Source: Bacillota bacterium
GTDB lineage: Bacteria > Bacillota > UBA4882 > UBA10575
Assembly (NCBI GenBank): GCA_012735135.1
Contig: JAAYHY010000008.1
Span: 345-64,344 of the forward strand
Direction: 5' to 3'
Length of the DNA: 64,000 bases
The notes below the pieces were generated by a model. That model was not told the origin of the DNA. It did no database searches and was given only the letters and a program-made list of their open reading frames with translations. The first letter of the stretch is position 1. Each line of letters begins with the position of its first letter. Position numbers and translations under genes: made by a program. Below, one piece after another: positions 1 to 64,000 of the stretch.

Positions 1-2
1 CG

Positions 3-257
3 CGTTATGTTACTTTCGCCTTGTTCGGGTGTAACAATACCCCTTTGTTCAGTTACGAGACCAAGGAGATGGACCCCGAAGCCAAACAGGCTTATATCGG
101 CTATGTGGCGCAGGAGACCACCGGCGGGTTTTCCCGGTTGATCAAAGACTATCTCCAAGTGCTGGATGCCTATGGGTTCCGGTTAACCGCCGAGGTGGAC
201 GCCTTCCGCCGACAGGCGATGGATGCTTGGGAAAAAAGCCCTCAACCGCCGAAATAA
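3..257 (+). CDS. 3' end of an unidentified protein-coding gene (start lies upstream of the window)
   Basis: The frame is open from nt 3 to TAA at 255-257 and is followed by a hairpin plus T-run. No family was recognised from the C-terminal residues. Confidence 0.4.
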   Translation, partial: RYVTFALFGCNNTPLFSYETKEMDPEAKQAYIGYVAQETTGGFSRLIKDYLQVLDAYGFRLTAEVDAFRRQAMDAWEKSPQPPK

Positions 258-273
258 AACGGCGGTTTTTTTT
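246..273 (+). terminator. Rho-independent terminator
   Basis: CCGCCG (246-251) pairs with CGGCGG (260-265), followed by T8 (266-273). It overlaps the stop codon of the upstream ORF. Confidence 0.6.
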
Positions 274-351
274 GGGCGCTGCGGGTGACTGGGGACCACG
301 GAGCGGGTTGCCCCTTGGATCAAGGGATACACAGTTGAAACCAAAATTTAT

Positions 352-379
352 TTGACTGGAATTGGTTATTGTGTATAAT
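352..379 (+). promoter_or_regulatory. Candidate sigma-A promoter for pdxS
   Basis: TTGACT (352-357), a 16-nt spacer, then TATAAT (374-379) preceded by TG. Confidence 0.4.
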
Positions 380-499
380 AAAGCTATGCCCAAAAATGTA
401 GCGTTTAACCAAGACTATATATTGGGAGTAAACCGGTGACCAAGGGAGAATGGTAAAATAAAAGCAATGGAAGAAGTTGAAGCTAAGGAGGTGTTCCTT

Positions 500-1384
500 A
501 TGGTGGAAAAAGCTTTTACAGTGAAAAGAGATGATTTAACTGAATCACTGAAAGGCGGAGTGATCATGGACGTGACCACTCCAGAGCAGGCGAAGATAGC
601 CGAGGGTGCCGGGGCTGTAGCTGTGATGGCGCTGGAGAGAGTGCCCGCTGATATCCGCGCGGAGGGTGGGGTAGCCCGGATGTCCGATCCGGAGGTGATT
701 CTTCGGATTAGGGAAGCGGTCTCCATCCCTGTGATGGCGAAGGTGCGGATCGGCCATTTTGTCGAGGCCCAAATTCTGGAGGCGCTGGGGATCGATTATA
801 TTGACGAAAGTGAAGTTTTAACCCCGGCGGATGACCGGTATCATATCGATAAAACTAAGTTTAAAACCCCCTTTGTTTGCGGCGCCCGGAACCTTGGGGA
901 AGCCTTGCGCCGGATTAGTGAAGGGGCGGCGATGATCAGGACCAAAGGAGAGGCCGGAACCGGTGATATTGTAGAAGCAGTGAAACATATGCGGACAGTA
1001 AACGAAGAGATCGAAGCTTTAAAAAAGGCTGCTGACGAAGAATTGCCTGAGTTGGCGGCTAAAATGCGGGTACCGGTCGAGCTGGTCATGGAGACCCGCA
1101 GGCTGGGACGGCTCCCGGTGGCCAATTTTGCGGCCGGTGGGATTGCCATTCCGGCGGATGCGGCCTTAATGATGCAGTTAGGATGTGACGGTGTTTTTGT
1201 CGGTTCCGGGATCTTCAAATCGGAAAATCCAGCGGCGCGGGCGAAAGCCATTGTGGAAGCAGCCACCCATTACCGTGATGCCCAAGTGTTAGCCAAGGTC
1301 TCCCGTGGTTTGGGCGAGGCCATGCGCGGCCTTGCGGTGGCCAGCTTACAGACGGAAGAGCGGATGGCCGGCCGGGGCTGGTAA
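500..1384 (+). CDS. pdxS: Pyridoxal 5'-phosphate synthase lyase subunit PdxS
   Basis: Full-length match to the PdxS/SNZ pattern ([37 protein letters not shown]). I prefer ATG 500, which has AAGGAGG 8 nt upstream, over the track start at 467. Confidence 0.95.
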
Positions 1385-1463
1385 GGACAGGCCTCTGAAA
1401 GATGTAGCCGGTAGATTGTCATTAGATGGGAAGTTACTTAATCATCTTTGTTAGGTCTGAAGG

Positions 1464-1506
1464 AATTGCGTTATTACCATAGAGAGTAATAACGCAATTT
1501 TTTTAC
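1464..1506 (+). terminator. Rho-independent terminator after pdxS
   Basis: A 14-bp perfect stem, AATTGCGTTATTAC / GTAATAACGCAATT, followed by a T-run. Confidence 0.8.
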
Positions 1507-1779
1507 TTTTTTATCCTTTGGGTCACACAGCCGGGAGCCGGCTCATTTACAACCTGGATAAGCTCGCAATCAATAAGTTACGCATTTAATTGACAGCAAA
1601 TCCTAATAGTTTAAAGTGTAACTTTACGAAAAATGTAATCAAAAAGAAATGGACAAAAGGGTCTTTTTCCGGCGCCGCCTCTCATGTGGATGGGATCTTA
1701 TATATTTATAGAGGATTCTTACTGTTGGTATAAAATAGTTACTATAAAATACGTAAACAGTAAGGGAAAGGAGATGCTC

Positions 1780-3198
1780 ATGATGAAAAAATTCCGTGTG
1801 AATCCTTACCTTCCGTCCTGGGAATATATTCCCGATGGGGAACCTTATGTCTTTAATAACCGAGTCTATGTGTACGGCTCCCATGACCGCTTTAACGGGC
1901 ACGCCTTTTGCTTAAATGATTATGTGTGCTGGTCGGCGCCGGTTGATGATCTGGGGAACTGGCGTTATGAAGGGGTGATTTATCGAAAAACCGATGATCC
2001 GCTCAATCCGGATGGCAGTATGTGTCTATATGCCCCTGATGTTACCGTCGGACCGGACGGGAGGTATTATTTATATTATGTGCTCGATAAGGTCTCCGTT
2101 GTTTCCGTGGCGGTTTGCGACCGGCCGGCCGGGAAATATGAATTTTACGGTTATGTCCATTATCCGGACGGGACCCGCCTGGGGGAAAGGGAGGGGGACC
2201 AACCCCAGTTTGATCCGGCGGTCCTGACCGAAGGGGAAAAAACCTACCTGTATACGGGTTTCTGCGAGAGAGGTGACCGGTCAAGGAAAGGCGCCATGGC
2301 GACCGTGTTGGGTCAGGATATGCTTACGGTGGTTGAAGAACCGGTGATTGTCGCTCCCAGTGAGCCGTACAGCCAGGGAACTGGTTTTGAAGGCCATGAA
2401 TTTTATGAGGCGCCTTCAATCCGGAAGAAAGGAGATACATATTATTTTATTTATTCTTCCATTGTTATGCATGAATTATGTTACGCGACCAGTCTGGAGC
2501 CGACCCGGGGCTTTCAGTACCGGGGGGTGATTGTGAGCAATTGTGATCTGCATATCGATTCATACAAACCCGCCGCCAAGCCCATGTATTACGGGGGCAA
2601 CAATCATGGCAGCATTGTTGAGATCAATGGCGAATGGTACGTCTTTTATCACCGGCATACCAACGGGACTGCTTTTAGCAGACAGGGTTGTCTGGAAAAA
2701 ATTAAATTTATGGAAGATGGGAGAATTCCTCAGGTGGAGATGACGTCCTGTGGCTCTGTTGAGGAGCCTTTGCCAGGAAAGGGAGAATACCCTGCTTACC
2801 TGGCCTGTAATCTGTTCTGTAAAGATGAATCCATTTACACCGATTGGACCGGATCGTGGATGAACAACCAGTTCCCCAAGATTACCCAGGATGGTAAAGA
2901 TGGCGATGAGGAGATCGGCTATATTGCCAATATGAAGGATTCGGCGACCGCCGGTTTTAAATATTTTGATTGTCGAGGGGTAAAGAAAATAAAGATAAAG
3001 GTACGTGGCTATTGTGCCGGCGAATTTGAGGTCAAAACAGCCTGGGATGGCGAGGCCTTAGGCCGGATCAAAGTGGAATTCTCCAATATATGGAAGGAAT
3101 ATGCGGCGGAAATTGCCATTCCCGATGGCGTACAGGCTCTGTATTTTACCTACCGGGGCAATGGCAGTGCCAGTCTGGCCTCTTTTACCCTGGAATAA
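1780..3198 (+). CDS. Glycoside hydrolase family 43 protein (xylosidase/arabinofuranosidase-like) with a C-terminal CBM6-like beta-sandwich
   Basis: GH43 five-bladed propeller hallmarks (NPYLP.W.YIPDGEP.VF..RVYVYGSHD, YAPDV, EAPS.RK). The C-terminus, FKYFD...YFTYRG, is typical of CBM6/35. Start chosen after the GGAAAGGAG SD; the track start at 1684 is probably too long. Confidence 0.85.
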   Translation: MMKKFRVNPYLPSWEYIPDGEPYVFNNRVYVYGSHDRFNGHAFCLNDYVCWSAPVDDLGNWRYEGVIYRKTDDPLNPDGSMCLYAPDVTVGPDGRYYLYYVLDKVSVVSVAVCDRPAGKYEFYGYVHYPDGTRLGEREGDQPQFDPAVLTEGEKTYLYTGFCERGDRSRKGAMATVLGQDMLTVVEEPVIVAPSEPYSQGTGFEGHEFYEAPSIRKKGDTYYFIYSSIVMHELCYATSLEPTRGFQYRGVIVSNCDLHIDSYKPAAKPMYYGGNNHGSIVEINGEWYVFYHRHTNGTAFSRQGCLEKIKFMEDGRIPQVEMTSCGSVEEPLPGKGEYPAYLACNLFCKDESIYTDWTGSWMNNQFPKITQDGKDGDEEIGYIANMKDSATAGFKYFDCRGVKKIKIKVRGYCAGEFEVKTAWDGEALGRIKVEFSNIWKEYAAEIAIPDGVQALYFTYRGNGSASLASFTLE

Positions 3199-3251
3199 TC
3201 TTGGCAAAGGCCAGTTTTTCCGTCTTTTGATGGTTGTGAAGGAGGCAAGCG

Positions 3252-4844
3252 ATGACAACGGGCAGGAATGCACAGAACCCGATTATCTGGGCGGATGTTC
3301 CTGATCCCAGTGTGATCCGGGTCGGGGATACCTATTATATGACCAGTACCACCATGCATATGAATCCCGGTGTTCCGATTATGAAATCAAAGGACTTGGT
3401 TAATTGGGAAATTGTCAATTATGTCTATGATGTGCTGGGTGGGGATGAACGGCAGCGGCTCATAAATGGCCGGAACGAGTATGGGCTCGGCTCCTGGGCG
3501 AGCAGTTTACGGTATCATCATGGCTTTTATTATGTGGCTTTTAGTTCCCAGACCGCCGGTAAAACTTTTATCTTTCAAACTCCTGATCTGGAAAAGGGGC
3601 CGTGGGAAAAGTCTACAATAGACTTCACCCATGATATGTCCTTATTATTTGATGATGACGGGCGGGTCTATCTGGTTTACGGCAGTGGCGACATTAAGCT
3701 GCTTGAGTTAACGGAGGAGGCAAGAGCGGTTAAACCTGGTGGTTTAAATCAAGTAATCATCCCGGACGCCAGCGCCATTGCCGGGCCGGATATTGCCCTG
3801 CCGGCGGAAGGCGCCCATATCCATAAGATTGACGGGAAGTATTACATCTTTTTGATTGTTTGGCCCCGGGGCGGAATGCGGACCCAGTTATGCTATCGCG
3901 CCGATCGGATTACCGGCCCCTATGAAGGCCGGGTTGTTCTGCAGGATGCCGGCATTGCCCAGGGTGGTCTGGTTGATACACCAGATGGCCGGTGGTATGC
4001 TCTGCTCTTTGGGGATCGGGGGGCAGTAGGCAGAATCCCTTATTTAGTACCGGTTAGCTGGGAAGCGGGTTGGCCGGTTTTTGGGATTGACGGCAGAGTT
4101 CCCCGGGACACCGGGATCTGCGCGGAGGCAAAACTTAAAATTGTCGCCTCGGATGAGTTTGAACCGGGGAAGGAGAGAACCGGCGCTTATTATCCGACAA
4201 GAGAAGAACGGAAAGAAAATGATGGCAATGGCTCAAATCTGGCTTTAGTGTGGCAGTGGAACCACAATCCGGATCATGATCATTGGTCGCTGACGGAGCG
4301 TCCTGGTTATTTGCGGCTGCGAACCGGTCAGATTTGCACAGGTATTTTGGAGGCCCGGAACACCCTGACGCAGCGGACTTTCGGTCCGGAGTGTTCTGCG
4401 GTTGTCGCAGTTGAAGCAGGTCAGATGGAGGATGGGGATTATGCGGGTTTGGCCGTTCTGCAGAAACACTATGGATTGGTGGGCATCAAAAAGGCCGGGT
4501 TGGCCAAGGCGATCGTGATGATTGACGGGACGGCCGAAGGAGCGGTGGAAGTGGACAGTGTTGAGCTGCCTCATGATCGCGTTTACTTTAAAATCGAATG
4601 TGACTTTAAAGAAGAAAAAGATCGAGCTTATTTCTATTACAGTCTTGATGGCCGTGCGTGGAAAACCATTGGTCATCCGGTGAAAATGAGATACACTATT
4701 CCCCATTTTATGGGTTACCGGTTTGCGTTGTTTAATTATGCCACGAAAAAGATTGGGGGATATGTTGACTTTGATTATTTCCGGATCGGGGATCGGATGA
4801 CTGGAACAGAACAGCCGGTAAAAAAGCTAAAGGGGGCGAATTGA
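3252..4844 (+). CDS. Glycoside hydrolase family 43 beta-xylosidase/alpha-L-arabinofuranosidase with a C-terminal beta-sandwich domain
   Basis: NPIIWADVPDPSVIRVGDTYYMTSTT, EGAHIHKIDGKYYIF and a C-terminal concanavalin-like domain (YAGLAV.., DYFRI). Confidence 0.9.
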   Translation: MTTGRNAQNPIIWADVPDPSVIRVGDTYYMTSTTMHMNPGVPIMKSKDLVNWEIVNYVYDVLGGDERQRLINGRNEYGLGSWASSLRYHHGFYYVAFSSQTAGKTFIFQTPDLEKGPWEKSTIDFTHDMSLLFDDDGRVYLVYGSGDIKLLELTEEARAVKPGGLNQVIIPDASAIAGPDIALPAEGAHIHKIDGKYYIFLIVWPRGGMRTQLCYRADRITGPYEGRVVLQDAGIAQGGLVDTPDGRWYALLFGDRGAVGRIPYLVPVSWEAGWPVFGIDGRVPRDTGICAEAKLKIVASDEFEPGKERTGAYYPTREERKENDGNGSNLALVWQWNHNPDHDHWSLTERPGYLRLRTGQICTGILEARNTLTQRTFGPECSAVVAVEAGQMEDGDYAGLAVLQKHYGLVGIKKAGLAKAIVMIDGTAEGAVEVDSVELPHDRVYFKIECDFKEEKDRAYFYYSLDGRAWKTIGHPVKMRYTIPHFMGYRFALFNYATKKIGGYVDFDYFRIGDRMTGTEQPVKKLKGAN

Positions 4845-5920
4845 TGGACAAGATCCAAATTACTTCGGTGCCCGAGGAATACCAAAAAGCAGCTCCGGAG
4901 GGAATGCGGGGCAGGATTGTAGAACTTTCTTATCCTGTGCGGAACTATATTAACCGGTCACGGCAGCTGGTGACAGATCGGTTGATCAGCAGTGAGGAAG
5001 CGGGAAGAGAAACAGTACCGGGCGAGGCCATCGTAAAAAAAGTCAATCTTTATTTACCTCCCGGCTATGATGAAAAGGATAAGGATAAAAAATATAATCT
5101 CCTCTATCTCCTCCATGGCGTGGGCGGAAACCGCTTTGAATGGCTGTATGGCAGCGGCCGGGTTGACGGCAACTTTGTCATCGCCAATCTATTTGACAAC
5201 CTTATTTTAAATGGAGATCTTGAGCCATTGATTGTGGTTTTCCCGGAGGGAAGAAGCGCCGAGGATTGGGAGAATACTGCCTTTACGCCTGACGAAACAA
5301 ACCTCTTAGGCTTTTATTATTTCGATTATGAGCTGCGCTATGACCTCATTCCCTTTATTGAAGCTAATTTTAATACTTACGCGAATATAGAGGACAAATC
5401 AGCAGAAGCCATGGCGGTTAGCCGGAAGCACAGGGCCATTGCCGGCCTTTCCATGGGCGGGATGCAAGCTTTGAATTTAACATTGGGTGGTTACCGGTAT
5501 GATTCCATCAAATATACGAAGACAACAAGTGTGTTTGGGAATGGACTCGACAAGACGGTTAAAACCCCGGGGATGCTGGATTTATTTACTTTTGTCGGCG
5601 CCTTTTCCAATGCTCCCACGTCCAGCGATGGCAAGACGCTTGGCGTTGGTATCGCCTCGAGTAACCATGGACTCGATCTCCTCTATCTCACCTGTGGGGA
5701 TGCGGATGAAATTTCTTTCCAGAGCGGCTATGCCAGGGCGATTGATGGTCTGAGCGAAGCGGCCGGAGACATGCTTGCCCACTGTTACCAGGTGGTTGTC
5801 GCCGGTGGTGTTCATGACTTCGGCGTATGGAATAACGGCGCCTACAATTTTGCCAGGCTTGCCTTTGGAAAACTGGAGACATGCTCGTCGCCACAAGTGG
5901 TGAAGATAGAGATTCGGTGA
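4844..5920 (+). CDS. Esterase (putative esterase/CE1-like, feruloyl or acetylxylan esterase type)
   Basis: LYLLHGVGGN..W and the GLSMGG nucleophile elbow. ATG 4844 overlaps the GH43 stop (TGATG). The context is two GH43 genes. Confidence 0.75.
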   Translation: MDKIQITSVPEEYQKAAPEGMRGRIVELSYPVRNYINRSRQLVTDRLISSEEAGRETVPGEAIVKKVNLYLPPGYDEKDKDKKYNLLYLLHGVGGNRFEWLYGSGRVDGNFVIANLFDNLILNGDLEPLIVVFPEGRSAEDWENTAFTPDETNLLGFYYFDYELRYDLIPFIEANFNTYANIEDKSAEAMAVSRKHRAIAGLSMGGMQALNLTLGGYRYDSIKYTKTTSVFGNGLDKTVKTPGMLDLFTFVGAFSNAPTSSDGKTLGVGIASSNHGLDLLYLTCGDADEISFQSGYARAIDGLSEAAGDMLAHCYQVVVAGGVHDFGVWNNGAYNFARLAFGKLETCSSPQVVKIEIR

Positions 5921-6036
5921 TTGTCGGCGTGTTGATCAAGGGGGAAGGGACAGCCGGGAAGTGTTCTCCGGGTGAGGGTTTGTGGATCGAGATCGCACGA
6001 TCATAGTTGAAAAAAATAGAGTAGGGAGGATGAACT

Positions 6037-7566
6037 ATGCTTCGAGAAGTGCGTGTTGAAAACGGCGTTGTACGGGGATTACCGGCGGCGGATCCACGGA
6101 TTACGAGTTTCAAAGGGATTCCCTTTGCCGCACCCCCCGTTGGCAAGAATCGCTGGCGCGCGCCCCAACCGGCGGCGGATTGGGACGGCGTCCTGGAAGC
6201 ATTTCAGTTTGCGCCGATCGCGATGCAAGCCAAACCGGGGTTGGATAAGGATAATATCTATAGCCGGGAATGGCATGTCGATCCCGAGGTGCCCATGGGT
6301 GAAGACTGTCTTTACCTTAATGTCTGGACACCGGCCACCAGTCCGGACGAAAGACTCCCGGTTTTTGTTTGGTACTTCGGTGGCGGGCTGCAGGTCGGTT
6401 ATCCTTCGGAAATGGAGTTTGATGGCGAACGGATTGCGCGCCGCGGGGTAGTTGTTGTCACGATCAACTACCGGGTGAATGTATTTGGTTTCCTTTGTCA
6501 TCCGGAGATTACCCGGGAAGCGCCGGAGGCGCCTGGGAATTTTGGCCATCTTGATCAAAAATTCGCCACGGAGTGGGTACGACGGAATATCGCCGCCTTT
6601 GGTGGCGATCCGGATAAGATTACCATCGGTGGACAATCGGCGGGCGGCGGGAGTGTCCTGGCGCAGTTGACTTCGCCACAGAATCAAGGGTTGTGTCACC
6701 GGGCGATCATTCAGAGCGGAATCATCGCACCAGTGTACCCTGATAATCCGCTGCCGCCACGCGGACAGGCGCTGGCCGAGGCGGAAAAGGACGGTGTGCG
6801 GTTTTTTGAGGCGCTGGGGGTATCTTCGCTAGAGGAGGCCCGGGCGTTAGATGCAGAATATGTCATGGCCAAGGCCCTCGAGTATGGGGGTTTTTGGGGC
6901 ACGGTGATTGACGGTAAATTCTGTGTCGGTAACCCCTTCGAGCTGTTCTTGGATCACAAACGTTTGTCCGTGCCGGTGCTCATGGGTCATACCTCGTCCG
7001 AGTTCTTCCACCGGCCGCAGGTGGAGACGGAAGATCAATTGCAGGATCTGGCGGTTAAGATGTTTGGCGAGGATGCCGGCGAGTTTCTGGCGCTCTGTCA
7101 GTCTCGGGCGGGGAGGATTGATGAAGTATTGGACCGGGCCGCGGTCAACAGTATAGAATATGCGATTCATCTTGCCGGTAAGGTCCATGATCCTAGTGTC
7201 AATCCCCCGTTGTATTATTATGTCTTTGATGCGGAAATCCCCGGATGGGATAATCCCGGCACCTTCCATTCGGTGGATCTCTGGTTCTTTTTCGAGACTT
7301 TGGCCAAGTGTTGGCGGCCGTTTGTAGGTAAACACTATGATCTGGCCCGGCAGATGTGTAACTATTGGGCTAATTTCATCAAGACCGGCGATCCCAATGG
7401 CCAAGATGCGACCGGAGAAGAGATGCCCCGGTGGTATCCATATACTCCGGAGGAACCCTATGCCATGGTCTTTCGTGACCGGCCGGAGTTTATCAGAGAA
7501 AAACCCAGCGCCCTTCTCCAATTCCTTGTGGAGCAATACTTCAAGAAAGCGCAGAAGACCTTGTAA
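6037..7566 (+). CDS. Carboxylesterase type B (para-nitrobenzyl esterase-like)
   Basis: G.PFA.PP.G..RW..P, EDCLYLNVW and the GQSAGG serine motif. 509 aa. Confidence 0.9.
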   Translation: MLREVRVENGVVRGLPAADPRITSFKGIPFAAPPVGKNRWRAPQPAADWDGVLEAFQFAPIAMQAKPGLDKDNIYSREWHVDPEVPMGEDCLYLNVWTPATSPDERLPVFVWYFGGGLQVGYPSEMEFDGERIARRGVVVVTINYRVNVFGFLCHPEITREAPEAPGNFGHLDQKFATEWVRRNIAAFGGDPDKITIGGQSAGGGSVLAQLTSPQNQGLCHRAIIQSGIIAPVYPDNPLPPRGQALAEAEKDGVRFFEALGVSSLEEARALDAEYVMAKALEYGGFWGTVIDGKFCVGNPFELFLDHKRLSVPVLMGHTSSEFFHRPQVETEDQLQDLAVKMFGEDAGEFLALCQSRAGRIDEVLDRAAVNSIEYAIHLAGKVHDPSVNPPLYYYVFDAEIPGWDNPGTFHSVDLWFFFETLAKCWRPFVGKHYDLARQMCNYWANFIKTGDPNGQDATGEEMPRWYPYTPEEPYAMVFRDRPEFIREKPSALLQFLVEQYFKKAQKTL

Positions 7567-7674
7567 CCGTTGGGACGACGGCCTTTTTTGGAGAACCAAC
7601 CGGTTCCTTTGCGTAAGGGAGGCAGTGTTTCGGGGAGCAACGCCAAAGGATGATGAAGAGCAAGGGGGGTTAGT

Positions 7675-8594
7675 GTGACCGGAAGGATTACTTTAACCAA
7701 GGACCAAGCCCGCCGGTTTATCCTTCTAAAGCATGGGTTGCTTGGTGACTATCAATTTGCCGGGAAGCAGGGTGTGGTCGCTTTTATCCGTCAGGCCGGC
7801 TGTATCCAATTTGATCCGGTTGATGTCTGCGGAAAAAACGCCGAACTTGTCCTCCACTCAAGGGTTAAAGGTTTCACCAAAGAGCTGCTGTATTCCTTAT
7901 TGTATGAGGAACGGGCTCTCCTCGATTATTTCGATAAAAACCTGTCAATCATCGCAACCGCGGACTGGCCTTATTTCAACTGCTTAAGACACCGGAACCG
8001 TACCCCGATGAGTTTGATCACCAAAAATGGCGGGTGTTACGGCGGATCGGCGGGGTAGGGCTCTTGTGGAATAAACCCTCCGATGCCTGGTTGAACATTT
8101 GGGGTTTAAAAGCAGCCCAGCGTAATGAGATCTTCCGGCAATTGATTGACGAAAGGAAGATCTTGGAACTAACGGTTGTTGGGATTAAAGACAAGCTTTA
8201 TTGTCTGGCGACCGACCGGGGCTTACTGGATACCGTTTTACAGGAGAACAAGTTTAAAGCCCGTTGTGAATTCCTTGCTCCCCTCGACAATATGCTTTGG
8301 GATCGCCGCCTGATTAAAGCCTTATTTGATTTCGACTATAAATGGGAGATCTATACACCGGCGGCTCAGCGACGGTACGGCTATTATGTTCTCCCGCTCC
8401 TCTATGGTGAGCGCTTAATTGGTCGCGTTGAACCGGTATGTGACCGCAAAGCGGCGAGCTTGAACGTGAAAGGGATCTGGTATGAGGAAGGGGTCAAACC
8501 AACCAAGCAATTGAAAACCGCCGTTTATCGGCGCTTGCAGAAATTGGCCGCCTTTAATAACTGTAAAGAGGTAATCCTGCCGGCAGGATTCTGA
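7675..8594 (+). pseudogene. YcaQ-like winged-helix (DNA glycosylase family) gene interrupted by a frameshift
   Basis: The N-terminal ORF 7675-8058 (..FIRQAGCIQFDPVDVCG.N..LVLHSRV..) and the C-terminal ORF 8034-8594 (..APLDNMLWDRRL...FDFDY.WEIYTPAAQRRYGYYVLPLL.GERLIGRV) belong to one family but lie in different frames. The frame switch is around 7975-8000. Confidence 0.7.
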
Positions 8595-8804
8595 ATCCTG
8601 GTGGCTGGTTTAGTATGGGTGGACCTCGTTAAATGTTGGCTTCTGATTTAGTGCAGATTGGGATTAAATTGGTGCGCTTGGAGGGGTAAAGGTATTGGGG
8701 CGATGGCCGTCAAGGGAGCTAGTATGGAAATTGATCGTGTTTCTCCAATGGCTATAAGGGCTGAATGTTTTTCGGCATATTTTGAAAGGAAGGAAAGGGT
8801 TATC

Positions 8805-9731
8805 ATGATAAATCCAGACCAGGAACATTATATTGATCTGCATATGCACTCTTTATACAGTGTTGACGGGGAACTGACGCCTACGCAATTAGTGGACCGT
8901 TGCCGGCAGGCCGGCATCCGAATAATGGCCGTTACCGATCATAATTCAGTGAAAGCTAATTTCGAAGCAGGGACCGCGGCCGCCCAAGCGGGAATTCACT
9001 ATGTTCCCGGGATTGAGATTGATTGTCGTTTTAAAGGACGCAACCTCCATCTGCTCGGGTATGGAATTGCGGTGGATAGTCCGGATTTTCTTGCGCTTGA
9101 AGAACGGTTTATTGAGCAGAACATTGCCGCTTCCCGGGAGCGTTTAAAGCGCATCCGGGAACTGGGGTTTGAACTTGCCGAAGAGGAACTGGAGGCCGTG
9201 GCCGGGGAGGGACACCGGCCACAGATTTGGACGGGGGAGATGTTTGCCGAAGTATTGCTGGCCAAACCGGAATATTCCGGGCACGAGCTGCTCAAGCCCT
9301 ACCGCCCGGGGGGCGCGCGGAGTGATAATCCTTATACCAATTTTTACTGGGATTATTGCGCCCAGGGGAAACCGGCCTATGTCGAAGTGGAATTGCCCAG
9401 CCTGGAACAGGCAATTGCCATTATTCATAAAAACGGCGGCAAGGCGGTTTTAGCCCATCCCGGGATCAGTCTGGCCGGAAATCTCGGACTTCTCCAGGAG
9501 ATCCTTCCCTTGGGCCTGGACGGGGTGGAGGCCGGCAGCAGTTATCATAACGCACAAACCACTTTGGAAATCTACCGGTGGGCAGAGGAGAATAAAATCC
9601 TGGTCACCGGGGGCAGCGATTACCACGGGAAAAACAAACCTGCGATCAAGCTTGGCGGGTATCGTCGCGTGCTGGCGGAAGTAGAGATGGAACAGGATTT
9701 ACAGGAAGCAGGGTTGTTGCCCAAAAGGTAA
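8805..9731 (+). CDS. PHP-domain metal-dependent phosphoesterase
   Basis: IDLHMHS.YS.DG, MAVTDHN, AHPG and GGSDYHG motifs. ATG 8805 is preceded by GGAAGGAAAGG. Confidence 0.8.
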   Translation: MINPDQEHYIDLHMHSLYSVDGELTPTQLVDRCRQAGIRIMAVTDHNSVKANFEAGTAAAQAGIHYVPGIEIDCRFKGRNLHLLGYGIAVDSPDFLALEERFIEQNIAASRERLKRIRELGFELAEEELEAVAGEGHRPQIWTGEMFAEVLLAKPEYSGHELLKPYRPGGARSDNPYTNFYWDYCAQGKPAYVEVELPSLEQAIAIIHKNGGKAVLAHPGISLAGNLGLLQEILPLGLDGVEAGSSYHNAQTTLEIYRWAEENKILVTGGSDYHGKNKPAIKLGGYRRVLAEVEMEQDLQEAGLLPKR

Positions 9732-9811
9732 GAAGAGAAGGGAGGAGGAGTTGCTTTTTGGGGACAAGTCCTTCTCCCTTTATCTTATCTAGCTCAGGTT
9801 AGATTACCGGG

Positions 9812-10363
9812 TTACTGCGGATTATACATCCCCATGCTTTGCATGTAGTTGAAAATGGCTTCCCCGTGTTGTTGTTCTTCCGTTTGGATGTGGTTCAGCA
9901 CTTGGCGGATTTGGGGATCGCGGAACTCAAAAATGGCCGTGTCGTAGGTGCCGGAGACGTATTTCTCCGTCATCAGCATGTCGTTACAGAGGTTTTGGTC
10001 CGGCGCGTGGCCGGGGGTGAGCGTGTTGTCCAGTTGAAACTGGGGAGTCTGGGCCTGCTGCCTTTGCGGCTGGGCCTGGTTTTGCTGCATTTGGGGCATG
10101 GATCTTCCTTGTTGTTGCTGGGCACTTTGCGCCATGTTGCCCCCCTGCTGGTTTTGGTTCAGGTTCGGCATTTGCCCGTTCAAAAGCTGGTTGATGGTAT
10201 TCAGGTGTTCTTGTTCCTTCTGGCCAAGCTGGGAAAAGAGATCTCTCAGTTGTTGATCCGAGGCTTGATTCGCGTAATCGGCATACTTTTGGACACAGAT
10301 CTCTTCATGGTTTTTTTGGTCCTGCAGTAAAGAGCGTTCTTTTGTCGTGAGATTCAGGTTCAT
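9812..10363 (-). CDS. Spore coat protein, CotF family, with an internal Gln-rich linker
   Basis: Two Coat_F-like halves (LLQDQKNHEEICVQKYADYANQ..., LCNDMLMTEKYVSGTYDTAIFEF..P.IRQVL..I) flank a Q/N/P low-complexity tract. ATG 10363 has a GGAGGTG SD. Confidence 0.8.
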   Translation of the reverse strand: MNLNLTTKERSLLQDQKNHEEICVQKYADYANQASDQQLRDLFSQLGQKEQEHLNTINQLLNGQMPNLNQNQQGGNMAQSAQQQQGRSMPQMQQNQAQPQRQQAQTPQFQLDNTLTPGHAPDQNLCNDMLMTEKYVSGTYDTAIFEFRDPQIRQVLNHIQTEEQQHGEAIFNYMQSMGMYNPQ

Positions 10364-10496
10364 AAAATAAACACCTCCATCGGTAGTGTGGTCGAAATCC
10401 GGAATTCTATCCGCCCAACTGTTCATCCGGAGCAGGAATGGGCGGGATAACCGGTGGAGGAGGGGTAAATAATGAGATGGGGCGGGAAACGCCCCT

Positions 10497-11306
10497 TTAT
10501 ATTTTTCCGGTCAAACGATACCAAGTAATTAAGCCAATCCCTCTCAGGAGACGGAAACCACTTAGTAACGAATAGATTTTACCGGTGACTTTGCCCGGCT
10601 TTTGGGCAGCCAGACGGACGAAGAATTCACCGACCGTTGCCGGGGGAACGCCGAAGGCTTTTAGGACATAGGGCAGAGCGGCTAATTGCTGCCGGCCTTC
10701 CGGGCCGGCCTTGATGTTTTGGTAAAAACCGGTGGCGACCATGCCGGGAACGACCGCGTGGATGGAGATGGGATAGGCTGCGTTCTCTTTGGCCAAACCC
10801 TTGGTCAAGGTTGTCACCGCCGCTTTTGTCGCCGTATAGGGGACCATGTAGGGGGCATAATCGCCATTTCCGCCCCGGCCGCTCATATTGATTAAGATTC
10901 CTTTACCTTGAGCTTTAAAATAGGGAATGATCAGTTGGCAAGCGAGTAACGTGCCGGTGAGATTAACGCCGACAATAGTCCGGATTTCGGAGGCGGGGAT
11001 CTCTTCCAGGGGCCGGTAGCCGCTGGAGATGCCCGCATTATTGATCCAGACGTCAATCCGCCCCCAAGTGGCGATGGCATGTTCAAATAACTGCTGTAAG
11101 TCATCCTTGCGGGAGACATCGGTCGCGAGGCCGGTGACGGCATACCCTTTTTCCTGCAAGGAACCGACTACTTCGTTCACTTTCACTGCATTGCGGGAGG
11201 AAATGACGACTTTGGCCCCATTCCGGGCACACGCTTCGGCAATGGCGAGGCCGATTCCCCGGGTGGAACCGGTAATCACAACCACCTTTCCCGCTAAAGA
11301 TTTCAT
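10497..11306 (-). CDS. SDR-family oxidoreductase
   Basis: TGSTRGIG Rossmann motif, NNAG, and the Y..TK catalytic motif (YTATKAA). ATG 11306 has an AGGGGG SD. Confidence 0.9.
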   Translation of the reverse strand: MKSLAGKVVVITGSTRGIGLAIAEACARNGAKVVISSRNAVKVNEVVGSLQEKGYAVTGLATDVSRKDDLQQLFEHAIATWGRIDVWINNAGISSGYRPLEEIPASEIRTIVGVNLTGTLLACQLIIPYFKAQGKGILINMSGRGGNGDYAPYMVPYTATKAAVTTLTKGLAKENAAYPISIHAVVPGMVATGFYQNIKAGPEGRQQLAALPYVLKAFGVPPATVGEFFVRLAAQKPGKVTGKIYSLLSGFRLLRGIGLITWYRLTGKI

Positions 11307-11413
11307 TAGAAAATCCCCCTTTCCTGTCAACCTCAAGCCCTTAGGACTATCTTATTGGGAAAAGCTTGCAAGTATTACTAAAGGCGGGTGACAGTTCCAG
11401 GGGGATGATTATT

Positions 11414-12790
11414 TTAATTATCTTCCACAAAGAGTTGGACCGGAAAACCCACCAGCTTAGTGATTTTGCCGTCGATCTTCTCCTCTTCGGTTTCGGCAAA
11501 AGATTCCAGTTCGGCGAGGGCCGCCTGGGCTTTGTCCAGCCGTAAATTGCCGGTGGTCCCGGTGTAGGTCCGGGCTTTAATCGCCGTCTCCGGGTCGCGG
11601 GACTCCAACTGGTCAAGATGCAAGCCCACTTCTTTATAGGCGTCCCGGAAGGGCATCCCCTTGGCCACCAGTTCGAGGGCGGCGTCGGTGGCGTAGATCT
11701 CGGGCCGGAACCCGGCGCGCAAGGCTTCTTTATTCACCTGGACTTTACTGATAGCCAAATTCATAATCTGCACACAACCCAGGCCGGTCTCGCCCCCCCG
11801 CAGGAAGGGTTCCTTGGTCTCCTGGAAATCCCGGTTGTAGCCGGAGGGCAGGGCTTTGATGATGTTTTTGATCTGGAAGGCGCAGGCCGAAACGGTGGCG
11901 GATTTGGCCCGTAAGAGCTCCAGCCCGCACGGGTTTTTCTTTTGCGGCATAATACTGCTGCCGGAGCAGAGGTTGTCAGGTAAAGTAAAGTAGGCAAACT
12001 CGGGCATGGAGTATAAGATCAGATCCTGGGCCATTTTACTGAGAGTCAGGACCACCTGATCGACGGCATCCAGGATGATCGACTCCATCTTGCCCCGGCT
12101 GTTGTTGGCATACAAGACGTTATTCTGGACTTTGGCAAAACCGAGGAGCTCGGCGACGAGTTCCCGGTTGAGGGGTAAAGGCACCCCGTAGCTGGCCGCC
12201 GAGCCTAAGGGGGATTGATTGTTCAGCTGATAGGCGGTCTTGACCAGTTGGCAATCGTCCAGTAATTGTTCGGCATAGGCGCCGGCCCAGAGCCCGACGG
12301 AGGAAGGCATGGCGATTTGCATATGGGTCCGTCCCGCCATGGGCACCAGCTTATTCTCTTCGGCAAAAACAAGCAGGGTGTTGACAAGTTGGAGAATGTT
12401 TTTCAGGAAGGTTAGAAGAAAAGCCCGGGCGTAAAGGCGGGTGGCCACGATCACCTGGTCGTTCCGGGAACGGCCGGTATGAATCTTTTTCCCGGCGTCG
12501 CCGTACCGGGCGGTCAGGGCATTCTCGATGGCGGTATGGCCATCCTCATCCGCTTGGGTGATCGGAAAGCCTGTGCTGTCGTGGGCTTTAATGATCGAAA
12601 CCAGACCTTCTTTTAAGGAGGCCAGTTCCTCCTGGGTCAGGAGGCCGATACCGGCCAGCATCGTGGCATGGGCCAGGCTGGCCACGCAATCGGCCTTCAG
12701 GAGGCGCTGGTCCAGTTTGTAATCTTGACCGACGGTGAATTTTTCGACGAACGCATCAAGTTCGTAGTTTTTGTGCCATAATTTTCCCAT
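11414..12790 (-). CDS. argH: Argininosuccinate lyase
   Basis: Lyase_1/fumarase-family signature (GSSIMPQKKNP), TGRSRNDQV, and 458 aa. It lies directly downstream of argG with a 2-nt gap. Confidence 0.95.
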   Translation of the reverse strand: MGKLWHKNYELDAFVEKFTVGQDYKLDQRLLKADCVASLAHATMLAGIGLLTQEELASLKEGLVSIIKAHDSTGFPITQADEDGHTAIENALTARYGDAGKKIHTGRSRNDQVIVATRLYARAFLLTFLKNILQLVNTLLVFAEENKLVPMAGRTHMQIAMPSSVGLWAGAYAEQLLDDCQLVKTAYQLNNQSPLGSAASYGVPLPLNRELVAELLGFAKVQNNVLYANNSRGKMESIILDAVDQVVLTLSKMAQDLILYSMPEFAYFTLPDNLCSGSSIMPQKKNPCGLELLRAKSATVSACAFQIKNIIKALPSGYNRDFQETKEPFLRGGETGLGCVQIMNLAISKVQVNKEALRAGFRPEIYATDAALELVAKGMPFRDAYKEVGLHLDQLESRDPETAIKARTYTGTTGNLRLDKAQAALAELESFAETEEEKIDGKITKLVGFPVQLFVEDN

Positions 12791-12792
12791 CT

Positions 12793-14046
12793 TTACTCCT
12801 CGATTCCCAGTTTTTTATTGCGCCGGGCGAGAATTTCAAAGGGAAGACCCCGGATTTTGGCCGCATTGGCGCACCAGCGTTGGTCAAAACCGGAGGCTTT
12901 GATCGACCGGATCTCCGGCGAGAAAAGAGAAGTTTGGGGGTTATCCCGCTCACTAATGATGATGTTGCCCTTATATAGTTTAACCTTGGTGGTGCCGTTA
13001 ACCATCTTCTGGCACTGGGCGATGAAAGCGTCCAGGTCTTTCTTGAGGGGATGGAACCACTCACCGTGGTAAACCATATAAGCCCACTTGACGTCGACCA
13101 TCTTTTTAAATTGCCGTTCCTCTTTGGTCAGACAAGCCCCTTCCAAGTCCTGTTTTACTTTTAAAATGACTTGGGCGGCGGGGGCTTCGTAAATCTCCCG
13201 GCTCTTCAGATCCATGATCCCGTCTTCAAAAATATCGATTAAGCCGATGCCGTTCCGCCCGGCGATGGTGTTCAGCATGGGAATTAACTCGCCCAGTTTC
13301 ATCGGTTGGCCGTTGAGGGCGACGGGGACCCCCTGGGCGAAGGTGAGTTCGACCGTTTCCGGCTGGTCGGGGGCTTTTTCCGGCGGGGTGAGCCACATCC
13401 AGATGTGATCGGGGATGGCTTGGTTCAGATCAACCGCGCCGGAGGCAATCGACCGGCACCACATGGTCTTATCATCACCGCCGACGATAAATTCCTCGAC
13501 CGGCACTCCCCAGTGGGTACAGAGCATCAGTTCTTCTTTTCTGGTTAGATCAAAGTCCCGGACCGGCGCTAGTATCTCCACGTCCGGGGCGAACATTTTA
13601 ATGACATTATGCATCCGGTATTGGTCATTGCCCCGGCCGGTGGAACCTTCCAGAATACTGTCACAACCAAGCTCCAAAGCTTTTTTGGCCACCAGCTTGG
13701 CGATTAATTGGCGGGTCATTGAGGTGGAGACCGGATAGCCGTTATAATCGGAATTGGCGAGGATTGCCTTTTTCAGCCATTCTTCCGTGAATTCCTCTTT
13801 GGCATCGATAATAATCGGGTCGATCTTTAACTGTTTGGCCCGGTTTACTCCCATCTGCATTTCCTCTTCGCCTTGCCCCACATCGACGTTGATGGCGATA
13901 ATCTCTTCCGCCTTATATACGCGGCGGAGGAGTTCAATCCCCAAAGTGCTGTCCAACCCGCCCGAATAGGCAATGGCGCATTTTTTTACTTTGGGGATGG
14001 GGGTCGATTCGATCTTTTTTAAGATATCTTCGATTTTTGGCTCCAT
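12793..14046 (-). CDS. argG: Argininosuccinate synthase (divergent subtype)
   Basis: AYSGGLDST PP-loop, GSTGRGNDQ.R, and the APVRDF..TR.EE region. Coupled to argH. Confidence 0.9.
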   Translation of the reverse strand: MEPKIEDILKKIESTPIPKVKKCAIAYSGGLDSTLGIELLRRVYKAEEIIAINVDVGQGEEEMQMGVNRAKQLKIDPIIIDAKEEFTEEWLKKAILANSDYNGYPVSTSMTRQLIAKLVAKKALELGCDSILEGSTGRGNDQYRMHNVIKMFAPDVEILAPVRDFDLTRKEELMLCTHWGVPVEEFIVGGDDKTMWCRSIASGAVDLNQAIPDHIWMWLTPPEKAPDQPETVELTFAQGVPVALNGQPMKLGELIPMLNTIAGRNGIGLIDIFEDGIMDLKSREIYEAPAAQVILKVKQDLEGACLTKEERQFKKMVDVKWAYMVYHGEWFHPLKKDLDAFIAQCQKMVNGTTKVKLYKGNIIISERDNPQTSLFSPEIRSIKASGFDQRWCANAAKIRGLPFEILARRNKKLGIEE

Positions 14047-14060
14047 CAGCGCTCACTCCT

Positions 14061-14110
14061 ATGTAATAAATATTTATGCATAATATATAACAAAGAAAAA
14101 AACCTGTCAA
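14061..14110 (-). promoter_or_regulatory. Candidate argGH promoter with an overlapping AT-rich palindrome (possible ArgR/AhrC box)
   Basis: On the minus strand: TTGACA (14105-14110), a 17-nt spacer, then TATATT (14082-14087). This is followed by TGCATAAATATTTATTACA, which contains the perfect palindrome ATAAATATTTAT. Confidence 0.35.
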
Positions 14111-14362
14111 GCGTTGAAAGTTAAAAGAAGGTTATCTAATCAAGGCGATCATAAATAAACCACTATCATGCATATATATTTGGGAAAGAAACCGCTTTGG
14201 GCCTCAGCTTTTATCCGGATTGAAAATGGAAAATGGAAATTAGCAATGGGAAAAAGAAAAACCGCCGGTCCCGACGGTTGATATTTATAATAACCAACAA
14301 AACTCTGAGAAACGGACAATACCGATCGTTCAGAGATATAGAAAGAAGAAACACGTGAGGGA

Positions 14363-15505
14363 TTAGAGATAATTCAAAGGATTTTGGGTCTTTCCGTTTT
14401 TGATCACTTCGAAATGGAGGTGGGGACCGGTACTGTTGCCGGTGGAGCCGACGGCGCCGATCCGCTGTCCGGTTTTAACCTTTTGTCCGACTTTGACGTT
14501 AATCCGGGAAAGATGGGCGTAACGGGTTTTTAGGCCGTTGCCATGGTCGATCAAGATACAGTTGCCGTACCCACCGTTCCAACCGGCCTCGACCACCCGG
14601 CCGTCGGTATAGGCATAAACGGGGTTACCATGGTTGGCGGCGATATCAAGACCTTCATGAAAACGTCTTTGGCCGGTGATGGGGTGAATCCGCCAGCCGT
14701 AAGTGCTGGAGATTCTTTTTCCCTGCACCACCCCGTAGTTTACTCTGCCGCCCCGGTAAACGGTGGTCCGGGTCCCAACCCTGACGACCGCGTTGGTCGG
14801 TTCCTTTAAGGTGGTTTCTTGGATTACCTTTAATGTTTCTTGATAACCATTACGTAGAGTAATGTGATAAACAACTTCCTTCTCGCCCTCGACGCCTTCT
14901 CTGACAATAGACTTTTCATGGGTAAACATATTGTTGTTCTTTTGGTACTGGACGGCGAAGGGGATCGCTTCCACCACGGTGTTTTCCAGTTCAATAATGA
15001 CATCAAGGACGGGATTAAAGGGACTGACGACCAGCTTATCACCGGGATAGATCCGGTGGGGATCGACATCCGGGTTTAAGATCTCTAAATCGGCGACGGT
15101 CATGTTATAGGTTTTCGCCAAGTTCCAGAAGTTATCGCCCTTTTTGATGATAATCTCAACCGCTTCATTCTCAACGGCATAAATCTTCTCTATGGCCTGC
15201 GGGAACGGGTCAATCTGATCTTTCCGGACCTCAACCGGGATCAATTGCACGTCTTGGGCGAAGGAGATCTTTTTGACCTGGGCATCGGGATCGACCTTTT
15301 CTAAATATTGCTGCTGATAGTCGGTTAAGACCTTTTCCAAAGCTGCCTGGTCGGCGATGGTGAACCAAACTTCTCCGTCGACCACAAATTGATAGGCAGG
15401 CACTTTTTTCAAGTAATCGGCCCAGCTGATCAAGGCGGGGAAAACAGCAAAGACAAAGATAATTACAAAAAGCAATGCAACAATCCTTTTTATCACCAGT
15501 ACCAC
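14363..15505 (-). CDS. LysM-domain M23 family metallopeptidase (membrane-anchored)
   Basis: N-terminal TM segment, a LysM motif (FWNLAKTYNMTVADLEILNP....IYPGDKLVV), and M23 motifs (HEGLDIAA, GNCILIDHG.G..T.YAHL, GSTGNSTGPHLHFEV). Confidence 0.9.
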   Translation of the reverse strand: MVLVIKRIVALLFVIIFVFAVFPALISWADYLKKVPAYQFVVDGEVWFTIADQAALEKVLTDYQQQYLEKVDPDAQVKKISFAQDVQLIPVEVRKDQIDPFPQAIEKIYAVENEAVEIIIKKGDNFWNLAKTYNMTVADLEILNPDVDPHRIYPGDKLVVSPFNPVLDVIIELENTVVEAIPFAVQYQKNNNMFTHEKSIVREGVEGEKEVVYHITLRNGYQETLKVIQETTLKEPTNAVVRVGTRTTVYRGGRVNYGVVQGKRISSTYGWRIHPITGQRRFHEGLDIAANHGNPVYAYTDGRVVEAGWNGGYGNCILIDHGNGLKTRYAHLSRINVKVGQKVKTGQRIGAVGSTGNSTGPHLHFEVIKNGKTQNPLNYL

Positions 15506-15925
15506 AACCTTTAACTTCTGATAATACTTGAGGGGATTATCGTTTAAGCTGTAATAAAGGAAGTTGGGCTCTTCCAGTCCTTAATTAAAACTATATTCGA
15601 TCCGAACGGCAACTAGTCCAAAAATGGAAGTGCTGGGATCCATTCTATCATAATAATGGGGTTAAGTTTAGGAACAATTTTTGAGATCTATGGCCACAAT
15701 TTCAATTTTTCCGGGGAGCGCCGGGAGAGACCGAAAGTTTTTATCTTTTCCGTAAAATAAAGGAGAAAATAGATTTATAGAGAATAATTATCAATCTATA
15801 TACTAGTATTGCTGTTAAAACGGTTTATTAGGGTTGATCTTTTGAATAAATATGTAACGTTTTTCCGGGCTTTTTGTTCATGGAAAAATTTATGTGTAAC
15901 ATAATGTTAACAAGGAGGATCAGGT

Positions 15926-17497
15926 ATGGGTGGAGATCAATTACAAATTACGGTCGCAATGGGCTTATATATGTTGGTGGTGATTGGCATCGGGTTCTAT
16001 TATGCGAAAAGAGCCAGTTCCAACAGTGATAACTTTTTGATTGGCGGCCGGAAACTGGGCCCGTGGGTGACGGCGATGGCGGCGGAAGCTTCCGATATGA
16101 GCGGCTGGCTCTTGATGGGCTTGCCGGGGGTGGCTTATTGGTGCGGATTGAGCGATGCGATCTGGACGGCGATTGGCCTTTTAATCGGCACCTATTTAAA
16201 CTGGCTCTTGGTGGCAAGGAGGTTACGCCGCTACTCCGTGGAGGCCGGGAACGCCATTACCATCCCGGATTTTTTCAGTAACCGTTTTCAAGAAGAGAAA
16301 AAGGTCCTGATGACCATTGCCTCCCTCTTCATTTTGGTCTTCTTCACGGTTTATGCCTCCAGCTGTTTTGTGACAGTGGGTAAACTGTTTGCTTCAATCT
16401 TTGGGGCGAATTATCACCTCATGATGATTTTAGGGGCCCTTTTTGTCATCTTCTATACGTTTATCGGTGGTTTTCTCGCGGAAAGCGCTTCCGATTTTAT
16501 GCAAGGGGTAGTCATGTTTATTTCTCTAGTCACCGTTTTGGTGGCCGGGGCCAAGCTGGCCGGCGGTTGGTCGGCGGTACTGGCCAATGCCCGCCAGATC
16601 CCTGGTTTTCTGGAATTTTTCGGGATTGCCCAGCCGGTGATGGCCGGCGGCCTGCAGCAACTGGGCGTCGATGGGCAGCCTTTATTTGGTCCGGCCGGGC
16701 GCTATGGCTTGCTAACGGTTGTTTCGACCCTCTCCTGGGGGTTGGGCTACTTTGGGATGCCCCAGGTTTTGTTGAAATTTATGGCGATTAATAAAAGTGA
16801 GGAATTGGTCATCTCCCGGCGGATTGCCACCGTGTGGTGCGCCATCTCCCTGGCGGCGGCGGTGGGGATTGGCCTGATCGGCCGGGTGGTTTATCCCGCC
16901 GCTTTCCTGACCCAAAGTGGGGCGGAGAATATCTTTATTTTACTCTCTACCAATCTTTTCTTTCCTTTACTGGCCGGTTTTGTGATGGCGGGGATCTTGG
17001 CGGCGACGATCAGTTCTTCCGACTCTTATCTGCTGATTGCTGCTTCGGCCTTCTCCAAAAGTATATACCAGGGGATCATGAAAAAAGAAGCTTCCGACCG
17101 GGCGGTGTTGGTCGTCACCCGGATTACTTTACTGGTGATTGCCGCTTTTGCCATGTTGATTGCTTTAGATGAAAACAGTGTGATCTTTACGATTGTCTCC
17201 TTTGCCTGGGCGGGATTCGGGGCGACCTTTGGCCCGATTATGCTTTTCTCCCTCTTCTGGAAGCGGGTAACTTGGGCCGCGGCCATCGCCGGAATGGTCA
17301 CCGGGGGAAGTATGGTCTTCCTTTGGAAACTTTGCTTGAAACCGTTGGGCGGGATCTTCGGGATCTATGAATTGCTGCCGGCCTTTCTCCTCTCCTGTGC
17401 TGCGATTGTGCTGGTCTCGCTCATGACCCCGGAACCGGCGCCGGCGATCCAGGACCAGTTCGAAAAAGTCTGTGTCGCCGGGAGTAAGCTTCCGTAA
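15926..17497 (+). CDS. putP: Sodium:proline symporter (SSS family)
   Basis: 523 aa with about 13 TM segments, SSS family pattern (FLIGGR.LGPWV.A....ASDMSGWLLMGLPG), and an AGGAGG SD. Confidence 0.88.
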   Translation: MGGDQLQITVAMGLYMLVVIGIGFYYAKRASSNSDNFLIGGRKLGPWVTAMAAEASDMSGWLLMGLPGVAYWCGLSDAIWTAIGLLIGTYLNWLLVARRLRRYSVEAGNAITIPDFFSNRFQEEKKVLMTIASLFILVFFTVYASSCFVTVGKLFASIFGANYHLMMILGALFVIFYTFIGGFLAESASDFMQGVVMFISLVTVLVAGAKLAGGWSAVLANARQIPGFLEFFGIAQPVMAGGLQQLGVDGQPLFGPAGRYGLLTVVSTLSWGLGYFGMPQVLLKFMAINKSEELVISRRIATVWCAISLAAAVGIGLIGRVVYPAAFLTQSGAENIFILLSTNLFFPLLAGFVMAGILAATISSSDSYLLIAASAFSKSIYQGIMKKEASDRAVLVVTRITLLVIAAFAMLIALDENSVIFTIVSFAWAGFGATFGPIMLFSLFWKRVTWAAAIAGMVTGGSMVFLWKLCLKPLGGIFGIYELLPAFLLSCAAIVLVSLMTPEPAPAIQDQFEKVCVAGSKLP

Positions 17498-17654
17498 CCT
17501 GGCAAGATGAAAGCGCAGCCGGCAACGGCGTGTTAACCTGGTGAGTTCCGGAACCGGGAAAGTCCGCTGGTGATCCGGGGAGCCGCCCGCGCCGGTGGCT
17601 GCCATGGCCGAGAGATAAAATCTGTAACGATGAGATGAAAATTCCCGGAGAAAC

Positions 17655-17683
17655 TTGACTATTGCTTGGTGCTTTTATATACT
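17655..17683 (+). promoter_or_regulatory. Candidate sigma-A promoter driving the purine riboswitch leader
   Basis: TTGACT (17655-60), a 17-nt spacer, then TATACT (17678-83). Confidence 0.5.
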
Positions 17684-17742
17684 ACTAGTGTGGTTTTTGT
17701 CCCTGAAAAGAATTAGCGTATTCACCAAAAAATGAATATCTT

Positions 17743-17813
17743 CCCCAATATAATTTAGGCGATATGGGCCTAGAGTTTCTACCGAGCAACCGTAAATTGT
17801 TCGACTATTGGGA
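17743..17813 (+). promoter_or_regulatory. Purine riboswitch aptamer, guanine/hypoxanthine type
   Basis: CCAATATAATTTAGGCGATATGGGCCTAGAGTTTCTACCGAGCAACCGTAAATTGTTCGACTATTGGG matches the purine aptamer core (UAUAAU...AUAUGG...GUUUCUACC...CCGUAAAU...GACUAU). The P1 arms are CCAATA/TATTGG. There is a C at the specificity position before GACTAT. An NCS2 purine permease lies downstream. Confidence 0.85.
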
Positions 17814-17920
17814 GTAGTTGAGTCTACTTTTTCTTGTCCTGGCACGGGGTGATCTGTCTTCGGACTGGACCGGGAAAAAGAAAAGAGTAAAAGTAGGCTT
17901 GATTTCCCTTTTGAATTTAC

Positions 17921-17950
17921 GGCGATTGGTTAAAACCAATTGCCTTTTTT
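17921..17950 (+). terminator. Rho-independent terminator within the riboswitch leader
   Basis: GGCGATTGG-TTAAAA-CCAATTGCC followed by T6, about 125 nt upstream of the permease start codon. Confidence 0.7.
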
Positions 17951-18074
17951 AATTTCCTCGCGTTGGTCGTAACTAAGCGGAGCGGATTTGGGGAAGCTAC
18001 CAAATGAACTTTGGTTAATAGAGCGGGTTGCTCTTTAATAAAACAGCTAATTAAGGAAAGTGGAGGGATTTGGA

Positions 18075-19493
18075 ATGGACAAGTTTTTCAAGCTCCAAGA
18101 GAACGGCACCAAAGTATCGACAGAGATTGTCGCGGGTTTGACCACCTTCTTTGCCATGTCTTATATTATTTTTGTCAACCCCGCCATGCTCAGTCAGACC
18201 GGGATTCCCTGGGGCGGTGTCTTTTTGGCGACCATCATTGCTTCCGTCATCGGCACCCTCGTGATGGGGCTTTTTGCCAATGTGCCTTATGCCCAAGCGC
18301 CGGGGATGGGCTTAAACGCCTTCTTCACCTATACGGTTGTTTTTGCCTTGGGCTTTAGTTGGCAGCAAGCACTGGCCATGGTCTTTCTCTGCGGAATCAT
18401 TAATATTATCATTACAGTGACAAAGCTCCGGAAATCAATCATTAAATCAATCCCTGTCAGCCTGCAGAACGCCATTGGTGGCGGGATCGGGATTTTCATT
18501 GCCTACATTGGGGTTAAAAATGCCGGCCTGCTCAATTTTACCTCCGACCCCGGCACCTATCAACTATTGGACAGCGGGACGGTGATTGCCAGTTCCAGCG
18601 CGGTTCCTGCCCTGGTGGAATTTAATAACCCCACAGTGCTCCTGGCGGTGATTGGTCTTCTCTTAACGATTGTTCTGTTAGTGCTTAACGTAAGAGGCGC
18701 TATTTTACTTGGGATCATCGGGACAACCTTGATTGGGATCCCCATGGGTATTGTTGATATCTCCACCATTGGCGCGACCACCGGTGTGGCACAGGCCTTC
18801 CGGGATTTGGGCACGACTTTTGGGGCGGCTTTCGGACCACAGGGACTGCCTTCGCTGTTTAGTGATCCGGCCAAAATCCCCCTTGTTTTGATGACGATCT
18901 TTGCTTTTAGTCTCTCCGATACCTTTGATACCATCGGGACCTTCATCGGGACCGGGCGGCGTAGCGGGATCTTTAGCGCAGAGGATGAAAAAATGATGCA
19001 TTCCAGCTCCGGTTTTAAATCCAACATGGACCGGGCGCTGTTTGCGGATGCCATTGCCACCTCCATTGGCGCTGTGTTCGGTACTTCCAATACCACCACT
19101 TATGTGGAGAGCGCGGCCGGGATCAGCGCCGGCGGGCGGACCGGGTTGACCAGTGTAGTAACGGCCATCCTCTTCCTGGCCTGCATTTTCCTGGCTCCGG
19201 TAGCGGGGATTGTCCCGGCGGCGGCGACCGCTCCGGCTTTGATCGTGGTTGGGATTCTGATGTTAGCTTCCTTCAAGGAGATCAAATGGGATGTGATTGA
19301 GGAAGCCATTCCTTCCTTTTTTGCCGGGATCTTTATGGCCCTTTGCTACAGCATCTCCTACGGGATTGCCACCGGCTTCATCTTCTATCTCGTGGTTAAG
19401 ATCTGTAAACGGGAATTCAAGGATATCCATCCGATTTTAGTCGTTTCTACTTTGCTCTTTATCTTGAACTTCATCATCCTGGCGAAGATTTGA
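18075..19493 (+). CDS. NCS2-family guanine/hypoxanthine (purine) permease
   Basis: AzgA/PbuG-like pattern (FKL.E.GT....E..AG.TTFF.M.YI..VNP, multiple TM segments). ATG 18075 has a GGAGGG SD, and the gene follows a guanine riboswitch. Confidence 0.9.
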   Translation: MDKFFKLQENGTKVSTEIVAGLTTFFAMSYIIFVNPAMLSQTGIPWGGVFLATIIASVIGTLVMGLFANVPYAQAPGMGLNAFFTYTVVFALGFSWQQALAMVFLCGIINIIITVTKLRKSIIKSIPVSLQNAIGGGIGIFIAYIGVKNAGLLNFTSDPGTYQLLDSGTVIASSSAVPALVEFNNPTVLLAVIGLLLTIVLLVLNVRGAILLGIIGTTLIGIPMGIVDISTIGATTGVAQAFRDLGTTFGAAFGPQGLPSLFSDPAKIPLVLMTIFAFSLSDTFDTIGTFIGTGRRSGIFSAEDEKMMHSSSGFKSNMDRALFADAIATSIGAVFGTSNTTTYVESAAGISAGGRTGLTSVVTAILFLACIFLAPVAGIVPAAATAPALIVVGILMLASFKEIKWDVIEEAIPSFFAGIFMALCYSISYGIATGFIFYLVVKICKREFKDIHPILVVSTLLFILNFIILAKI

Positions 19494-19542
19494 CCCGATT
19501 AAAATAAGCAAAAGTGAAGAGAGTACTCACTCCCTACCTCCG

Positions 19543-19576
19543 ACCCTGAAACCTTTTGGTTTCAGGGTTTTCTTTT
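19543..19576 (+). terminator. Rho-independent terminator after the purine permease
   Basis: ACCCTGAAACC-TTTT-GGTTTCAGGGT followed by TTTTCTTTT. Confidence 0.8.
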
Positions 19577-19707
19577 CCACTGGCAATTATTATTCTTTGG
19601 CTGAAGCTGGAGAAAGCGATCGCCTTTTTATTGGGATAGAGCGGGCCGCTTTGACCAATACTCCAAAAAGGACCCTTACTTTTCCGCAAAAGACTGGAGG
19701 GAAAATA

Positions 19708-21240
19708 GTGAAGATTCTTTTGGTTTATCCCCGCTTTCCCGAGACCTTTTGGAGTTTCAAACATGCGCTCCGGTTTATCAATAAAAAGGCGGCCCATCCG
19801 CCCTTAGGCCTCCTGACCGTGGCCGGTTTATTGCCACCGGACTGGGAACTGAAACTGGTGGATGAGAATGTGACTCCGCTCCGCGATGCCGACCTGGTCT
19901 GGGCCGATTATGTTTTGATCAGCGCCATGGCAGTCCAAAAAGAAGGAGTGCGGGAGCTCATTGGCCGGTGCCAAAGTTTAGGGAAGAAGATGGTGGCGGG
20001 CGGCCCCCTCTTTACGGTGAGTTGGGAGGATTATCCCGAAATTGACCACTTGGTCTTGGGGGAGGCTGAAATTACCCTGCCCCGTTTCCTTGCCGACCTG
20101 GCGGCTGGATGTCCCCGGCGCCTGTACATTCCCGGCCCGGAAGAATGGGCGGATTTGAGTAAAACGCCCGTCCCCCGGTGGGATCTTTTGGCGATGAAAG
20201 AATATAACGCCATGAGCCTGCAGTATTCACGGGGGTGCCCCTTTGACTGCGAGTTCTGCGATATAACCCTCCTTTACGGGCGGAGCCCCCGGACCAAAAG
20301 GAAGGAACAGGTCCTTGCGGAATTGGAAAGTTTGTACCAGCACGGTTGGCGCGGCGGTGTCTTTATCGTGGATGATAACTTTATCGGGAATAAAAAAGCG
20401 CTTAAGGAAGAGATTCTGCCGGCGATGGCGACCTGGCTTGCCGAACGGCGGTATCCTTTTACCTTCAACACCCAGGTCTCCATTAACCTGGCCGATGATG
20501 ATGAATTGTTAACGGCCATGGTCAAGGTGGGGTTTGAATCGGTCTTCATCGGTATTGAGACGCCCCATGAAGGTAGCCTGACCGAATGCGGTAAACTGCA
20601 GAATAAAAACCGGGATCTCCTGGCGGCGGTGAAAAAGATCCAACGCCATGGCCTACAGGTCCAGGGGGGGTTTATCCTGGGATTTGACAGTGATCCGCCG
20701 ACCATCTTTGAACGGCAGATCGACTTTATCCAGCAGAGCGGGATCGTCACCGCCATGGTCGGGTTGTTAAATGTGTTGAAGGGGACCAAATTGTACCAGC
20801 GGATGCAGGGGGAGGGACGGATTTTAGCCGAAAGCGATGGCGACAATACCGGCCAACAGGTTAATTTCCTTCCGAAAATGCCCTGGGAGAAGCTGTTGGC
20901 CGGCTATAAAAAAGTAACGACCACCCTTTATACCCCGCAATACTTTTACCAAAGGGTGATCGCTTTTCTGAAGGAGTATAATCCGCCGCCGGGACGGAAG
21001 ATCCAAGCCCGTCTCTATCATGGGCTCGCCTTTGTCAAGGCCCTCTTCTGGCTTGGAGTTTGGGATAAAGACCGTTGGTATTTCTGGCGTTTACTCGGCT
21101 GGTCTTTATTGAGGAAGCCGCGGGTCTTCCCTTTGGCCGTCACTTATACCATCTATGGTTATCATTTTCGCCGGTTCTTCCTGGAACAGACCCAACCGGC
21201 GCCGGCGCCGTTAAGGTCGCCGGATCCGTCGACCATATAG
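19708..21240 (+). CDS. B12-binding-domain radical SAM protein with a DUF4070-like C-terminus
   Basis: N-terminal cobalamin-binding-like domain (KILLVYP......HPPLGLL.VAGLLP), a CxxxCxxC cluster motif (GCPFDCEFCD), and a conserved C-terminal tail. GTG 19708 has a GGAGGG SD. Confidence 0.85.
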   Translation: MKILLVYPRFPETFWSFKHALRFINKKAAHPPLGLLTVAGLLPPDWELKLVDENVTPLRDADLVWADYVLISAMAVQKEGVRELIGRCQSLGKKMVAGGPLFTVSWEDYPEIDHLVLGEAEITLPRFLADLAAGCPRRLYIPGPEEWADLSKTPVPRWDLLAMKEYNAMSLQYSRGCPFDCEFCDITLLYGRSPRTKRKEQVLAELESLYQHGWRGGVFIVDDNFIGNKKALKEEILPAMATWLAERRYPFTFNTQVSINLADDDELLTAMVKVGFESVFIGIETPHEGSLTECGKLQNKNRDLLAAVKKIQRHGLQVQGGFILGFDSDPPTIFERQIDFIQQSGIVTAMVGLLNVLKGTKLYQRMQGEGRILAESDGDNTGQQVNFLPKMPWEKLLAGYKKVTTTLYTPQYFYQRVIAFLKEYNPPPGRKIQARLYHGLAFVKALFWLGVWDKDRWYFWRLLGWSLLRKPRVFPLAVTYTIYGYHFRRFFLEQTQPAPAPLRSPDPSTI

Positions 21241-21844
21241 ACTGGGCTTACCATCGGGTTCCGCCGATCAAGCGCGGTTATCTTCCCGGTTTGCTTTTTG
21301 GTTTGCTCCGGCCGCCAAGGGTAAAACCCGGCGGGAGGTTCACCCCGTGTTTGTTGCTCAAGCTAAAGTCAGTGTTTTGGGCAGCCTCCAGGATCGGGAC
21401 CAAGAATCTATCCACCGATCACCGGGGCTTTTTGGCCATAGTTGGCTGCCCGCGCCCCACTTTTTCCAGAGCCCTCTAGCCAAAGGCGTAGTTTTCCCCC
21501 TTGAAACTATGGAGCAGCCGGGCTGCCTGTTCATTAAAAACATCCGGTTTCCCCCCTCATTTTGGCATCGAACGGTGCTTTTTCTAGTTTCACGATCGGT
21601 TCGGAAAAAATCTTTGTCAGGCCCGTTACGGGGTTATCCCTAAAGCAATCAGCGATTCACTATGCGGATGATGGGTTTTCCGGCAAGGGGAGAGGATTTA
21701 GCGGCAGGATGAAGAAATATTCTATCCGGTATTATAATTGCCCTCCGGGCAAATGCTGGTCAAGATAATTATTCAGACAAGCGACGAGGATCGGACAACC
21801 AGAGTATTTTCTTAATAGACCGCGGGAAAGAAGGGGACCGGCCG

Positions 21845-22420
21845 ATGAAAAGGTGTTCCTGGTGTGAAAAGGATGAAATCTATCGCCGCTACCATGATGA
21901 GGAATGGGGGGTTCCGGTTTATGATGACCGGCGACATTTTGAATTTATGATCCTCGAAGCGGCCCAAGCCGGTTTAAGTTGGTTAACCATTTTAAGGAAG
22001 AGGGAAGGATACCGGGAAGCTTATGCCGGTTTTCGCCCGGAAGTGGTGGCCAGTTTTGGCGAAGCCCACATTAAGAAGTTGATGCAGCATCCTGCTCTTA
22101 TTCGCAATGAACGGAAAATAAGGGCTTCGGTTAATAATGCCCAACGTTTCCTGGCGATCCAAGAGGCCTTTGGGAGCTTCAGTGCCTACCTCTGGCAATT
22201 TGTCGACGGGCGTCCGGTGGTCAATTGCTGGCGGCAGGAGGGGGAAATTCCGGCCCAAACGCCCCTTTCGGAAAGGATTAGTCAAGATTTAAAGCAGCGG
22301 GGTTTTCAGTTTGTTGGCCCGGTCATCGTCTACTCCCATTTACAAGCAACCGGACTGGTTAATGACCACATTGTTGATTGTTTCCGCTACCGGAAGTTGG
22401 AAAATATTGCCCGGAAATGA
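21845..22420 (+). CDS. tag: DNA-3-methyladenine glycosylase I
   Basis: RC.W......Y..YHD.EWG.P..DD...FE...LE..QAGLSW..IL.KR and the C-terminal H...C zinc motif. 191 aa. Confidence 0.92.
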   Translation: MKRCSWCEKDEIYRRYHDEEWGVPVYDDRRHFEFMILEAAQAGLSWLTILRKREGYREAYAGFRPEVVASFGEAHIKKLMQHPALIRNERKIRASVNNAQRFLAIQEAFGSFSAYLWQFVDGRPVVNCWRQEGEIPAQTPLSERISQDLKQRGFQFVGPVIVYSHLQATGLVNDHIVDCFRYRKLENIARK

Positions 22421-22451
22421 GTTGCGGCGGATCGCCCTGGGAATATCCGAC

Positions 22452-22519
22452 GAATTGGTGTTAACACGGATCCGACCCGGGAACGTCCCGATCGGAATTG
22501 GTCTTAACACCAGATCCGA
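22452..22519 (+). repeat. Tandem direct repeat (two units about 24 nt long, 43-bp period) with a palindromic core, between tag and the 860-aa gene
   Basis: GAATTGGTGTTAACACGGATCCGA (22452-75) and GAATTGGTCTTAACACCAGATCCGA (22495-519). The first unit contains the perfect 10-bp palindrome GTGTTAACAC. Confidence 0.6.
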
Positions 22520-22560
22520 TGGACCCAGGCTCGCCCAAGGATATTTAAGGAGGAAGAGAA

Positions 22561-25143
22561 GTGGGCAAAAAGCTATGGATGGTCCTGATCTTTACCATTG
22601 GTCTCGCTTTACCGACTTTGGCAGCAGGACCCGGTGACTGGCGCATGCTGGAGACAGACCATTTTTATCTGTATTATCCAGTGGGGAAAGAAGCAGCTCT
22701 CCATCGGATCGCCCCGTTGGCGGAAGATATCCACCAGCGTTTGACCGAGGTTTTTCCGAAAAAAAATCCTTATAAAACCCATGTTGTCCTCCGGGACGAA
22801 ACCGATCTCAGTAACGGCTTGGCTAGCCCCTTTCCCTACCCTAGGATCTTTTTGGACTTGGCGACTCCCGTGGATGATTTAGCCCTGGGTTTGGGAGAGA
22901 TGGAATGGTTGGAGATGGTCTTTACCCATGAATACGCCCATATTCTCCAACTGGGGGCGGGGGATGGCGTGGCGGAGAGTTTACGCCGGATCTTTGGCAG
23001 TATAATCCTGCCGTCGGCTTTCCCGCCCCCGTGGGCCCATGAGGGCTGGGCGGTCTATGCGGAAAGTAATTACGGACCGGCCTCCGGTGGAAGGCTGAAG
23101 GACGCTTCTTTTCGGCGGGAGCCCGGGGTCGACTGGGCAGAGTTGAATTTAAAAAGACTGGACCAAGTCTCCAATCCCATGTTGACTTGGCCCGGCAACC
23201 GGGCGTGGTATACCTACGGCGCCCTTTTTCACGAGTATCTAGCTATAGAATACGGTGAAGATAAGTTAGTCACCTTTTATCAACGGCTGGCCGGGAATCC
23301 TCCTTTCCTCCGTTTTGAAGGAGTCTTCCGGGAAGTTTTTGGCTTATCGCTTTCCGAAGCCTACCAGGCATGGCAGCGCCAACTGCCGGCGCAGGCCGGA
23401 ATCGCGTCCTCTCCTCCGGGCCGGCAACTCTCAACCACGGGGGCGGTGGCGGCCTTTCCCTACTGGGACGAAGAAGGCAACCTGTATTATGTGGAAGATA
23501 ATTACAGCCGCCCCGACCGCTTAATGAAGGGAAAGGAAGGACGGTTTACCGCGGTGACCGGTTGGGATGGGAAAGCCGGTTATCTAATTTTACCCGGTGG
23601 CGACCTGATTTACGCCCAATTGCGCTGGGAAGGGGAACTCCTTAGCTATGACCTTTACCGGACTAATGAACGCGGACAAAAGGAGCAACGACTGACGAAA
23701 GGGGAAAGGGCAACCCAGCCCACCGCGGCGCCGGATGGGAGGCGGATTGCTTTTACAGCACATGATCCTCCCTTCCGCCACATTAAAGGTTTAGACCTGC
23801 AAACCGGGGAACTGACCTTTTTGTTAAAGGGCAACGAGGAAGAATCCTTTTCGGCGCCAGCTTGGTCGCCCGACGGCCGGACGTTGGCCGTCGTGGTCGA
23901 GCGCCGGGGCTTTGGCCGTCGGATTGAATTGTTGGACCTTACTACGAAAGAACGGCAACCCCTGACCGGTCGGTGGTGGGCGGAAGCCGAACCGGCCTGG
24001 GATCCTAACGGCCATTACCTTCTGTTTACGGCGGAAGAGAATGGCCACCGGAACCTTTATGCTTTTAACCGGCAAACAGCCGAGATCCGTTTATTAATCC
24101 GGGATGGAGGGCCGGGCGTTGTTTCACCCGATGGCCAAAGCCTGGTCTTTCTTGGGTATACTTCCGGTGGCTTCCACCTTTTCCAGACGGCCTTTTACCC
24201 GTGGGCCGGAGATACCGTCCCGTTACCGGCGGAGAGGTCGACGCCGGCAGCCGCTGTCCAGCCGCCCTTACCGCCGGTAGAGGTGAAAGCTTCCTCTTAT
24301 CGGTTCTTACCCAGCCTCAAACCGCATTTTTGGATTCCGCTTCCCTTTGCCAACGATGAGCAAGGCTTTGGTCTGGGGGTGTATACCGCCGGCCAGGATA
24401 TCCTCGGCTTTTTCCGTTATAACCTCTTTTGCGGGGTGAATACCAGTGGGGACTTAAGTTATGATTTGGCGGCGATCTATACCGTCGGCCGGTCGGATCT
24501 GACCCTGACGGTTAACCCTGGGATCGGGTACGGGGTGGAAGCCAGCCGGTACTGGCGGAGTTTACTGGTGGCTAATGACGCCCTGCTATTAGGGGCCGGT
24601 TGGACAAAGGCCGATGGTTGGTCCACCGGACTTACCTATACCACGGCGCGGACATACGGACTGAACCCCGAACCAAGTACGGGGTTGGGCATCGGATTGT
24701 CCCTTGCCCAGTTTGGCGCCGGCCAGGCTCTGGAGGCAACAGTAGCCCATTATACGCCGCTAGGGGACGGGCGCGTCAAAGGGGAAATGCAAGGGGTGGT
24801 CACCCGTGGCCAAGAGGCCCGATTCGACCTGGCCGGTTACGCCCACCAACCCGCTGGGACTTGGTTGGTCCGTACTAGCTTGGGGGTAAAAGGGCCCTTG
24901 GTCCGCTTCGAACGGGGGTACCTCACGCCCCCCGTCTATCTCCTGGACTGTTGGGGTGGCCTTCGGGCGATCATCACGAAAGCGGAAGGGGCGGCTGCCT
25001 GGTGGCCGGTGTTGGAAGCAGAACTTAACTTCCGGACGGTCTTAGGTTTTGTTGAGACTCCGTATAACCTAGTTTTCACGGTGGCCGAAGGACTGGCCGA
25101 CGGCCGGCGGGAATTCTCCTTTACGGCCGGGTTGCCTTTATAA
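22561..25143 (+). CDS. Secreted multidomain protein: peptidase-MA-like zinc metalloprotease, TolB/PD40-like beta-propeller, and a C-terminal beta-rich (possibly barrel) domain
   Basis: Signal peptide (..LALPTLAAGP), HEYAH (22927-41) with downstream EGWAVYAE (gluzincin), and repeated PDG(R/Q)..AF/VF propeller motifs. The last ~285 aa show alternating hydrophobic/Gly-rich strands. GTG start with an AAGGAGGAAG SD. Confidence 0.8.
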   Translation: MGKKLWMVLIFTIGLALPTLAAGPGDWRMLETDHFYLYYPVGKEAALHRIAPLAEDIHQRLTEVFPKKNPYKTHVVLRDETDLSNGLASPFPYPRIFLDLATPVDDLALGLGEMEWLEMVFTHEYAHILQLGAGDGVAESLRRIFGSIILPSAFPPPWAHEGWAVYAESNYGPASGGRLKDASFRREPGVDWAELNLKRLDQVSNPMLTWPGNRAWYTYGALFHEYLAIEYGEDKLVTFYQRLAGNPPFLRFEGVFREVFGLSLSEAYQAWQRQLPAQAGIASSPPGRQLSTTGAVAAFPYWDEEGNLYYVEDNYSRPDRLMKGKEGRFTAVTGWDGKAGYLILPGGDLIYAQLRWEGELLSYDLYRTNERGQKEQRLTKGERATQPTAAPDGRRIAFTAHDPPFRHIKGLDLQTGELTFLLKGNEEESFSAPAWSPDGRTLAVVVERRGFGRRIELLDLTTKERQPLTGRWWAEAEPAWDPNGHYLLFTAEENGHRNLYAFNRQTAEIRLLIRDGGPGVVSPDGQSLVFLGYTSGGFHLFQTAFYPWAGDTVPLPAERSTPAAAVQPPLPPVEVKASSYRFLPSLKPHFWIPLPFANDEQGFGLGVYTAGQDILGFFRYNLFCGVNTSGDLSYDLAAIYTVGRSDLTLTVNPGIGYGVEASRYWRSLLVANDALLLGAGWTKADGWSTGLTYTTARTYGLNPEPSTGLGIGLSLAQFGAGQALEATVAHYTPLGDGRVKGEMQGVVTRGQEARFDLAGYAHQPAGTWLVRTSLGVKGPLVRFERGYLTPPVYLLDCWGGLRAIITKAEGAAAWWPVLEAELNFRTVLGFVETPYNLVFTVAEGLADGRREFSFTAGLPL

Positions 25144-25204
25144 AAGAACTAGAGAATTGCCGAACAGCAATTGAACCGCTCTATTTTTTAAGGAAGGGAT
25201 TAGT

Positions 25205-26527
25205 TTGCGCGCTGAAATTATCTCCGTGGGTACCGAGTTATTATTGGGTGAGATTGTCGATACTAATGCCGCCTTTCTCTCACAGGAACTGGCGGCTTTA
25301 GGGATTGAACTGTACCACCGAACGACGGTGGGTGACAATGAGCAAAGGCTAAGGCAAGCCCTAGTTGAAGCTTTGTCCCGGGTGGATTTGGTGATCACCA
25401 GCGGTGGTTTGGGGCCAACGGCCGATGACTTAACTAAAGAAGTAGTGGCGGCGGTCCTGGATTTGCCTTTGGTTTTACACCGGCCTTCTCTCCAATGGAT
25501 TGAAGAGTATTTTGCCAGGATGGGCCGGAAGATGACGGCGAGCAACCGGAAACAGGCATTGATTCCCGAAGGGGGGGTGGCCCTCCCCAATCCGAACGGT
25601 ACTGCGCCCGGCGTTTTTGTCCGCAAGGGGGAGCAAATTGTGGTTTGTTTACCCGGTCCGCCCGGGGAATTGATGCCGATGTTCCGGTCTTATGTCCGTC
25701 CGGAATTGCAAAAGGAGAGCCGGGGGGTAATCCGTTCGCGGGTGTTGCGCCTTTGCGGGGTGGGCGAAAGTGAGTTGGTGGAAAGGATCGGTGATTTCCT
25801 GGCCGGCCAGACTAATCCCACCTTGGCGCCACTGGCTTCCGAGGGGGAGGTCAGGCTCAGGATTACCGCCCGGGCCCAAACGGATGCTGAGGCAGAAGCG
25901 CTCAATGGCGAACTTGAGGCCAAGTTGCGCGCCCGATTAGGGTTGCTGATCTACGGGACCGATGAGGACACCCTCGAATCGGTGGTGGTGAAACTCCTTA
26001 AGCGGCGCGGAGAAACCCTGGCGGTAGCCGAATCGTGCACCGGAGGGCTTTTGGCCGACCGGATTACGGATGTTCCCGGTGCTTCGACGGTCTTCGACCG
26101 GGGGGTGGTCACCTATAGTAACCGGGCCAAGATGGAATTGCTTCAGGTACCGGCGGACGTAATCGAAGCAAAGGGCGCGGTCAGTCCGGAAGTAGCCCGT
26201 TTTATGGCGGAAGGGGTGCGGAGGGTGGCCGGGACCGACTGGGGGATCGGAATCACGGGGATCGCCGGTCCCGGTGGTGGCAGCCGGGAAAAACCAGTGG
26301 GCCTCGTCTATTTTGCCCTGGCCGGACCAGGGGTCAGCCTGGTCCGGGAAGAACACTGGTCCGGTGACCGCCGGAAGATTAAACGCCGTACTACCCAGGC
26401 GGTCTTGGATCTTCTGCGGCGGACCCTCCTGACCGACCAGGAGTGCCCGGCCCGTCGGCGATTGGCCTTTTCTTTACCCCCTGTCTTTTTAGCCGGGGGG
26501 TTCTTCATTTGGGAAAAAAAACTGTAA
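25205..26527 (+). CDS. cinA: Competence/damage-inducible protein CinA (MoCF-binding domain plus NMN deamidase PncC domain)
   Basis: AEIISVGTELLLG.I.DTN, TSGGLGPT.DD.T and ESCTGG motifs. TTG start with a GGAAGGGA SD. Confidence 0.9.
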   Translation: MRAEIISVGTELLLGEIVDTNAAFLSQELAALGIELYHRTTVGDNEQRLRQALVEALSRVDLVITSGGLGPTADDLTKEVVAAVLDLPLVLHRPSLQWIEEYFARMGRKMTASNRKQALIPEGGVALPNPNGTAPGVFVRKGEQIVVCLPGPPGELMPMFRSYVRPELQKESRGVIRSRVLRLCGVGESELVERIGDFLAGQTNPTLAPLASEGEVRLRITARAQTDAEAEALNGELEAKLRARLGLLIYGTDEDTLESVVVKLLKRRGETLAVAESCTGGLLADRITDVPGASTVFDRGVVTYSNRAKMELLQVPADVIEAKGAVSPEVARFMAEGVRRVAGTDWGIGITGIAGPGGGSREKPVGLVYFALAGPGVSLVREEHWSGDRRKIKRRTTQAVLDLLRRTLLTDQECPARRRLAFSLPPVFLAGGFFIWEKKL

Positions 26528-26684
26528 AAAAGGAAGGCTTAGTGTTATTATATACAAAGGAATTGCCTGACGAATTGAAACTCATATTTAGATCCTGATA
26601 ATATATTATATAGTGTCTAACTATGCTTCGAACAATGGCCGCAAGGCGATTCCTTTAGTCAGATCAAACTGGAGAGTGAAAACC

Positions 26685-27872
26685 ATGAGAACAGTGGGCG
26701 TACAAGTACGCGGCATTCGGGCGCCGATTGTCAAAGAAGGCGACGATTTGGTGCAGATTGTGATTGATGCGCTTTGGCAAGCGATGGGGGCCGAAGGGTT
26801 TAAGCTCAATGATGGGGATGTCATCGGTATTACCGAGTCTTTAGTGGCGCGGGCGCAAGGGAATTATGTAACTTTACCGCTGGTAACGGCGGATCTAAAT
26901 GAGAAGTTTGGCGCCGATGATCTGGGCGTGGTCTTTCCGATTTTGAGCCGTAACCGCTTTTCCTTGATTTTAAAAGCCATCGCCAACGGTTTTTCCCGCG
27001 TTTATCTCCAGCTTAGTTATCCTGCGGATGAGGTGGGCAATCCTTTAATGGACCTGGACCGGATGGAGGAGGCCGGAGTTAATCCTTATACCGATCTCCT
27101 GACCGAAGAGGATTACCGGCGGATCTTCGGACCGGAGGTAAAACATCCCTTTACCGGTACGGATTATGTCCGCTTCTATAAAGAAATGGGGGTAAAAGAT
27201 AATATAACAGTAATCTTCTCCAATAACCCCCGGGATATTCTGAAGTTTTCCAAAAAGGCGCTGGTGGCGAATGTTCACGCCCGGGCCCGGACGAAAAAAT
27301 GCTTACGGGAGGCCGGAGCGGAGCTCGTCTACGGGTTGGATGATCTCTGTACAAAGCCGGTAAACGGGAGCGGCTATAATCCCCAGTATGGTTTGTTAGG
27401 TTCCAATCTGGCCACCGGGCATAAACTGAAACTTTTTCCCCGTGACGGGCAGACCTACGTTGATACGATCCAACGGATCATTCAAGAACGGACCGGGAAA
27501 AAGGTGGAGGTTTTCATCTATGGGGATGGCGCCTTTAAAGATCCGGTCGGTCATATTTGGGAACTGGCCGATCCGGTGGTTTCGCCTGCTTTTACGCCGG
27601 GCCTGGCTGGAGTCCCCAATGAAGTGAAGATTAAATATCTGGCCGATCATCTCCTGGAGCAGGAGGGGGAAGCAGCGATGGAGGAAGGGGTTAAAGCTTT
27701 GATCCGGCAAAAACAACCGGACCTGATCGGGGAGGAATCCTCTTTAGGAACGACTCCGCGCCGCCTTACCGATCTCTTGGGGAGCCTTTGTGATCTGACC
27801 AGTGGCAGCGGTGACAAAGGAACGCCGATCGTCTTGGTCCAAGGTTACTTTGATAATTACACCACTGAGTAG
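26685..27872 (+). CDS. CofE-like (F420-0:gamma-glutamyl ligase family) protein of unknown role
   Basis: The N-terminus (P.V.EGDDL...I.........L.DGDV..ITESLVA.AQG) and the mid-region (NPQYGLLGSNLA) resemble the PF01996-type fold. I used ATG 26685 rather than the track start at 26613. Confidence 0.7.
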   Translation: MRTVGVQVRGIRAPIVKEGDDLVQIVIDALWQAMGAEGFKLNDGDVIGITESLVARAQGNYVTLPLVTADLNEKFGADDLGVVFPILSRNRFSLILKAIANGFSRVYLQLSYPADEVGNPLMDLDRMEEAGVNPYTDLLTEEDYRRIFGPEVKHPFTGTDYVRFYKEMGVKDNITVIFSNNPRDILKFSKKALVANVHARARTKKCLREAGAELVYGLDDLCTKPVNGSGYNPQYGLLGSNLATGHKLKLFPRDGQTYVDTIQRIIQERTGKKVEVFIYGDGAFKDPVGHIWELADPVVSPAFTPGLAGVPNEVKIKYLADHLLEQEGEAAMEEGVKALIRQKQPDLIGEESSLGTTPRRLTDLLGSLCDLTSGSGDKGTPIVLVQGYFDNYTTE

Positions 27873-28047
27873 TATTTTTTATCTTTCCGGCATGACGCGT
27901 CCGCGGGCGGTAACCGGCGGGCGCGACTGCCAATTAAACCGGATTGCCATAATAATAGTTGCATTATCCAGATCTTTTAGTATAATAATCTATTAAATAC
28001 AATTACGTCTTACGGTGGAAAAGAAGTTTTGTAAATGGGGGATTGAC

Positions 28048-29127
28048 ATGCTTAAGGTGGCGATTGTAGGCGCGACAGGGATCGTTGGCCAGCAGGCCAT
28101 TGTCAGCTTAACGAATCATCCGTGGTTTCAGATTACCAAATTGGCGGCTTCCGCCCGCTCGGCCGGGAAACCTTATGCGGAAGCGCTCCGGGAGGCCAAC
28201 GGCGCTTCGCGTTGGTGGTGCCCGCAGGAATTACCCCCGGAGATTGCCCAGTTGACGGTGGAAGAGGCAACCGCTTTTGACCCCACCAGTGTGGATTTGA
28301 TCTTCTCCACCTTGGATGCGGGGGTCGCGAAAGAGTTAGAACCAAAATGGGCGCGGACCACTCCGGTGATTAGCACGGCTTCCGCTTTCCGTTATGAAGA
28401 GGATACTCCGATTTTGGTCGGTGGCGTAAACATGGACCACACTGCGCTAATCAAAGTACAGCAAGAGCGCCGGGGTTGGAAGGGCTTTGTGGTGCCCAAA
28501 TCCAACTGCACGATTTCGGGTTTGGTCGTCTCTTTAAAACCGGTTTTAACCCACTTCGGAGTTAAACAAGTAATTGTCACCTCGTTGCAGGCCATGTCCG
28601 GCGCCGGCCGGAGTCCCGGTTTATCGGCGATGGATATGACGGAGAATGTTATTCCTTACATTCCCGGGGAAGAACCGAAGGTGGAATCTGAACCCCTCAA
28701 GATCCTCGGGACCTTTAACGGGCAAGGAATTACAAATGCCCCCTTTGGGATTACTGCGACTTGCACCCGGGTTCCGGTCCTCGATGGCCATCTGGTGGTG
28801 GTCTTTGCTCAAACCGAGAAAACATGTACCCCGGAAGAGGTCAAGGAAGTCATGCTTGACTTTGGCGCCGACTTTTGCCGGCTGGGCTTGCCCAGTTCAC
28901 CGCCGCAACTGATTGCGGTCACCGACGATCCCTTCCGGCCCCAACCGCGGATGGACCGGGACCGGGGTGACGGGATGACGGTGACCGTCGGCCGCCTCCG
29001 CAAGGACCCCATTCTCGAAAACGGCCTGAAGTATGTTTGTTTGGCCCATAATACCAAGTTAGGGGCGGCGAAGGGTGCGGTGCAAACCGCCGAATATCTA
29101 GTGAAATACTATTTAAAATGGTTATAA
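28048..29127 (+). CDS. asd: Aspartate-semialdehyde dehydrogenase
   Basis: VAIVGATG.VGQ Rossmann motif, the SNCT active-site Cys motif, and a RVPV.DGH segment. ATG 28048 has a GGGGGA SD. Confidence 0.9.
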   Translation: MLKVAIVGATGIVGQQAIVSLTNHPWFQITKLAASARSAGKPYAEALREANGASRWWCPQELPPEIAQLTVEEATAFDPTSVDLIFSTLDAGVAKELEPKWARTTPVISTASAFRYEEDTPILVGGVNMDHTALIKVQQERRGWKGFVVPKSNCTISGLVVSLKPVLTHFGVKQVIVTSLQAMSGAGRSPGLSAMDMTENVIPYIPGEEPKVESEPLKILGTFNGQGITNAPFGITATCTRVPVLDGHLVVVFAQTEKTCTPEEVKEVMLDFGADFCRLGLPSSPPQLIAVTDDPFRPQPRMDRDRGDGMTVTVGRLRKDPILENGLKYVCLAHNTKLGAAKGAVQTAEYLVKYYLKWL

Positions 29128-29143
29128 ACCGGCCATCGGGAAC

Positions 29144-29172
29144 TTGACCATACCGGTAAACTACGGTATAAT
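29144..29172 (+). promoter_or_regulatory. Candidate sigma-A promoter for the T-box leader
   Basis: TTGACC (29144-49), a 17-nt spacer, then TATAAT (29167-72). Confidence 0.55.
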
Positions 29173-29240
29173 CTATATAATTTAAGAAGCGGAACCCATT
29201 TAAAGTGTTCGCGCTTAATGCTTAGCAACTTAATATGTTT

Positions 29241-29461
29241 AAAGCGGCAATGAAGAGGAAGTAGCCGGGCGCCCGTCGGTGCCAGAGAGGAAGGCCTGCG
29301 GCTGGAAAGCCTTCCCTGACGGCCGGTGAAAACCACCTTGGAGCAGATGGTGAAATAAGCCAAACGGGTGACACCGTTATTTGTCACGAAGCCGGGTCCT
29401 AGACCAACAAGGGTGGAACCGCGGGCCAGATTACCCGTCCCTTACGAGGGGCGGGTTTTTT
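29241..29461 (+). promoter_or_regulatory. T-box riboswitch leader, probable Thr (ACC) specifier, with terminator
   Basis: Stem I with a TGAAGA GA-motif, an AGAGA bay (29284-88), and a distal loop. GTGAAAACCACC contains ACC at 29332-34. The T-box core is AACAAGGGTGGAACCGCGGG (29406-25). The terminator is CCCGTCCC-TTACGA-GGGGCGGG plus T6 (29434-61). Confidence 0.85.
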
Positions 29462-29530
29462 GATCTCCCGTTTTATCCATAAGGTGGCCTGGGGAAGAAC
29501 GGAAATGGACCCGATGGAAGCGAGGTGAGG

Positions 29531-29950
29531 ATGATGGAGCCGGAGGTTGAGATCTGCGCCGGTGGCGTAGTTTTTAAAGAGGGGAAGGTAGTAAGTTTAC
29601 GCCGGAAAAACGGCGTATGGTTGATGCCGAAGGGCCATGTGGATCCGGGCGAATCACTGGAGGAAGCCGCGGCCCGGGAGGTTTGGGAAGAAACAGGCCT
29701 GACGGTCCGGGTGGGGCCTTCTTTGGGGGAGACCGCATACTGCTATACGGAAAATGGGGTTGACCACCGGAAAAAAGTATACTGGTTTTATATGGAGGCC
29801 ACCGGGGGACAGCTCCGGCCGGAAGCGGAGACGTTTACGGCGGTCCGTCTGCTCTCCGCAGAGGAATTAAATACTTTAAGTTTTCCGGCCGACCGTCAAT
29901 TGGCGGCCAAGGCCTTTGCGCTATACCAAAAGGCGAAGACGACCCCCTGA
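29531..29950 (+). CDS. NUDIX hydrolase
   Basis: Nudix box GHVDPGESLEEAAAREVWEETGL. About 139 aa. It lies between the T-box and thrS. Confidence 0.85.
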   Translation: MMEPEVEICAGGVVFKEGKVVSLRRKNGVWLMPKGHVDPGESLEEAAAREVWEETGLTVRVGPSLGETAYCYTENGVDHRKKVYWFYMEATGGQLRPEAETFTAVRLLSAEELNTLSFPADRQLAAKAFALYQKAKTTP

Positions 29951-30019
29951 TTTCACCCGGATGAACAATTATTTTGACCAGTATTGGCCCAACTTGGGCT
30001 GGACAGTATTTCCACGATA

Positions 30020-30103
30020 GTCGCTCACGCTGGCTTCCGACAGCTGGAACAGGTGATGATCATTCAAAGCCGGGTGAGTCGACAAGCAGCGAAGGTATTT
30101 TTT
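30020..30103 (+). repeat. Conserved structured intergenic element, copy 1 (5' of thrS)
   Basis: Aligns block by block with 39325-39406 and 54855-54993. 30020-36 pairs with 30067-83 (16 bp, 2 bulges). See findings. Confidence 0.5.
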
Positions 30104-30118
30104 GGGAGGAGGATTGTG

Positions 30119-32029
30119 ATGCTTAAATTATGGTTACCCGACGGGTCCAGCCGGACAGCGGAGAGCGGGATCTCCGGGAAAGAACTGATCGCCGGTTTAG
30201 ATCCGTCCCTCAAGAAAGAGGTCATCTGTCTTAAAGTGGACGGGGAGTTGAAGGATCTCTCCACCCTGCTGCCGGCCGATGCCGAGGTGAGTCTGGTCCG
30301 GCGTTCCGATCCCGAAGCTATAGAGGTTTTAAGGCATTCGGCTGCCCATATTATGGCCCAGGCCGTCAAGCGGCTTTTTCCCGAAGCTAAACTGGCGATT
30401 GGACCGGCGATCGAAAACGGTTTTTACTACGATTTCGACCTGCCCCGGCCGTTGCCCCCGGAGGATTTGGCGGTGATTGAAGAGGAGATGAAGCGGATTA
30501 TCAAGGAAGATTATCCGTTCATCCGCCAACTGGTGCCGAAAGAAGAGGCGCTGGCCCGCTTGCGCGCGGCGGGGGAGAAATTTAAAGAAGAATTAGTCTC
30601 CGAACTGGAAGACGGGGAGATCAGCTTTTACCAGCAAGGCGAGTTCACCGATCTCTGCCGGGGTCCCCATTTACCCTCCACCCGCTATCTGCAAGCCTTT
30701 AAACTGACCAGTATTGCCGGGGCTTACTGGCGTGGGGATTCCTCCCGGGAAATGCTCCAACGGATCTACGGCACGGCTTTCTTTAGCCGGGAAGAGCTGG
30801 ATGCTTACTTTAAATTATTGGAAGAGGCGGCCCGCCGCGACCATCGTAAACTCGGACGGGAACTGGATTTATTCTCCACCGACGACCAGATTGGCGCCGG
30901 GTTAATCCTGTGGCATCCCAAAGGGGGCCGCGTCCGTCAGGTGATCGAGGACTTCTGGCGGGACGAACACCGGAAAAACGGTTACGAGTTGGTTTTTACC
31001 CCCCATTTGGGCCGGAGCCAGCTCTGGGAGACCAGTGGCCATTTGGGCTTTTACCGGGAGAATATGTATTCGGGGATGGAGGTCGAAGGGCAGGAGTATT
31101 TGATTAAACCGATGAACTGCCCGTTCCATATCGCCATTTATAAAAGCCGGAGCCGTTCTTACCGGGAGTTGCCGTTCCGTTGGGCGGAGTTGGGGACGGT
31201 TTACCGTTATGAGCGCAGCGGGGTGCTCCATGGGCTCCTGCGGGTCCGCGGCTTTACCCAGGATGACGCCCACATCTTTTGCCGGCCCGACCAGATGCCG
31301 GAAGAGATCGACCGGGTCCTTGCCTTTTGCTTAAAGATCCTTAGAGCCTTTGGTTTTAAAGAATTCAAACTGTACCTGGCGACCAGGCCGGAGAAGTCGG
31401 TGGGGGCGGAAGAACGCTGGGCCGCAGCAACCGAGGCTTTACGGACGGCTATCGAAAAAACCGGCCTCCCTTATGAAGTGGACGAGGGCGGCGGGGCCTT
31501 CTACGGACCCAAGATCGACCTGAAAATCAAGGACGCCTTGGGGCGGGAATGGCAGTGCTCTACCATCCAATTTGACTTTAACGAACCGGAACGGTTTGAG
31601 CTCACTTATAAAGGAGCGGATAGCCAGGACCACCAACCGTACATGATCCACCGGGCCTTGCTCGGCTCACTGGAACGCTTCTTTGGGATCTTGGTTGAAA
31701 ACTACGAAGGAGCTTTCCCCTTATGGCTGGCGCCGGTCCAGGCAGTGGTGCTTCCGGTTTTACCCGCCAACCTGGAGTACGCCGGGGAGCTTTACGACTG
31801 GTTGCGGGCCAGTGGTATCCGGGCCGAACTGGACAGCCGGAATGAGAAGATCGGCTACCGGATCCGGGAAGCCCAAATGCAGAAAGTGCCTTATATGTTA
31901 GTGGTGGGCTCGAAAGAGGCGGAGAGCGGTCAGGTGGCCGTCCGGACCAGGAAAGAAGGGGATCTGGGCGTCTGGTCCCGGGAAGAGCTGCTGGCCCGGA
32001 TGGAAAAGGAGATTGCGGAAAAAAGTTAA
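30119..32029 (+). CDS. thrS: Threonine--tRNA ligase
   Basis: TGS domain, editing domain (HS.AH..A.A), class II core (RGFTQDDAHIF, FYGPKID), and anticodon-binding domain. ATG 30119 follows a GGGAGGAGG SD; the track start at 29984 reads through the leader. Confidence 0.95.
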   Translation: MLKLWLPDGSSRTAESGISGKELIAGLDPSLKKEVICLKVDGELKDLSTLLPADAEVSLVRRSDPEAIEVLRHSAAHIMAQAVKRLFPEAKLAIGPAIENGFYYDFDLPRPLPPEDLAVIEEEMKRIIKEDYPFIRQLVPKEEALARLRAAGEKFKEELVSELEDGEISFYQQGEFTDLCRGPHLPSTRYLQAFKLTSIAGAYWRGDSSREMLQRIYGTAFFSREELDAYFKLLEEAARRDHRKLGRELDLFSTDDQIGAGLILWHPKGGRVRQVIEDFWRDEHRKNGYELVFTPHLGRSQLWETSGHLGFYRENMYSGMEVEGQEYLIKPMNCPFHIAIYKSRSRSYRELPFRWAELGTVYRYERSGVLHGLLRVRGFTQDDAHIFCRPDQMPEEIDRVLAFCLKILRAFGFKEFKLYLATRPEKSVGAEERWAAATEALRTAIEKTGLPYEVDEGGGAFYGPKIDLKIKDALGREWQCSTIQFDFNEPERFELTYKGADSQDHQPYMIHRALLGSLERFFGILVENYEGAFPLWLAPVQAVVLPVLPANLEYAGELYDWLRASGIRAELDSRNEKIGYRIREAQMQKVPYMLVVGSKEAESGQVAVRTRKEGDLGVWSREELLARMEKEIAEKS

Positions 32030-32144
32030 GGTTTTATTGACGTGGCGTTGCTCCGGGAAGGACCGGGGGTTACCTTCGAGACAGTAGAGGAGACGGAAAT
32101 GGCAAGAATAAGGAGGAAATATTGACCGGATTCAAAGCGGAGCA

Positions 32145-32789
32145 ATGCGGAAAGGGGCAGACAGGGTGCGCTTTATCTTCCGTAATTATCTGTTGCGCTG
32201 GACCGGGTTTATGGAAGTCTTTCTTTCCTTCCTTTTGATCCTCAGTGTGGTGATTGCCGCCGCCGGTCTGGTGCTAAACTTGTACGGGTTAACACAAAAG
32301 CTGAACGACACCGGTTATTTCCAGAAATTTCTCGGGTCGACCATGGCGCTGATTATTGCCTTGGAGTTAATTAAAATGATTCTCCGGGACACCATCAGCA
32401 GCACCATAGAAGTATTATTGATTGCCATCTCCCGGAAACTGATCGTTAGTGAAGGCAACACCTTAGACTTTTTAATTGGGATCATCGCCATCGCTTTCTT
32501 GTTTCTGATCCGGAAGTATCTCTTTGTCTCCGAATTTAGCACCGACAGCGGGATTGTGGTCAGCGCAGCGATGCCGGTGGCGGAAGCGGAAAAGCTGCTC
32601 AGGCGGGTTCTTCCCCGTCACGCCCATACTGTTGGCGGGGTGGTGGCGCAAATTGCGGGGGAGGAAAACCGGAAACTCAAGGAAGGGGAGGTGTATACGG
32701 TAAACGGCCTGAAGGTCCGGATTAACCGGATGGAGAACGGGATCATTGAGGTGGTGGAGTTTTTAACGGGTGGAGAAAAGGAGGGCTAA
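32145..32789 (+). CDS. Membrane protein: PsiE-like 4-TM N-terminal domain fused to a CorC/HlyC-type transporter-associated C-terminal domain
   Basis: The TM segments resemble PsiE-type proteins. The C-terminal ~80 aa (..GGVVAQI.G......EGEVYTVNGLKVRI.RMENG.I..VEF) resemble the CorC_HlyC domain. The start is uncertain (ATG 32145 or GTG 32166). Confidence 0.55.
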   Translation: MRKGADRVRFIFRNYLLRWTGFMEVFLSFLLILSVVIAAAGLVLNLYGLTQKLNDTGYFQKFLGSTMALIIALELIKMILRDTISSTIEVLLIAISRKLIVSEGNTLDFLIGIIAIAFLFLIRKYLFVSEFSTDSGIVVSAAMPVAEAEKLLRRVLPRHAHTVGGVVAQIAGEENRKLKEGEVYTVNGLKVRINRMENGIIEVVEFLTGGEKEG

Positions 32790-32906
32790 CCAAAACCGTG
32801 CCTATAAACCTGTTCTTTCCAGAAGATAAATTCCGGAATTAGTGAAGGAGCCTGGCGAGCCTGGTCGAATTGTTTAATAACCGGACTTTAGTGGAGGCAT
32901 GGATGG

Positions 32907-34274
32907 ATGTTGAATAAGACTAGGCTTTTCGTTATCCTTGTTCTGCTTCTTCTTGGCGTAAACCCGCTTTTGGCTTTTCATAGCGGGATACCCGGCGGAG
33001 ATGTGGTTTTATACGAATTATTATATCCGGCGCTGAAAGGTGGAACACCCTTTAGCCCTCCACCGGCCATCCCGCCGAAGGGGACACCTCCCCTGGAACC
33101 GGAGCCCGCCTTTCCCCGGGTTACCCCTGTCCCGATGCCGGCCGAAGTGAAAGGGATCTACGCTACCGGATGGGCAGCCGGCAGTCCGGCTTTGTTCAAC
33201 CGGATCTTACAATTTATCGAAGCAACCGAGGTCAATTCCTTGGTGGTCGATATTAAAGATGACACCGGCCTCCTCAGTTACCGGTCGACGGTGCCGTTGG
33301 TGGAGGTCTTGGGCGCTTGGGAGAAGAAAATTCCCGATCCCCAACGGCTGTTACAGACTTTACAGCAGAAGAAGATCTACCCCATTGCCCGGTTGGTTGT
33401 TTTTAAAGATCCTTATCTGGCCGAAAAACGGCCGGATTTAGCCGTCAAGCACACGGACGGTGGAATTTGGCGGGATTATAAGGGACTGGCCTGGGTTGAT
33501 CCCCATGCCCGGGAGGTCTGGAATTACAACATCCAGATCGCCAAAGAAGCAATAAAAATGGGGTTTCCGGAGATCCAATTTGATTATGTCCGCTTTGCCA
33601 GTGACGGTGATTTAAAAAAATGCGTTTACCCCTTTGCCGATGGGAGCAGCAAAGAGGATGTAATCGAAGCTTTTCTCCAGTATGCCCGGGAAGAGTTGGA
33701 GCCGCTAGGGGCTGTTGTCTCCGCCGATATTTTTGGCTTGGCCTGCTCGGCGCCGGATGATCTCTACATCGGGCAGAAACTCGAGAAGATTGCCCAAGCG
33801 GTTCCGGTTATTTCACCGATGGTGTATCCTTCCCATTATGCCAAGGGCAGTTACGGACTGGCCAATCCCGATCTTTCCCCTTACGAAACAGTCTTAAAAA
33901 GCTTACAGGACGCCAGTCGAAGACTGAGTGCTTATCCGGTCAAGCTTCGTCCCTGGTTACAAGATTTTTCCCTGGGAAGCAATTATGGCCCCGCGCAGAT
34001 TGAAGCCCAGATCCGGGCGGTTTATGATGCGGGCGTCCGCGACTGGATCTTCTGGAATCCCAGTTGCCGTTATGATGTGAATAAATATGTAACAAAAGGA
34101 AACAGCCCGGTGGGGAAGGGGGAAGGGTTTACTCTTCCGGAGGAAGAGCTATTGGTCCCGGTTGTCCAGGATTCCAAGGCGGATGGGGCGATCCCGCCCT
34201 TGAGGGTAGCTGAACCCCGTGAAGGTACTCTTGAGGAACCGTCATCTCCTCCGGAGGAGGCCAGGGGGCGGTAA
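32907..34274 (+). CDS. Secreted putative glycoside hydrolase-like TIM-barrel protein (DUF4015-like)
   Basis: Signal peptide, then VKGIY.TGW.AGS......I..FI..TE.NS.V.DIKDD.G.L.Y.S and EIQFDY.RF, typical of this family. Confidence 0.65.
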   Translation: MLNKTRLFVILVLLLLGVNPLLAFHSGIPGGDVVLYELLYPALKGGTPFSPPPAIPPKGTPPLEPEPAFPRVTPVPMPAEVKGIYATGWAAGSPALFNRILQFIEATEVNSLVVDIKDDTGLLSYRSTVPLVEVLGAWEKKIPDPQRLLQTLQQKKIYPIARLVVFKDPYLAEKRPDLAVKHTDGGIWRDYKGLAWVDPHAREVWNYNIQIAKEAIKMGFPEIQFDYVRFASDGDLKKCVYPFADGSSKEDVIEAFLQYAREELEPLGAVVSADIFGLACSAPDDLYIGQKLEKIAQAVPVISPMVYPSHYAKGSYGLANPDLSPYETVLKSLQDASRRLSAYPVKLRPWLQDFSLGSNYGPAQIEAQIRAVYDAGVRDWIFWNPSCRYDVNKYVTKGNSPVGKGEGFTLPEEELLVPVVQDSKADGAIPPLRVAEPREGTLEEPSSPPEEARGR

Positions 34275-34378
34275 ACTGGGCTAAAGCGGTGTAAATTTGC
34301 CGATCAATGTACTCGTATAAATAATGATCGGAACCGCATATGGTTTACAATTTTTAACGAGAATGACTTGATTTTCGA

Positions 34379-34407
34379 TTGACTTTTACTTGTGGTTTTG
34401 ATATATT
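34379..34407 (+). promoter_or_regulatory. Candidate sigma-A promoter for the ABC substrate-binding protein gene
   Basis: TTGACT (34379-84), a 17-nt spacer, then TATATT (34402-07). Confidence 0.5.
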
Positions 34408-34508
34408 CTTCGTAATATCTTATTCTAAAGACGAGATGAATACAGGTTAAGACAAGTATTAGTCTCGTCTGTATATTTATAATACTGTTAAACATAAACG
34501 GGGGTGTA

Positions 34509-35663
34509 ATGGCAATGAAAAGAAAATTGTTGGTTGTAGGAGCGCTTGTGGTGGTTTTGGCTGTTATTATTGTCCTCTTAACCGGGCGAGGCAAAAGCGA
34601 TACCTTAAAAATAGGCACGATCATGTCCACGAGCGGTCCGGTTTCCCATTTCGGAACCCAATGCCGGGATGCGATGCTGTTGGCGATTGACGAGTTTAAC
34701 GCCAGAGGTGGGGTTCTCGGAAAACAAGTCGAGTTAATTGCGGAAGATGATGAAAAGAATCCGGAGAAAACCATGAATGCGCTGATTAAATTAATCACGA
34801 AAGATAAGGTAAAAGTGGTTCTCGGCGGCTTAACCAGCGATTGTACCTTGGCCATCACTAAGGAAGCTCAGCAAAGAGGAATTCTCCTTTTTACCCCGAC
34901 TTCCACCAATGATTCGGTGACCGACGCCGGCGATCTTATTTTCCGCGCTTGCTTCAAAGATTCTTTCCAGGGTCAAGTAATGGCCCAATTTGCCATTGAA
35001 AATTTAGGCGCGAAGAAAGCCGCAATCCTTTATGATATGAATAACGACTATTCCACCGGCTTAATGAAGAGTTTTGAAGAAACCTTTACCGCTTTCGGCG
35101 GCACGGTGGTGGCAAGTGAATCCTACGCCGGTGGCGATAAAGACTTTAATGCGCAGATTACCAAGATTAAAGCGGGAGATCCCGATGTCCTTTTCCTCCC
35201 CGACTATTACAACACCATCTCTTTAATTACCAAGCAGGTGCGGAATCAAGGTTTGGATGTAATCATGCTTGGCCCCGATGGTTGGGACGAACTGGTCGGG
35301 CAAGCCGGGGAAGAAGCCGTTGGTGGTTACTACTGTAACCATTATAGCCCCGATGCGGATGACCCGGATGTGGTGGAGTTTGTCCGTAAATACCGGGAAC
35401 GTTATGGGGTTACCCCCAATGCCCTCGCGGCGCTCGGGTATGATGCCACCTATATTGTGTTGGAAGCCATTGAACGGGCCGGGACCGACGACCCGCAAAA
35501 ACTGAAAGCAGCGCTGATGGAGACGGATAAGAAATACGTCACCGGTCATATCACCTTTGATGCAAACCGTAATCCGGTCAAATCGACGACGATCTTAAAG
35601 GTCGTTAAGGGCGCGGACGGGAAATTGACCACCGAATATGTGGGGATGGTTAACCCCGAATAA
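34509..35663 (+). CDS. Branched-chain amino acid ABC transporter substrate-binding protein (LivJ/LivK-like)
   Basis: Periplasmic_binding_protein type 1 pattern (KIG...S.SGP.S.FG, DD...P), an N-terminal TM/signal segment, and livHMGF downstream. The alternative start ATG 34515 has better SD spacing. Confidence 0.88.
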   Translation: MAMKRKLLVVGALVVVLAVIIVLLTGRGKSDTLKIGTIMSTSGPVSHFGTQCRDAMLLAIDEFNARGGVLGKQVELIAEDDEKNPEKTMNALIKLITKDKVKVVLGGLTSDCTLAITKEAQQRGILLFTPTSTNDSVTDAGDLIFRACFKDSFQGQVMAQFAIENLGAKKAAILYDMNNDYSTGLMKSFEETFTAFGGTVVASESYAGGDKDFNAQITKIKAGDPDVLFLPDYYNTISLITKQVRNQGLDVIMLGPDGWDELVGQAGEEAVGGYYCNHYSPDADDPDVVEFVRKYRERYGVTPNALAALGYDATYIVLEAIERAGTDDPQKLKAALMETDKKYVTGHITFDANRNPVKSTTILKVVKGADGKLTTEYVGMVNPE

Positions 35664-35690
35664 AATATAGAGAGCCAATAAAGGCTAGAA

Positions 35691-35727
35691 AGTAATGGGA
35701 GAAAGGGTTTTCTCCCATTACTTTATT
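35691..35727 (+). terminator. Rho-independent terminator after the binding-protein gene
   Basis: AGTAATGGGAGA-AAGGGTTT-TCTCCCATTACT followed by a T-rich tail. Confidence 0.75.
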
Positions 35728-35905
35728 CAAAACTATTATAAAAATTAATCCTTGGAAAAATAATTTAAAAATGTTGCCGGTATCTTAACCCGGCTCTTCG
35801 GATTGAACGATCAACAGAAACATTACCAATCATCATGGACGTTCAATCTATTGTCTATTGGATAATTGAATGGCGTATTTCCTTAACTTGGGAGGTGGGG
35901 TTTGG

Positions 35906-36805
35906 ATGGATTTTCTGCAGCAATTCTGCCAGCAAACGCTGAACGGAATGTCCCTGGGAAGTATCTATGCTTTATTGGCCCTAGGCTATACGATGGTTTA
36001 CGGTATTGTGCAGTTGATTAACTTTGCCCATGGTGATATTCTGATGGTAGGAGCTTTTGTCAGTTACTTCGTCCTTAGCAAGTGGGGAATCACACCCGTA
36101 ACCCTGATGTTGTCCTTTTTGCCGTCGATGCTGTTCTGTCTAACGTTAGGCGTATCCATGGAAAAAGTTTGCTATAAACCTTTGCGGAATCAACCACGGA
36201 TCAACGCCTTAATTACGGCGATTGGGGTTTCTTTCTTACTGGAAAACGGCGCGCGGGTGATTCCGGCAATCGGGCCAAATCCCCGGGTTTTTCCTACCTT
36301 GCCGGTGGTGAACTATGCTTGGCTCGGGGTAAGCATCAGCCGGGTTCAGCTCTTAATCTTTATGGTCGCCATTGTTTTAATGCTTCTTCTTAATTATATC
36401 GTTAACTTTACCAAGATCGGCAAAGCCATGCGGGCGGTCTCTTATGATAAAGGCGCCGCTTATCTGATGGGGATTAATGTGGACCGGGTGATCTCTTTCA
36501 CCTTTGCTTTGGGCTCATCGTTGGCGGCGGCGGCCGGGATCCTTTTCGCTAGTGCTTATCCGCAAATCGAACCTTATATGGGGATTATGCCCGGGATGAA
36601 AGCCTTTATTGCGGCCGTCCTTGGTGGAATCGGCAGTATTCCTGGGGCCGTGCTGGGCGGTTTGATTTTGGGCGTCGCAGAGACCTTGACTAAAGGTTTT
36701 CTCTCTTCGCAACTTTCCGATGCAATTGCCTTTGGCTTGTTAATCCTAATTTTAGTGGTGAAACCTTCCGGTCTTCTTGGCAAACCTATGGGCGAGAAAG
36801 TGTAG
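35906..36805 (+). CDS. livH: Branched-chain amino acid ABC transporter permease (LivH type)
   Basis: Q...NG...GS.YAL.ALG.T..YG......NFAHG. About 300 aa and multi-TM. ATG 35906 follows a GGAGGTG SD. Confidence 0.9.
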   Translation: MDFLQQFCQQTLNGMSLGSIYALLALGYTMVYGIVQLINFAHGDILMVGAFVSYFVLSKWGITPVTLMLSFLPSMLFCLTLGVSMEKVCYKPLRNQPRINALITAIGVSFLLENGARVIPAIGPNPRVFPTLPVVNYAWLGVSISRVQLLIFMVAIVLMLLLNYIVNFTKIGKAMRAVSYDKGAAYLMGINVDRVISFTFALGSSLAAAAGILFASAYPQIEPYMGIMPGMKAFIAAVLGGIGSIPGAVLGGLILGVAETLTKGFLSSQLSDAIAFGLLILILVVKPSGLLGKPMGEKV

Positions 36806-36812
36806 GTGAGCT

Positions 36813-37832
36813 TTGGTGAGTACGAAAAAAACAGCTGTTGTTTGCTTCTTAGTGGTAGCGGTCGTCTTATTGCTTTTATACACTCTGGTGGCGCTCCGCA
36901 TTATTGACGAGTATACCAGCCAGGTCTTAACCGTTGCCGGGATCAATGTGATTATCGCTTTAGGGTTGAATTTGATCTCCGGTTTTACTGGTCAGTTAGC
37001 GCTGGGGCATGCCGGTTTTATGGCCGTGGGGGCTTATACCACCGCAGCGTTGGTCATGAAGTTAAACGTTCCCATCTTTCCGGCGATGCTGGGCGGAGCG
37101 CTCATGGCGGCGCTTTTCGGTTTTTTAATTGGGCTTCCCACTTTAAGGCTACGCGGTGACTATTTGGCCATTGTTACTTTGGGCTTTGGCGAGATCATCA
37201 GGGTTGTCATGATTAACCTCCCCAAACTGACCGGCGGTCCGGCCGGTTTAAAGGGGATTCCCACTTTTACCACTAACTTTTTTTGGCGTCCTGTCCTCTC
37301 TTTTGCCATGGTCTATTTTACTTTGGCTCTGGTCGTTGTCTTCCTCAGCAACTTATTAAAGTCTTCCCACGGGAAGGCGATTATTTCCATCCGGGAAGAC
37401 GAGATTGCGGCCAACGCGATGGGGATTAATGTTTTTTATTATAAAATTTTTGCCTTCACTCTTTCCGCCTTTATTGGTGGGTTGGGCGGCGCGCTTTACG
37501 CTCCCTTCTTTGGTTACCTGAGTCCCAATATGTTTAACTTCCAAAAATCCGTTGAATTCTTGATCATTGTCGTTTTAGGCGGGATGGGGAACCTGACGGG
37601 TACGGTCCTGGCGGGGATCGGTCTCACTTATTTACAGGAAATCCTGCGTTTTCTCAAAGATTATCGTTTGGTGATTTATCCGGTAATCTTAATTATCGTG
37701 ATGATTTTCCAACCTTCCGGCGTTATGGGTTTATTTGGTAACCGGGAATTTTCCTTGACTGCAATAATTAACAAGTTGATCGGTAAGTCTCCAAACCGGG
37801 AGAAATCTGCAGATAAGGCGGGTGAAGTCTGA
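36813..37832 (+). CDS. livM: Branched-chain amino acid ABC transporter permease (LivM type)
   Basis: GQ.SLGHA.F...GAY, LRGDYLAI.TLGF.EI. Multi-TM. Confidence 0.9.
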   Translation: MVSTKKTAVVCFLVVAVVLLLLYTLVALRIIDEYTSQVLTVAGINVIIALGLNLISGFTGQLALGHAGFMAVGAYTTAALVMKLNVPIFPAMLGGALMAALFGFLIGLPTLRLRGDYLAIVTLGFGEIIRVVMINLPKLTGGPAGLKGIPTFTTNFFWRPVLSFAMVYFTLALVVVFLSNLLKSSHGKAIISIREDEIAANAMGINVFYYKIFAFTLSAFIGGLGGALYAPFFGYLSPNMFNFQKSVEFLIIVVLGGMGNLTGTVLAGIGLTYLQEILRFLKDYRLVIYPVILIIVMIFQPSGVMGLFGNREFSLTAIINKLIGKSPNREKSADKAGEV

Positions 37833-38623
37833 TGACCGTCTTAAAAACCGAAAATATTTCGATTCAGTTCGGCGGTTTAATGGCTGTTTCCAATTTGAGT
37901 CTCGAAGTAAACCAAGGCGAGCTGGTCGGTTTAATTGGTCCCAACGGAGCGGGAAAGACCACGATCTTTAATATGCTGACCGGGGTATATAAACCAACCA
38001 ATGGCCGGATTCTGATTAAAGACCGTAATGACCGGTTACAAGATATCGGACGGCTCCACCCTTACCAGATTACCGCTTTGGGGATGGCCCGGACCTTCCA
38101 AAATATCAGGCTCTTTAAAAACCTGACTGTTTTGGATAATGTGCGGATTGCCAACCACCTTAATGTGGAATACAACACCATTGAAGCGGTTTTAAGGTTG
38201 CCCAGGTATGAGCGGGAAGAAAAACGCATCAAAGAGCAGAGCATGGAGCTGCTCCGGATCTTCAATATTGAGCAAAAAAGCGACGAATTGGCGAAAAACT
38301 TACCCTATGGCGAACAACGGAAACTGGAGATCGTTCGGGCGTTAGCCACCAGACTCCATATTTTACTCCTGGATGAACCGGCCGCCGGGATGAACCCCCA
38401 GGAAACCCTGGAGTTAATGGATTTGATCAAATATATTAGGGACCGGTTTAAGCTCACCATTTTGCTCATTGAACATGATATGAAATTGGTGATGGGGATC
38501 TGCCAACGGATCTTCGTCTTGGATTATGGCCGGCTGATCGCCCGGGGCACCCCGGAGGAGATTGCCCATAACCCGCTGGTGATCAAAGCCTACCTGGGGA
38601 AGGAGATGGAGAATGATGCTTAA
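37832..38623 (+). CDS. livG: Branched-chain amino acid ABC transporter ATP-binding protein (LivG type)
   Basis: Walker A GPNGAGKTT, an LPYG.QR.LEI signature, Walker B LLLDEPAAG, and the BCA C-terminal motif. Confidence 0.92.
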   Translation: MTVLKTENISIQFGGLMAVSNLSLEVNQGELVGLIGPNGAGKTTIFNMLTGVYKPTNGRILIKDRNDRLQDIGRLHPYQITALGMARTFQNIRLFKNLTVLDNVRIANHLNVEYNTIEAVLRLPRYEREEKRIKEQSMELLRIFNIEQKSDELAKNLPYGEQRKLEIVRALATRLHILLLDEPAAGMNPQETLELMDLIKYIRDRFKLTILLIEHDMKLVMGICQRIFVLDYGRLIARGTPEEIAHNPLVIKAYLGKEMENDA

Positions 38624-39320
38624 GGTTGAGAACCTTGATGTCTATTATGGAAATATCCATGCCCTTCATGCGGTTAGTTTTGAGGTCAAGGAAGGGGAGA
38701 TCGTGACGCTTATTGGCGCCAACGGTGCGGGTAAAACCACGACTCTCCATGCCATCTCCGGGCTGATTCCCATCGCCGCGGGGAGTGTGCGGTTCCTGGA
38801 TCAGGATCTCACCTCCCTTACCCCCCATAAGATCGTGGAATTAGGTTTGACCCAGGTGCCGGAAGGAAGAAGGATTTTTGCCAATCTTACCGTAAAAGAA
38901 AACTTGGAGATGGGGGCTTTCACCCGGAAGGATCGCAAAGGCGTCAACGACGATTATGAACGGATTTTTACGCGTTTCCCCCGTTTGAAGGAACGGCTGA
39001 AGCAGGTGGCCGGTACGCTGAGCGGAGGAGAGCAGCAGATGTTGGCCATCGCGCGGACTTTGATGTCCCGGCCTAAATTGGTTCTGATGGATGAGCCGTC
39101 GATGGGATTAGCCCCCTTACTGGTGAAGGAGATCTTTGACATCATTAAGGAGATCAATGCGACAGGCACTACAATCTTGCTGGTGGAGCAAAACGCCCAA
39201 CTGGCCCTTACCATTGCCGACCGGGCATATGTGCTGGAGACCGGGCGGGTGGTTTTACAGGGTGACGCTAAGGAACTGGCCAACAGTGAAGAGGTGCGGA
39301 AGGCATATTTAGGGGGATAA
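38613..39320 (+). CDS. livF: Branched-chain amino acid ABC transporter ATP-binding protein (LivF type)
   Basis: Walker A GANGAGKTT, LSGGEQQMLAI, and Walker B LMDEPS.GL. Confidence 0.92.
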   Translation: MMLKVENLDVYYGNIHALHAVSFEVKEGEIVTLIGANGAGKTTTLHAISGLIPIAAGSVRFLDQDLTSLTPHKIVELGLTQVPEGRRIFANLTVKENLEMGAFTRKDRKGVNDDYERIFTRFPRLKERLKQVAGTLSGGEQQMLAIARTLMSRPKLVLMDEPSMGLAPLLVKEIFDIIKEINATGTTILLVEQNAQLALTIADRAYVLETGRVVLQGDAKELANSEEVRKAYLGG

Positions 39321-39324
39321 GAAA

Positions 39325-39406
39325 GTCGCCCGCGCCGGCTTCCGCCAGGATAACGAAGTGATGTAAAGTTAAAGCCGGGTGCGTCGACTAGCGTCGAAGA
39401 CATTTC
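39325..39406 (+). repeat. Conserved structured intergenic element, copy 3 (starts 5 nt after the livF stop, 5' of the CBS-ACT gene)
   Basis: Same block structure as 30020-30103. 39325-41 pairs with 39372-88. See findings. Confidence 0.5.
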
Positions 39407-39517
39407 TAAATAGCGGAAAACACCATTTGGCCCGGCGGGAAGAATGCAACTCAAAGCGGCGTGAGGCGTAATTCTTGTGAAAACTCTGATCAAAAAAGAC
39501 GAATGGAGGGAAGAAAG

Positions 39518-40147
39518 ATGTATGTGCGTAGCCGGATGACGGTCAATCCTTTTACGGTCTCCCCGGACACCACGATCGCCGATGCTTTGGAATTAATGCG
39601 GGAGAAAAAAATTAACCGGGTTCCTGTGGTGAAAGACGGAAAGCTGGTGGGGATTATTACCGAACGGAAGTTAATGGAGGTCTCCCCTTCCTCAGCAACT
39701 TCCCTTAGTATTTTCGAGATCAACTATTTACTCTCCAAGACAAAGGTGGAAGAGGTGATGACCAAGAAAGTGGTCACCGTTTCCCCTGACGATCTTTTGG
39801 AAGTAGCGGCTTTAAAGATGAGAGATAATAGCGTCGGTGGGCTTCCGGTGGTGGAAAACGGCAAGGTTGTCGGGATTATCACCGAATCCAATATCTTTGA
39901 CGCATTTATTGAAATTATGGGTTTCCGGGAGCATGGCAGCCGGATCTCCATTTTGATCCAGGAAGACCGGCCGGGGGTTTTGGCGGAGTTGGCCAAGACC
40001 ATAGCCGAATGCAATGTAAACATTACCCATTTGGCCATCTACCATGGGGAAATTGTCCTGCGGGTTGATACCCGCAAGCCCGAGGAGCTTACCGAGCGCT
40101 TAAAGGAGAAAGGTTTCCGGATTACTTCGGTGACCATCACCGACTAG
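39518..40147 (+). CDS. CBS-pair plus ACT domain protein (AcuB-like)
   Basis: Two CBS motifs (..MT.NP.TV.PD.T...A...M.E..I...PV...GKLVGIITE) and a C-terminal ACT-like segment (R.SILI.EDRPGVLAELA..IA). ATG 39518 has a GGAGGG SD. Confidence 0.8.
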   Translation: MYVRSRMTVNPFTVSPDTTIADALELMREKKINRVPVVKDGKLVGIITERKLMEVSPSSATSLSIFEINYLLSKTKVEEVMTKKVVTVSPDDLLEVAALKMRDNSVGGLPVVENGKVVGIITESNIFDAFIEIMGFREHGSRISILIQEDRPGVLAELAKTIAECNVNITHLAIYHGEIVLRVDTRKPEELTERLKEKGFRITSVTITD

Positions 40148-40269
40148 CCAGTTATTTCAGAACAAAGCAGTACGGTATTTTCGCCAGCCGCTTATAGAAG
40201 GCTGGGTTATACTCCGGTCATCATGTCGGTTGAACCCGCCATAGGTTTTACAATTATACCCGGAATAAA

Positions 40270-40298
40270 AGGCCAACATGTCTGTTGGCCTAATTTTA
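40270..40298. terminator. Bidirectional terminator between the convergent CBS-ACT and degV-family genes
   Basis: AGGCCAACA-TGTC-TGTTGGCCT, flanked by an A-run on the 5' side and a T-run on the 3' side. Confidence 0.7.
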
Positions 40299-40340
40299 TT
40301 ATATGCTCTGGTTTGGGAGAAAAGGATTAGTACTTGTCCT

Positions 40341-41183
40341 TCAAGATAATAAAAGCGCCGCCCCGACCGTGCCCGGTCCCGTATGGACGCCAATGACCGG
40401 CCCTACTTGGGCGAAAGCGGAGGCTTGCTGCTGAAAGGCGGCTTCCAAAAGGCTCTTTAATTGCATTCCCGCTTGTTGGGCGGCGCCGTGGGCGATAAAG
40501 AGGAGAGACGGCTTGCGACCGGCGGCCAACTCCTGAAAGGCCTGGACCATGCCTTTCAGGGCCCGTTCATGACTCCGCGCAATCCCCTGTAAAACATAGA
40601 CCCCTTCGGCATTGACCCGGATGATCGGTTTCACTTTCAAGAGGGACCCCAGAAGGTTCGGGACTTTGCCAATCCGGCCCCCTTTATGGAGGTACTCTAA
40701 GGTATCAAGGGTAAAAAGGGTAACGATTTTTTCCCTGATCCTCTTAAGCTCTTTGCAGATCTGGGTGAGCGGGAGTCCTTCCGCAATCAAACGGGCCGCT
40801 TCTCTAATTAGGAGGCCAACCCCCAGACTGATGTTTTTTGAATCAAAAACCTCAATTTCCTGTTGGAATTGGGCTTTGGCGAGGGCGGCCGCGTTTAAGG
40901 TGCCGCTTAAGGCGGAGGAGAGATGGATCGAGAGGATGGCGTCATGATCCGTCAACAACTCTTGGTAAACCCGGCGAAACTCTTCCGGTGACGGCTGAGA
41001 GGTTTGGGGCAAACTTTTTTCCTCAGCCAAGCGCCGGTAAAACTCTTCCGGCGTTAGTTCACCATCGAGAAACTCTTTCTCGCCAAACCTGACCTTTAAG
41101 GGGATGGTGTATACCTTAAACTCTTTTTTCATTTCCGCGGTCAAGTCGGCGGTACTGTCCGTCACTAAAGCAATTCTTTTCAA
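40341..41183 (-). CDS. DegV-family fatty-acid-binding protein
   Basis: IA.VTDS.ADL, TSQPSP..F and H.S..LSGT motifs. TTG start with a GGAGG SD. Confidence 0.9.
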   Translation of the reverse strand: MKRIALVTDSTADLTAEMKKEFKVYTIPLKVRFGEKEFLDGELTPEEFYRRLAEEKSLPQTSQPSPEEFRRVYQELLTDHDAILSIHLSSALSGTLNAAALAKAQFQQEIEVFDSKNISLGVGLLIREAARLIAEGLPLTQICKELKRIREKIVTLFTLDTLEYLHKGGRIGKVPNLLGSLLKVKPIIRVNAEGVYVLQGIARSHERALKGMVQAFQELAAGRKPSLLFIAHGAAQQAGMQLKSLLEAAFQQQASAFAQVGPVIGVHTGPGTVGAALLLS

Positions 41184-41424
41184 TCGTTGGCCTCCTTGTT
41201 TCCGGCTGAGATTAGGTTAACCAGCTAAGCTAAGGCGGTAATTACACTGCTCTTGTTTTAATTTAATTTCTGAAGGCGGGTTAGCACTCTGATCCGGAAG
41301 GTTTTCTTTTTAGACGTAAAACGGGGGGAATCGTTACATCTAAACAGTTAACTTTTCGAAAAAACGCGCCCGGGGACGAACAAGGAACACCGACGAAAAC
41401 CTCCGGAGACTCGTGAAAAAGCCC

Positions 41425-41453
41425 TTGACTTTTCCGGCTTCTATCTTTATACT
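41425..41453 (+). promoter_or_regulatory. Candidate sigma-A promoter for ylxM-ffh
   Basis: TTGACT (41425-30), a 17-nt spacer, then TATACT (41448-53). Confidence 0.55.
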
Positions 41454-41500
41454 AATCAGGTGTAAAGTAAATATACTTGTCAGCAAGGGGGCTCATCAGC

Positions 41501-41923
41501 ATGGACGATATAGTACGGATGGGCCTACTCTATGATTTTTATGGAGGTTTATTAACCCCGAAACAACAGAGGGTCTTTGGTTACTATTATCTGGAAAACC
41601 TTTCTTTGGCGGAGATTGCGGAGGAAGAAGGCACTACCAGGCAAGCGGTGCATGACCTTTTACAACGGACCGAAAAGTTGTTGGAGGGTTGGGAGAGTAA
41701 ATTAGGTTTAGTCGCCCGCTATTTAGAAGAGTTGGAAGCGGTCAAAGAAGTGGAAGAAGCGGTGCGGGAATTAAACCGTCTGCAGCCGATGGATGAACGG
41801 GTGGCTGCGGGCTTGACCCGGGTACGGGCGGCTTTGTCCCGGTTGCTCTCCATTTTGGAACTGGAGACGGAAGAGGAGCAAGGAAGCAAGTTCCGGGAGA
41901 CACGGGTTAATACCGGAAACTAA
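41501..41923 (+). CDS. ylxM: YlxM/UPF0122 putative DNA-binding (sigma-70 region 4-like) protein
   Basis: LYDFYG.LLT.KQ...F..YY.E.LSL.EIAEE.G.(T/S)RQAV.D. It lies immediately upstream of ffh as in Bacillus. It has a longer C-terminal tail than usual. Confidence 0.8.
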   Translation: MDDIVRMGLLYDFYGGLLTPKQQRVFGYYYLENLSLAEIAEEEGTTRQAVHDLLQRTEKLLEGWESKLGLVARYLEELEAVKEVEEAVRELNRLQPMDERVAAGLTRVRAALSRLLSILELETEEEQGSKFRETRVNTGN

Positions 41924-41936
41924 GGGAGCGGAAGAG

Positions 41937-43262
41937 ATGGTTTTTTCGGCGCTATCGGAAAAACTCCAGGAGACTTTCCGCCGTCTGCGTGGAAAGGGAA
42001 AACTGGGCGAAAAAGATGTGGATGAGGCCTTGCGCGAGGTTAAACTGGCGCTTTTAGAAGCCGATGTGAACTTCCGGGTGGTCCGGAATTTTATCAACCG
42101 GGTCCGGGAAAGAGCGATCGGGCAGGAAGTTTTAAACAGTTTAACCCCCGGCCAGATGGTGATCAAGATTGTCCACCAGGAATTGACGAAGATGATGGGG
42201 GAGAAGGCGGAAAAGCTAAAAGTTAGCGACCGGCCACCCACCGTATATTTACTTGCCGGTCTGCAAGGGGCCGGCAAGACGACGACCGCCGGTAAACTGG
42301 GCGGATTTCTTAAGAAACAGGGACGGCGTCCGCTTTTAGTGGCGGCGGATATCTACCGTCCCGCGGCCGTCAAGCAACTGGAAGTACTTGGCCGGCAGCT
42401 GGATTTGCCGGTATACAGCGATCCCGGCCGGGACCCGGTAACCATCGCCGGCCAGGGCGTGGAAAAAGCCCGGCAAACCCAGCGGGATGTCGTGATCGTG
42501 GATACCGCCGGCCGGCTCCATGTGGATGAAGAGTTGATGGGAGAATTGTCCGCGATTAAAAAGGCGGTGAATCCGGAGGAGATCCTCCTGGTGGTTGATG
42601 CGATGACCGGCCAGGATGCGGTTAACGTAGCCCAGAAATTCCATGAACAACTGGCACTGACCGGATTGATCTTAACAAAGCTGGATAGTGACACGAGGGG
42701 GGGCGCCGCCCTGTCGATCCGGGAGATGACCGGTTGCCCCATTAAGTTTATTGGTAGTGGCGAGAAGCTGGACGGGATTGAGGTTTTCCACCCGGAGCGG
42801 TTGGCTTCCCGGATTCTAGGGATGGGTGATGTTTTAACGCTGATCGAAAAAGCCGAGGCCAGTGTCGAAGCTGAACAGGCGAAGGCCCTGATGAGAAAGG
42901 TCCAAAAGGATGAGTTTACCTTGGAAGACTTTTTGGACCAAATGCGCCAGGTCCAGAAGATGGGGCCTTTGGATCAGCTTTTGGGTATGCTGCCGGGGGT
43001 GAAACCCAAACACCTGCAGGGGTTGGAGTTTGACGAACGAAGCATGAAGCATGTGGAAGCGATCATTCAATCGATGACCCCCGAGGAGCGGAAGATGCCT
43101 CAGATTATCAATGCCAGCCGGCGGCGGCGCATTGCCCGGGGGTCGGGCAGGACGGTTCAAGAAGTGAACCGGCTGCTCTCCCAGTTTGAACAGAGTAAAA
43201 AAATGATGAAGCAACTAGGTAAAGCCGGAAAAGGCGGGCTGCCTAAGTTACCTTTTTGGTGA
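41937..43262 (+). CDS. ffh: Signal recognition particle protein Ffh
   Basis: N/G domain (GLQG.GKTTT..KL, DTAGR, TK.D) and a Met-rich M domain. Confidence 0.97.
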   Translation: MVFSALSEKLQETFRRLRGKGKLGEKDVDEALREVKLALLEADVNFRVVRNFINRVRERAIGQEVLNSLTPGQMVIKIVHQELTKMMGEKAEKLKVSDRPPTVYLLAGLQGAGKTTTAGKLGGFLKKQGRRPLLVAADIYRPAAVKQLEVLGRQLDLPVYSDPGRDPVTIAGQGVEKARQTQRDVVIVDTAGRLHVDEELMGELSAIKKAVNPEEILLVVDAMTGQDAVNVAQKFHEQLALTGLILTKLDSDTRGGAALSIREMTGCPIKFIGSGEKLDGIEVFHPERLASRILGMGDVLTLIEKAEASVEAEQAKALMRKVQKDEFTLEDFLDQMRQVQKMGPLDQLLGMLPGVKPKHLQGLEFDERSMKHVEAIIQSMTPEERKMPQIINASRRRRIARGSGRTVQEVNRLLSQFEQSKKMMKQLGKAGKGGLPKLPFW

Positions 43263-43322
43263 GCCCACCTTGGATTATTAAATTATAGATCATTTTTGGG
43301 GAAGATGAGGAGGTGAAGGCAG

Positions 43323-43583
43323 ATGGTAAGGATCCGATTGACCCGGATGGGGGCGAAGAAACGTCCCTTCTACCGGTTTGTGGTGGCTGATTCCCGCTCT
43401 CCGCGGGACGGAAGGTTTATTGAGATTTTAGGTCATTATAATCCGATTGCCAACCCGACGGAATTAGTGGTTGATAAGGAAAAAGCCTTGTATTGGCTAG
43501 CCCAGGGGGCCCAGCCCTCAGAACCGGTGAAACGGTTGTTTAAGAAGGCCGGGGTTCTGGGTGAAGCAGCGGTCGGGGAATGA
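43323..43583 (+). CDS. rpsP: 30S ribosomal protein S16
   Basis: [27 protein letters not shown].(L/I)G.YNP. Confidence 0.97.
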
Positions 43584-43599
43584 AAGGATGTGAAATTCC

Positions 43600-43827
43600 T
43601 TGAAAGAATTGGTGGAGTTGCTCGCTAAAGCACTGGTCGATCATACGGATGAGGTCTATGTCCGGAAAGAGGAGACGGCCGATACGATCCTCCTGGAGAT
43701 TACGGTGAACAAAGAGGATTTAGGGAAGATTATTGGCCGGAAAGGCCGTGTGATTAAAGCGATCCGGACTTTGGTTTGGGCCTGCGCTCCCGAGAACAAG
43801 CGCGTCCTGGTGGAACTGGCGGAATGA
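43600..43827 (+). CDS. KH-domain RNA-binding protein (YlqC family)
   Basis: L...A..LVD.PD.V.V, V...D.GK.IG..GR...A.R. 75 aa, in the conserved rpsP-ylqC-rimM position. Confidence 0.85.
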   Translation: MKELVELLAKALVDHTDEVYVRKEETADTILLEITVNKEDLGKIIGRKGRVIKAIRTLVWACAPENKRVLVELAE

Positions 43828-44390
43828 AAAGGAATTGCCCCTATGATCCCTGGTCCAATCCACCGGAGGGGTTGGTTGCCGTCGGGGAGGTCTTAGGAAC
43901 GCAGGGGAACCGCGGAGAAGTGAAGGTGGCTTCTTTAACCGATCGGCCGGAACGCTGGCTGGAACTCGAGCGGGTCTTCCGTGTGGATGCCCGGGGCCCA
44001 CAGGCGCTTTTCCTGGAGAAGGTCCGTTTCTTCAAGGGACTGGTCATTGTTAAATTCCGGGGGATTGATGATATCTCCGGGGCGGAAGTTCTGCAAGGGA
44101 CGTTTTTATGGCTTCCGGAAACGGAAAGGCCTCCTTTGCCACCGGACCGGTTTTATGTCGATCAGATTATCGGGCTAAAGGTCCAAACTTTGACCGGCTG
44201 TTTTCTTGGCACCGTGGCGCAGGTCCTTTTTACCGGGGGAAATGATGTTTATGTCTTGCGGGGCGGTACCTACGGGGAGCTTCTGCTTCCAGCCTTAAAA
44301 TCCGTGGTCCGTTCCGTGGACTTGGCGAGTGGGATTATGCGGGTGGAGTTGCCACCCGGACTGATCGATGAGGAAACAGAAAGATGTTGA
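43824..44390 (+). CDS. rimM: 16S rRNA processing protein RimM
   Basis: VG...G..G..GE.KV...TD and a PRC-barrel C-terminus. ATG 43824 overlaps the upstream stop (ATGA); the track start at 43776 is too long. Confidence 0.9.
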   Translation: MKRNCPYDPWSNPPEGLVAVGEVLGTQGNRGEVKVASLTDRPERWLELERVFRVDARGPQALFLEKVRFFKGLVIVKFRGIDDISGAEVLQGTFLWLPETERPPLPPDRFYVDQIIGLKVQTLTGCFLGTVAQVLFTGGNDVYVLRGGTYGELLLPALKSVVRSVDLASGIMRVELPPGLIDEETERC

Positions 44391-45175
44391 TCCACTTTTT
44401 AACCTTGTTTCCGGCGATGTTTGAGGGCCCCTTTGCCCATAGCATAATCAAACGTGCCCAAGACCGCGGGCTGGTAAAACTGGAATTGATCAATTTCCGC
44501 CAGTACGCCGTGGACCGGCATTTGACGGTTGATGATACTCCTTACGGGGGCGGCCCGGGGATGATCTTAAAACCGGAACCCATTTTTAAAGCCGTCGAGG
44601 AGGTTACGGCGGCGGCGGGGGTGAAGCCCTACACCATTTTGACCACGCCGCAAGGGGAAACCTTTTGCCAGGAGATTGCGGCGGAATTGAGCACCCGTCC
44701 CCATCTGCTTTTCATCTGCGGCCATTATGAAGGCTATGATGAGCGGATCAGGACCTTGGCGGATCGCGAATTGTCCATCGGGGACTATATCCTGACCGGT
44801 GGCGAGCTACCGGCCATGGTCATGGCGGAGGCGATTATCCGGCTGCTCCCCGGGGTGCTGGGCGATCCCGAGGCCATACAGCATGATTCATTTAGCGGAA
44901 AAGAAGGGATCCTCGATTATCCCCAGTATACTAAACCGGCGGAGTTTCGCGGGATGAAAGTCCCTGCGGTTCTACTGTCGGGGGATCATGGCAAAATTGC
45001 CGCGTGGCGGCGGGAGCAAGCGCTCCTCCGGACGGCGCGCCGTCGGCCGGAAATATTAGCGAAACTCAATTTAAGCAAGGAAGACCAGGCTTTTCTGGAA
45101 AATAACCGGCTTGCTTTGGAAGATGTGCAGACTGATCTCGTTGTGAAGGGAGGGAATACAGATGAACCTGATTGA
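44384..45175 (+). CDS. trmD: tRNA (guanine37-N1)-methyltransferase
   Basis: TLFP.MF.....SI..RA, DD.PYGGG.GM and GHYEG.DER motifs. Confidence 0.95.
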
Positions 45176-45500
45176 TCTGGTGGAACAGGAACAATTAAAA
45201 AAGGATTTACCGGTCTTCGGCCCTGGCGATACGGTCCGGGTTCACCTCAAAGTGGTGGAAGGAGAACGGGAAAGGATACAGGTTTTTGAAGGCATTGTGA
45301 TTGCCCGTGCCAACGGTGGCTTAAGAGAGACCTTTACGGTAAGGAAGATTTCCGGTGGCGTAGGGGTGGAAAGGATCTTCCCCTTACATTCACCGATGAT
45401 CGCCAAGATTGAAGTGGTAAGAAGGGGCCGGGTACGAAGGGCCAAACTATATTACCTGCGTGAACGGTCCGGTAAGGCTGCCCGTATTCGAGAAAGATGA
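45162..45500 (+). CDS. rplS: 50S ribosomal protein L19
   Basis: F.PGD.V.V...V.EG.RER.Q.FEG.VIA...G....TFTVRK. Confidence 0.97.
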
Positions 45501-45503
45501 GAC

Positions 45504-45545
45504 AAGGGATCACCCACTGGGTGGTCCTTTGTTTGTTCTTTTTCG
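45504..45545 (+). terminator. Rho-independent terminator after rplS
   Basis: AAGGGATCACCC / GGGTGGTCCTTT stem (two G.U pairs) followed by a T-rich tail. Confidence 0.6.
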
Positions 45546-45592
45546 CACAATCCCTTTTGGATGAAAATGGGGAAGAGAAGGAGGCATTGGCA

Positions 45593-46783
45593 ATGACAAA
45601 ACGCCGGGTCTTTTTGGTAGTTTTGGACGGAGTCGGGATTGGTGAATTGCCTGATGCCGGCCGGTATGGCGACGAAGGCAGTAACACCCTGGGGAATATT
45701 GCCGCCCAGTTAGGCGGTTTATCCGTTCCTTTTCTGACCGCCTTAGGGTTGGGGAAAATCGCACCCTTGACGGGAGTGCCGGCGGTGGAAAACCCCTGCG
45801 GGGCTTATGGCAAAATGGCGGAAGCTTCACCGGGTAAAGACACCATTACCGGACATTGGGAGATGGCCGGTGTAATCTTGGACCGCCCTTTTCCGGTCTA
45901 CCCCGACGGTTTCCCGGAGGAGTTGATCAAGGCTTTTAGCGAGGCCATCGGCCGTCCGGTTTTGGGGAATAAAGCGGCGTCCGGGACAGAGATCCTGAAG
46001 GAACTGGGGCCGGAGCATATGGCCACCGGAAAACCGATCGTTTACACTTCGGGGGATAGTGTTTTTCAGATTGCCGCCCATGAAGAAGTGATTCCCATCG
46101 ACGAGTTATACCGGATCTGTGAAATAGCTCGCCGGCTTCTCCAAGGCGAGCACCGGGTGGCACGGGTGATTGCCCGGCCTTTTCTGGGGGAACCCGGTGC
46201 TTTTACCCGGACGAAACGGCGGAAGGATTTTTCCGTGGTTCCGCCCGAGGAAACCATCCTCGACCGGCTTGTCGCCGCCGGTATTGATGTGGTGGGTGTG
46301 GGTAAAATCGAGGATATCTTCAGTGGACGGGGGTTGACCGCCAGCTACCATACGGGGGATAACATCAGCACTTTGGAGAAGCTGTTGTCTTTAGGCCAAA
46401 CCCTGGCCGGTCCGGCCTTGGTCTTTGCCAACTGTGTCGATTTTGACAGTCTATACGGCCATCGTAACGATGTCCAAGGCTTTGCCGCAGCGTTGGCCAC
46501 CGCCGATGATTACCTGGAAAAACTGGCCGCTTTGCTCCAGCCGGCAGATCTGTTGATTATCACGGCGGATCACGGCGGGGACCCGACCACCATCAGTACC
46601 GACCATTCCCGGGAGTATGTTCCCTTATTGGTTACCGGCGCCCAGGTCCGGCCCGGGACCGCCCTCGGGGTCAGGAGTTCCTTTACCGATCTGGCCGCGA
46701 CCATCGCCGATTGCTTTGGTCTCACCGGGTGGACGAAAGGAAAAAGCTTCTTCCAGGAGATGGTGGAGACGGCAGAAAAATAA
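45593..46783 (+). CDS. deoB: Phosphopentomutase
   Basis: R.FL.VLD(S/G)(V/F)GIGE..DA and ADHG.DPT motifs. ATG 45593 follows a GAAGGAGG SD; the track start at 45497 is too long. Confidence 0.92.
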
Positions 46784-46899
46784 AGGCTTCCACGAGAGGG
46801 TTTAATGGCGTAAACAAGAATAGTTAGTATGAGTGATGAAGGTAAAGATGATGATGGGCGGTTTTATCGTGAGGGACGAGTTATGTAGGGGGTGACGGG

Positions 46900-48204
46900 A
46901 TGAGAATGGTTGATCTTATCGGCCGGAAAAGGGATGGGTTGGAACATAGCCCGGAAGAGATCGATTTTATTGTCGAAGGGATTGTGAATCAGACCATCCC
47001 CGATTACCAACTGGCAGCATGGTGCATGGCTGTTTATTTCCAAGGGATGACACCGCGGGAAGCCCGGGATTTGGCGGTGAAGATGGCAGCCTGCGGCGAG
47101 CAGGTTGATCTATCGTCAATCCCTGGGATCAAGATCGATAAACACTCCACGGGCGGGGTTGGCGATAAAACTTCACTGGTGGTCGCCCCATTAGTAGCGG
47201 CGGCCGGGATCCCGGTTTGTAAGATGTCCGGCCGCGGTTTGGGCCATACCGGTGGCACCATTGACAAACTGGAATCAATCCCCGGTTTCCGCACCGAGCT
47301 TGCCCTTCCTGAGCTGTTTGCGCAAGTGAAAACGGTTGGTATCGGGTTGGTCGGACAGACCGGTAACCTCGTTCCCGCCGATAAACAACTTTACGCATTA
47401 AGGGATGTCACCGGCACGGTGGCCAGTATCCCCTTGATTGCAACCAGTATCATGAGTAAAAAGTTAGCCGGTGGGGCCGATGGCTTTGTTCTTGATGTGA
47501 AGGTTGGCAACGGCGCCTTCCTGAAAACGAAAGAAGAAGCGGAAAAACTGGGCGAATTAATGGTGGCCATTGGCAAAAATGCCGGCCGTAAGACGGTGGC
47601 TGTCCTTTCCGCCATGGACCAACCGCTGGGGCAAGCCATTGGGAACGCTTTGGAGGTTAAGGAAGCCATTGCCACTTTGCGCGGGGAAGGCCCTCCGGAT
47701 CTGGAAGAACTCTCTTTGGTCCTGGGGGCCCAGATGTTGGTCTTGGCCGGACAAGAGACGGATGCCGTCCAGGCTCAAGTCAAACTGAAAGCACTGATTA
47801 ACGGCGGGGAAGGGTTGCGTGTCTTCCGCCGCTGGGTAGAAGCCCAGGGAGGGGATGCACGGGTCGTTGATGATCCCGACCTGCTTCCGACTGCTCCGGT
47901 GGTCGTCAAGGTGAAAAGTCCGGCCCGGGGTTATCTAACCGCTTGGGAGACGGAGGCTTTAGGCTTGACCTCAATGCGTTTAGGCGCCGGACGAGCCCGG
48001 AAAGGGGATCCCATCGACCATGGCGTTGGTTTAGTGATTGAAAAGAAGATCGGGGACTGGGTCGAAGCCGGTGAAGATATCGCCAAGGTTTATGCCAACT
48101 CCGAGGCGGAAGCTGCCGCCGCGGTGGCTGAGGTCTTAACGGAGGTTAAAATCGGAACGGTTCGCCCACCGGTTTCACCATTGGTGATCGGTTATATTAT
48201 TTAA
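46900..48204 (+). CDS. pdp: Pyrimidine-nucleoside (thymidine) phosphorylase
   Basis: I.KKRDG..L, DKHSTGGVGD, SGRGLGHTGGT.DKLE. Confidence 0.92.
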   Translation: MRMVDLIGRKRDGLEHSPEEIDFIVEGIVNQTIPDYQLAAWCMAVYFQGMTPREARDLAVKMAACGEQVDLSSIPGIKIDKHSTGGVGDKTSLVVAPLVAAAGIPVCKMSGRGLGHTGGTIDKLESIPGFRTELALPELFAQVKTVGIGLVGQTGNLVPADKQLYALRDVTGTVASIPLIATSIMSKKLAGGADGFVLDVKVGNGAFLKTKEEAEKLGELMVAIGKNAGRKTVAVLSAMDQPLGQAIGNALEVKEAIATLRGEGPPDLEELSLVLGAQMLVLAGQETDAVQAQVKLKALINGGEGLRVFRRWVEAQGGDARVVDDPDLLPTAPVVVKVKSPARGYLTAWETEALGLTSMRLGAGRARKGDPIDHGVGLVIEKKIGDWVEAGEDIAKVYANSEAEAAAAVAEVLTEVKIGTVRPPVSPLVIGYII

Positions 48205-48322
48205 TCAGCTTTCTGTGTTATCGAGTTTGTTGACGCAAAACCCTTGTTCTATTTACTATTGACCCGCTGGAATAGAGGCAGGGAAGGACCGAAGGGCTTT
48301 GCCAGACTAATAAAGGAGTGAG

Positions 48323-49642
48323 ATGATGGGACTCTTATCATTTAAAAAGGGGATCCATCCCCCGACCAATAAAGATTTGACTGCTTCTTCGCCCGTCGAA
48401 GAAATGCCGCTCCCGTCCCAAGTGGTCTTACCCCTGGGCCAACATATCGGCGCGCCGGCCGAACCCTTGGTGGCCGTGGGGGACGAAGTGGCGACCGGCG
48501 AGAAGATTGCCGAAGCCAAGGGGATGGTTTCCGTTCCCTTACACGCCAGCATTTCCGGGAAAGTGGCAGCCATTGAACCCCGACCGCACGTCTGTGGAAG
48601 TATGGCGCCGGCGATTGTGATTGAGGGGGACGGCGCCGATCGTCTTGCTCCGGGGTTATCCGCCAACCGTCGTCTGGAGGAGCTGGCCGCGGAAGAAATC
48701 AAGGCTTTAATGAAAGAAGCCGGTTTGGTCGGGATGGGGGGCGCCGCTTTTCCCACCCATGTCAAATATAACCCGCCCGCCGGGAAAGTGGATTACGTCC
48801 TGTTAAACGGCGCCGAATGTGAACCCTATTTAACCTGTGACCACCGGCTTATGGTTGAAAAGGCCGATGATGTGATCCTCGGTTTACAAGCTTTTATGAA
48901 GGCGGCGGGCGCGCCCCGGGGGGTAATCGGGGTGGAAGCCAATAAACCCGACGCGATTGCGGCCTTGCGGCAAGCAGCGGCCGGATTACCCGTGACGATC
49001 CTGCCCTTAAAGGTTAAATACCCGCAAGGGGAGGAGAAAATGTTAATTTATGCCGCGACCCGCCGGGTGGTGCCGGCCGGTGGTTTACCGGCCGAGGTGG
49101 GCGTGATCGTCAACAATGTGGCGACGGCCGCCGCCTTTGGCTATTATCTCCGGAAAGGAATACCCTTGGTGAGCCGGATCATCACGGTTACCGGGAAAGG
49201 AGTTAGAAACCCCAAGAATCTCCTGGTCCGGATCGGGACTTTACTAGAAGAGGTCATCGCTTATTGCGGCGGGTTTACCGAAGCGCCGGGACGGATCATC
49301 TTAGGGGGACCGATGACGGGACCGGCGGTTTACCGTCTGGATTTGCCGGTGATGAAAGGCACCTCCGGGGTTCTGGTCCAGACCCGGGCCGAGGTGGAAA
49401 AGCCCCGGGTTTTACCTTGTATTCGTTGCGGGAAATGCGGAGCGGCTTGCCCTTATAACTTACTCCCTAATTACCTGAGCGATTATGCGGAGCATGCCAA
49501 ATTGCCGGAGGCGGAGAAATACGGAATCATGGATTGCCGGGAATGTGGCGCCTGCAGTTACGTCTGTCCCAGCAGGCGGCCGTTGCTTCAGAATATAAAA
49601 AACGCCAAACAGAAGATTATGGCGGCACGAAAAAAAGGATAA
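48323..49642 (+). CDS. rnfC: Rnf electron transport complex subunit C
   Basis: F.GG.HP, GMGGA.FPT..K, and two 4Fe-4S Cys clusters (C.RCG.C...CP, C.ECG.C.YVCPS). Confidence 0.93.
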   Translation: MMGLLSFKKGIHPPTNKDLTASSPVEEMPLPSQVVLPLGQHIGAPAEPLVAVGDEVATGEKIAEAKGMVSVPLHASISGKVAAIEPRPHVCGSMAPAIVIEGDGADRLAPGLSANRRLEELAAEEIKALMKEAGLVGMGGAAFPTHVKYNPPAGKVDYVLLNGAECEPYLTCDHRLMVEKADDVILGLQAFMKAAGAPRGVIGVEANKPDAIAALRQAAAGLPVTILPLKVKYPQGEEKMLIYAATRRVVPAGGLPAEVGVIVNNVATAAAFGYYLRKGIPLVSRIITVTGKGVRNPKNLLVRIGTLLEEVIAYCGGFTEAPGRIILGGPMTGPAVYRLDLPVMKGTSGVLVQTRAEVEKPRVLPCIRCGKCGAACPYNLLPNYLSDYAEHAKLPEAEKYGIMDCRECGACSYVCPSRRPLLQNIKNAKQKIMAARKKG

Positions 49643-49657
49643 AGGGAGGTCATTTTC

Positions 49658-50695
49658 TTGTTAGAAACGGAAGTTGTTGTCTCCCCATCCCCCCATCTGC
49701 GTTCGGGGGTAAATGCGGAGGCGATTATGTGGATGGTTGTTTTAGCTTTGGTCCCGGCCTCGATTGCCGCCGTTTACTTTTTCGGTTGGCCGACGTTGAC
49801 CTTACTTCTGGCTTCGATTGGGGCGGCGGTGTTGACAGAGGCGGTTACCGTCCTGATCATGAAGCGGCCGTTGACCATTAACGATGGAAGCGCCGTGGTG
49901 ACCGGTCTCTTGTTGGCATTAACCCTTCCGCCGACTGTTCCGGTGTGGATCCCGGTGGTGGGTTCGGCTTTTGCAATTATTTTTGGTAAACAGATTTACG
50001 GCGGCTTGGGCTTTAACCCTTTCAACCCGGCTTTAATCGGGCGTGCCTTTTTACTTGCCTCTTGGCCCAAATTGATGGTGAACTGGGTTTGGCCGGAAGG
50101 TTCCCTCGGATGGGTTACGGGAAAGGTTGGGGCGCTCGCCGGTGCGACTACAAGCGCCACGGCGAGTGCTACTGCCGGCGCCACTGCCGGCGCCACAATC
50201 CAAACGGTTGATGCTATAGCGGGCGCTACCCCTCTTGGCCTCTGGCGGGGAGGAATTACAGATGTTCCTTATCTCCAAATGTACCTTGGCAACATCGCCG
50301 GCTCGCTGGGGGAGACATCAGCCTTGGCCATTTTACTTGGCGGGTTGTTCCTGCTGGTCTTTAAGGTCATCGACTGGCGGCTCCCTTGCAGTTACTTGGG
50401 GACCGTTGCTTTACTGGCTTTTCTGATGGGAGAAGATCCTCTCTTTCATTTATTGGCGGGCGGTCTCCTTTTTGGGGCTTTCTTTATGGCCACCGATTAT
50501 GTGACGACGCCGGTTACGCCTCGTGGGCGTCTGCTTTTCGGGATCGGTTGCGGTCTGTTGACATTCTTGATCCGGAAATATGGCGGCTTTCCGGAAGGGG
50601 TATGTTATTCGATCCTAATCATGAATATTACGACGCCGCTTTTAGACCGTTGGACGGTGCCGAAAAGGTTCGGGGAGGTGAAAGCTAATGGGTAA
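49658..50695 (+). CDS. rnfD: Rnf complex subunit D (NqrB family)
   Basis: SPH, multi-TM, and the D..AGATPL flavinylation-type motif. TTG start with a GGAGG SD. It contains an Ala/Thr/Gly/Ser repeat insertion (see findings). Confidence 0.92.
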   Translation: MLETEVVVSPSPHLRSGVNAEAIMWMVVLALVPASIAAVYFFGWPTLTLLLASIGAAVLTEAVTVLIMKRPLTINDGSAVVTGLLLALTLPPTVPVWIPVVGSAFAIIFGKQIYGGLGFNPFNPALIGRAFLLASWPKLMVNWVWPEGSLGWVTGKVGALAGATTSATASATAGATAGATIQTVDAIAGATPLGLWRGGITDVPYLQMYLGNIAGSLGETSALAILLGGLFLLVFKVIDWRLPCSYLGTVALLAFLMGEDPLFHLLAGGLLFGAFFMATDYVTTPVTPRGRLLFGIGCGLLTFLIRKYGGFPEGVCYSILIMNITTPLLDRWTVPKRFGEVKANG

Positions 50696-51290
50696 GGAGC
50701 TTCGGTTGGTTCTGGTTTTAACCATTATTTGCGTAGTATCCGCGGCCGTTTTGGGGTGGATTAACTTCCTGACTGAACCGGTGATTAAGGATCAAAGAGA
50801 ACTTGCTAAGCAAAAGGCTTTACAAGAAGTTTTACCCACCGCCACCGAATTTCAGGCGGAACCGGCTTTGATCGAAGATATAAGTCAATCAGGGGTAACC
50901 GGGATAATGGAAATCTACCGCGGTTTCAGCGGTGAAGAGCAGGAAGGTTTTGTTTTTACCGTCGACCAACAGGGATATGCCAGCGTGATCCGGATGGTAG
51001 TCGGAGTAACATTGGACGGGAAATTGGCCGGGTTAAGTGTGATCAGTCAAACAGAAACCCCTGGGCTTGGGGCGGAGGTGACGGATGAAGAGTTTTTATC
51101 ACAACCGGCTTTTCGTAGGGCGAAGATCGGGGACCAACTGGGCGTCACGAAGGATAATGGAGAAGTAGAAGCGATCGCCAGTGCGACCATCTCCTCGCGG
51201 GCAGTTGTGCGTGGAGTTAATGCGGCTTTAACGGCTGCCGGCTTGCTGCTGGCAGAGGAAAATGGGATCGGGGGTGTAAGCGGTGACTAA
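50688..51290 (+). CDS. rnfG: Rnf complex subunit G (FMN-binding)
   Basis: N-terminal TM segment, and an FMN_bind domain with ETPGLG and D...(S)ATISS motifs. Confidence 0.9.
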   Translation: MGKELRLVLVLTIICVVSAAVLGWINFLTEPVIKDQRELAKQKALQEVLPTATEFQAEPALIEDISQSGVTGIMEIYRGFSGEEQEGFVFTVDQQGYASVIRMVVGVTLDGKLAGLSVISQTETPGLGAEVTDEEFLSQPAFRRAKIGDQLGVTKDNGEVEAIASATISSRAVVRGVNAALTAAGLLLAEENGIGGVSGD

Positions 51291-51912
51291 ATGGCAAATC
51301 TTTAAGAACGGTGTATTTAACGAAAACCCTACTTTTCGTCTTGTTTTAGGGATGTGTCCTACTTTGGCGGTGACTACCGCAGTGGTGAACGGACTCGGCA
51401 TGGGGATTGCCACGGCCTTGGTCCTGACCGGTTCAAATATCATCATTTCATTGTTGCGGAATTTAATTCCTAAAGAAATCCGGATTCCCGCTTATATTGT
51501 GGTTATTGCCAGTTTTACAACCATTATTGATATGACGATGGAGGCGGTGGTACCGGATTTACATGGTGTCCTCGGACTTTTTATCCCGTTGATCGTCGTA
51601 AATTGTATTGTTCTAGCCCGGGCGGAAGCTTTTGCTTCCAAGCATAAGCCAAGCGAGGCGATGATGGATGGATTAGGGATTGGTCTTGGTTTTACCTTAG
51701 CTTTAACCATTTTATGTTCAATCCGGGAGTTGCTGGGGACTGGAACGATACTTAAGGCGCGCGATTTTGGCTTTGCCGGGTGGCATCTTTTTGCCAAAGA
51801 CTTGGGGGTAAAACTTTTGATCTTGCCACCGGGCGCCTTTATCACTCTGGGTTTGCTCCTGGCCGGGATTAATTGGCTTGTTGCCAAGAGGGGGGAGAAG
51901 AAGCATGAGTGA
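51283..51912 (+). CDS. rnfE: Rnf complex subunit E
   Basis: NP......LG.CP.LAVT, G.FIPLI.VNC..L.RAEAFA. Confidence 0.92.
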
Positions 51913-52498
51913 GTATTTATTGATCGTTTTCAGTTCGATTTTTATTAATAATTTTATTACTTCGCGTTTTTTGGGGATTTGCCCGTTTTTAGGCGTCTCC
52001 AAACAGGTAGAGACGGCGACGGGAATGGGACTGGCGGGGACTTTTGTCATGGCTTTGGCTTCCGGGATCACCTATTGGGTGCAGAAAGTGCTGGTCGCCT
52101 TTGACATTGAGTTTTTGCAGACGATCACGTTCATTTTGGTCATTGCCGTCCTGGTGCAATTTGTGGAGATGGTGATTAAAAAGAGTAGTCCGGTCCTCTA
52201 CCGGGCGTTGGGGATTTATCTCCCTTTGATCACTACGAACTGTGCGGTTTTGGGGGTTACCATTATCAACGTGACCGAGAATTATAATTTTTTGCAATCG
52301 GTCGTTAGCGGGATCGGCGGGGCCCTTGGTTTTTCGCTATTGCTCATTTTGTTTGCCGGTATCCGGGAGCGGTTGGCGTTGGCGCCCTTACCCAAAGCGA
52401 TGGAGGGCTTTCCGATTGCCCTGATTACCGCCGGGTTGATCTCCATTGCTTTTCTTGGCTTTTCCGGATTTAACCTTGCGGCTTTACTCAATTTTTAG
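51905..52498 (+). CDS. rnfA: Rnf complex subunit A
   Basis: NN........G.CPFLGVS, LGI(Y/F)[15 protein letters not shown] 51905 overlaps the rnfE end. Confidence 0.92.
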
Positions 52499-52658
52499 CC
52501 GACCCGTTATATGGGGTGGCCTAAGATCGACTTAGCTTTTTCCTTTGATTGCATAAAAAGATTCCAGCCCAGGATCGGTGTTTTAAGCATCCATATATGA
52601 TCCGGGGCATATTACACCAATAAAAAAACGGAAAAAGCCCAACTAGAGGAGGGAAAAC

Positions 52659-53483
52659 ATGGAAGCCGGAAGTTTGCAGGTTATTCTGAATGCCGTTGTC
52701 GTCTTGTTTGTGTTGGGCGTGGCTTTTGGCGTAGGCTTGGCTTTTGCTTCCCGGAAATTAACGGTGGAAAGCGACCCCCGTATCGAAGAGATTGAAGCGC
52801 TTTTGCCTGGCGCTAATTGCGGAGGGTGCGGTTATCCCGGGTGCCGTGGATTGGCGGAAGCGATTGTCGGCGGGGCCGCGCCGGTAACCGCTTGTCCGGT
52901 GGCCAAAGACCATACCCCCATTGCGCGGGTGATGGGGGTGGAAACCGTGGCCGTTGAGCCGAAGGTGGCCAGGGTAAGATGTGCCGGCGGGCTTCAGGAA
53001 GCCCGGCAACGTTTTATTTACCTTGGGGTGGAAGATTGTGTGGCAGCCCAGAATCTGGGCGGTGGGCCTAAAGCCTGTGAATATGGTTGTCTTGGGTTAG
53101 GCACTTGTGTCAAAGCCTGTCCCTTCGGGGCGATGACCATGTCCAAGAATGGACTGCCGGTGGTGGACGAAACCAAGTGCACCGCTTGTGGAATGTGTGT
53201 CAAGGCCTGTCCCCGCCAGTTGATCACCTTATGGCCGGTGGCAAAAAGGGTGACCGTGCTCTGTATGAACCGGGAGAAAGGAACGGCGGTCCGGCCTGTT
53301 TGTCAAGTGGGTTGTATCGGTTGTCGAATCTGTGAGAAGAACTGTCCGAGCAACGCCATTACCGTTGAGCATAATTTAGCCCGGATAGATCCGCAACTCT
53401 GTACCGAATGTGAAATTTGTGTTGAGAAGTGCCCGATGAAGACGATTAAAAGCAAGAAAAAGCAGGAAAGAGCGGCCGGATAG
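52659..53483 (+). CDS. rnfB: Rnf complex subunit B (polyferredoxin)
   Basis: N-terminal TM segment, LPG.NCGGCG.PGC, and several CxxCxxCxxxCP ferredoxin motifs. Confidence 0.92.
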   Translation: MEAGSLQVILNAVVVLFVLGVAFGVGLAFASRKLTVESDPRIEEIEALLPGANCGGCGYPGCRGLAEAIVGGAAPVTACPVAKDHTPIARVMGVETVAVEPKVARVRCAGGLQEARQRFIYLGVEDCVAAQNLGGGPKACEYGCLGLGTCVKACPFGAMTMSKNGLPVVDETKCTACGMCVKACPRQLITLWPVAKRVTVLCMNREKGTAVRPVCQVGCIGCRICEKNCPSNAITVEHNLARIDPQLCTECEICVEKCPMKTIKSKKKQERAAG

Positions 53484-53539
53484 GGAAATACTAATACTGT
53501 CCATTTACACCGTGAGCGCTTTAGCGCTAGGAGGTGGGT

Positions 53540-54223
53540 TTGATTTACCGATTGATTCTTGCTTCCGCTTCTCCCCGTCGGCAAGATCTCCTTGCTATGT
53601 TGGGCTTAGATTTTAAGGTGATGGTCAGTACCTTCGAGGAGAAGGAAAGATCCGGCCTTCCCGCTACCCCGGCCGAACTGGTAATGACTACCGCCCGGGG
53701 GAAAGCGGAGGAGATTTTCCGGATCACCTCCCGACAACCGGAGACGGCCGACGATATAGTGATCGCCGCCGATACCATCGTTGTTCTGGACGGCCGTTTT
53801 CTGGGCAAACCGGGGAGCAAAGAGGAAGCCCGCCAAATGCTGCTTGCTTTATCCGGTCGCTGGCACCAAGTTTTTACCGGTTTGGCTCTGCTCCACCGCC
53901 GGAAAAGCGTAGCGGCATATGAGATGACGAGGGTTCATTTTCGTCCGCTGACCGATGAAGAGATTAATGCTTACATTGATACCGGTGAACCGATGGATAA
54001 GGCAGGAGCTTATGGGATACAGGGGTTGGGCGCGATTTTTATCGACCGGATCGATGGTTGTTTTTATAATGTGATGGGCCTCCCTGTACCCCGTTTGGCT
54101 CTTCTTTTAAGGGAATACGGGATTACCTTGCCGGAGGTGAAGACCCTTGGCCGGACCGGTGATCAAAAGCTTGCCTGCGGGGGAGCGGCCGCGGGAACGA
54201 CTGGAGAAATACGGAGCGGATAG
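53540..54223 (+). CDS. maf: Maf-like nucleoside triphosphate pyrophosphatase
   Basis: LILAS.SPRR..LL, ADT.V and KAGAYGIQG motifs. The probable TTG 53540 start follows AGGAGG. The 3' end overlaps radC by 77 nt. Confidence 0.85.
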   Translation: MIYRLILASASPRRQDLLAMLGLDFKVMVSTFEEKERSGLPATPAELVMTTARGKAEEIFRITSRQPETADDIVIAADTIVVLDGRFLGKPGSKEEARQMLLALSGRWHQVFTGLALLHRRKSVAAYEMTRVHFRPLTDEEINAYIDTGEPMDKAGAYGIQGLGAIFIDRIDGCFYNVMGLPVPRLALLLREYGITLPEVKTLGRTGDQKLACGGAAAGTTGEIRSG

Positions 54224-54830
54224 TCTCTCGACCGTTGAATTGATGGCGATTGTGCTCCGGACAGGCGCTGCCGACCAATCAGTTCTGAATATGGCCCAAG
54301 AGTTATTGGCTAAATTTCAAAGTTTGCATAAGTTAGCCACCGCCAGTCTCCAAGAGTTATGCACGGTGCGGGGGATGGGGAAAGCAAAGGCCATTCAATT
54401 GCTGGCCGCCTTTGAACTGGGAAAACGGCTCCAGACTTCCCGTTTTCCCCAGGAGGAGCCGTTAAATTCACCCCAGGAAGTAGCCAGGTATTTATTACCC
54501 CGTTTAAGCTTTCTTACCCAGGAGCATTTTCTTACGTTACATCTTAATACCAAAAACCGGCTGCTGGGAATGGAGACAATTACCATTGGCACTTTAGATT
54601 CTTCCTTGGTTCATCCCCGGGAAGTTTTTAAAGGCGCGATCCGGCAAAGCAGTGCAGCTCTAATTTTAGCCCATAATCACCCAAGCGGAGATCCCCAGCC
54701 CAGTAAAGAAGATATCCATTTAACACGACGCCTTAAAGAGTCCGGGGAGCTCTTGGGTATCCCCATTCTCGACCATGTCATCATCGGTAACCGGAATTAT
54801 TACAGTATGAAAGAAGAAGGTTTATTTTAG
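54147..54830 (+). CDS. radC: RadC-family JAB-domain protein (UPF0758)
   Basis: IK.LP..ERPRERL...G...LS..EL.AI.LR.G and the JAMM-like motif HNHPSGDP.PS.ED. TTG start with a GGAGGTG SD. Confidence 0.88.
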   Translation: MAGPVIKSLPAGERPRERLEKYGADSLSTVELMAIVLRTGAADQSVLNMAQELLAKFQSLHKLATASLQELCTVRGMGKAKAIQLLAAFELGKRLQTSRFPQEEPLNSPQEVARYLLPRLSFLTQEHFLTLHLNTKNRLLGMETITIGTLDSSLVHPREVFKGAIRQSSAALILAHNHPSGDPQPSKEDIHLTRRLKESGELLGIPILDHVIIGNRNYYSMKEEGLF

Positions 54831-54854
54831 CAAACGAAGGACTGTTCATAGGTA

Positions 54855-54993
54855 ATCGCTCCCGTCGGCTTCCAAACCGCTCACACCAGCTTTATTTACG
54901 AAGTAAATAGACCAAAGCTGAATGAGCCGGCCAGCTGTCCTGTAAGATGATAAGGCAAAGCCCGGTGAGTCGAAAAACAGCGTAAGTATTTTC
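54855..54993 (+). repeat. Conserved structured intergenic element, copy 2 (5' of mreB), with a 54-nt hairpin insertion
   Basis: Blocks A and C, the GATGA box and the tail are shared with 30020-30103 and 39325-39406. 54877-54930 is an inserted hairpin of about 20 bp. See findings. Confidence 0.5.
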
Positions 54994-55037
54994 TATGTAA
55001 CGTCCACTTAATATTTTTCAACCGGAGGGAAAAATTG

Positions 55038-56063
55038 ATGCTCAAAAAGTTGCTCGGACGTTTCTCACGCGATATGGGAATTGATTTGGGTACGGCTAAT
55101 ACACTGGTTTTTGTTAAAAACCAAGGGATTGTCCTCCAGGAACCAACGGTGGTCGCCTTCGACCGGGAGACGGAGCAATTAATCGCCGTTGGCTTGGAAG
55201 CTAAACAGATGGTTGGGCGGACCCCTGGCAGTATTGTTGCGGTCCGGCCCATGAAAGACGGCGTGATCGCCGATTTTGAAGTCACAGAAAAAATGTTACA
55301 GTATTATATCAAAAAAGCCGGGGCACGCAAGGCTTTTCTGGCGCCCCGGGTGATCGTGGGGGTTCCCTCCGGGGTGACCGAGGTGGAAAGACGGGCGGTT
55401 ATGGATGCGGCGCGGGAAGCCGGCGCCCGTGAGGTCTTTTTAATCGAAGAACCAATGGCCGCCGCCATTGGGGCCGGCTTACCCATTCAGGAGCCTACCG
55501 GCAACCTGATCGTGGATATTGGCGGGGGAACGACGGAAGTAGCCGTCATCTCCCTGGGCGGGATCGTGACCAGCCGTTCGATCCGGGTGGCCGGGGACGA
55601 AATGAATGAAGCTATCGCCCAGTACATTAAGAGAAGTTATAATTTGATGGTTGGCGAACAGACGGCCGAGGAGATTAAACGGACCGTGGGCTCCGCCTAT
55701 CCACAGAAAGAGGAAGAGTCCATCGAGGTCCGGGGCCGGGATCTGGTTACCGGTTTACCGAAGGTGATTACCCTTTCTTCCCGGGAAGTGATGGAAGCCT
55801 TGGCGGAGCCGGTGGGGACGATTGTGGAAGCGGTGAAGATGACTTTGGAGAAAACCCCTCCGGAACTTGCCGCGGATATTTTGGACCGGGGGATTGTGAT
55901 GTCGGGAGGCGGCGCCCTCCTCCGGGGCTTGGACCGCCTGTTGGCGGAAGAAACCGAAATGCCGGTGCAAGTGGCCGAAGATCCCTTGACGTGTGTCGCC
56001 AGGGGTACGGGTTTGGCCCTTGATGCCCTGGATGAGCTGAGGAAAGTTTTGATTTCTAAATAG
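55038..56063 (+). CDS. mreB: Rod shape-determining protein MreB
   Basis: [11 protein letters not shown], actin-like ATPase motifs (EP.AAAIGAG, DIGGGTT.VAV). 341 aa. GGAGGG SD. Confidence 0.96.
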
Positions 56064-56319
56064 TCTATCCTTCCAGTTCAAACCGGGGCACGTAAAAGAA
56101 AGGATGAAAATGAAATTCCAGCTACAATCTCTGCCAGAGCAGAATGGTGTTTCCTTGTTCCACTGAATTTCCTCGGGTATTCCAAGCCCGGCCCCGGTTG
56201 AAAGCGGGCAGGCGCCAACGGGAGAGTATCCTTTCGGATTATGGGAATTGCATCTTTAAAAGTTTTTATAAGACCAAATGTGGGCCGAGCTTTTCATCCC
56301 TTTCAGGGCTGCCCTCAAG

Positions 56320-57186
56320 ATGCAATTCGGTGACAATTGGGAAAAGGGGCCGATTACGGTGTTACAACCTTTAGTCCAAAAAAGGGTCTTACTGGTGACG
56401 TTGGTCATTTGTTTTCTGGTGATTACCGGACTGATGTTCTACTCTTCCCAGGAACGGGAGGAGGAGATTTGGTTGGAAAAGGCCTTTAAGATTATTTTAT
56501 ACCCCTTCCAAAAGGGGATCTATTACTTGACCACTTTTGTGACCGATTCCTGGCAGACGGTGAATACCCTAGGCGCTCTCCACCGGGAAAACGATGAAAT
56601 GCGTAAGCGCATTTCCGAGTTGGTCACCGAACTGGCCCAGCTCGAGCAGTTAAAAGCAGAAAACGAACGTTTACGGGAGCTTTTACAGTTTAAAGTGGCG
56701 TCTAAATTGGAATTGATTCCGGTGGAAGTGATCGCCCGGAACCCGAATAATACCAGTGCCACGTTGACTATTGATAAGGGCAGTAACGCCGGTTTGACCC
56801 GGAACATGCCGGTCATTACCACCGAAGGGCTGGCCGGGCGCCTTCTTAGGGTGGAGCCTTTCTCTGCGGAAGTGATTCTGTTAACCGATCCCCGTCCCGG
56901 TAACAGTATGAGCGGGGTGATTGAGCGTACCCGGGAACTGGTTTATATCTATGGGGGCGGAAAAAAGGGAACCTGTTTAGTGAAACCGTCGGATCTAAGT
57001 GTCCGGTTGCAAACAGGAGACCGTATTTTGACCTCGGAGTCCAGTTTATACTTTCCGAAGAACCTGCTGATCGGGGAGATCGTGGAGGTGGAAGAGTCGG
57101 AAGACGGTTTTGAACAGCAGGCCTTCTTGAAACCGGCGGTCGACTTCAGCCGGATGGAATATTTATATGTGGTTCAGGAGAAGTGA
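56320..57186 (+). CDS. mreC: Rod shape-determining protein MreC
   Basis: TM segment, a coiled-coil (L..EN..L...L..L), and a beta-barrel domain (G.N.G......V.T..GL.G.V). The start is uncertain (ATG 56278, ATG 56320 or GTG 56358). Confidence 0.8.
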   Translation: MQFGDNWEKGPITVLQPLVQKRVLLVTLVICFLVITGLMFYSSQEREEEIWLEKAFKIILYPFQKGIYYLTTFVTDSWQTVNTLGALHRENDEMRKRISELVTELAQLEQLKAENERLRELLQFKVASKLELIPVEVIARNPNNTSATLTIDKGSNAGLTRNMPVITTEGLAGRLLRVEPFSAEVILLTDPRPGNSMSGVIERTRELVYIYGGGKKGTCLVKPSDLSVRLQTGDRILTSESSLYFPKNLLIGEIVEVEESEDGFEQQAFLKPAVDFSRMEYLYVVQEK

Positions 57187-57710
57187 GGAGGGAAAAGACC
57201 GTGGATGGTGGGAGATATTTACTTTTAGTTCTATTTCCGCTGGCCTTACAAACGGTGGTTTTTCCCCATCTCACTCTCTTTGGGGTCGTCCCCAATTTAA
57301 TTTTGTTGATTACTATTTGTTATGGTTTATTAAAAGGAATCCGGCCCGGGCTCTACCTGGGTATCCTGGGCGGCTTTTGTTTAGACTTGGCCAGTAGCGG
57401 TATTTTGGGGATCAACATTATTGCCCTGGGGGCGCTGGGGTATGGGGCCGGTTATCTGGAAAGAATGGTCTTCAAGGGCTACCTGCTGGTTCCCCTTTGT
57501 TTGGTTCAGATTGGGACAGTCCTGGCCGAACTCTTTTCTTGCTGTATTATGCTGGCTTTCGGTTGGCGGATTAATTTCCTTGCCTTTCTAGGGACGACTC
57601 TTTTACCGCTCTGCCTCTATCATTTGATTTTGACTGTACCAGTTTATTACGGGTTAAAGAAAGTCCTTACCTACCTGGGAGAACGGCAAAAGGTTGGTGC
57701 GTCACGTTGA
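57183..57710 (+). CDS. mreD: Rod shape-determining protein MreD
   Basis: A small polytopic membrane protein in the conserved mreC-mreD position. The alternative start GTG 57201 has better SD spacing. Confidence 0.75.
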   Translation: MRREKTVDGGRYLLLVLFPLALQTVVFPHLTLFGVVPNLILLITICYGLLKGIRPGLYLGILGGFCLDLASSGILGINIIALGALGYGAGYLERMVFKGYLLVPLCLVQIGTVLAELFSCCIMLAFGWRINFLAFLGTTLLPLCLYHLILTVPVYYGLKKVLTYLGERQKVGASR

Positions 57711-59587
57711 AAAACCGTACAATTAAAGGACTGGAGCGTAGTGTTAAAGTCCTTACCATTTTAGTGGTGCTCATTTTTTCCGTCCTCCTTTTCCGCCTTT
57801 GGTATTTACAGATTGTCCGGGGGGAAGAAATTTTTGCCAAATCCAGTCAAAACCGGACGCGGCCGATCTGGATCACGGCGCCCCGGGGTAATATTTTTGA
57901 CCGCAACGGCGAATTATTGGTAACCAGTCGTATTTCCCACGTGGTCTCTGTTGTTCCGGAAGATATTAAAGATAATCCTTATGTTGTTCAATTTTTAGGC
58001 CGGGTTTTGGGCCTTTCCGAAGAGGAGCTCTTTCAGCGGATGGAAGAGCGGGCGAAATACCAAAAAAATCAGTATGTGCCCTTGAAAAGGGATGTGGATG
58101 CTTCCACCATCGGACAGATCCTCGAAGCTAAACTGGATCTCCCCGGGGTCGTCGTGGAGGATTATCCCGTCCGTTCTTACCCGAAGGGAGAATGGGGAGC
58201 CCATCTTTTTGGTTATTTAGGGGAGATTAGCGAACAAGAGCTGGCACAGAGGAAAGGGTTAGGTTACCGCCTGGGGGATCTGGTCGGGAAGATGGGTTTG
58301 GAGAAAACCTTCGACTATGAACTCCGGGGGGAAGAGGCGGTCCGGATCTGGGAGGTCGACCGGGTGGGGCAACCGATCCGGGTTTTGGAAGAAAAGAAAT
58401 ATATTCCCGGGAATAATCTTCACCTTACGATTGATCTCCGTTTACAAGCCGTGGCGGAGCAAGCGCTCCGGGATCAGTTGGCCTGGGCGAAAACCCAGAC
58501 CAATCCCCAACTGAATAAAGCGAATGCCGGATCGGTGGTGGCGCTTGATCCACGAAATGGCGCTGTCCTGGCGATGGTCAGTTATCCGGAGTTTGATCCC
58601 AACTTGTTTGTGGGAAATATCACCAGCGCCGCCTTTAACGAGTTGATTAATAATCCGCTTAATCCTTTTTCCAACCGGGTGACCAGAGGACAGTTTATGC
58701 CCGGTTCCACCTTTAAACCCATTACGGTCTTGGCGGCTTTAGAAGAAGGTCTGGTCAAACCGGATGAAACCTTTACCTGTACGGGTGTGTTCCGGGTAGG
58801 CAACCGGCAACTAAGATGTAATCCAGCCCATGGCAAACAAACTGTGGTTGACGGCCTGAAGAATTCCTGCAATACGGTGATGGCGGAGTTGGCTTTACGG
58901 CTCGGGCCGGAGAAACTGGCCGCCTACGCCAAACTTTTGGGGCTGGGGGCCAAGACTGGTTTAAAACTGGAACCGGAAGATTTGGCTGGGCTTGTCGGCG
59001 ACCCTGAATGGAAGAAAAAAGCCCGGAATGAACCCTGGTATCCGATGGAAACTGCGCTGATTGCCATCGGACAAAGTTTTGTCAACGTGACGCCAATCCA
59101 GTTGGCCCAGGTCTATGCGGCTATTGCCAGTGGCGGCCAGGTCTACCAACCGCAATTAGTGTGGAAAATAACCAGCGCAACCGGGGAAACGGTGGCGGAA
59201 TTTTCGCCGAAAGCGGTCCGGAAAATAAACGTGAAGCCGGAAAACCTGGCGGTGGTCAGGGAGGGTTTAACCAAGGTGGTGCAGGAAGGAACCGCCCGTT
59301 ATGCATTTGCCGGTTTCCCCTTGGCCCGGATTCCGGTGGCGGGAAAGACCGGAACGGCGGAGAATGTCGGTAAAAACGATTATGCTTTTTTTGCCAGTTA
59401 CGCTCCAGCCGACAACCCTGAACTGGTTGTGGTGGTAGTGATCGAAGAGGGCGGATTCGGTTCCCAAGCGGCCGCCCCGGTCGCCCGGAAGATTTATGAG
59501 GCCTATTTCGGGCTTGAAAAATCAGCCGCGGGAGCGACTGGAGACAATCGGTTTGGAGGTCCTGACCAAGCAGCTCTGATGGAATAA
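57707..59587 (+). CDS. mrdA: Penicillin-binding protein 2 (class B elongation transpeptidase)
   Basis: N-terminal TM segment, a PBP dimer domain, and the transpeptidase motifs STFK, SCN and KTGT. Confidence 0.9.
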   Translation: MKNRTIKGLERSVKVLTILVVLIFSVLLFRLWYLQIVRGEEIFAKSSQNRTRPIWITAPRGNIFDRNGELLVTSRISHVVSVVPEDIKDNPYVVQFLGRVLGLSEEELFQRMEERAKYQKNQYVPLKRDVDASTIGQILEAKLDLPGVVVEDYPVRSYPKGEWGAHLFGYLGEISEQELAQRKGLGYRLGDLVGKMGLEKTFDYELRGEEAVRIWEVDRVGQPIRVLEEKKYIPGNNLHLTIDLRLQAVAEQALRDQLAWAKTQTNPQLNKANAGSVVALDPRNGAVLAMVSYPEFDPNLFVGNITSAAFNELINNPLNPFSNRVTRGQFMPGSTFKPITVLAALEEGLVKPDETFTCTGVFRVGNRQLRCNPAHGKQTVVDGLKNSCNTVMAELALRLGPEKLAAYAKLLGLGAKTGLKLEPEDLAGLVGDPEWKKKARNEPWYPMETALIAIGQSFVNVTPIQLAQVYAAIASGGQVYQPQLVWKITSATGETVAEFSPKAVRKINVKPENLAVVREGLTKVVQEGTARYAFAGFPLARIPVAGKTGTAENVGKNDYAFFASYAPADNPELVVVVVIEEGGFGSQAAAPVARKIYEAYFGLEKSAAGATGDNRFGGPDQAALME

Positions 59588-59661
59588 GTCACTGGCAGAC
59601 GGGAGGAATTTAAAAGGCCATGTGGAATAGAAAGATAAAATTATTTAAGGTGTGAGCAAGG

Positions 59662-60300
59662 ATGTTATTACCGGCGATCAATCCCCTGAACGCCGATGAA
59701 TTGGTCTTTAAGGGATTAAAACAAGGTTTAACCCTGTTTATACCGGAAAAAGGACCTTTTCAACACTGGTTGGCGGTGTTGGACCAGAGATTGGATGAGG
59801 CGAAAACTTTTTTTCAAGGCGGCGCTATTTTAGTTGAATTAGGCGAGCGGAAACTGGCCCCGGGTGAACTGGCCGGTTTAAGGAGGATCTTGGCCAAATA
59901 CCGGATGCGGATCAAAGATTTTAATCCACTTGGGAAGAAAAAGCTCAATCCCCGTCCCAAGGAACGGCCACTGCTTCCTTCCGGAGCCTTACTGGTGAAA
60001 GGAACGGTGCGGAGCGGCCAACGTTTGGAGAATGAGGGCGATATTGTAGTTAAAGGAGATTTAAATCCCGGTGGCGAGATTGTGGCCACGGGAGATATTA
60101 TTGTCTTGGGCGCCTTAAGAGGAGTCGCCCATGCCGGGGCCGGAGGAAACATGCAAGCGGAGATTATCGCCTTTACTTTGGCCCCGGTTCAACTGCGGAT
60201 CGCTCATATTTTCTCCCGAGCCCCGGAGGAAAGAAAAGGAAGACTGGGACCGGAAGTAGCCTATATTAAGGGAGAAAAGATTGTTGTCGAGCGATTATAG
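59662..60300 (+). CDS. minC: Septum site-determining protein MinC
   Basis: C-terminal beta-helix pattern (G.VRSGQ........VV.GD.NPG.E..A.G.I.V.G.LRG..HAG). It lies upstream of minD. Confidence 0.88.
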   Translation: MLLPAINPLNADELVFKGLKQGLTLFIPEKGPFQHWLAVLDQRLDEAKTFFQGGAILVELGERKLAPGELAGLRRILAKYRMRIKDFNPLGKKKLNPRPKERPLLPSGALLVKGTVRSGQRLENEGDIVVKGDLNPGGEIVATGDIIVLGALRGVAHAGAGGNMQAEIIAFTLAPVQLRIAHIFSRAPEERKGRLGPEVAYIKGEKIVVERL

Positions 60301-60321
60301 GAGATAAAGGAGGATTACTAC

Positions 60322-61122
60322 ATGGCTGGACGCGTAGTTGTTGTTACTTCCGGCAAAGGAGGAGTCGGGAAGACCACGACCGTAGCGAATCTTGGGACCG
60401 GGTTGGCTTTACGCCACAAAAAAGTGGTCATGATCGATGCCGATATTGGCCTGCGTAATCTGGACGTGGTGATGGGACTGGAGAACCGGATCATTTACGA
60501 CCTGGTGGATGTGGCGGAAAAAACTTGCCGTTCGATAAATAAAGCATTAATTAAAGATAAAAGACTGAGCAATCTTTTTCTGCTGCCGGCGGCGCAGACC
60601 CGGAATAAGGATGCGGTTACCCCTGAGCAGATGATCGAGATCGTTGAGGCGTTAAAAGATGAGTTTGATTATATTCTTATCGACTGCCCGGCCGGGATTG
60701 AACGGGGTTTTGACAACGCGGTGGCGGCCGCCACGGAAGCGATTGTGGTGACGACTCCCGAGGTCTCGGCGGTGCGGGATGCCGACCGGATTATCGGTTT
60801 GTTACAGGAGAAAGAGCTTTATGAGCCGACCCTGATTCTAAACCGTCTCCGCCCCGATATGGTGAGAAAGGGCGATATGATGGATGTGGATGATATCAAT
60901 GACATCTTGGCCATTAAACTCTTGGGGATAGTGCCCGATGATGAAGAGATTATTATCTCCACCAATAAAGGGGAACCGGCTGTCTTAAATAACCATTCGA
61001 AAGCAGGAGAAGCTTTCCGTAATATTGTCCGGCGGATAGAAGGGGAAGAGGTTCCTTTCATGTCGATGGGCGGTGAACCAGGACTCTTCGGCCGGTTTCT
61101 AAAGATGATGCATGGAAAATAA
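60322..61122 (+). CDS. minD: Septum site-determining ATPase MinD
   Basis: Deviant Walker A SGKGGVGKTT, DCPAG, and a C-terminal amphipathic helix. Confidence 0.96.
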   Translation: MAGRVVVVTSGKGGVGKTTTVANLGTGLALRHKKVVMIDADIGLRNLDVVMGLENRIIYDLVDVAEKTCRSINKALIKDKRLSNLFLLPAAQTRNKDAVTPEQMIEIVEALKDEFDYILIDCPAGIERGFDNAVAAATEAIVVTTPEVSAVRDADRIIGLLQEKELYEPTLILNRLRPDMVRKGDMMDVDDINDILAIKLLGIVPDDEEIIISTNKGEPAVLNNHSKAGEAFRNIVRRIEGEEVPFMSMGGEPGLFGRFLKMMHGK

Positions 61123-61173
61123 GGGGGATAATTGGCGAGCCAGGGAGGAAGCTAAGGGAAAGGAGCAAGAAGC

Positions 61174-61425
61174 ATGAAGATCTTTCGGGAAGAAACCCCG
61201 AGCAAGAAACAGGCAGTGGAAAGACTCCGTCTCATCCTCGTCCATGACCGGGCGAAGGTCTCCACCGGTCTTTTGGAGCTTCTACGAGGCGAGATCATCA
61301 ATGCCATCTCTAAATATGTGGAGATTGACGAAGAGGAGATCGACATAGAGTTGAACGCCAGTGAATCCAAGGCGGAACTAGTGGCCAATATTCCGGTGGT
61401 GAGGGTGCGTCGCGTTTTAGAGTAA
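61174..61425 (+). CDS. minE: Cell division topological specificity factor MinE
   Basis: 83 aa. A..RL..(I/V)L..DR pattern, directly downstream of minD. Confidence 0.9.
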   Translation: MKIFREETPSKKQAVERLRLILVHDRAKVSTGLLELLRGEIINAISKYVEIDEEEIDIELNASESKAELVANIPVVRVRRVLE

Positions 61426-61461
61426 GCGCCATCAACGGCGTGGGGAAAAGGTGACTTCAAG

Positions 61462-62604
61462 GTGTGGGATAAAAAGCTGTTCAAGAATATCGATTATTAC
61501 TTACTCATCTCCGTCCTGTTGTTGGTGGTTATTGGTCTGGTGATGATTTATAGTGCGACCAGAAACAATTATGCGCTGACCGGCGGAGACCCTTTTGCGT
61601 TAGTCAAAAAACAGGCGCTTGCCGTAGCCATGGGGATAGCCGGGATGATTCTGATTATGCTCAGCGATTACCGGTTTCCTGACCTCATTTTCCACATTCT
61701 CTATGGTTTAAATCTCCTCTTGTTACTCTTGGTCCTTTCGCCCTTGGGCATGGAGGTAAAAGGAGCCAAATCCTGGCTCAATCTGGGCGGGGCTTTTTCT
61801 TTGCAGCCTTCCGAGCTCGCCAAATTACTGGTGATTCTGACTTTGGCCAAGCATTTGGCGGATAAAGAAGAGATCGATTCCTTTTGGGACTTATGGTCGC
61901 CCTTTATCCACATTTTTTTCCCCTTGGTCTTGATCTTACTCCAGCCTGACCTAGGCACGACCTTGGTCTTTATGTTCTTCTTTTTTGTGATGCTGTATGT
62001 TGCCGGGTATAGCCGCCGCTTTTTACTGGGGGTTATTCTGGCCGGAATTTCAGCTTTGGTCTTGCTCTTCGTGAGCCATTATTACCTGGGGACGCCTTTA
62101 CCTTTTAAAGAGTACCAGATCCAAAGGATGACGATCTTTCTTAACCCCGACCGGGATCCCACCGGGAGCGGATGGAATGTGCGCCAGGCAATTATTGCGG
62201 TTGGTTCCGGCCGCTTTATGGGAAAAGGGCTTTTCCAGGGAACCCAGGGACGGTTGGGATTCTTACCGGAAAGCCATAATGATTTTATCTTTGCCATCCT
62301 CTGTGAAGAATTAGGCTTTCTCGGCGGTTTTTTGGTGCTTGCCTTATTCTTTATTATCATCTGGCGCTGCCTGGTGATTATGCAGCAAGCCAAGGATAAG
62401 GAGGGGGTTTTGATCACCGCCGGGATCACCGCCATGTTTCTTTTTCATATCATGGAAAATATCGGGATGAACATCGGGATTATGCCGATTACGGGGATTC
62501 CCTTGCCTTTTGTCAGTTATGGCGGGAGCGCGATGATCACCAACCTGCTGGCCATCGGTTTTATCGAGAACATTTGGTTGCGCCGGCAGAAACTGCTTTT
62601 TTAG
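61462..62604 (+). CDS. rodA: SEDS-family peptidoglycan polymerase RodA (FtsW/RodA/SpoVE)
   Basis: Ten-TM pattern, QPSE.AK, PE..(T/N)DFIF and PLPF.SYGGS motifs. Context is mreBCD-pbp2-minCDE. Confidence 0.9.
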   Translation: MWDKKLFKNIDYYLLISVLLLVVIGLVMIYSATRNNYALTGGDPFALVKKQALAVAMGIAGMILIMLSDYRFPDLIFHILYGLNLLLLLLVLSPLGMEVKGAKSWLNLGGAFSLQPSELAKLLVILTLAKHLADKEEIDSFWDLWSPFIHIFFPLVLILLQPDLGTTLVFMFFFFVMLYVAGYSRRFLLGVILAGISALVLLFVSHYYLGTPLPFKEYQIQRMTIFLNPDRDPTGSGWNVRQAIIAVGSGRFMGKGLFQGTQGRLGFLPESHNDFIFAILCEELGFLGGFLVLALFFIIIWRCLVIMQQAKDKEGVLITAGITAMFLFHIMENIGMNIGIMPITGIPLPFVSYGGSAMITNLLAIGFIENIWLRRQKLLF

Positions 62605-62715
62605 GGGTGGGTAACAAGTTGGGGCAGAATGGGAATGGGGTTTTCTTGCTCCAGTAAATATCTGTGAGTATTCTGAGACTCAGCTCCGTTGAATGCGGCC
62701 AGCCGCATAATGAAT

Positions 62716-62756
62716 TAAAAAAGCTCCGGTAACCTTAAGGTTACCGGAGCTTTTTT
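62716..62756. terminator. Bidirectional Rho-independent terminator between the convergent rodA and PBP1A genes
   Basis: AAAAAAGCTCCGGTAACC-TTAA-GGTTACCGGAGCTTTTTT: a perfect 12-bp GC-containing stem flanked by A6 and T6. Confidence 0.88.
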
Positions 62757-62789
62757 AATTGAATTGGCTGAGTGAGGACCCGTAGCTCC

Positions 62790-64000
62790 TCAATACCGTC
62801 GGCGGTTCCGTCCGGCATGCAAGTTACAGGGGAGGGTCGGTTCTTCCCCCGGCGCAAAGGACTGAGTTTCCACCGTTTCCAAAGGACAGAAGGGTGTCGC
62901 CAGTAAACCCGATTCGGTGCAAATATCAACAATGACCTCCTCCACCTGGGTCTCCCCGTGGAGGGGGCATTTTTCGGTCGGCATCGGACTACCGTCGGTG
63001 GTTTCCGTTCCAGTTACCGCCCAATAGGTTTTGGTGATTACCCGTTCCGGCGGACAGAAGTCGGTGGCGAGCGCCCCCGAGTCCAGGCAAACTTGAATGC
63101 TTATTTTACTGCCCAGATCGGGAGCGGAGTGGGTCGGACAGGGATCCACCGGTTCCGTGCCGGTAATAAAGACTTCCCGGATCGTCTCCGGGCAATAGGC
63201 GGAAGCCAGGTAACCGGTTTCCGCGCATACTTCAACGTTAGTGGAGACACCGGCGGGAACCGGAAAGTCGGTGATGGGTTTATTTGCTAAAACCTTTTTA
63301 GCAAATTTACCCCAAATTTCAGCGGCGTAACCACTGGTAATTTTGGTGCCGTTCACCACCAGGGGAATGGCCTGACTATCATTGCCGATCCAGACTCCGG
63401 CAATTAATTCGGGGGTATAACCAACAAACCAGGCGTTGGTGTCTTGGTCCGAGGTTCCGGTTTTGCCGGCGGCCGGCCGCCCGATCCGGGCCCGGAGACC
63501 TGTTCCATTCTCAATAACCCCCTTCATCATGTCGGTAACGACGTAAGCAACGGATTCCCGGATGACTACCCGACGTTCCGGAATGTTCTCCAAGAGGACC
63601 CGTCCCTGGCTGTCGGTGACTTTCAAAATCGCCATCGGTTCGGAGTAAATCCCTTTATTAGCGAGAGGGGTATAGGCGGCCGTCAATTCGAGGGGCGTTA
63701 CCCCTTTCGTTAAACCGCCAAGGGCTAAGGGAGAAAGAGCCATGTCATTTAATTCTCCGGTTGAGAGCAGGCTTTTCAGCCCCATGTTCTGAGCGGTTTT
63801 AAAAACGGTACTGACGCCTAACTGGTCGGTTAGGCGGACAGCGATGGTGTTTAAGGAAGATTCCAGCGCGCGGCGTAAACGGACGGGACCCTGGTAAGTC
63901 TTACTGAAGTTCCGGGGGATCCAGGGCTCGGCCTTATCACCATTGGGATATTCAACGGGCTCATCGATGAGGACCGTGGCTGGGGTAAACTTATGGCTGT
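62790..64000 (-). CDS. Class A penicillin-binding protein (PBP1A type), 3' portion; the gene continues beyond the window end
   Basis: The minus frame is open to nt 64000. It has a transpeptidase domain (KTGT(S/T), NAWF.GYTP) and a C-terminal tail with three C..(S/T)G.LA....CP modules. The track start at M 63785 is internal. Confidence 0.9.
   Translation of the reverse strand, partial: SHKFTPATVLIDEPVEYPNGDKAEPWIPRNFSKTYQGPVRLRRALESSLNTIAVRLTDQLGVSTVFKTAQNMGLKSLLSTGELNDMALSPLALGGLTKGVTPLELTAAYTPLANKGIYSEPMAILKVTDSQGRVLLENIPERRVVIRESVAYVVTDMMKGVIENGTGLRARIGRPAAGKTGTSDQDTNAWFVGYTPELIAGVWIGNDSQAIPLVVNGTKITSGYAAEIWGKFAKKVLANKPITDFPVPAGVSTNVEVCAETGYLASAYCPETIREVFITGTEPVDPCPTHSAPDLGSKISIQVCLDSGALATDFCPPERVITKTYWAVTGTETTDGSPMPTEKCPLHGETQVEEVIVDICTESGLLATPFCPLETVETQSFAPGEEPTLPCNLHAGRNRRRY

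Follow-up and report, generated by a model that had tools for sequence, protein, structure and literature searches.

BOX and RUP of Streptococcus pneumoniae and bcr1 of the Bacillus cereus group are intergenic, multi-copy hairpin elements of about 100 nt that are co-transcribed with their neighbours, a description that would likewise fit the element reported here; they are built from TIR/TSD or modular boxes, with no GTAG-tagged single hairpin, and show no sequence similarity to it. In GTAG REPs the defining grammar is a GTAG lying 5' of an imperfect palindrome (Di Nocera 2013, PMC3733652; Quentin 2018, PMC6006769), and the Y1 transposase TnpAREP of Escherichia coli requires both the GTAG and a stem mismatch for binding and cleavage (Ton-Hoang 2012, PMC3333891). 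Y1 transposition acts on the lagging-strand template, so that a strand bias is expected (PMC6006769). Head-to-tail arrays are rare among classical REPs (PMC3733652), and the same survey reports roles of REPs at the RNA level, as intercistronic hairpins. Group 1 RAYTs have been reported in Clostridia (PMC5581495), and neither of the two REP surveys checked contains the words Firmicutes or Clostridi-.

The window analysed here, a 64-kb stretch of DNA from a Bacillota bacterium, had been described in an earlier note as containing three plus-strand intergenic segments that share blocks of sequence. These segments align block by block with a mean column identity of 62-63%, conservation lying mainly in the stem arms, and R1, a covariance model derived from the three, picks out precisely these copies in the window, all on the plus strand and at 88-107 bits, with the next match at 17 bits. 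A broader model built from 61 relatives (R2) again recovers only the three copies, a density of three per 64 kb. They are located as follows.

30016-30104, plus strand: copy 1, in the spacer between the NUDIX gene and thrS (106.9 bits with R1, 87.7 bits with R2)
39321-39409, plus strand: copy 2, in the spacer between a livF-type ABC ATPase gene and a CBS/ACT gene, its first base 1 nt past the livF stop (98.6 bits with R1, 83.3 bits with R2)
54851-54995, plus strand: copy 3, in the spacer between radC and mreB (87.6 bits with R1, 40.5 bits with R2)

The identities of the neighbouring genes are Pfam calls on the same or orthologous genes and agree with those proposed earlier. The distances from the preceding stop codon are about 66-70 nt for copy 1, 1-5 nt for copy 2 and 21-25 nt for copy 3. 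The composite pattern GGCTTCC..GATG..AAGCC has three matches in the window against 0.04 expected, and copy 3 escapes it because of an insert in its loop. A match to this pattern at 42803, within ffh, was rejected as a fourth copy and is attributed to chance; 60658-60747, which scores 17 bits with R1, was likewise rejected, its support having disappeared under the better model R2. Copy 1 consists of a degenerate 5' tag, GATAG, followed by the hairpin and a tail, AAGCAGCGAAGGTATTTTTT, that abuts the thrS Shine-Dalgarno sequence (SD) GGGAGGAGG. Direct reading of copy 2 reveals stop codons that close all three frames. The sequence of copy 3 is identical in seven metagenome contigs of the same species, and strain variation at radC-mreB is hence uninformative.

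The predicted structure is dominated by a long stem. The MFE and centroid folds of copy 1 reproduce exactly the 16-bp helix with two single-nucleotide bulges that had been drawn previously, and this helix is conserved, as are its two bulges. Its arms and the smaller hairpins found within the loops are listed below.

30020-30036, plus strand: 5' side of the long stem in copy 1; G30029 bulges out (MFE and centroid folds, family covariation)
30067-30083, plus strand: 3' side of the long stem in copy 1; U30079 bulges out (MFE and centroid folds, family covariation)
30041-30055, plus strand: inner loop hairpin of copy 1, CA-G-CUG GAA CAG-G-UG, then AUGAUCAUUCA (predicted fold)
54877-54930, plus strand: nested second hairpin of copy 3, with element-like arms CCGCTCAC..AATGAGCCGG and the tip ATTTAC-GAA-GTAAAT (folds and sequence)

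The outer stem of copy 3 is the same as that of the other copies, 54856-54871 pairing with 54958-54973, and its loop insert measures 56 nt. Relatives retain an inner NNN-GAA-NNN hairpin of 3-5 bp with differing sequences, the GAA tip being frequent. Across 55 distinct copies of the family 93.8% of the long-stem cells are paired and 11 of the 16 pairs have changed on both sides, values that none of 500 shuffles matched; sliding the 3' partners by 1-3 columns lowers the pairing to 24-40%. Entire sub-families carry re-coded stems, as in L073 (GTTGTTCATGCCGCCT/AGGCGGGTGAATCAAC), L112:7390 and L105:305. The pairing and the compensatory changes therefore indicate that the helix is real and is needed for propagation or maintenance of the element. 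The helix may matter as RNA or as single-stranded DNA. Mismatches within the stem comprise 14 G.T and 11 A.C, counts that are uninformative as a test of RNA-level selection; with the two classes about equally frequent there is no sign of G.U tolerance on the sense strand. The fold energy of the window hairpin is about -27 kcal/mol, and the energies of the window copies are not unusual relative to shuffles (z of -0.7 to -1.7).

The GATGA box of the loop is common to the three window copies and many relatives, and in that respect the earlier description stands; the box is missing from several sub-families (L112:7390, L088:16, L093 and L116:11667), so that it is not a fixed part of the element. 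The same observation leaves the suggestion that GAUGA forms half of a kink-turn unsupported, and a kink-turn or box C/D-like motif was rejected since no partner strand could be placed and GAUGA is missing from sub-families that keep the stem. Rfam echoes such a motif solely through a SNORD44 match at chance level.

Comparison of orthologous sites bears most directly on whether the copies belong to the genes that they precede. The window ThrS shares 100% identity with the protein of an uncultured Bacillota MAG and 91% with its counterpart in a Capillibacterium MAG, and the thrS neighbourhood was compared in six relatives with ThrS identities of 91, 87, 83, 82, 75 and 71%, the last being Hydrogenispora ethanolica. 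A NUDIX gene lies immediately upstream of thrS in all six, and larger parts of the gene order asd-NUDIX-thrS-psiE-DUF4015-livKHMGF-CBS are retained in most of them. The NUDIX-thrS spacer, which measures 168 nt in the window, is only 57, 28, 67, 5, 90 and -4 nt in these relatives, in the same order; neither R1 nor R2 matches there in any of the six, and the spacer sequences agree. At the livF-CBS spacer, which was read in two relatives, the window has about 155 nt against 109 nt in L128 (Capillibacterium) and 40 nt in L129, and again neither model matches. The thrS SD GGGAGGAGGAT occurs in the empty Capillibacterium site too, so the SD is older than the insertion. The end of the element directly abuts this SD. 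Units of the family are present elsewhere in the same neighbourhoods of two relatives.

L130, 5481-5627, plus strand: units in the spacer that separates a permease gene from the F420-ligase gene
L130, 7139-7296, minus strand: two units between the F420-ligase gene and asd, antisense to both
L130, 15522-15584, minus strand: one unit before the DUF4015 gene, antisense
L129, 130-368, minus strand: two or three units upstream of the NUDIX gene, antisense

Moreover, the Capillibacterium assembly that has the empty thrS site carries a copy at another place, between secY and adk (L018). This pattern of presence and absence across sites indicates a mobile or otherwise dispersing repeat and rules out a conserved thrS leader. 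It further implies that the copies before thrS, the CBS gene and mreB are insertions and not conserved leaders, and that the blocks that they share (tag, stem arms and tail) are shared because these are the conserved parts of a repeat family and not because of a common regulator. As judged from the compared spacers, the thrS copy is a lineage-specific insertion between the NUDIX gene and thrS, found in this species only.

The earlier proposal that the element adds a second regulatory layer to thrS does not survive the six empty spacers. The operon already has a leader of a known class further upstream, as had been noted.

29241-29461, plus strand: Thr T-box leader (RF00230, 84.5 bits, E 1e-18)

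Its score lies below the gathering score of 93, for which reason a default Rfam scan misses it. The leader is accompanied by a promoter-like site (29144-29172) and a terminator (29433-29456), and its specifier appears to be ACC within GAAAACCACC. This T-box, which lies outside the repeat, is the actual and the sole identified regulator of the NUDIX-thrS operon. At the gathering threshold Rfam returns nothing on the element anywhere in the window, the sole window match being a purine riboswitch aptamer at 17726-17827 on the plus strand (RF00167, 84.2 bits). With a cut-off of E<=10 for each copy only chance-level matches were obtained, all on copy 3 (SNORD44 at 15 bits and DnaX; E about 0.9-1), and the canonical, better-preserved copies of L130 gave no match at E<=1. 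The three copies are thus, as first reported, without a credible match to a known RNA class. Assignment to a known cis-regulatory RNA was rejected on this result together with the empty thrS spacer in six relatives and the empty CBS spacer in two.

No sigma-70 promoter is predicted inside the copies, and the TCGACA..TATAAT of some relatives was rejected as a promoter since its 14-nt spacer is too short. A scan of the three copies for intrinsic terminators found none; a terminator or attenuator was rejected, the U-rich tail beginning about 17 nt past the long stem.

A structured cis-regulatory RNA, either riboswitch-like or a protein-binding leader, acting as a second layer of control on thrS, the CBS/ACT gene and mreB would account for the covariation of the helix, the sense orientation of all three window copies inside operons, the termination of copy 1 and of L018 at an SD and the lack of a match to any known family. 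However, the empty orthologous spacers largely refute it, the genes downstream of copies across the family are unrelated housekeeping genes, and about a quarter to a third of the sites are antisense to a neighbouring gene, four of them to both neighbours. Tandem arrays and many near-identical copies are also against it, as are the loss of loop motifs such as GAUGA in sub-families and the want of any sign of G.U tolerance in the G.T and A.C counts. This explanation is accordingly regarded as highly improbable.

Searches beyond the window show how widely the family is distributed. A scan with the exact pattern of one genome per species yielded mostly chance matches and, after filtering with the covariance model, four true copies, three in the Bacillota bacterium UBA11021 and the one in the Capillibacterium MAG between secY and adk. 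The same kind of scan of metagenomes yielded 54 loci, mostly from three related fermentation metagenomes, in which R1 identified 61 copies. The total of 61 + 4 copies corresponds to at least 48 unique sites once loci assembled twice are removed. Arrays of 2-3 units, often head-to-tail, occupy 11 of the 48 sites. Viral contigs that were scanned carry no copy.

Many copies in the family are near-identical to each other (GGTAGTCGCTCACGCTGGCTACC...AGCCAGGTGAGTCGACAAGCC). Head-to-tail joining of units into composites is frequent: the hairpin GTCGCTCAC..GTGAGTCGAC comes first, a related one, GTTGTTCAC..GTGAATCAAC, comes next, and GGCTATTTTCTA closes the composite. The copies are typically placed directly after a stop codon or directly before an SD, and the adjacent genes are ordinary housekeeping genes, for example those encoding a solute-binding protein, RecQ, LeuA, a PHP-domain protein and a phosphoribosyltransferase. 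None of the copies in the fetched loci lies inside a long ORF. The earlier note had held that many near-identical copies in random orientation or inside genes would mean a simple dispersed repeat; near-identical copies in both orientations are what was largely found, although none is inside a gene. Its preference for a constrained structure over a spread repeat is only partly supported, in that the helix is constrained (93.8% paired, 11 of 16 pairs, none of 500 shuffles) but belongs to a repeat dispersed over at least 48 sites. That the element is a dispersed repeat is accordingly held with little doubt.

Several further features of these loci were recorded. Near-identical copies are found on the fermentation metagenome contigs L067-L116, which differ in coverage and span GC contents of 0.38 to 0.51, so that several distinct hosts in one community carry the family. 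A shorter sub-family, GGTAGTCGCCCACCCCAGC..GCTGGGGCAC, often trails the main units at array ends and is missed by R1 and R2 (L112 at about 7640-7671, L101 at about 13000, L116 at 11731-11790 and L129, minus strand, at about 60-130). In UBA11021 the locus L005 3020-3156 (minus strand), which is the same as L076 191-330 (plus strand), holds a two-hairpin composite unit that occupies the apical loop of a stem (UUAAGGCC..GGCCUUAA) of a T-box leader, between stem I and stem III; the downstream antiterminator region of this T-box is intact. Pairs of metagenome contigs show presence/absence breakpoints exactly at the repeat ends, which may be assembly artefacts. A 156-nt indel between two assemblies of one locus (L070 2871-3026 against L079 1247-1254) is flanked by direct repeats of the CCCAGCCCA type and is unrelated to the hairpin element.

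The ends of the element are informative about how it may have spread. The unit of about 88 nt comprises a tag, the bulged stem of 16 bp, the loop with its inner hairpin (about 30 nt) and a tail of about 25 nt. The tag has the consensus (A/G)GTAG directly before the TCG of the stem, with G in 43, T in 48, A in 51 and G in 53 of 55 copies; in the window the three tags have decayed from this consensus (ATAG, AAAG and GTAA). The 3' tail reads AAGCC..GGC and then ATTTTCTA, and the left flank reads YTA (positions -3 to -1) or TTCTA, with T in 34 of 55 and A at -1 in 46 of 55. The 5' end RGTAG thus lies 0-4 nt from the stem and the 3' end ATTTTCTA lies 25 nt beyond it, and the two are not inverted repeats of each other. 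Direct repeats of 3-13 nt, constant in sequence and with the consensus ATTTTCTA-RGTAG, bracket the following arrays.

L113, 138-303: bracketed array
L074, 3951-4039: bracketed array
L109, 10705-10794: bracketed array
Window, 54844-55002: bracketed array

Rare variants of the repeat recur at both ends of an array (ATTTCCCA in L113, CTAAGCAG in L074 and AATAG in L109), and the variants at copy 3 of the window are TA-GGTAA and TA-TGTAA. The occurrence of the same rare variant at both ends offers a clue to the cutting and joining of the element. In L130 the element at 7139-7296 on the minus strand is enclosed by the two arms of a palindrome rich in AT (AATTACATAATTATTA / TAATAATGTAATT). This arrangement, the unit in the T-box loop of UBA11021 and the nested hairpin of copy 3 (54877-54930) suggest that hairpin loops are preferred as insertion sites.

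Some of these features are those of a classical MITE, that is, a double-stranded deletion derivative of an IS with a DDE transposase (e.g. IS630/Tc1-like, with a TA target) bearing TIRs and flanked by a target-site duplication. The left flank ends in TA and the element in CTA, and short direct repeats surround the arrays with rare variants paired at both ends. However, the true ends RGTAG and ATTTTCTA are not inverted repeats, and the bracketing repeats are constant in sequence and vary between 3 and 13 nt where a site-specific duplication of fixed length would be expected. Head-to-tail arrays are atypical of MITEs with TIRs, and there is no transposase gene near any copy, making an origin of this kind very unlikely.

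The orientation of the copies relative to genes and to replication was tabulated for the 48 unique sites. The element lies on the same strand as the upstream gene at 30 sites and on the opposite strand at 14, and for the downstream gene the counts are 27 and 9; it lies on the GC-skew-positive strand at 32 sites and on the other strand at 16, an excess of the kind that Y1 transposition on the lagging-strand template would produce (PMC6006769). About a quarter to a third of the sites are antisense to a neighbouring gene and four are antisense to both. The bias towards the GC-skew-positive strand and the bias towards gene orientation are both about 2:1 and are confounded, and in the window the plus strand has positive GC skew throughout. 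The sense bias is therefore real but modest, and strand-specific insertion explains it equally well as selection on transcripts.

This confounding also bears on whether a selfish repeat is now used by its host at the RNA level, in the manner of the E. coli REPs, to shield the upstream mRNA from 3' exonucleases, to provide processing sites or to tune translation of the following gene. Such use would be in keeping with copies that are strictly extragenic, that show a sense bias of 2:1 to 3:1, that are sited just past a stop codon or just ahead of an SD and that form a stable hairpin of about -27 kcal/mol, and REPs are reported to act in this way (PMC3733652). The orientation bias, however, does not exceed the GC-skew bias (32 of 48), so that strand-specific insertion combined with co-orientation of genes and replication could suffice; in addition, no terminator-like site is predicted in the copies and the fold energies in the window are ordinary relative to shuffles (z of -0.7 to -1.7). 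Use by the host is consequently considered improbable as the overall explanation, and an added RNA-level role of the element, taken separately, is judged unlikely.

A search for a mobilizing enzyme covered about 1.1 Mb of fetched DNA. No Y1/RAYT gene was found there by a regular expression for HUH..Y or by tblastn with an approximate E. coli RAYT query, and all-against-all clustering of the ORFs of the loci gave only housekeeping families, with no recurrent transposase beside the copies. Mobilization by a Y1 (HUH) enzyme is thus proposed tentatively, by analogy with the GTAG REPs, and is rated at somewhat less than even odds.

The best overall explanation, to which a probability of about 0.75 is given, is that the element is a small, non-autonomous, REP-like dispersed repeat that may have been moved by a Y1 enzyme and whose effect on thrS, if any, is incidental. 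This repeat of a Capillibacterium-like Bacillota lineage has the build of an oversized GTAG-tagged REP element and would spread in the form of a hairpin of single-stranded DNA. Recognition of both stem and GTAG tag would fall to a tyrosine transposase of the Y1 (HUH) class, of RAYT or IS200-IS605 type, provided in trans, and cutting and joining would take place beside a YTA or TTCTA that resembles the 3' end of the element itself. Insertion next to such 3'-end-like sequences would explain the head-to-tail arrays. The copies in the window would merely be co-transcribed with their operons, and the RNA hairpin may incidentally affect mRNA decay or translation of thrS. Copy 1 is not a dedicated regulator of thrS, and any effect that it has on this gene is incidental.

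Certain observations fit less well. The identity of about 63% and the conserved stem arms would also be expected from purifying selection on a function. The degenerate tags of the window copies, the size of 88 nt and the head-to-tail arrays set the element apart from classical REPs, and the sense-strand bias, the sense orientation of all three window copies and the termination of copy 1 and L018 at an SD also count against the explanation. A more ambitious formulation, which must be viewed as rather doubtful, is that no hairpin family of this GTAG-tagged, REP-like kind had been described before in a Bacillota lineage and that its features are large structured units, an insertion site that each unit recreates and that gives rise to head-to-tail arrays, landing in the apical loops of hairpins and near SD sequences, movement driven by a Y1 (HUH) enzyme and some copies perhaps co-opted as intercistronic RNA hairpins.

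The practical consequence for annotation is that the hairpin before thrS should be entered neither as a novel leader of this gene nor as a candidate riboswitch, and structured-RNA motif-discovery pipelines should mask these repeats. The repeats probably fragment metagenome assemblies of these organisms, and the pattern of filled and empty sites in close relatives could be used to mark strains. The family would extend GTAG-tagged REP-like elements to a poorly studied, mostly uncultured clade of Bacillota (Capillibacterium, UBA11021 and related uncultured genomes), with a unit architecture and head-to-tail arrays that depart from the proteobacterial paradigm.

Among known systems, the element can be compared with the ends of IS200/IS605 and with their miniature derivatives, the palindrome-associated transposable elements. 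It resembles these in having hairpins near its ends on one strand only, a short conserved left flank, no terminal inverted repeat and a strand bias, and in its composite units two related hairpins face the same way, as LE and RE do. It differs from them in that most of its units, among them the three of the window, contain only one hairpin and in that no parent IS with tnpA/tnpB is seen near the fetched copies. In IS608 the cleavage sites of LE and RE are distinct, whereas here the left flank and the right end share sequence.

Compared with the GTAG REPs, REPINs and BIMEs of Proteobacteria, which are mobilized by RAYTs, the element is set apart by its Bacillota host, with no RAYT gene linked to it, by a unit of about 88 nt where REPs have 20-40 nt, by its 30-nt loop with an inner hairpin and conserved 25-nt 3' tail, and by clusters that run head-to-tail where those of REPs run head-to-head or tail-to-tail. 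The likenesses are equally specific. The palindrome is imperfect and bulged and is immediately preceded on its 5' side by a GTAG (the criterion for REPs being GT[AG]G 0-2 nt from the hairpin), complementary changes in a 16-bp stem distinguish the sub-families (the criterion for REPs being 7-20 bp with a mismatch or bulge), the copies are multiple, extragenic, often clustered and mostly between co-directional genes, and relatives show insertion polymorphism. Membership of the REP/RAYT system is on these grounds a well-founded resemblance and not a demonstrated fact, and the architecture of the element, although not its size, fits the 'second stem' REP grammar (PMC6006769).
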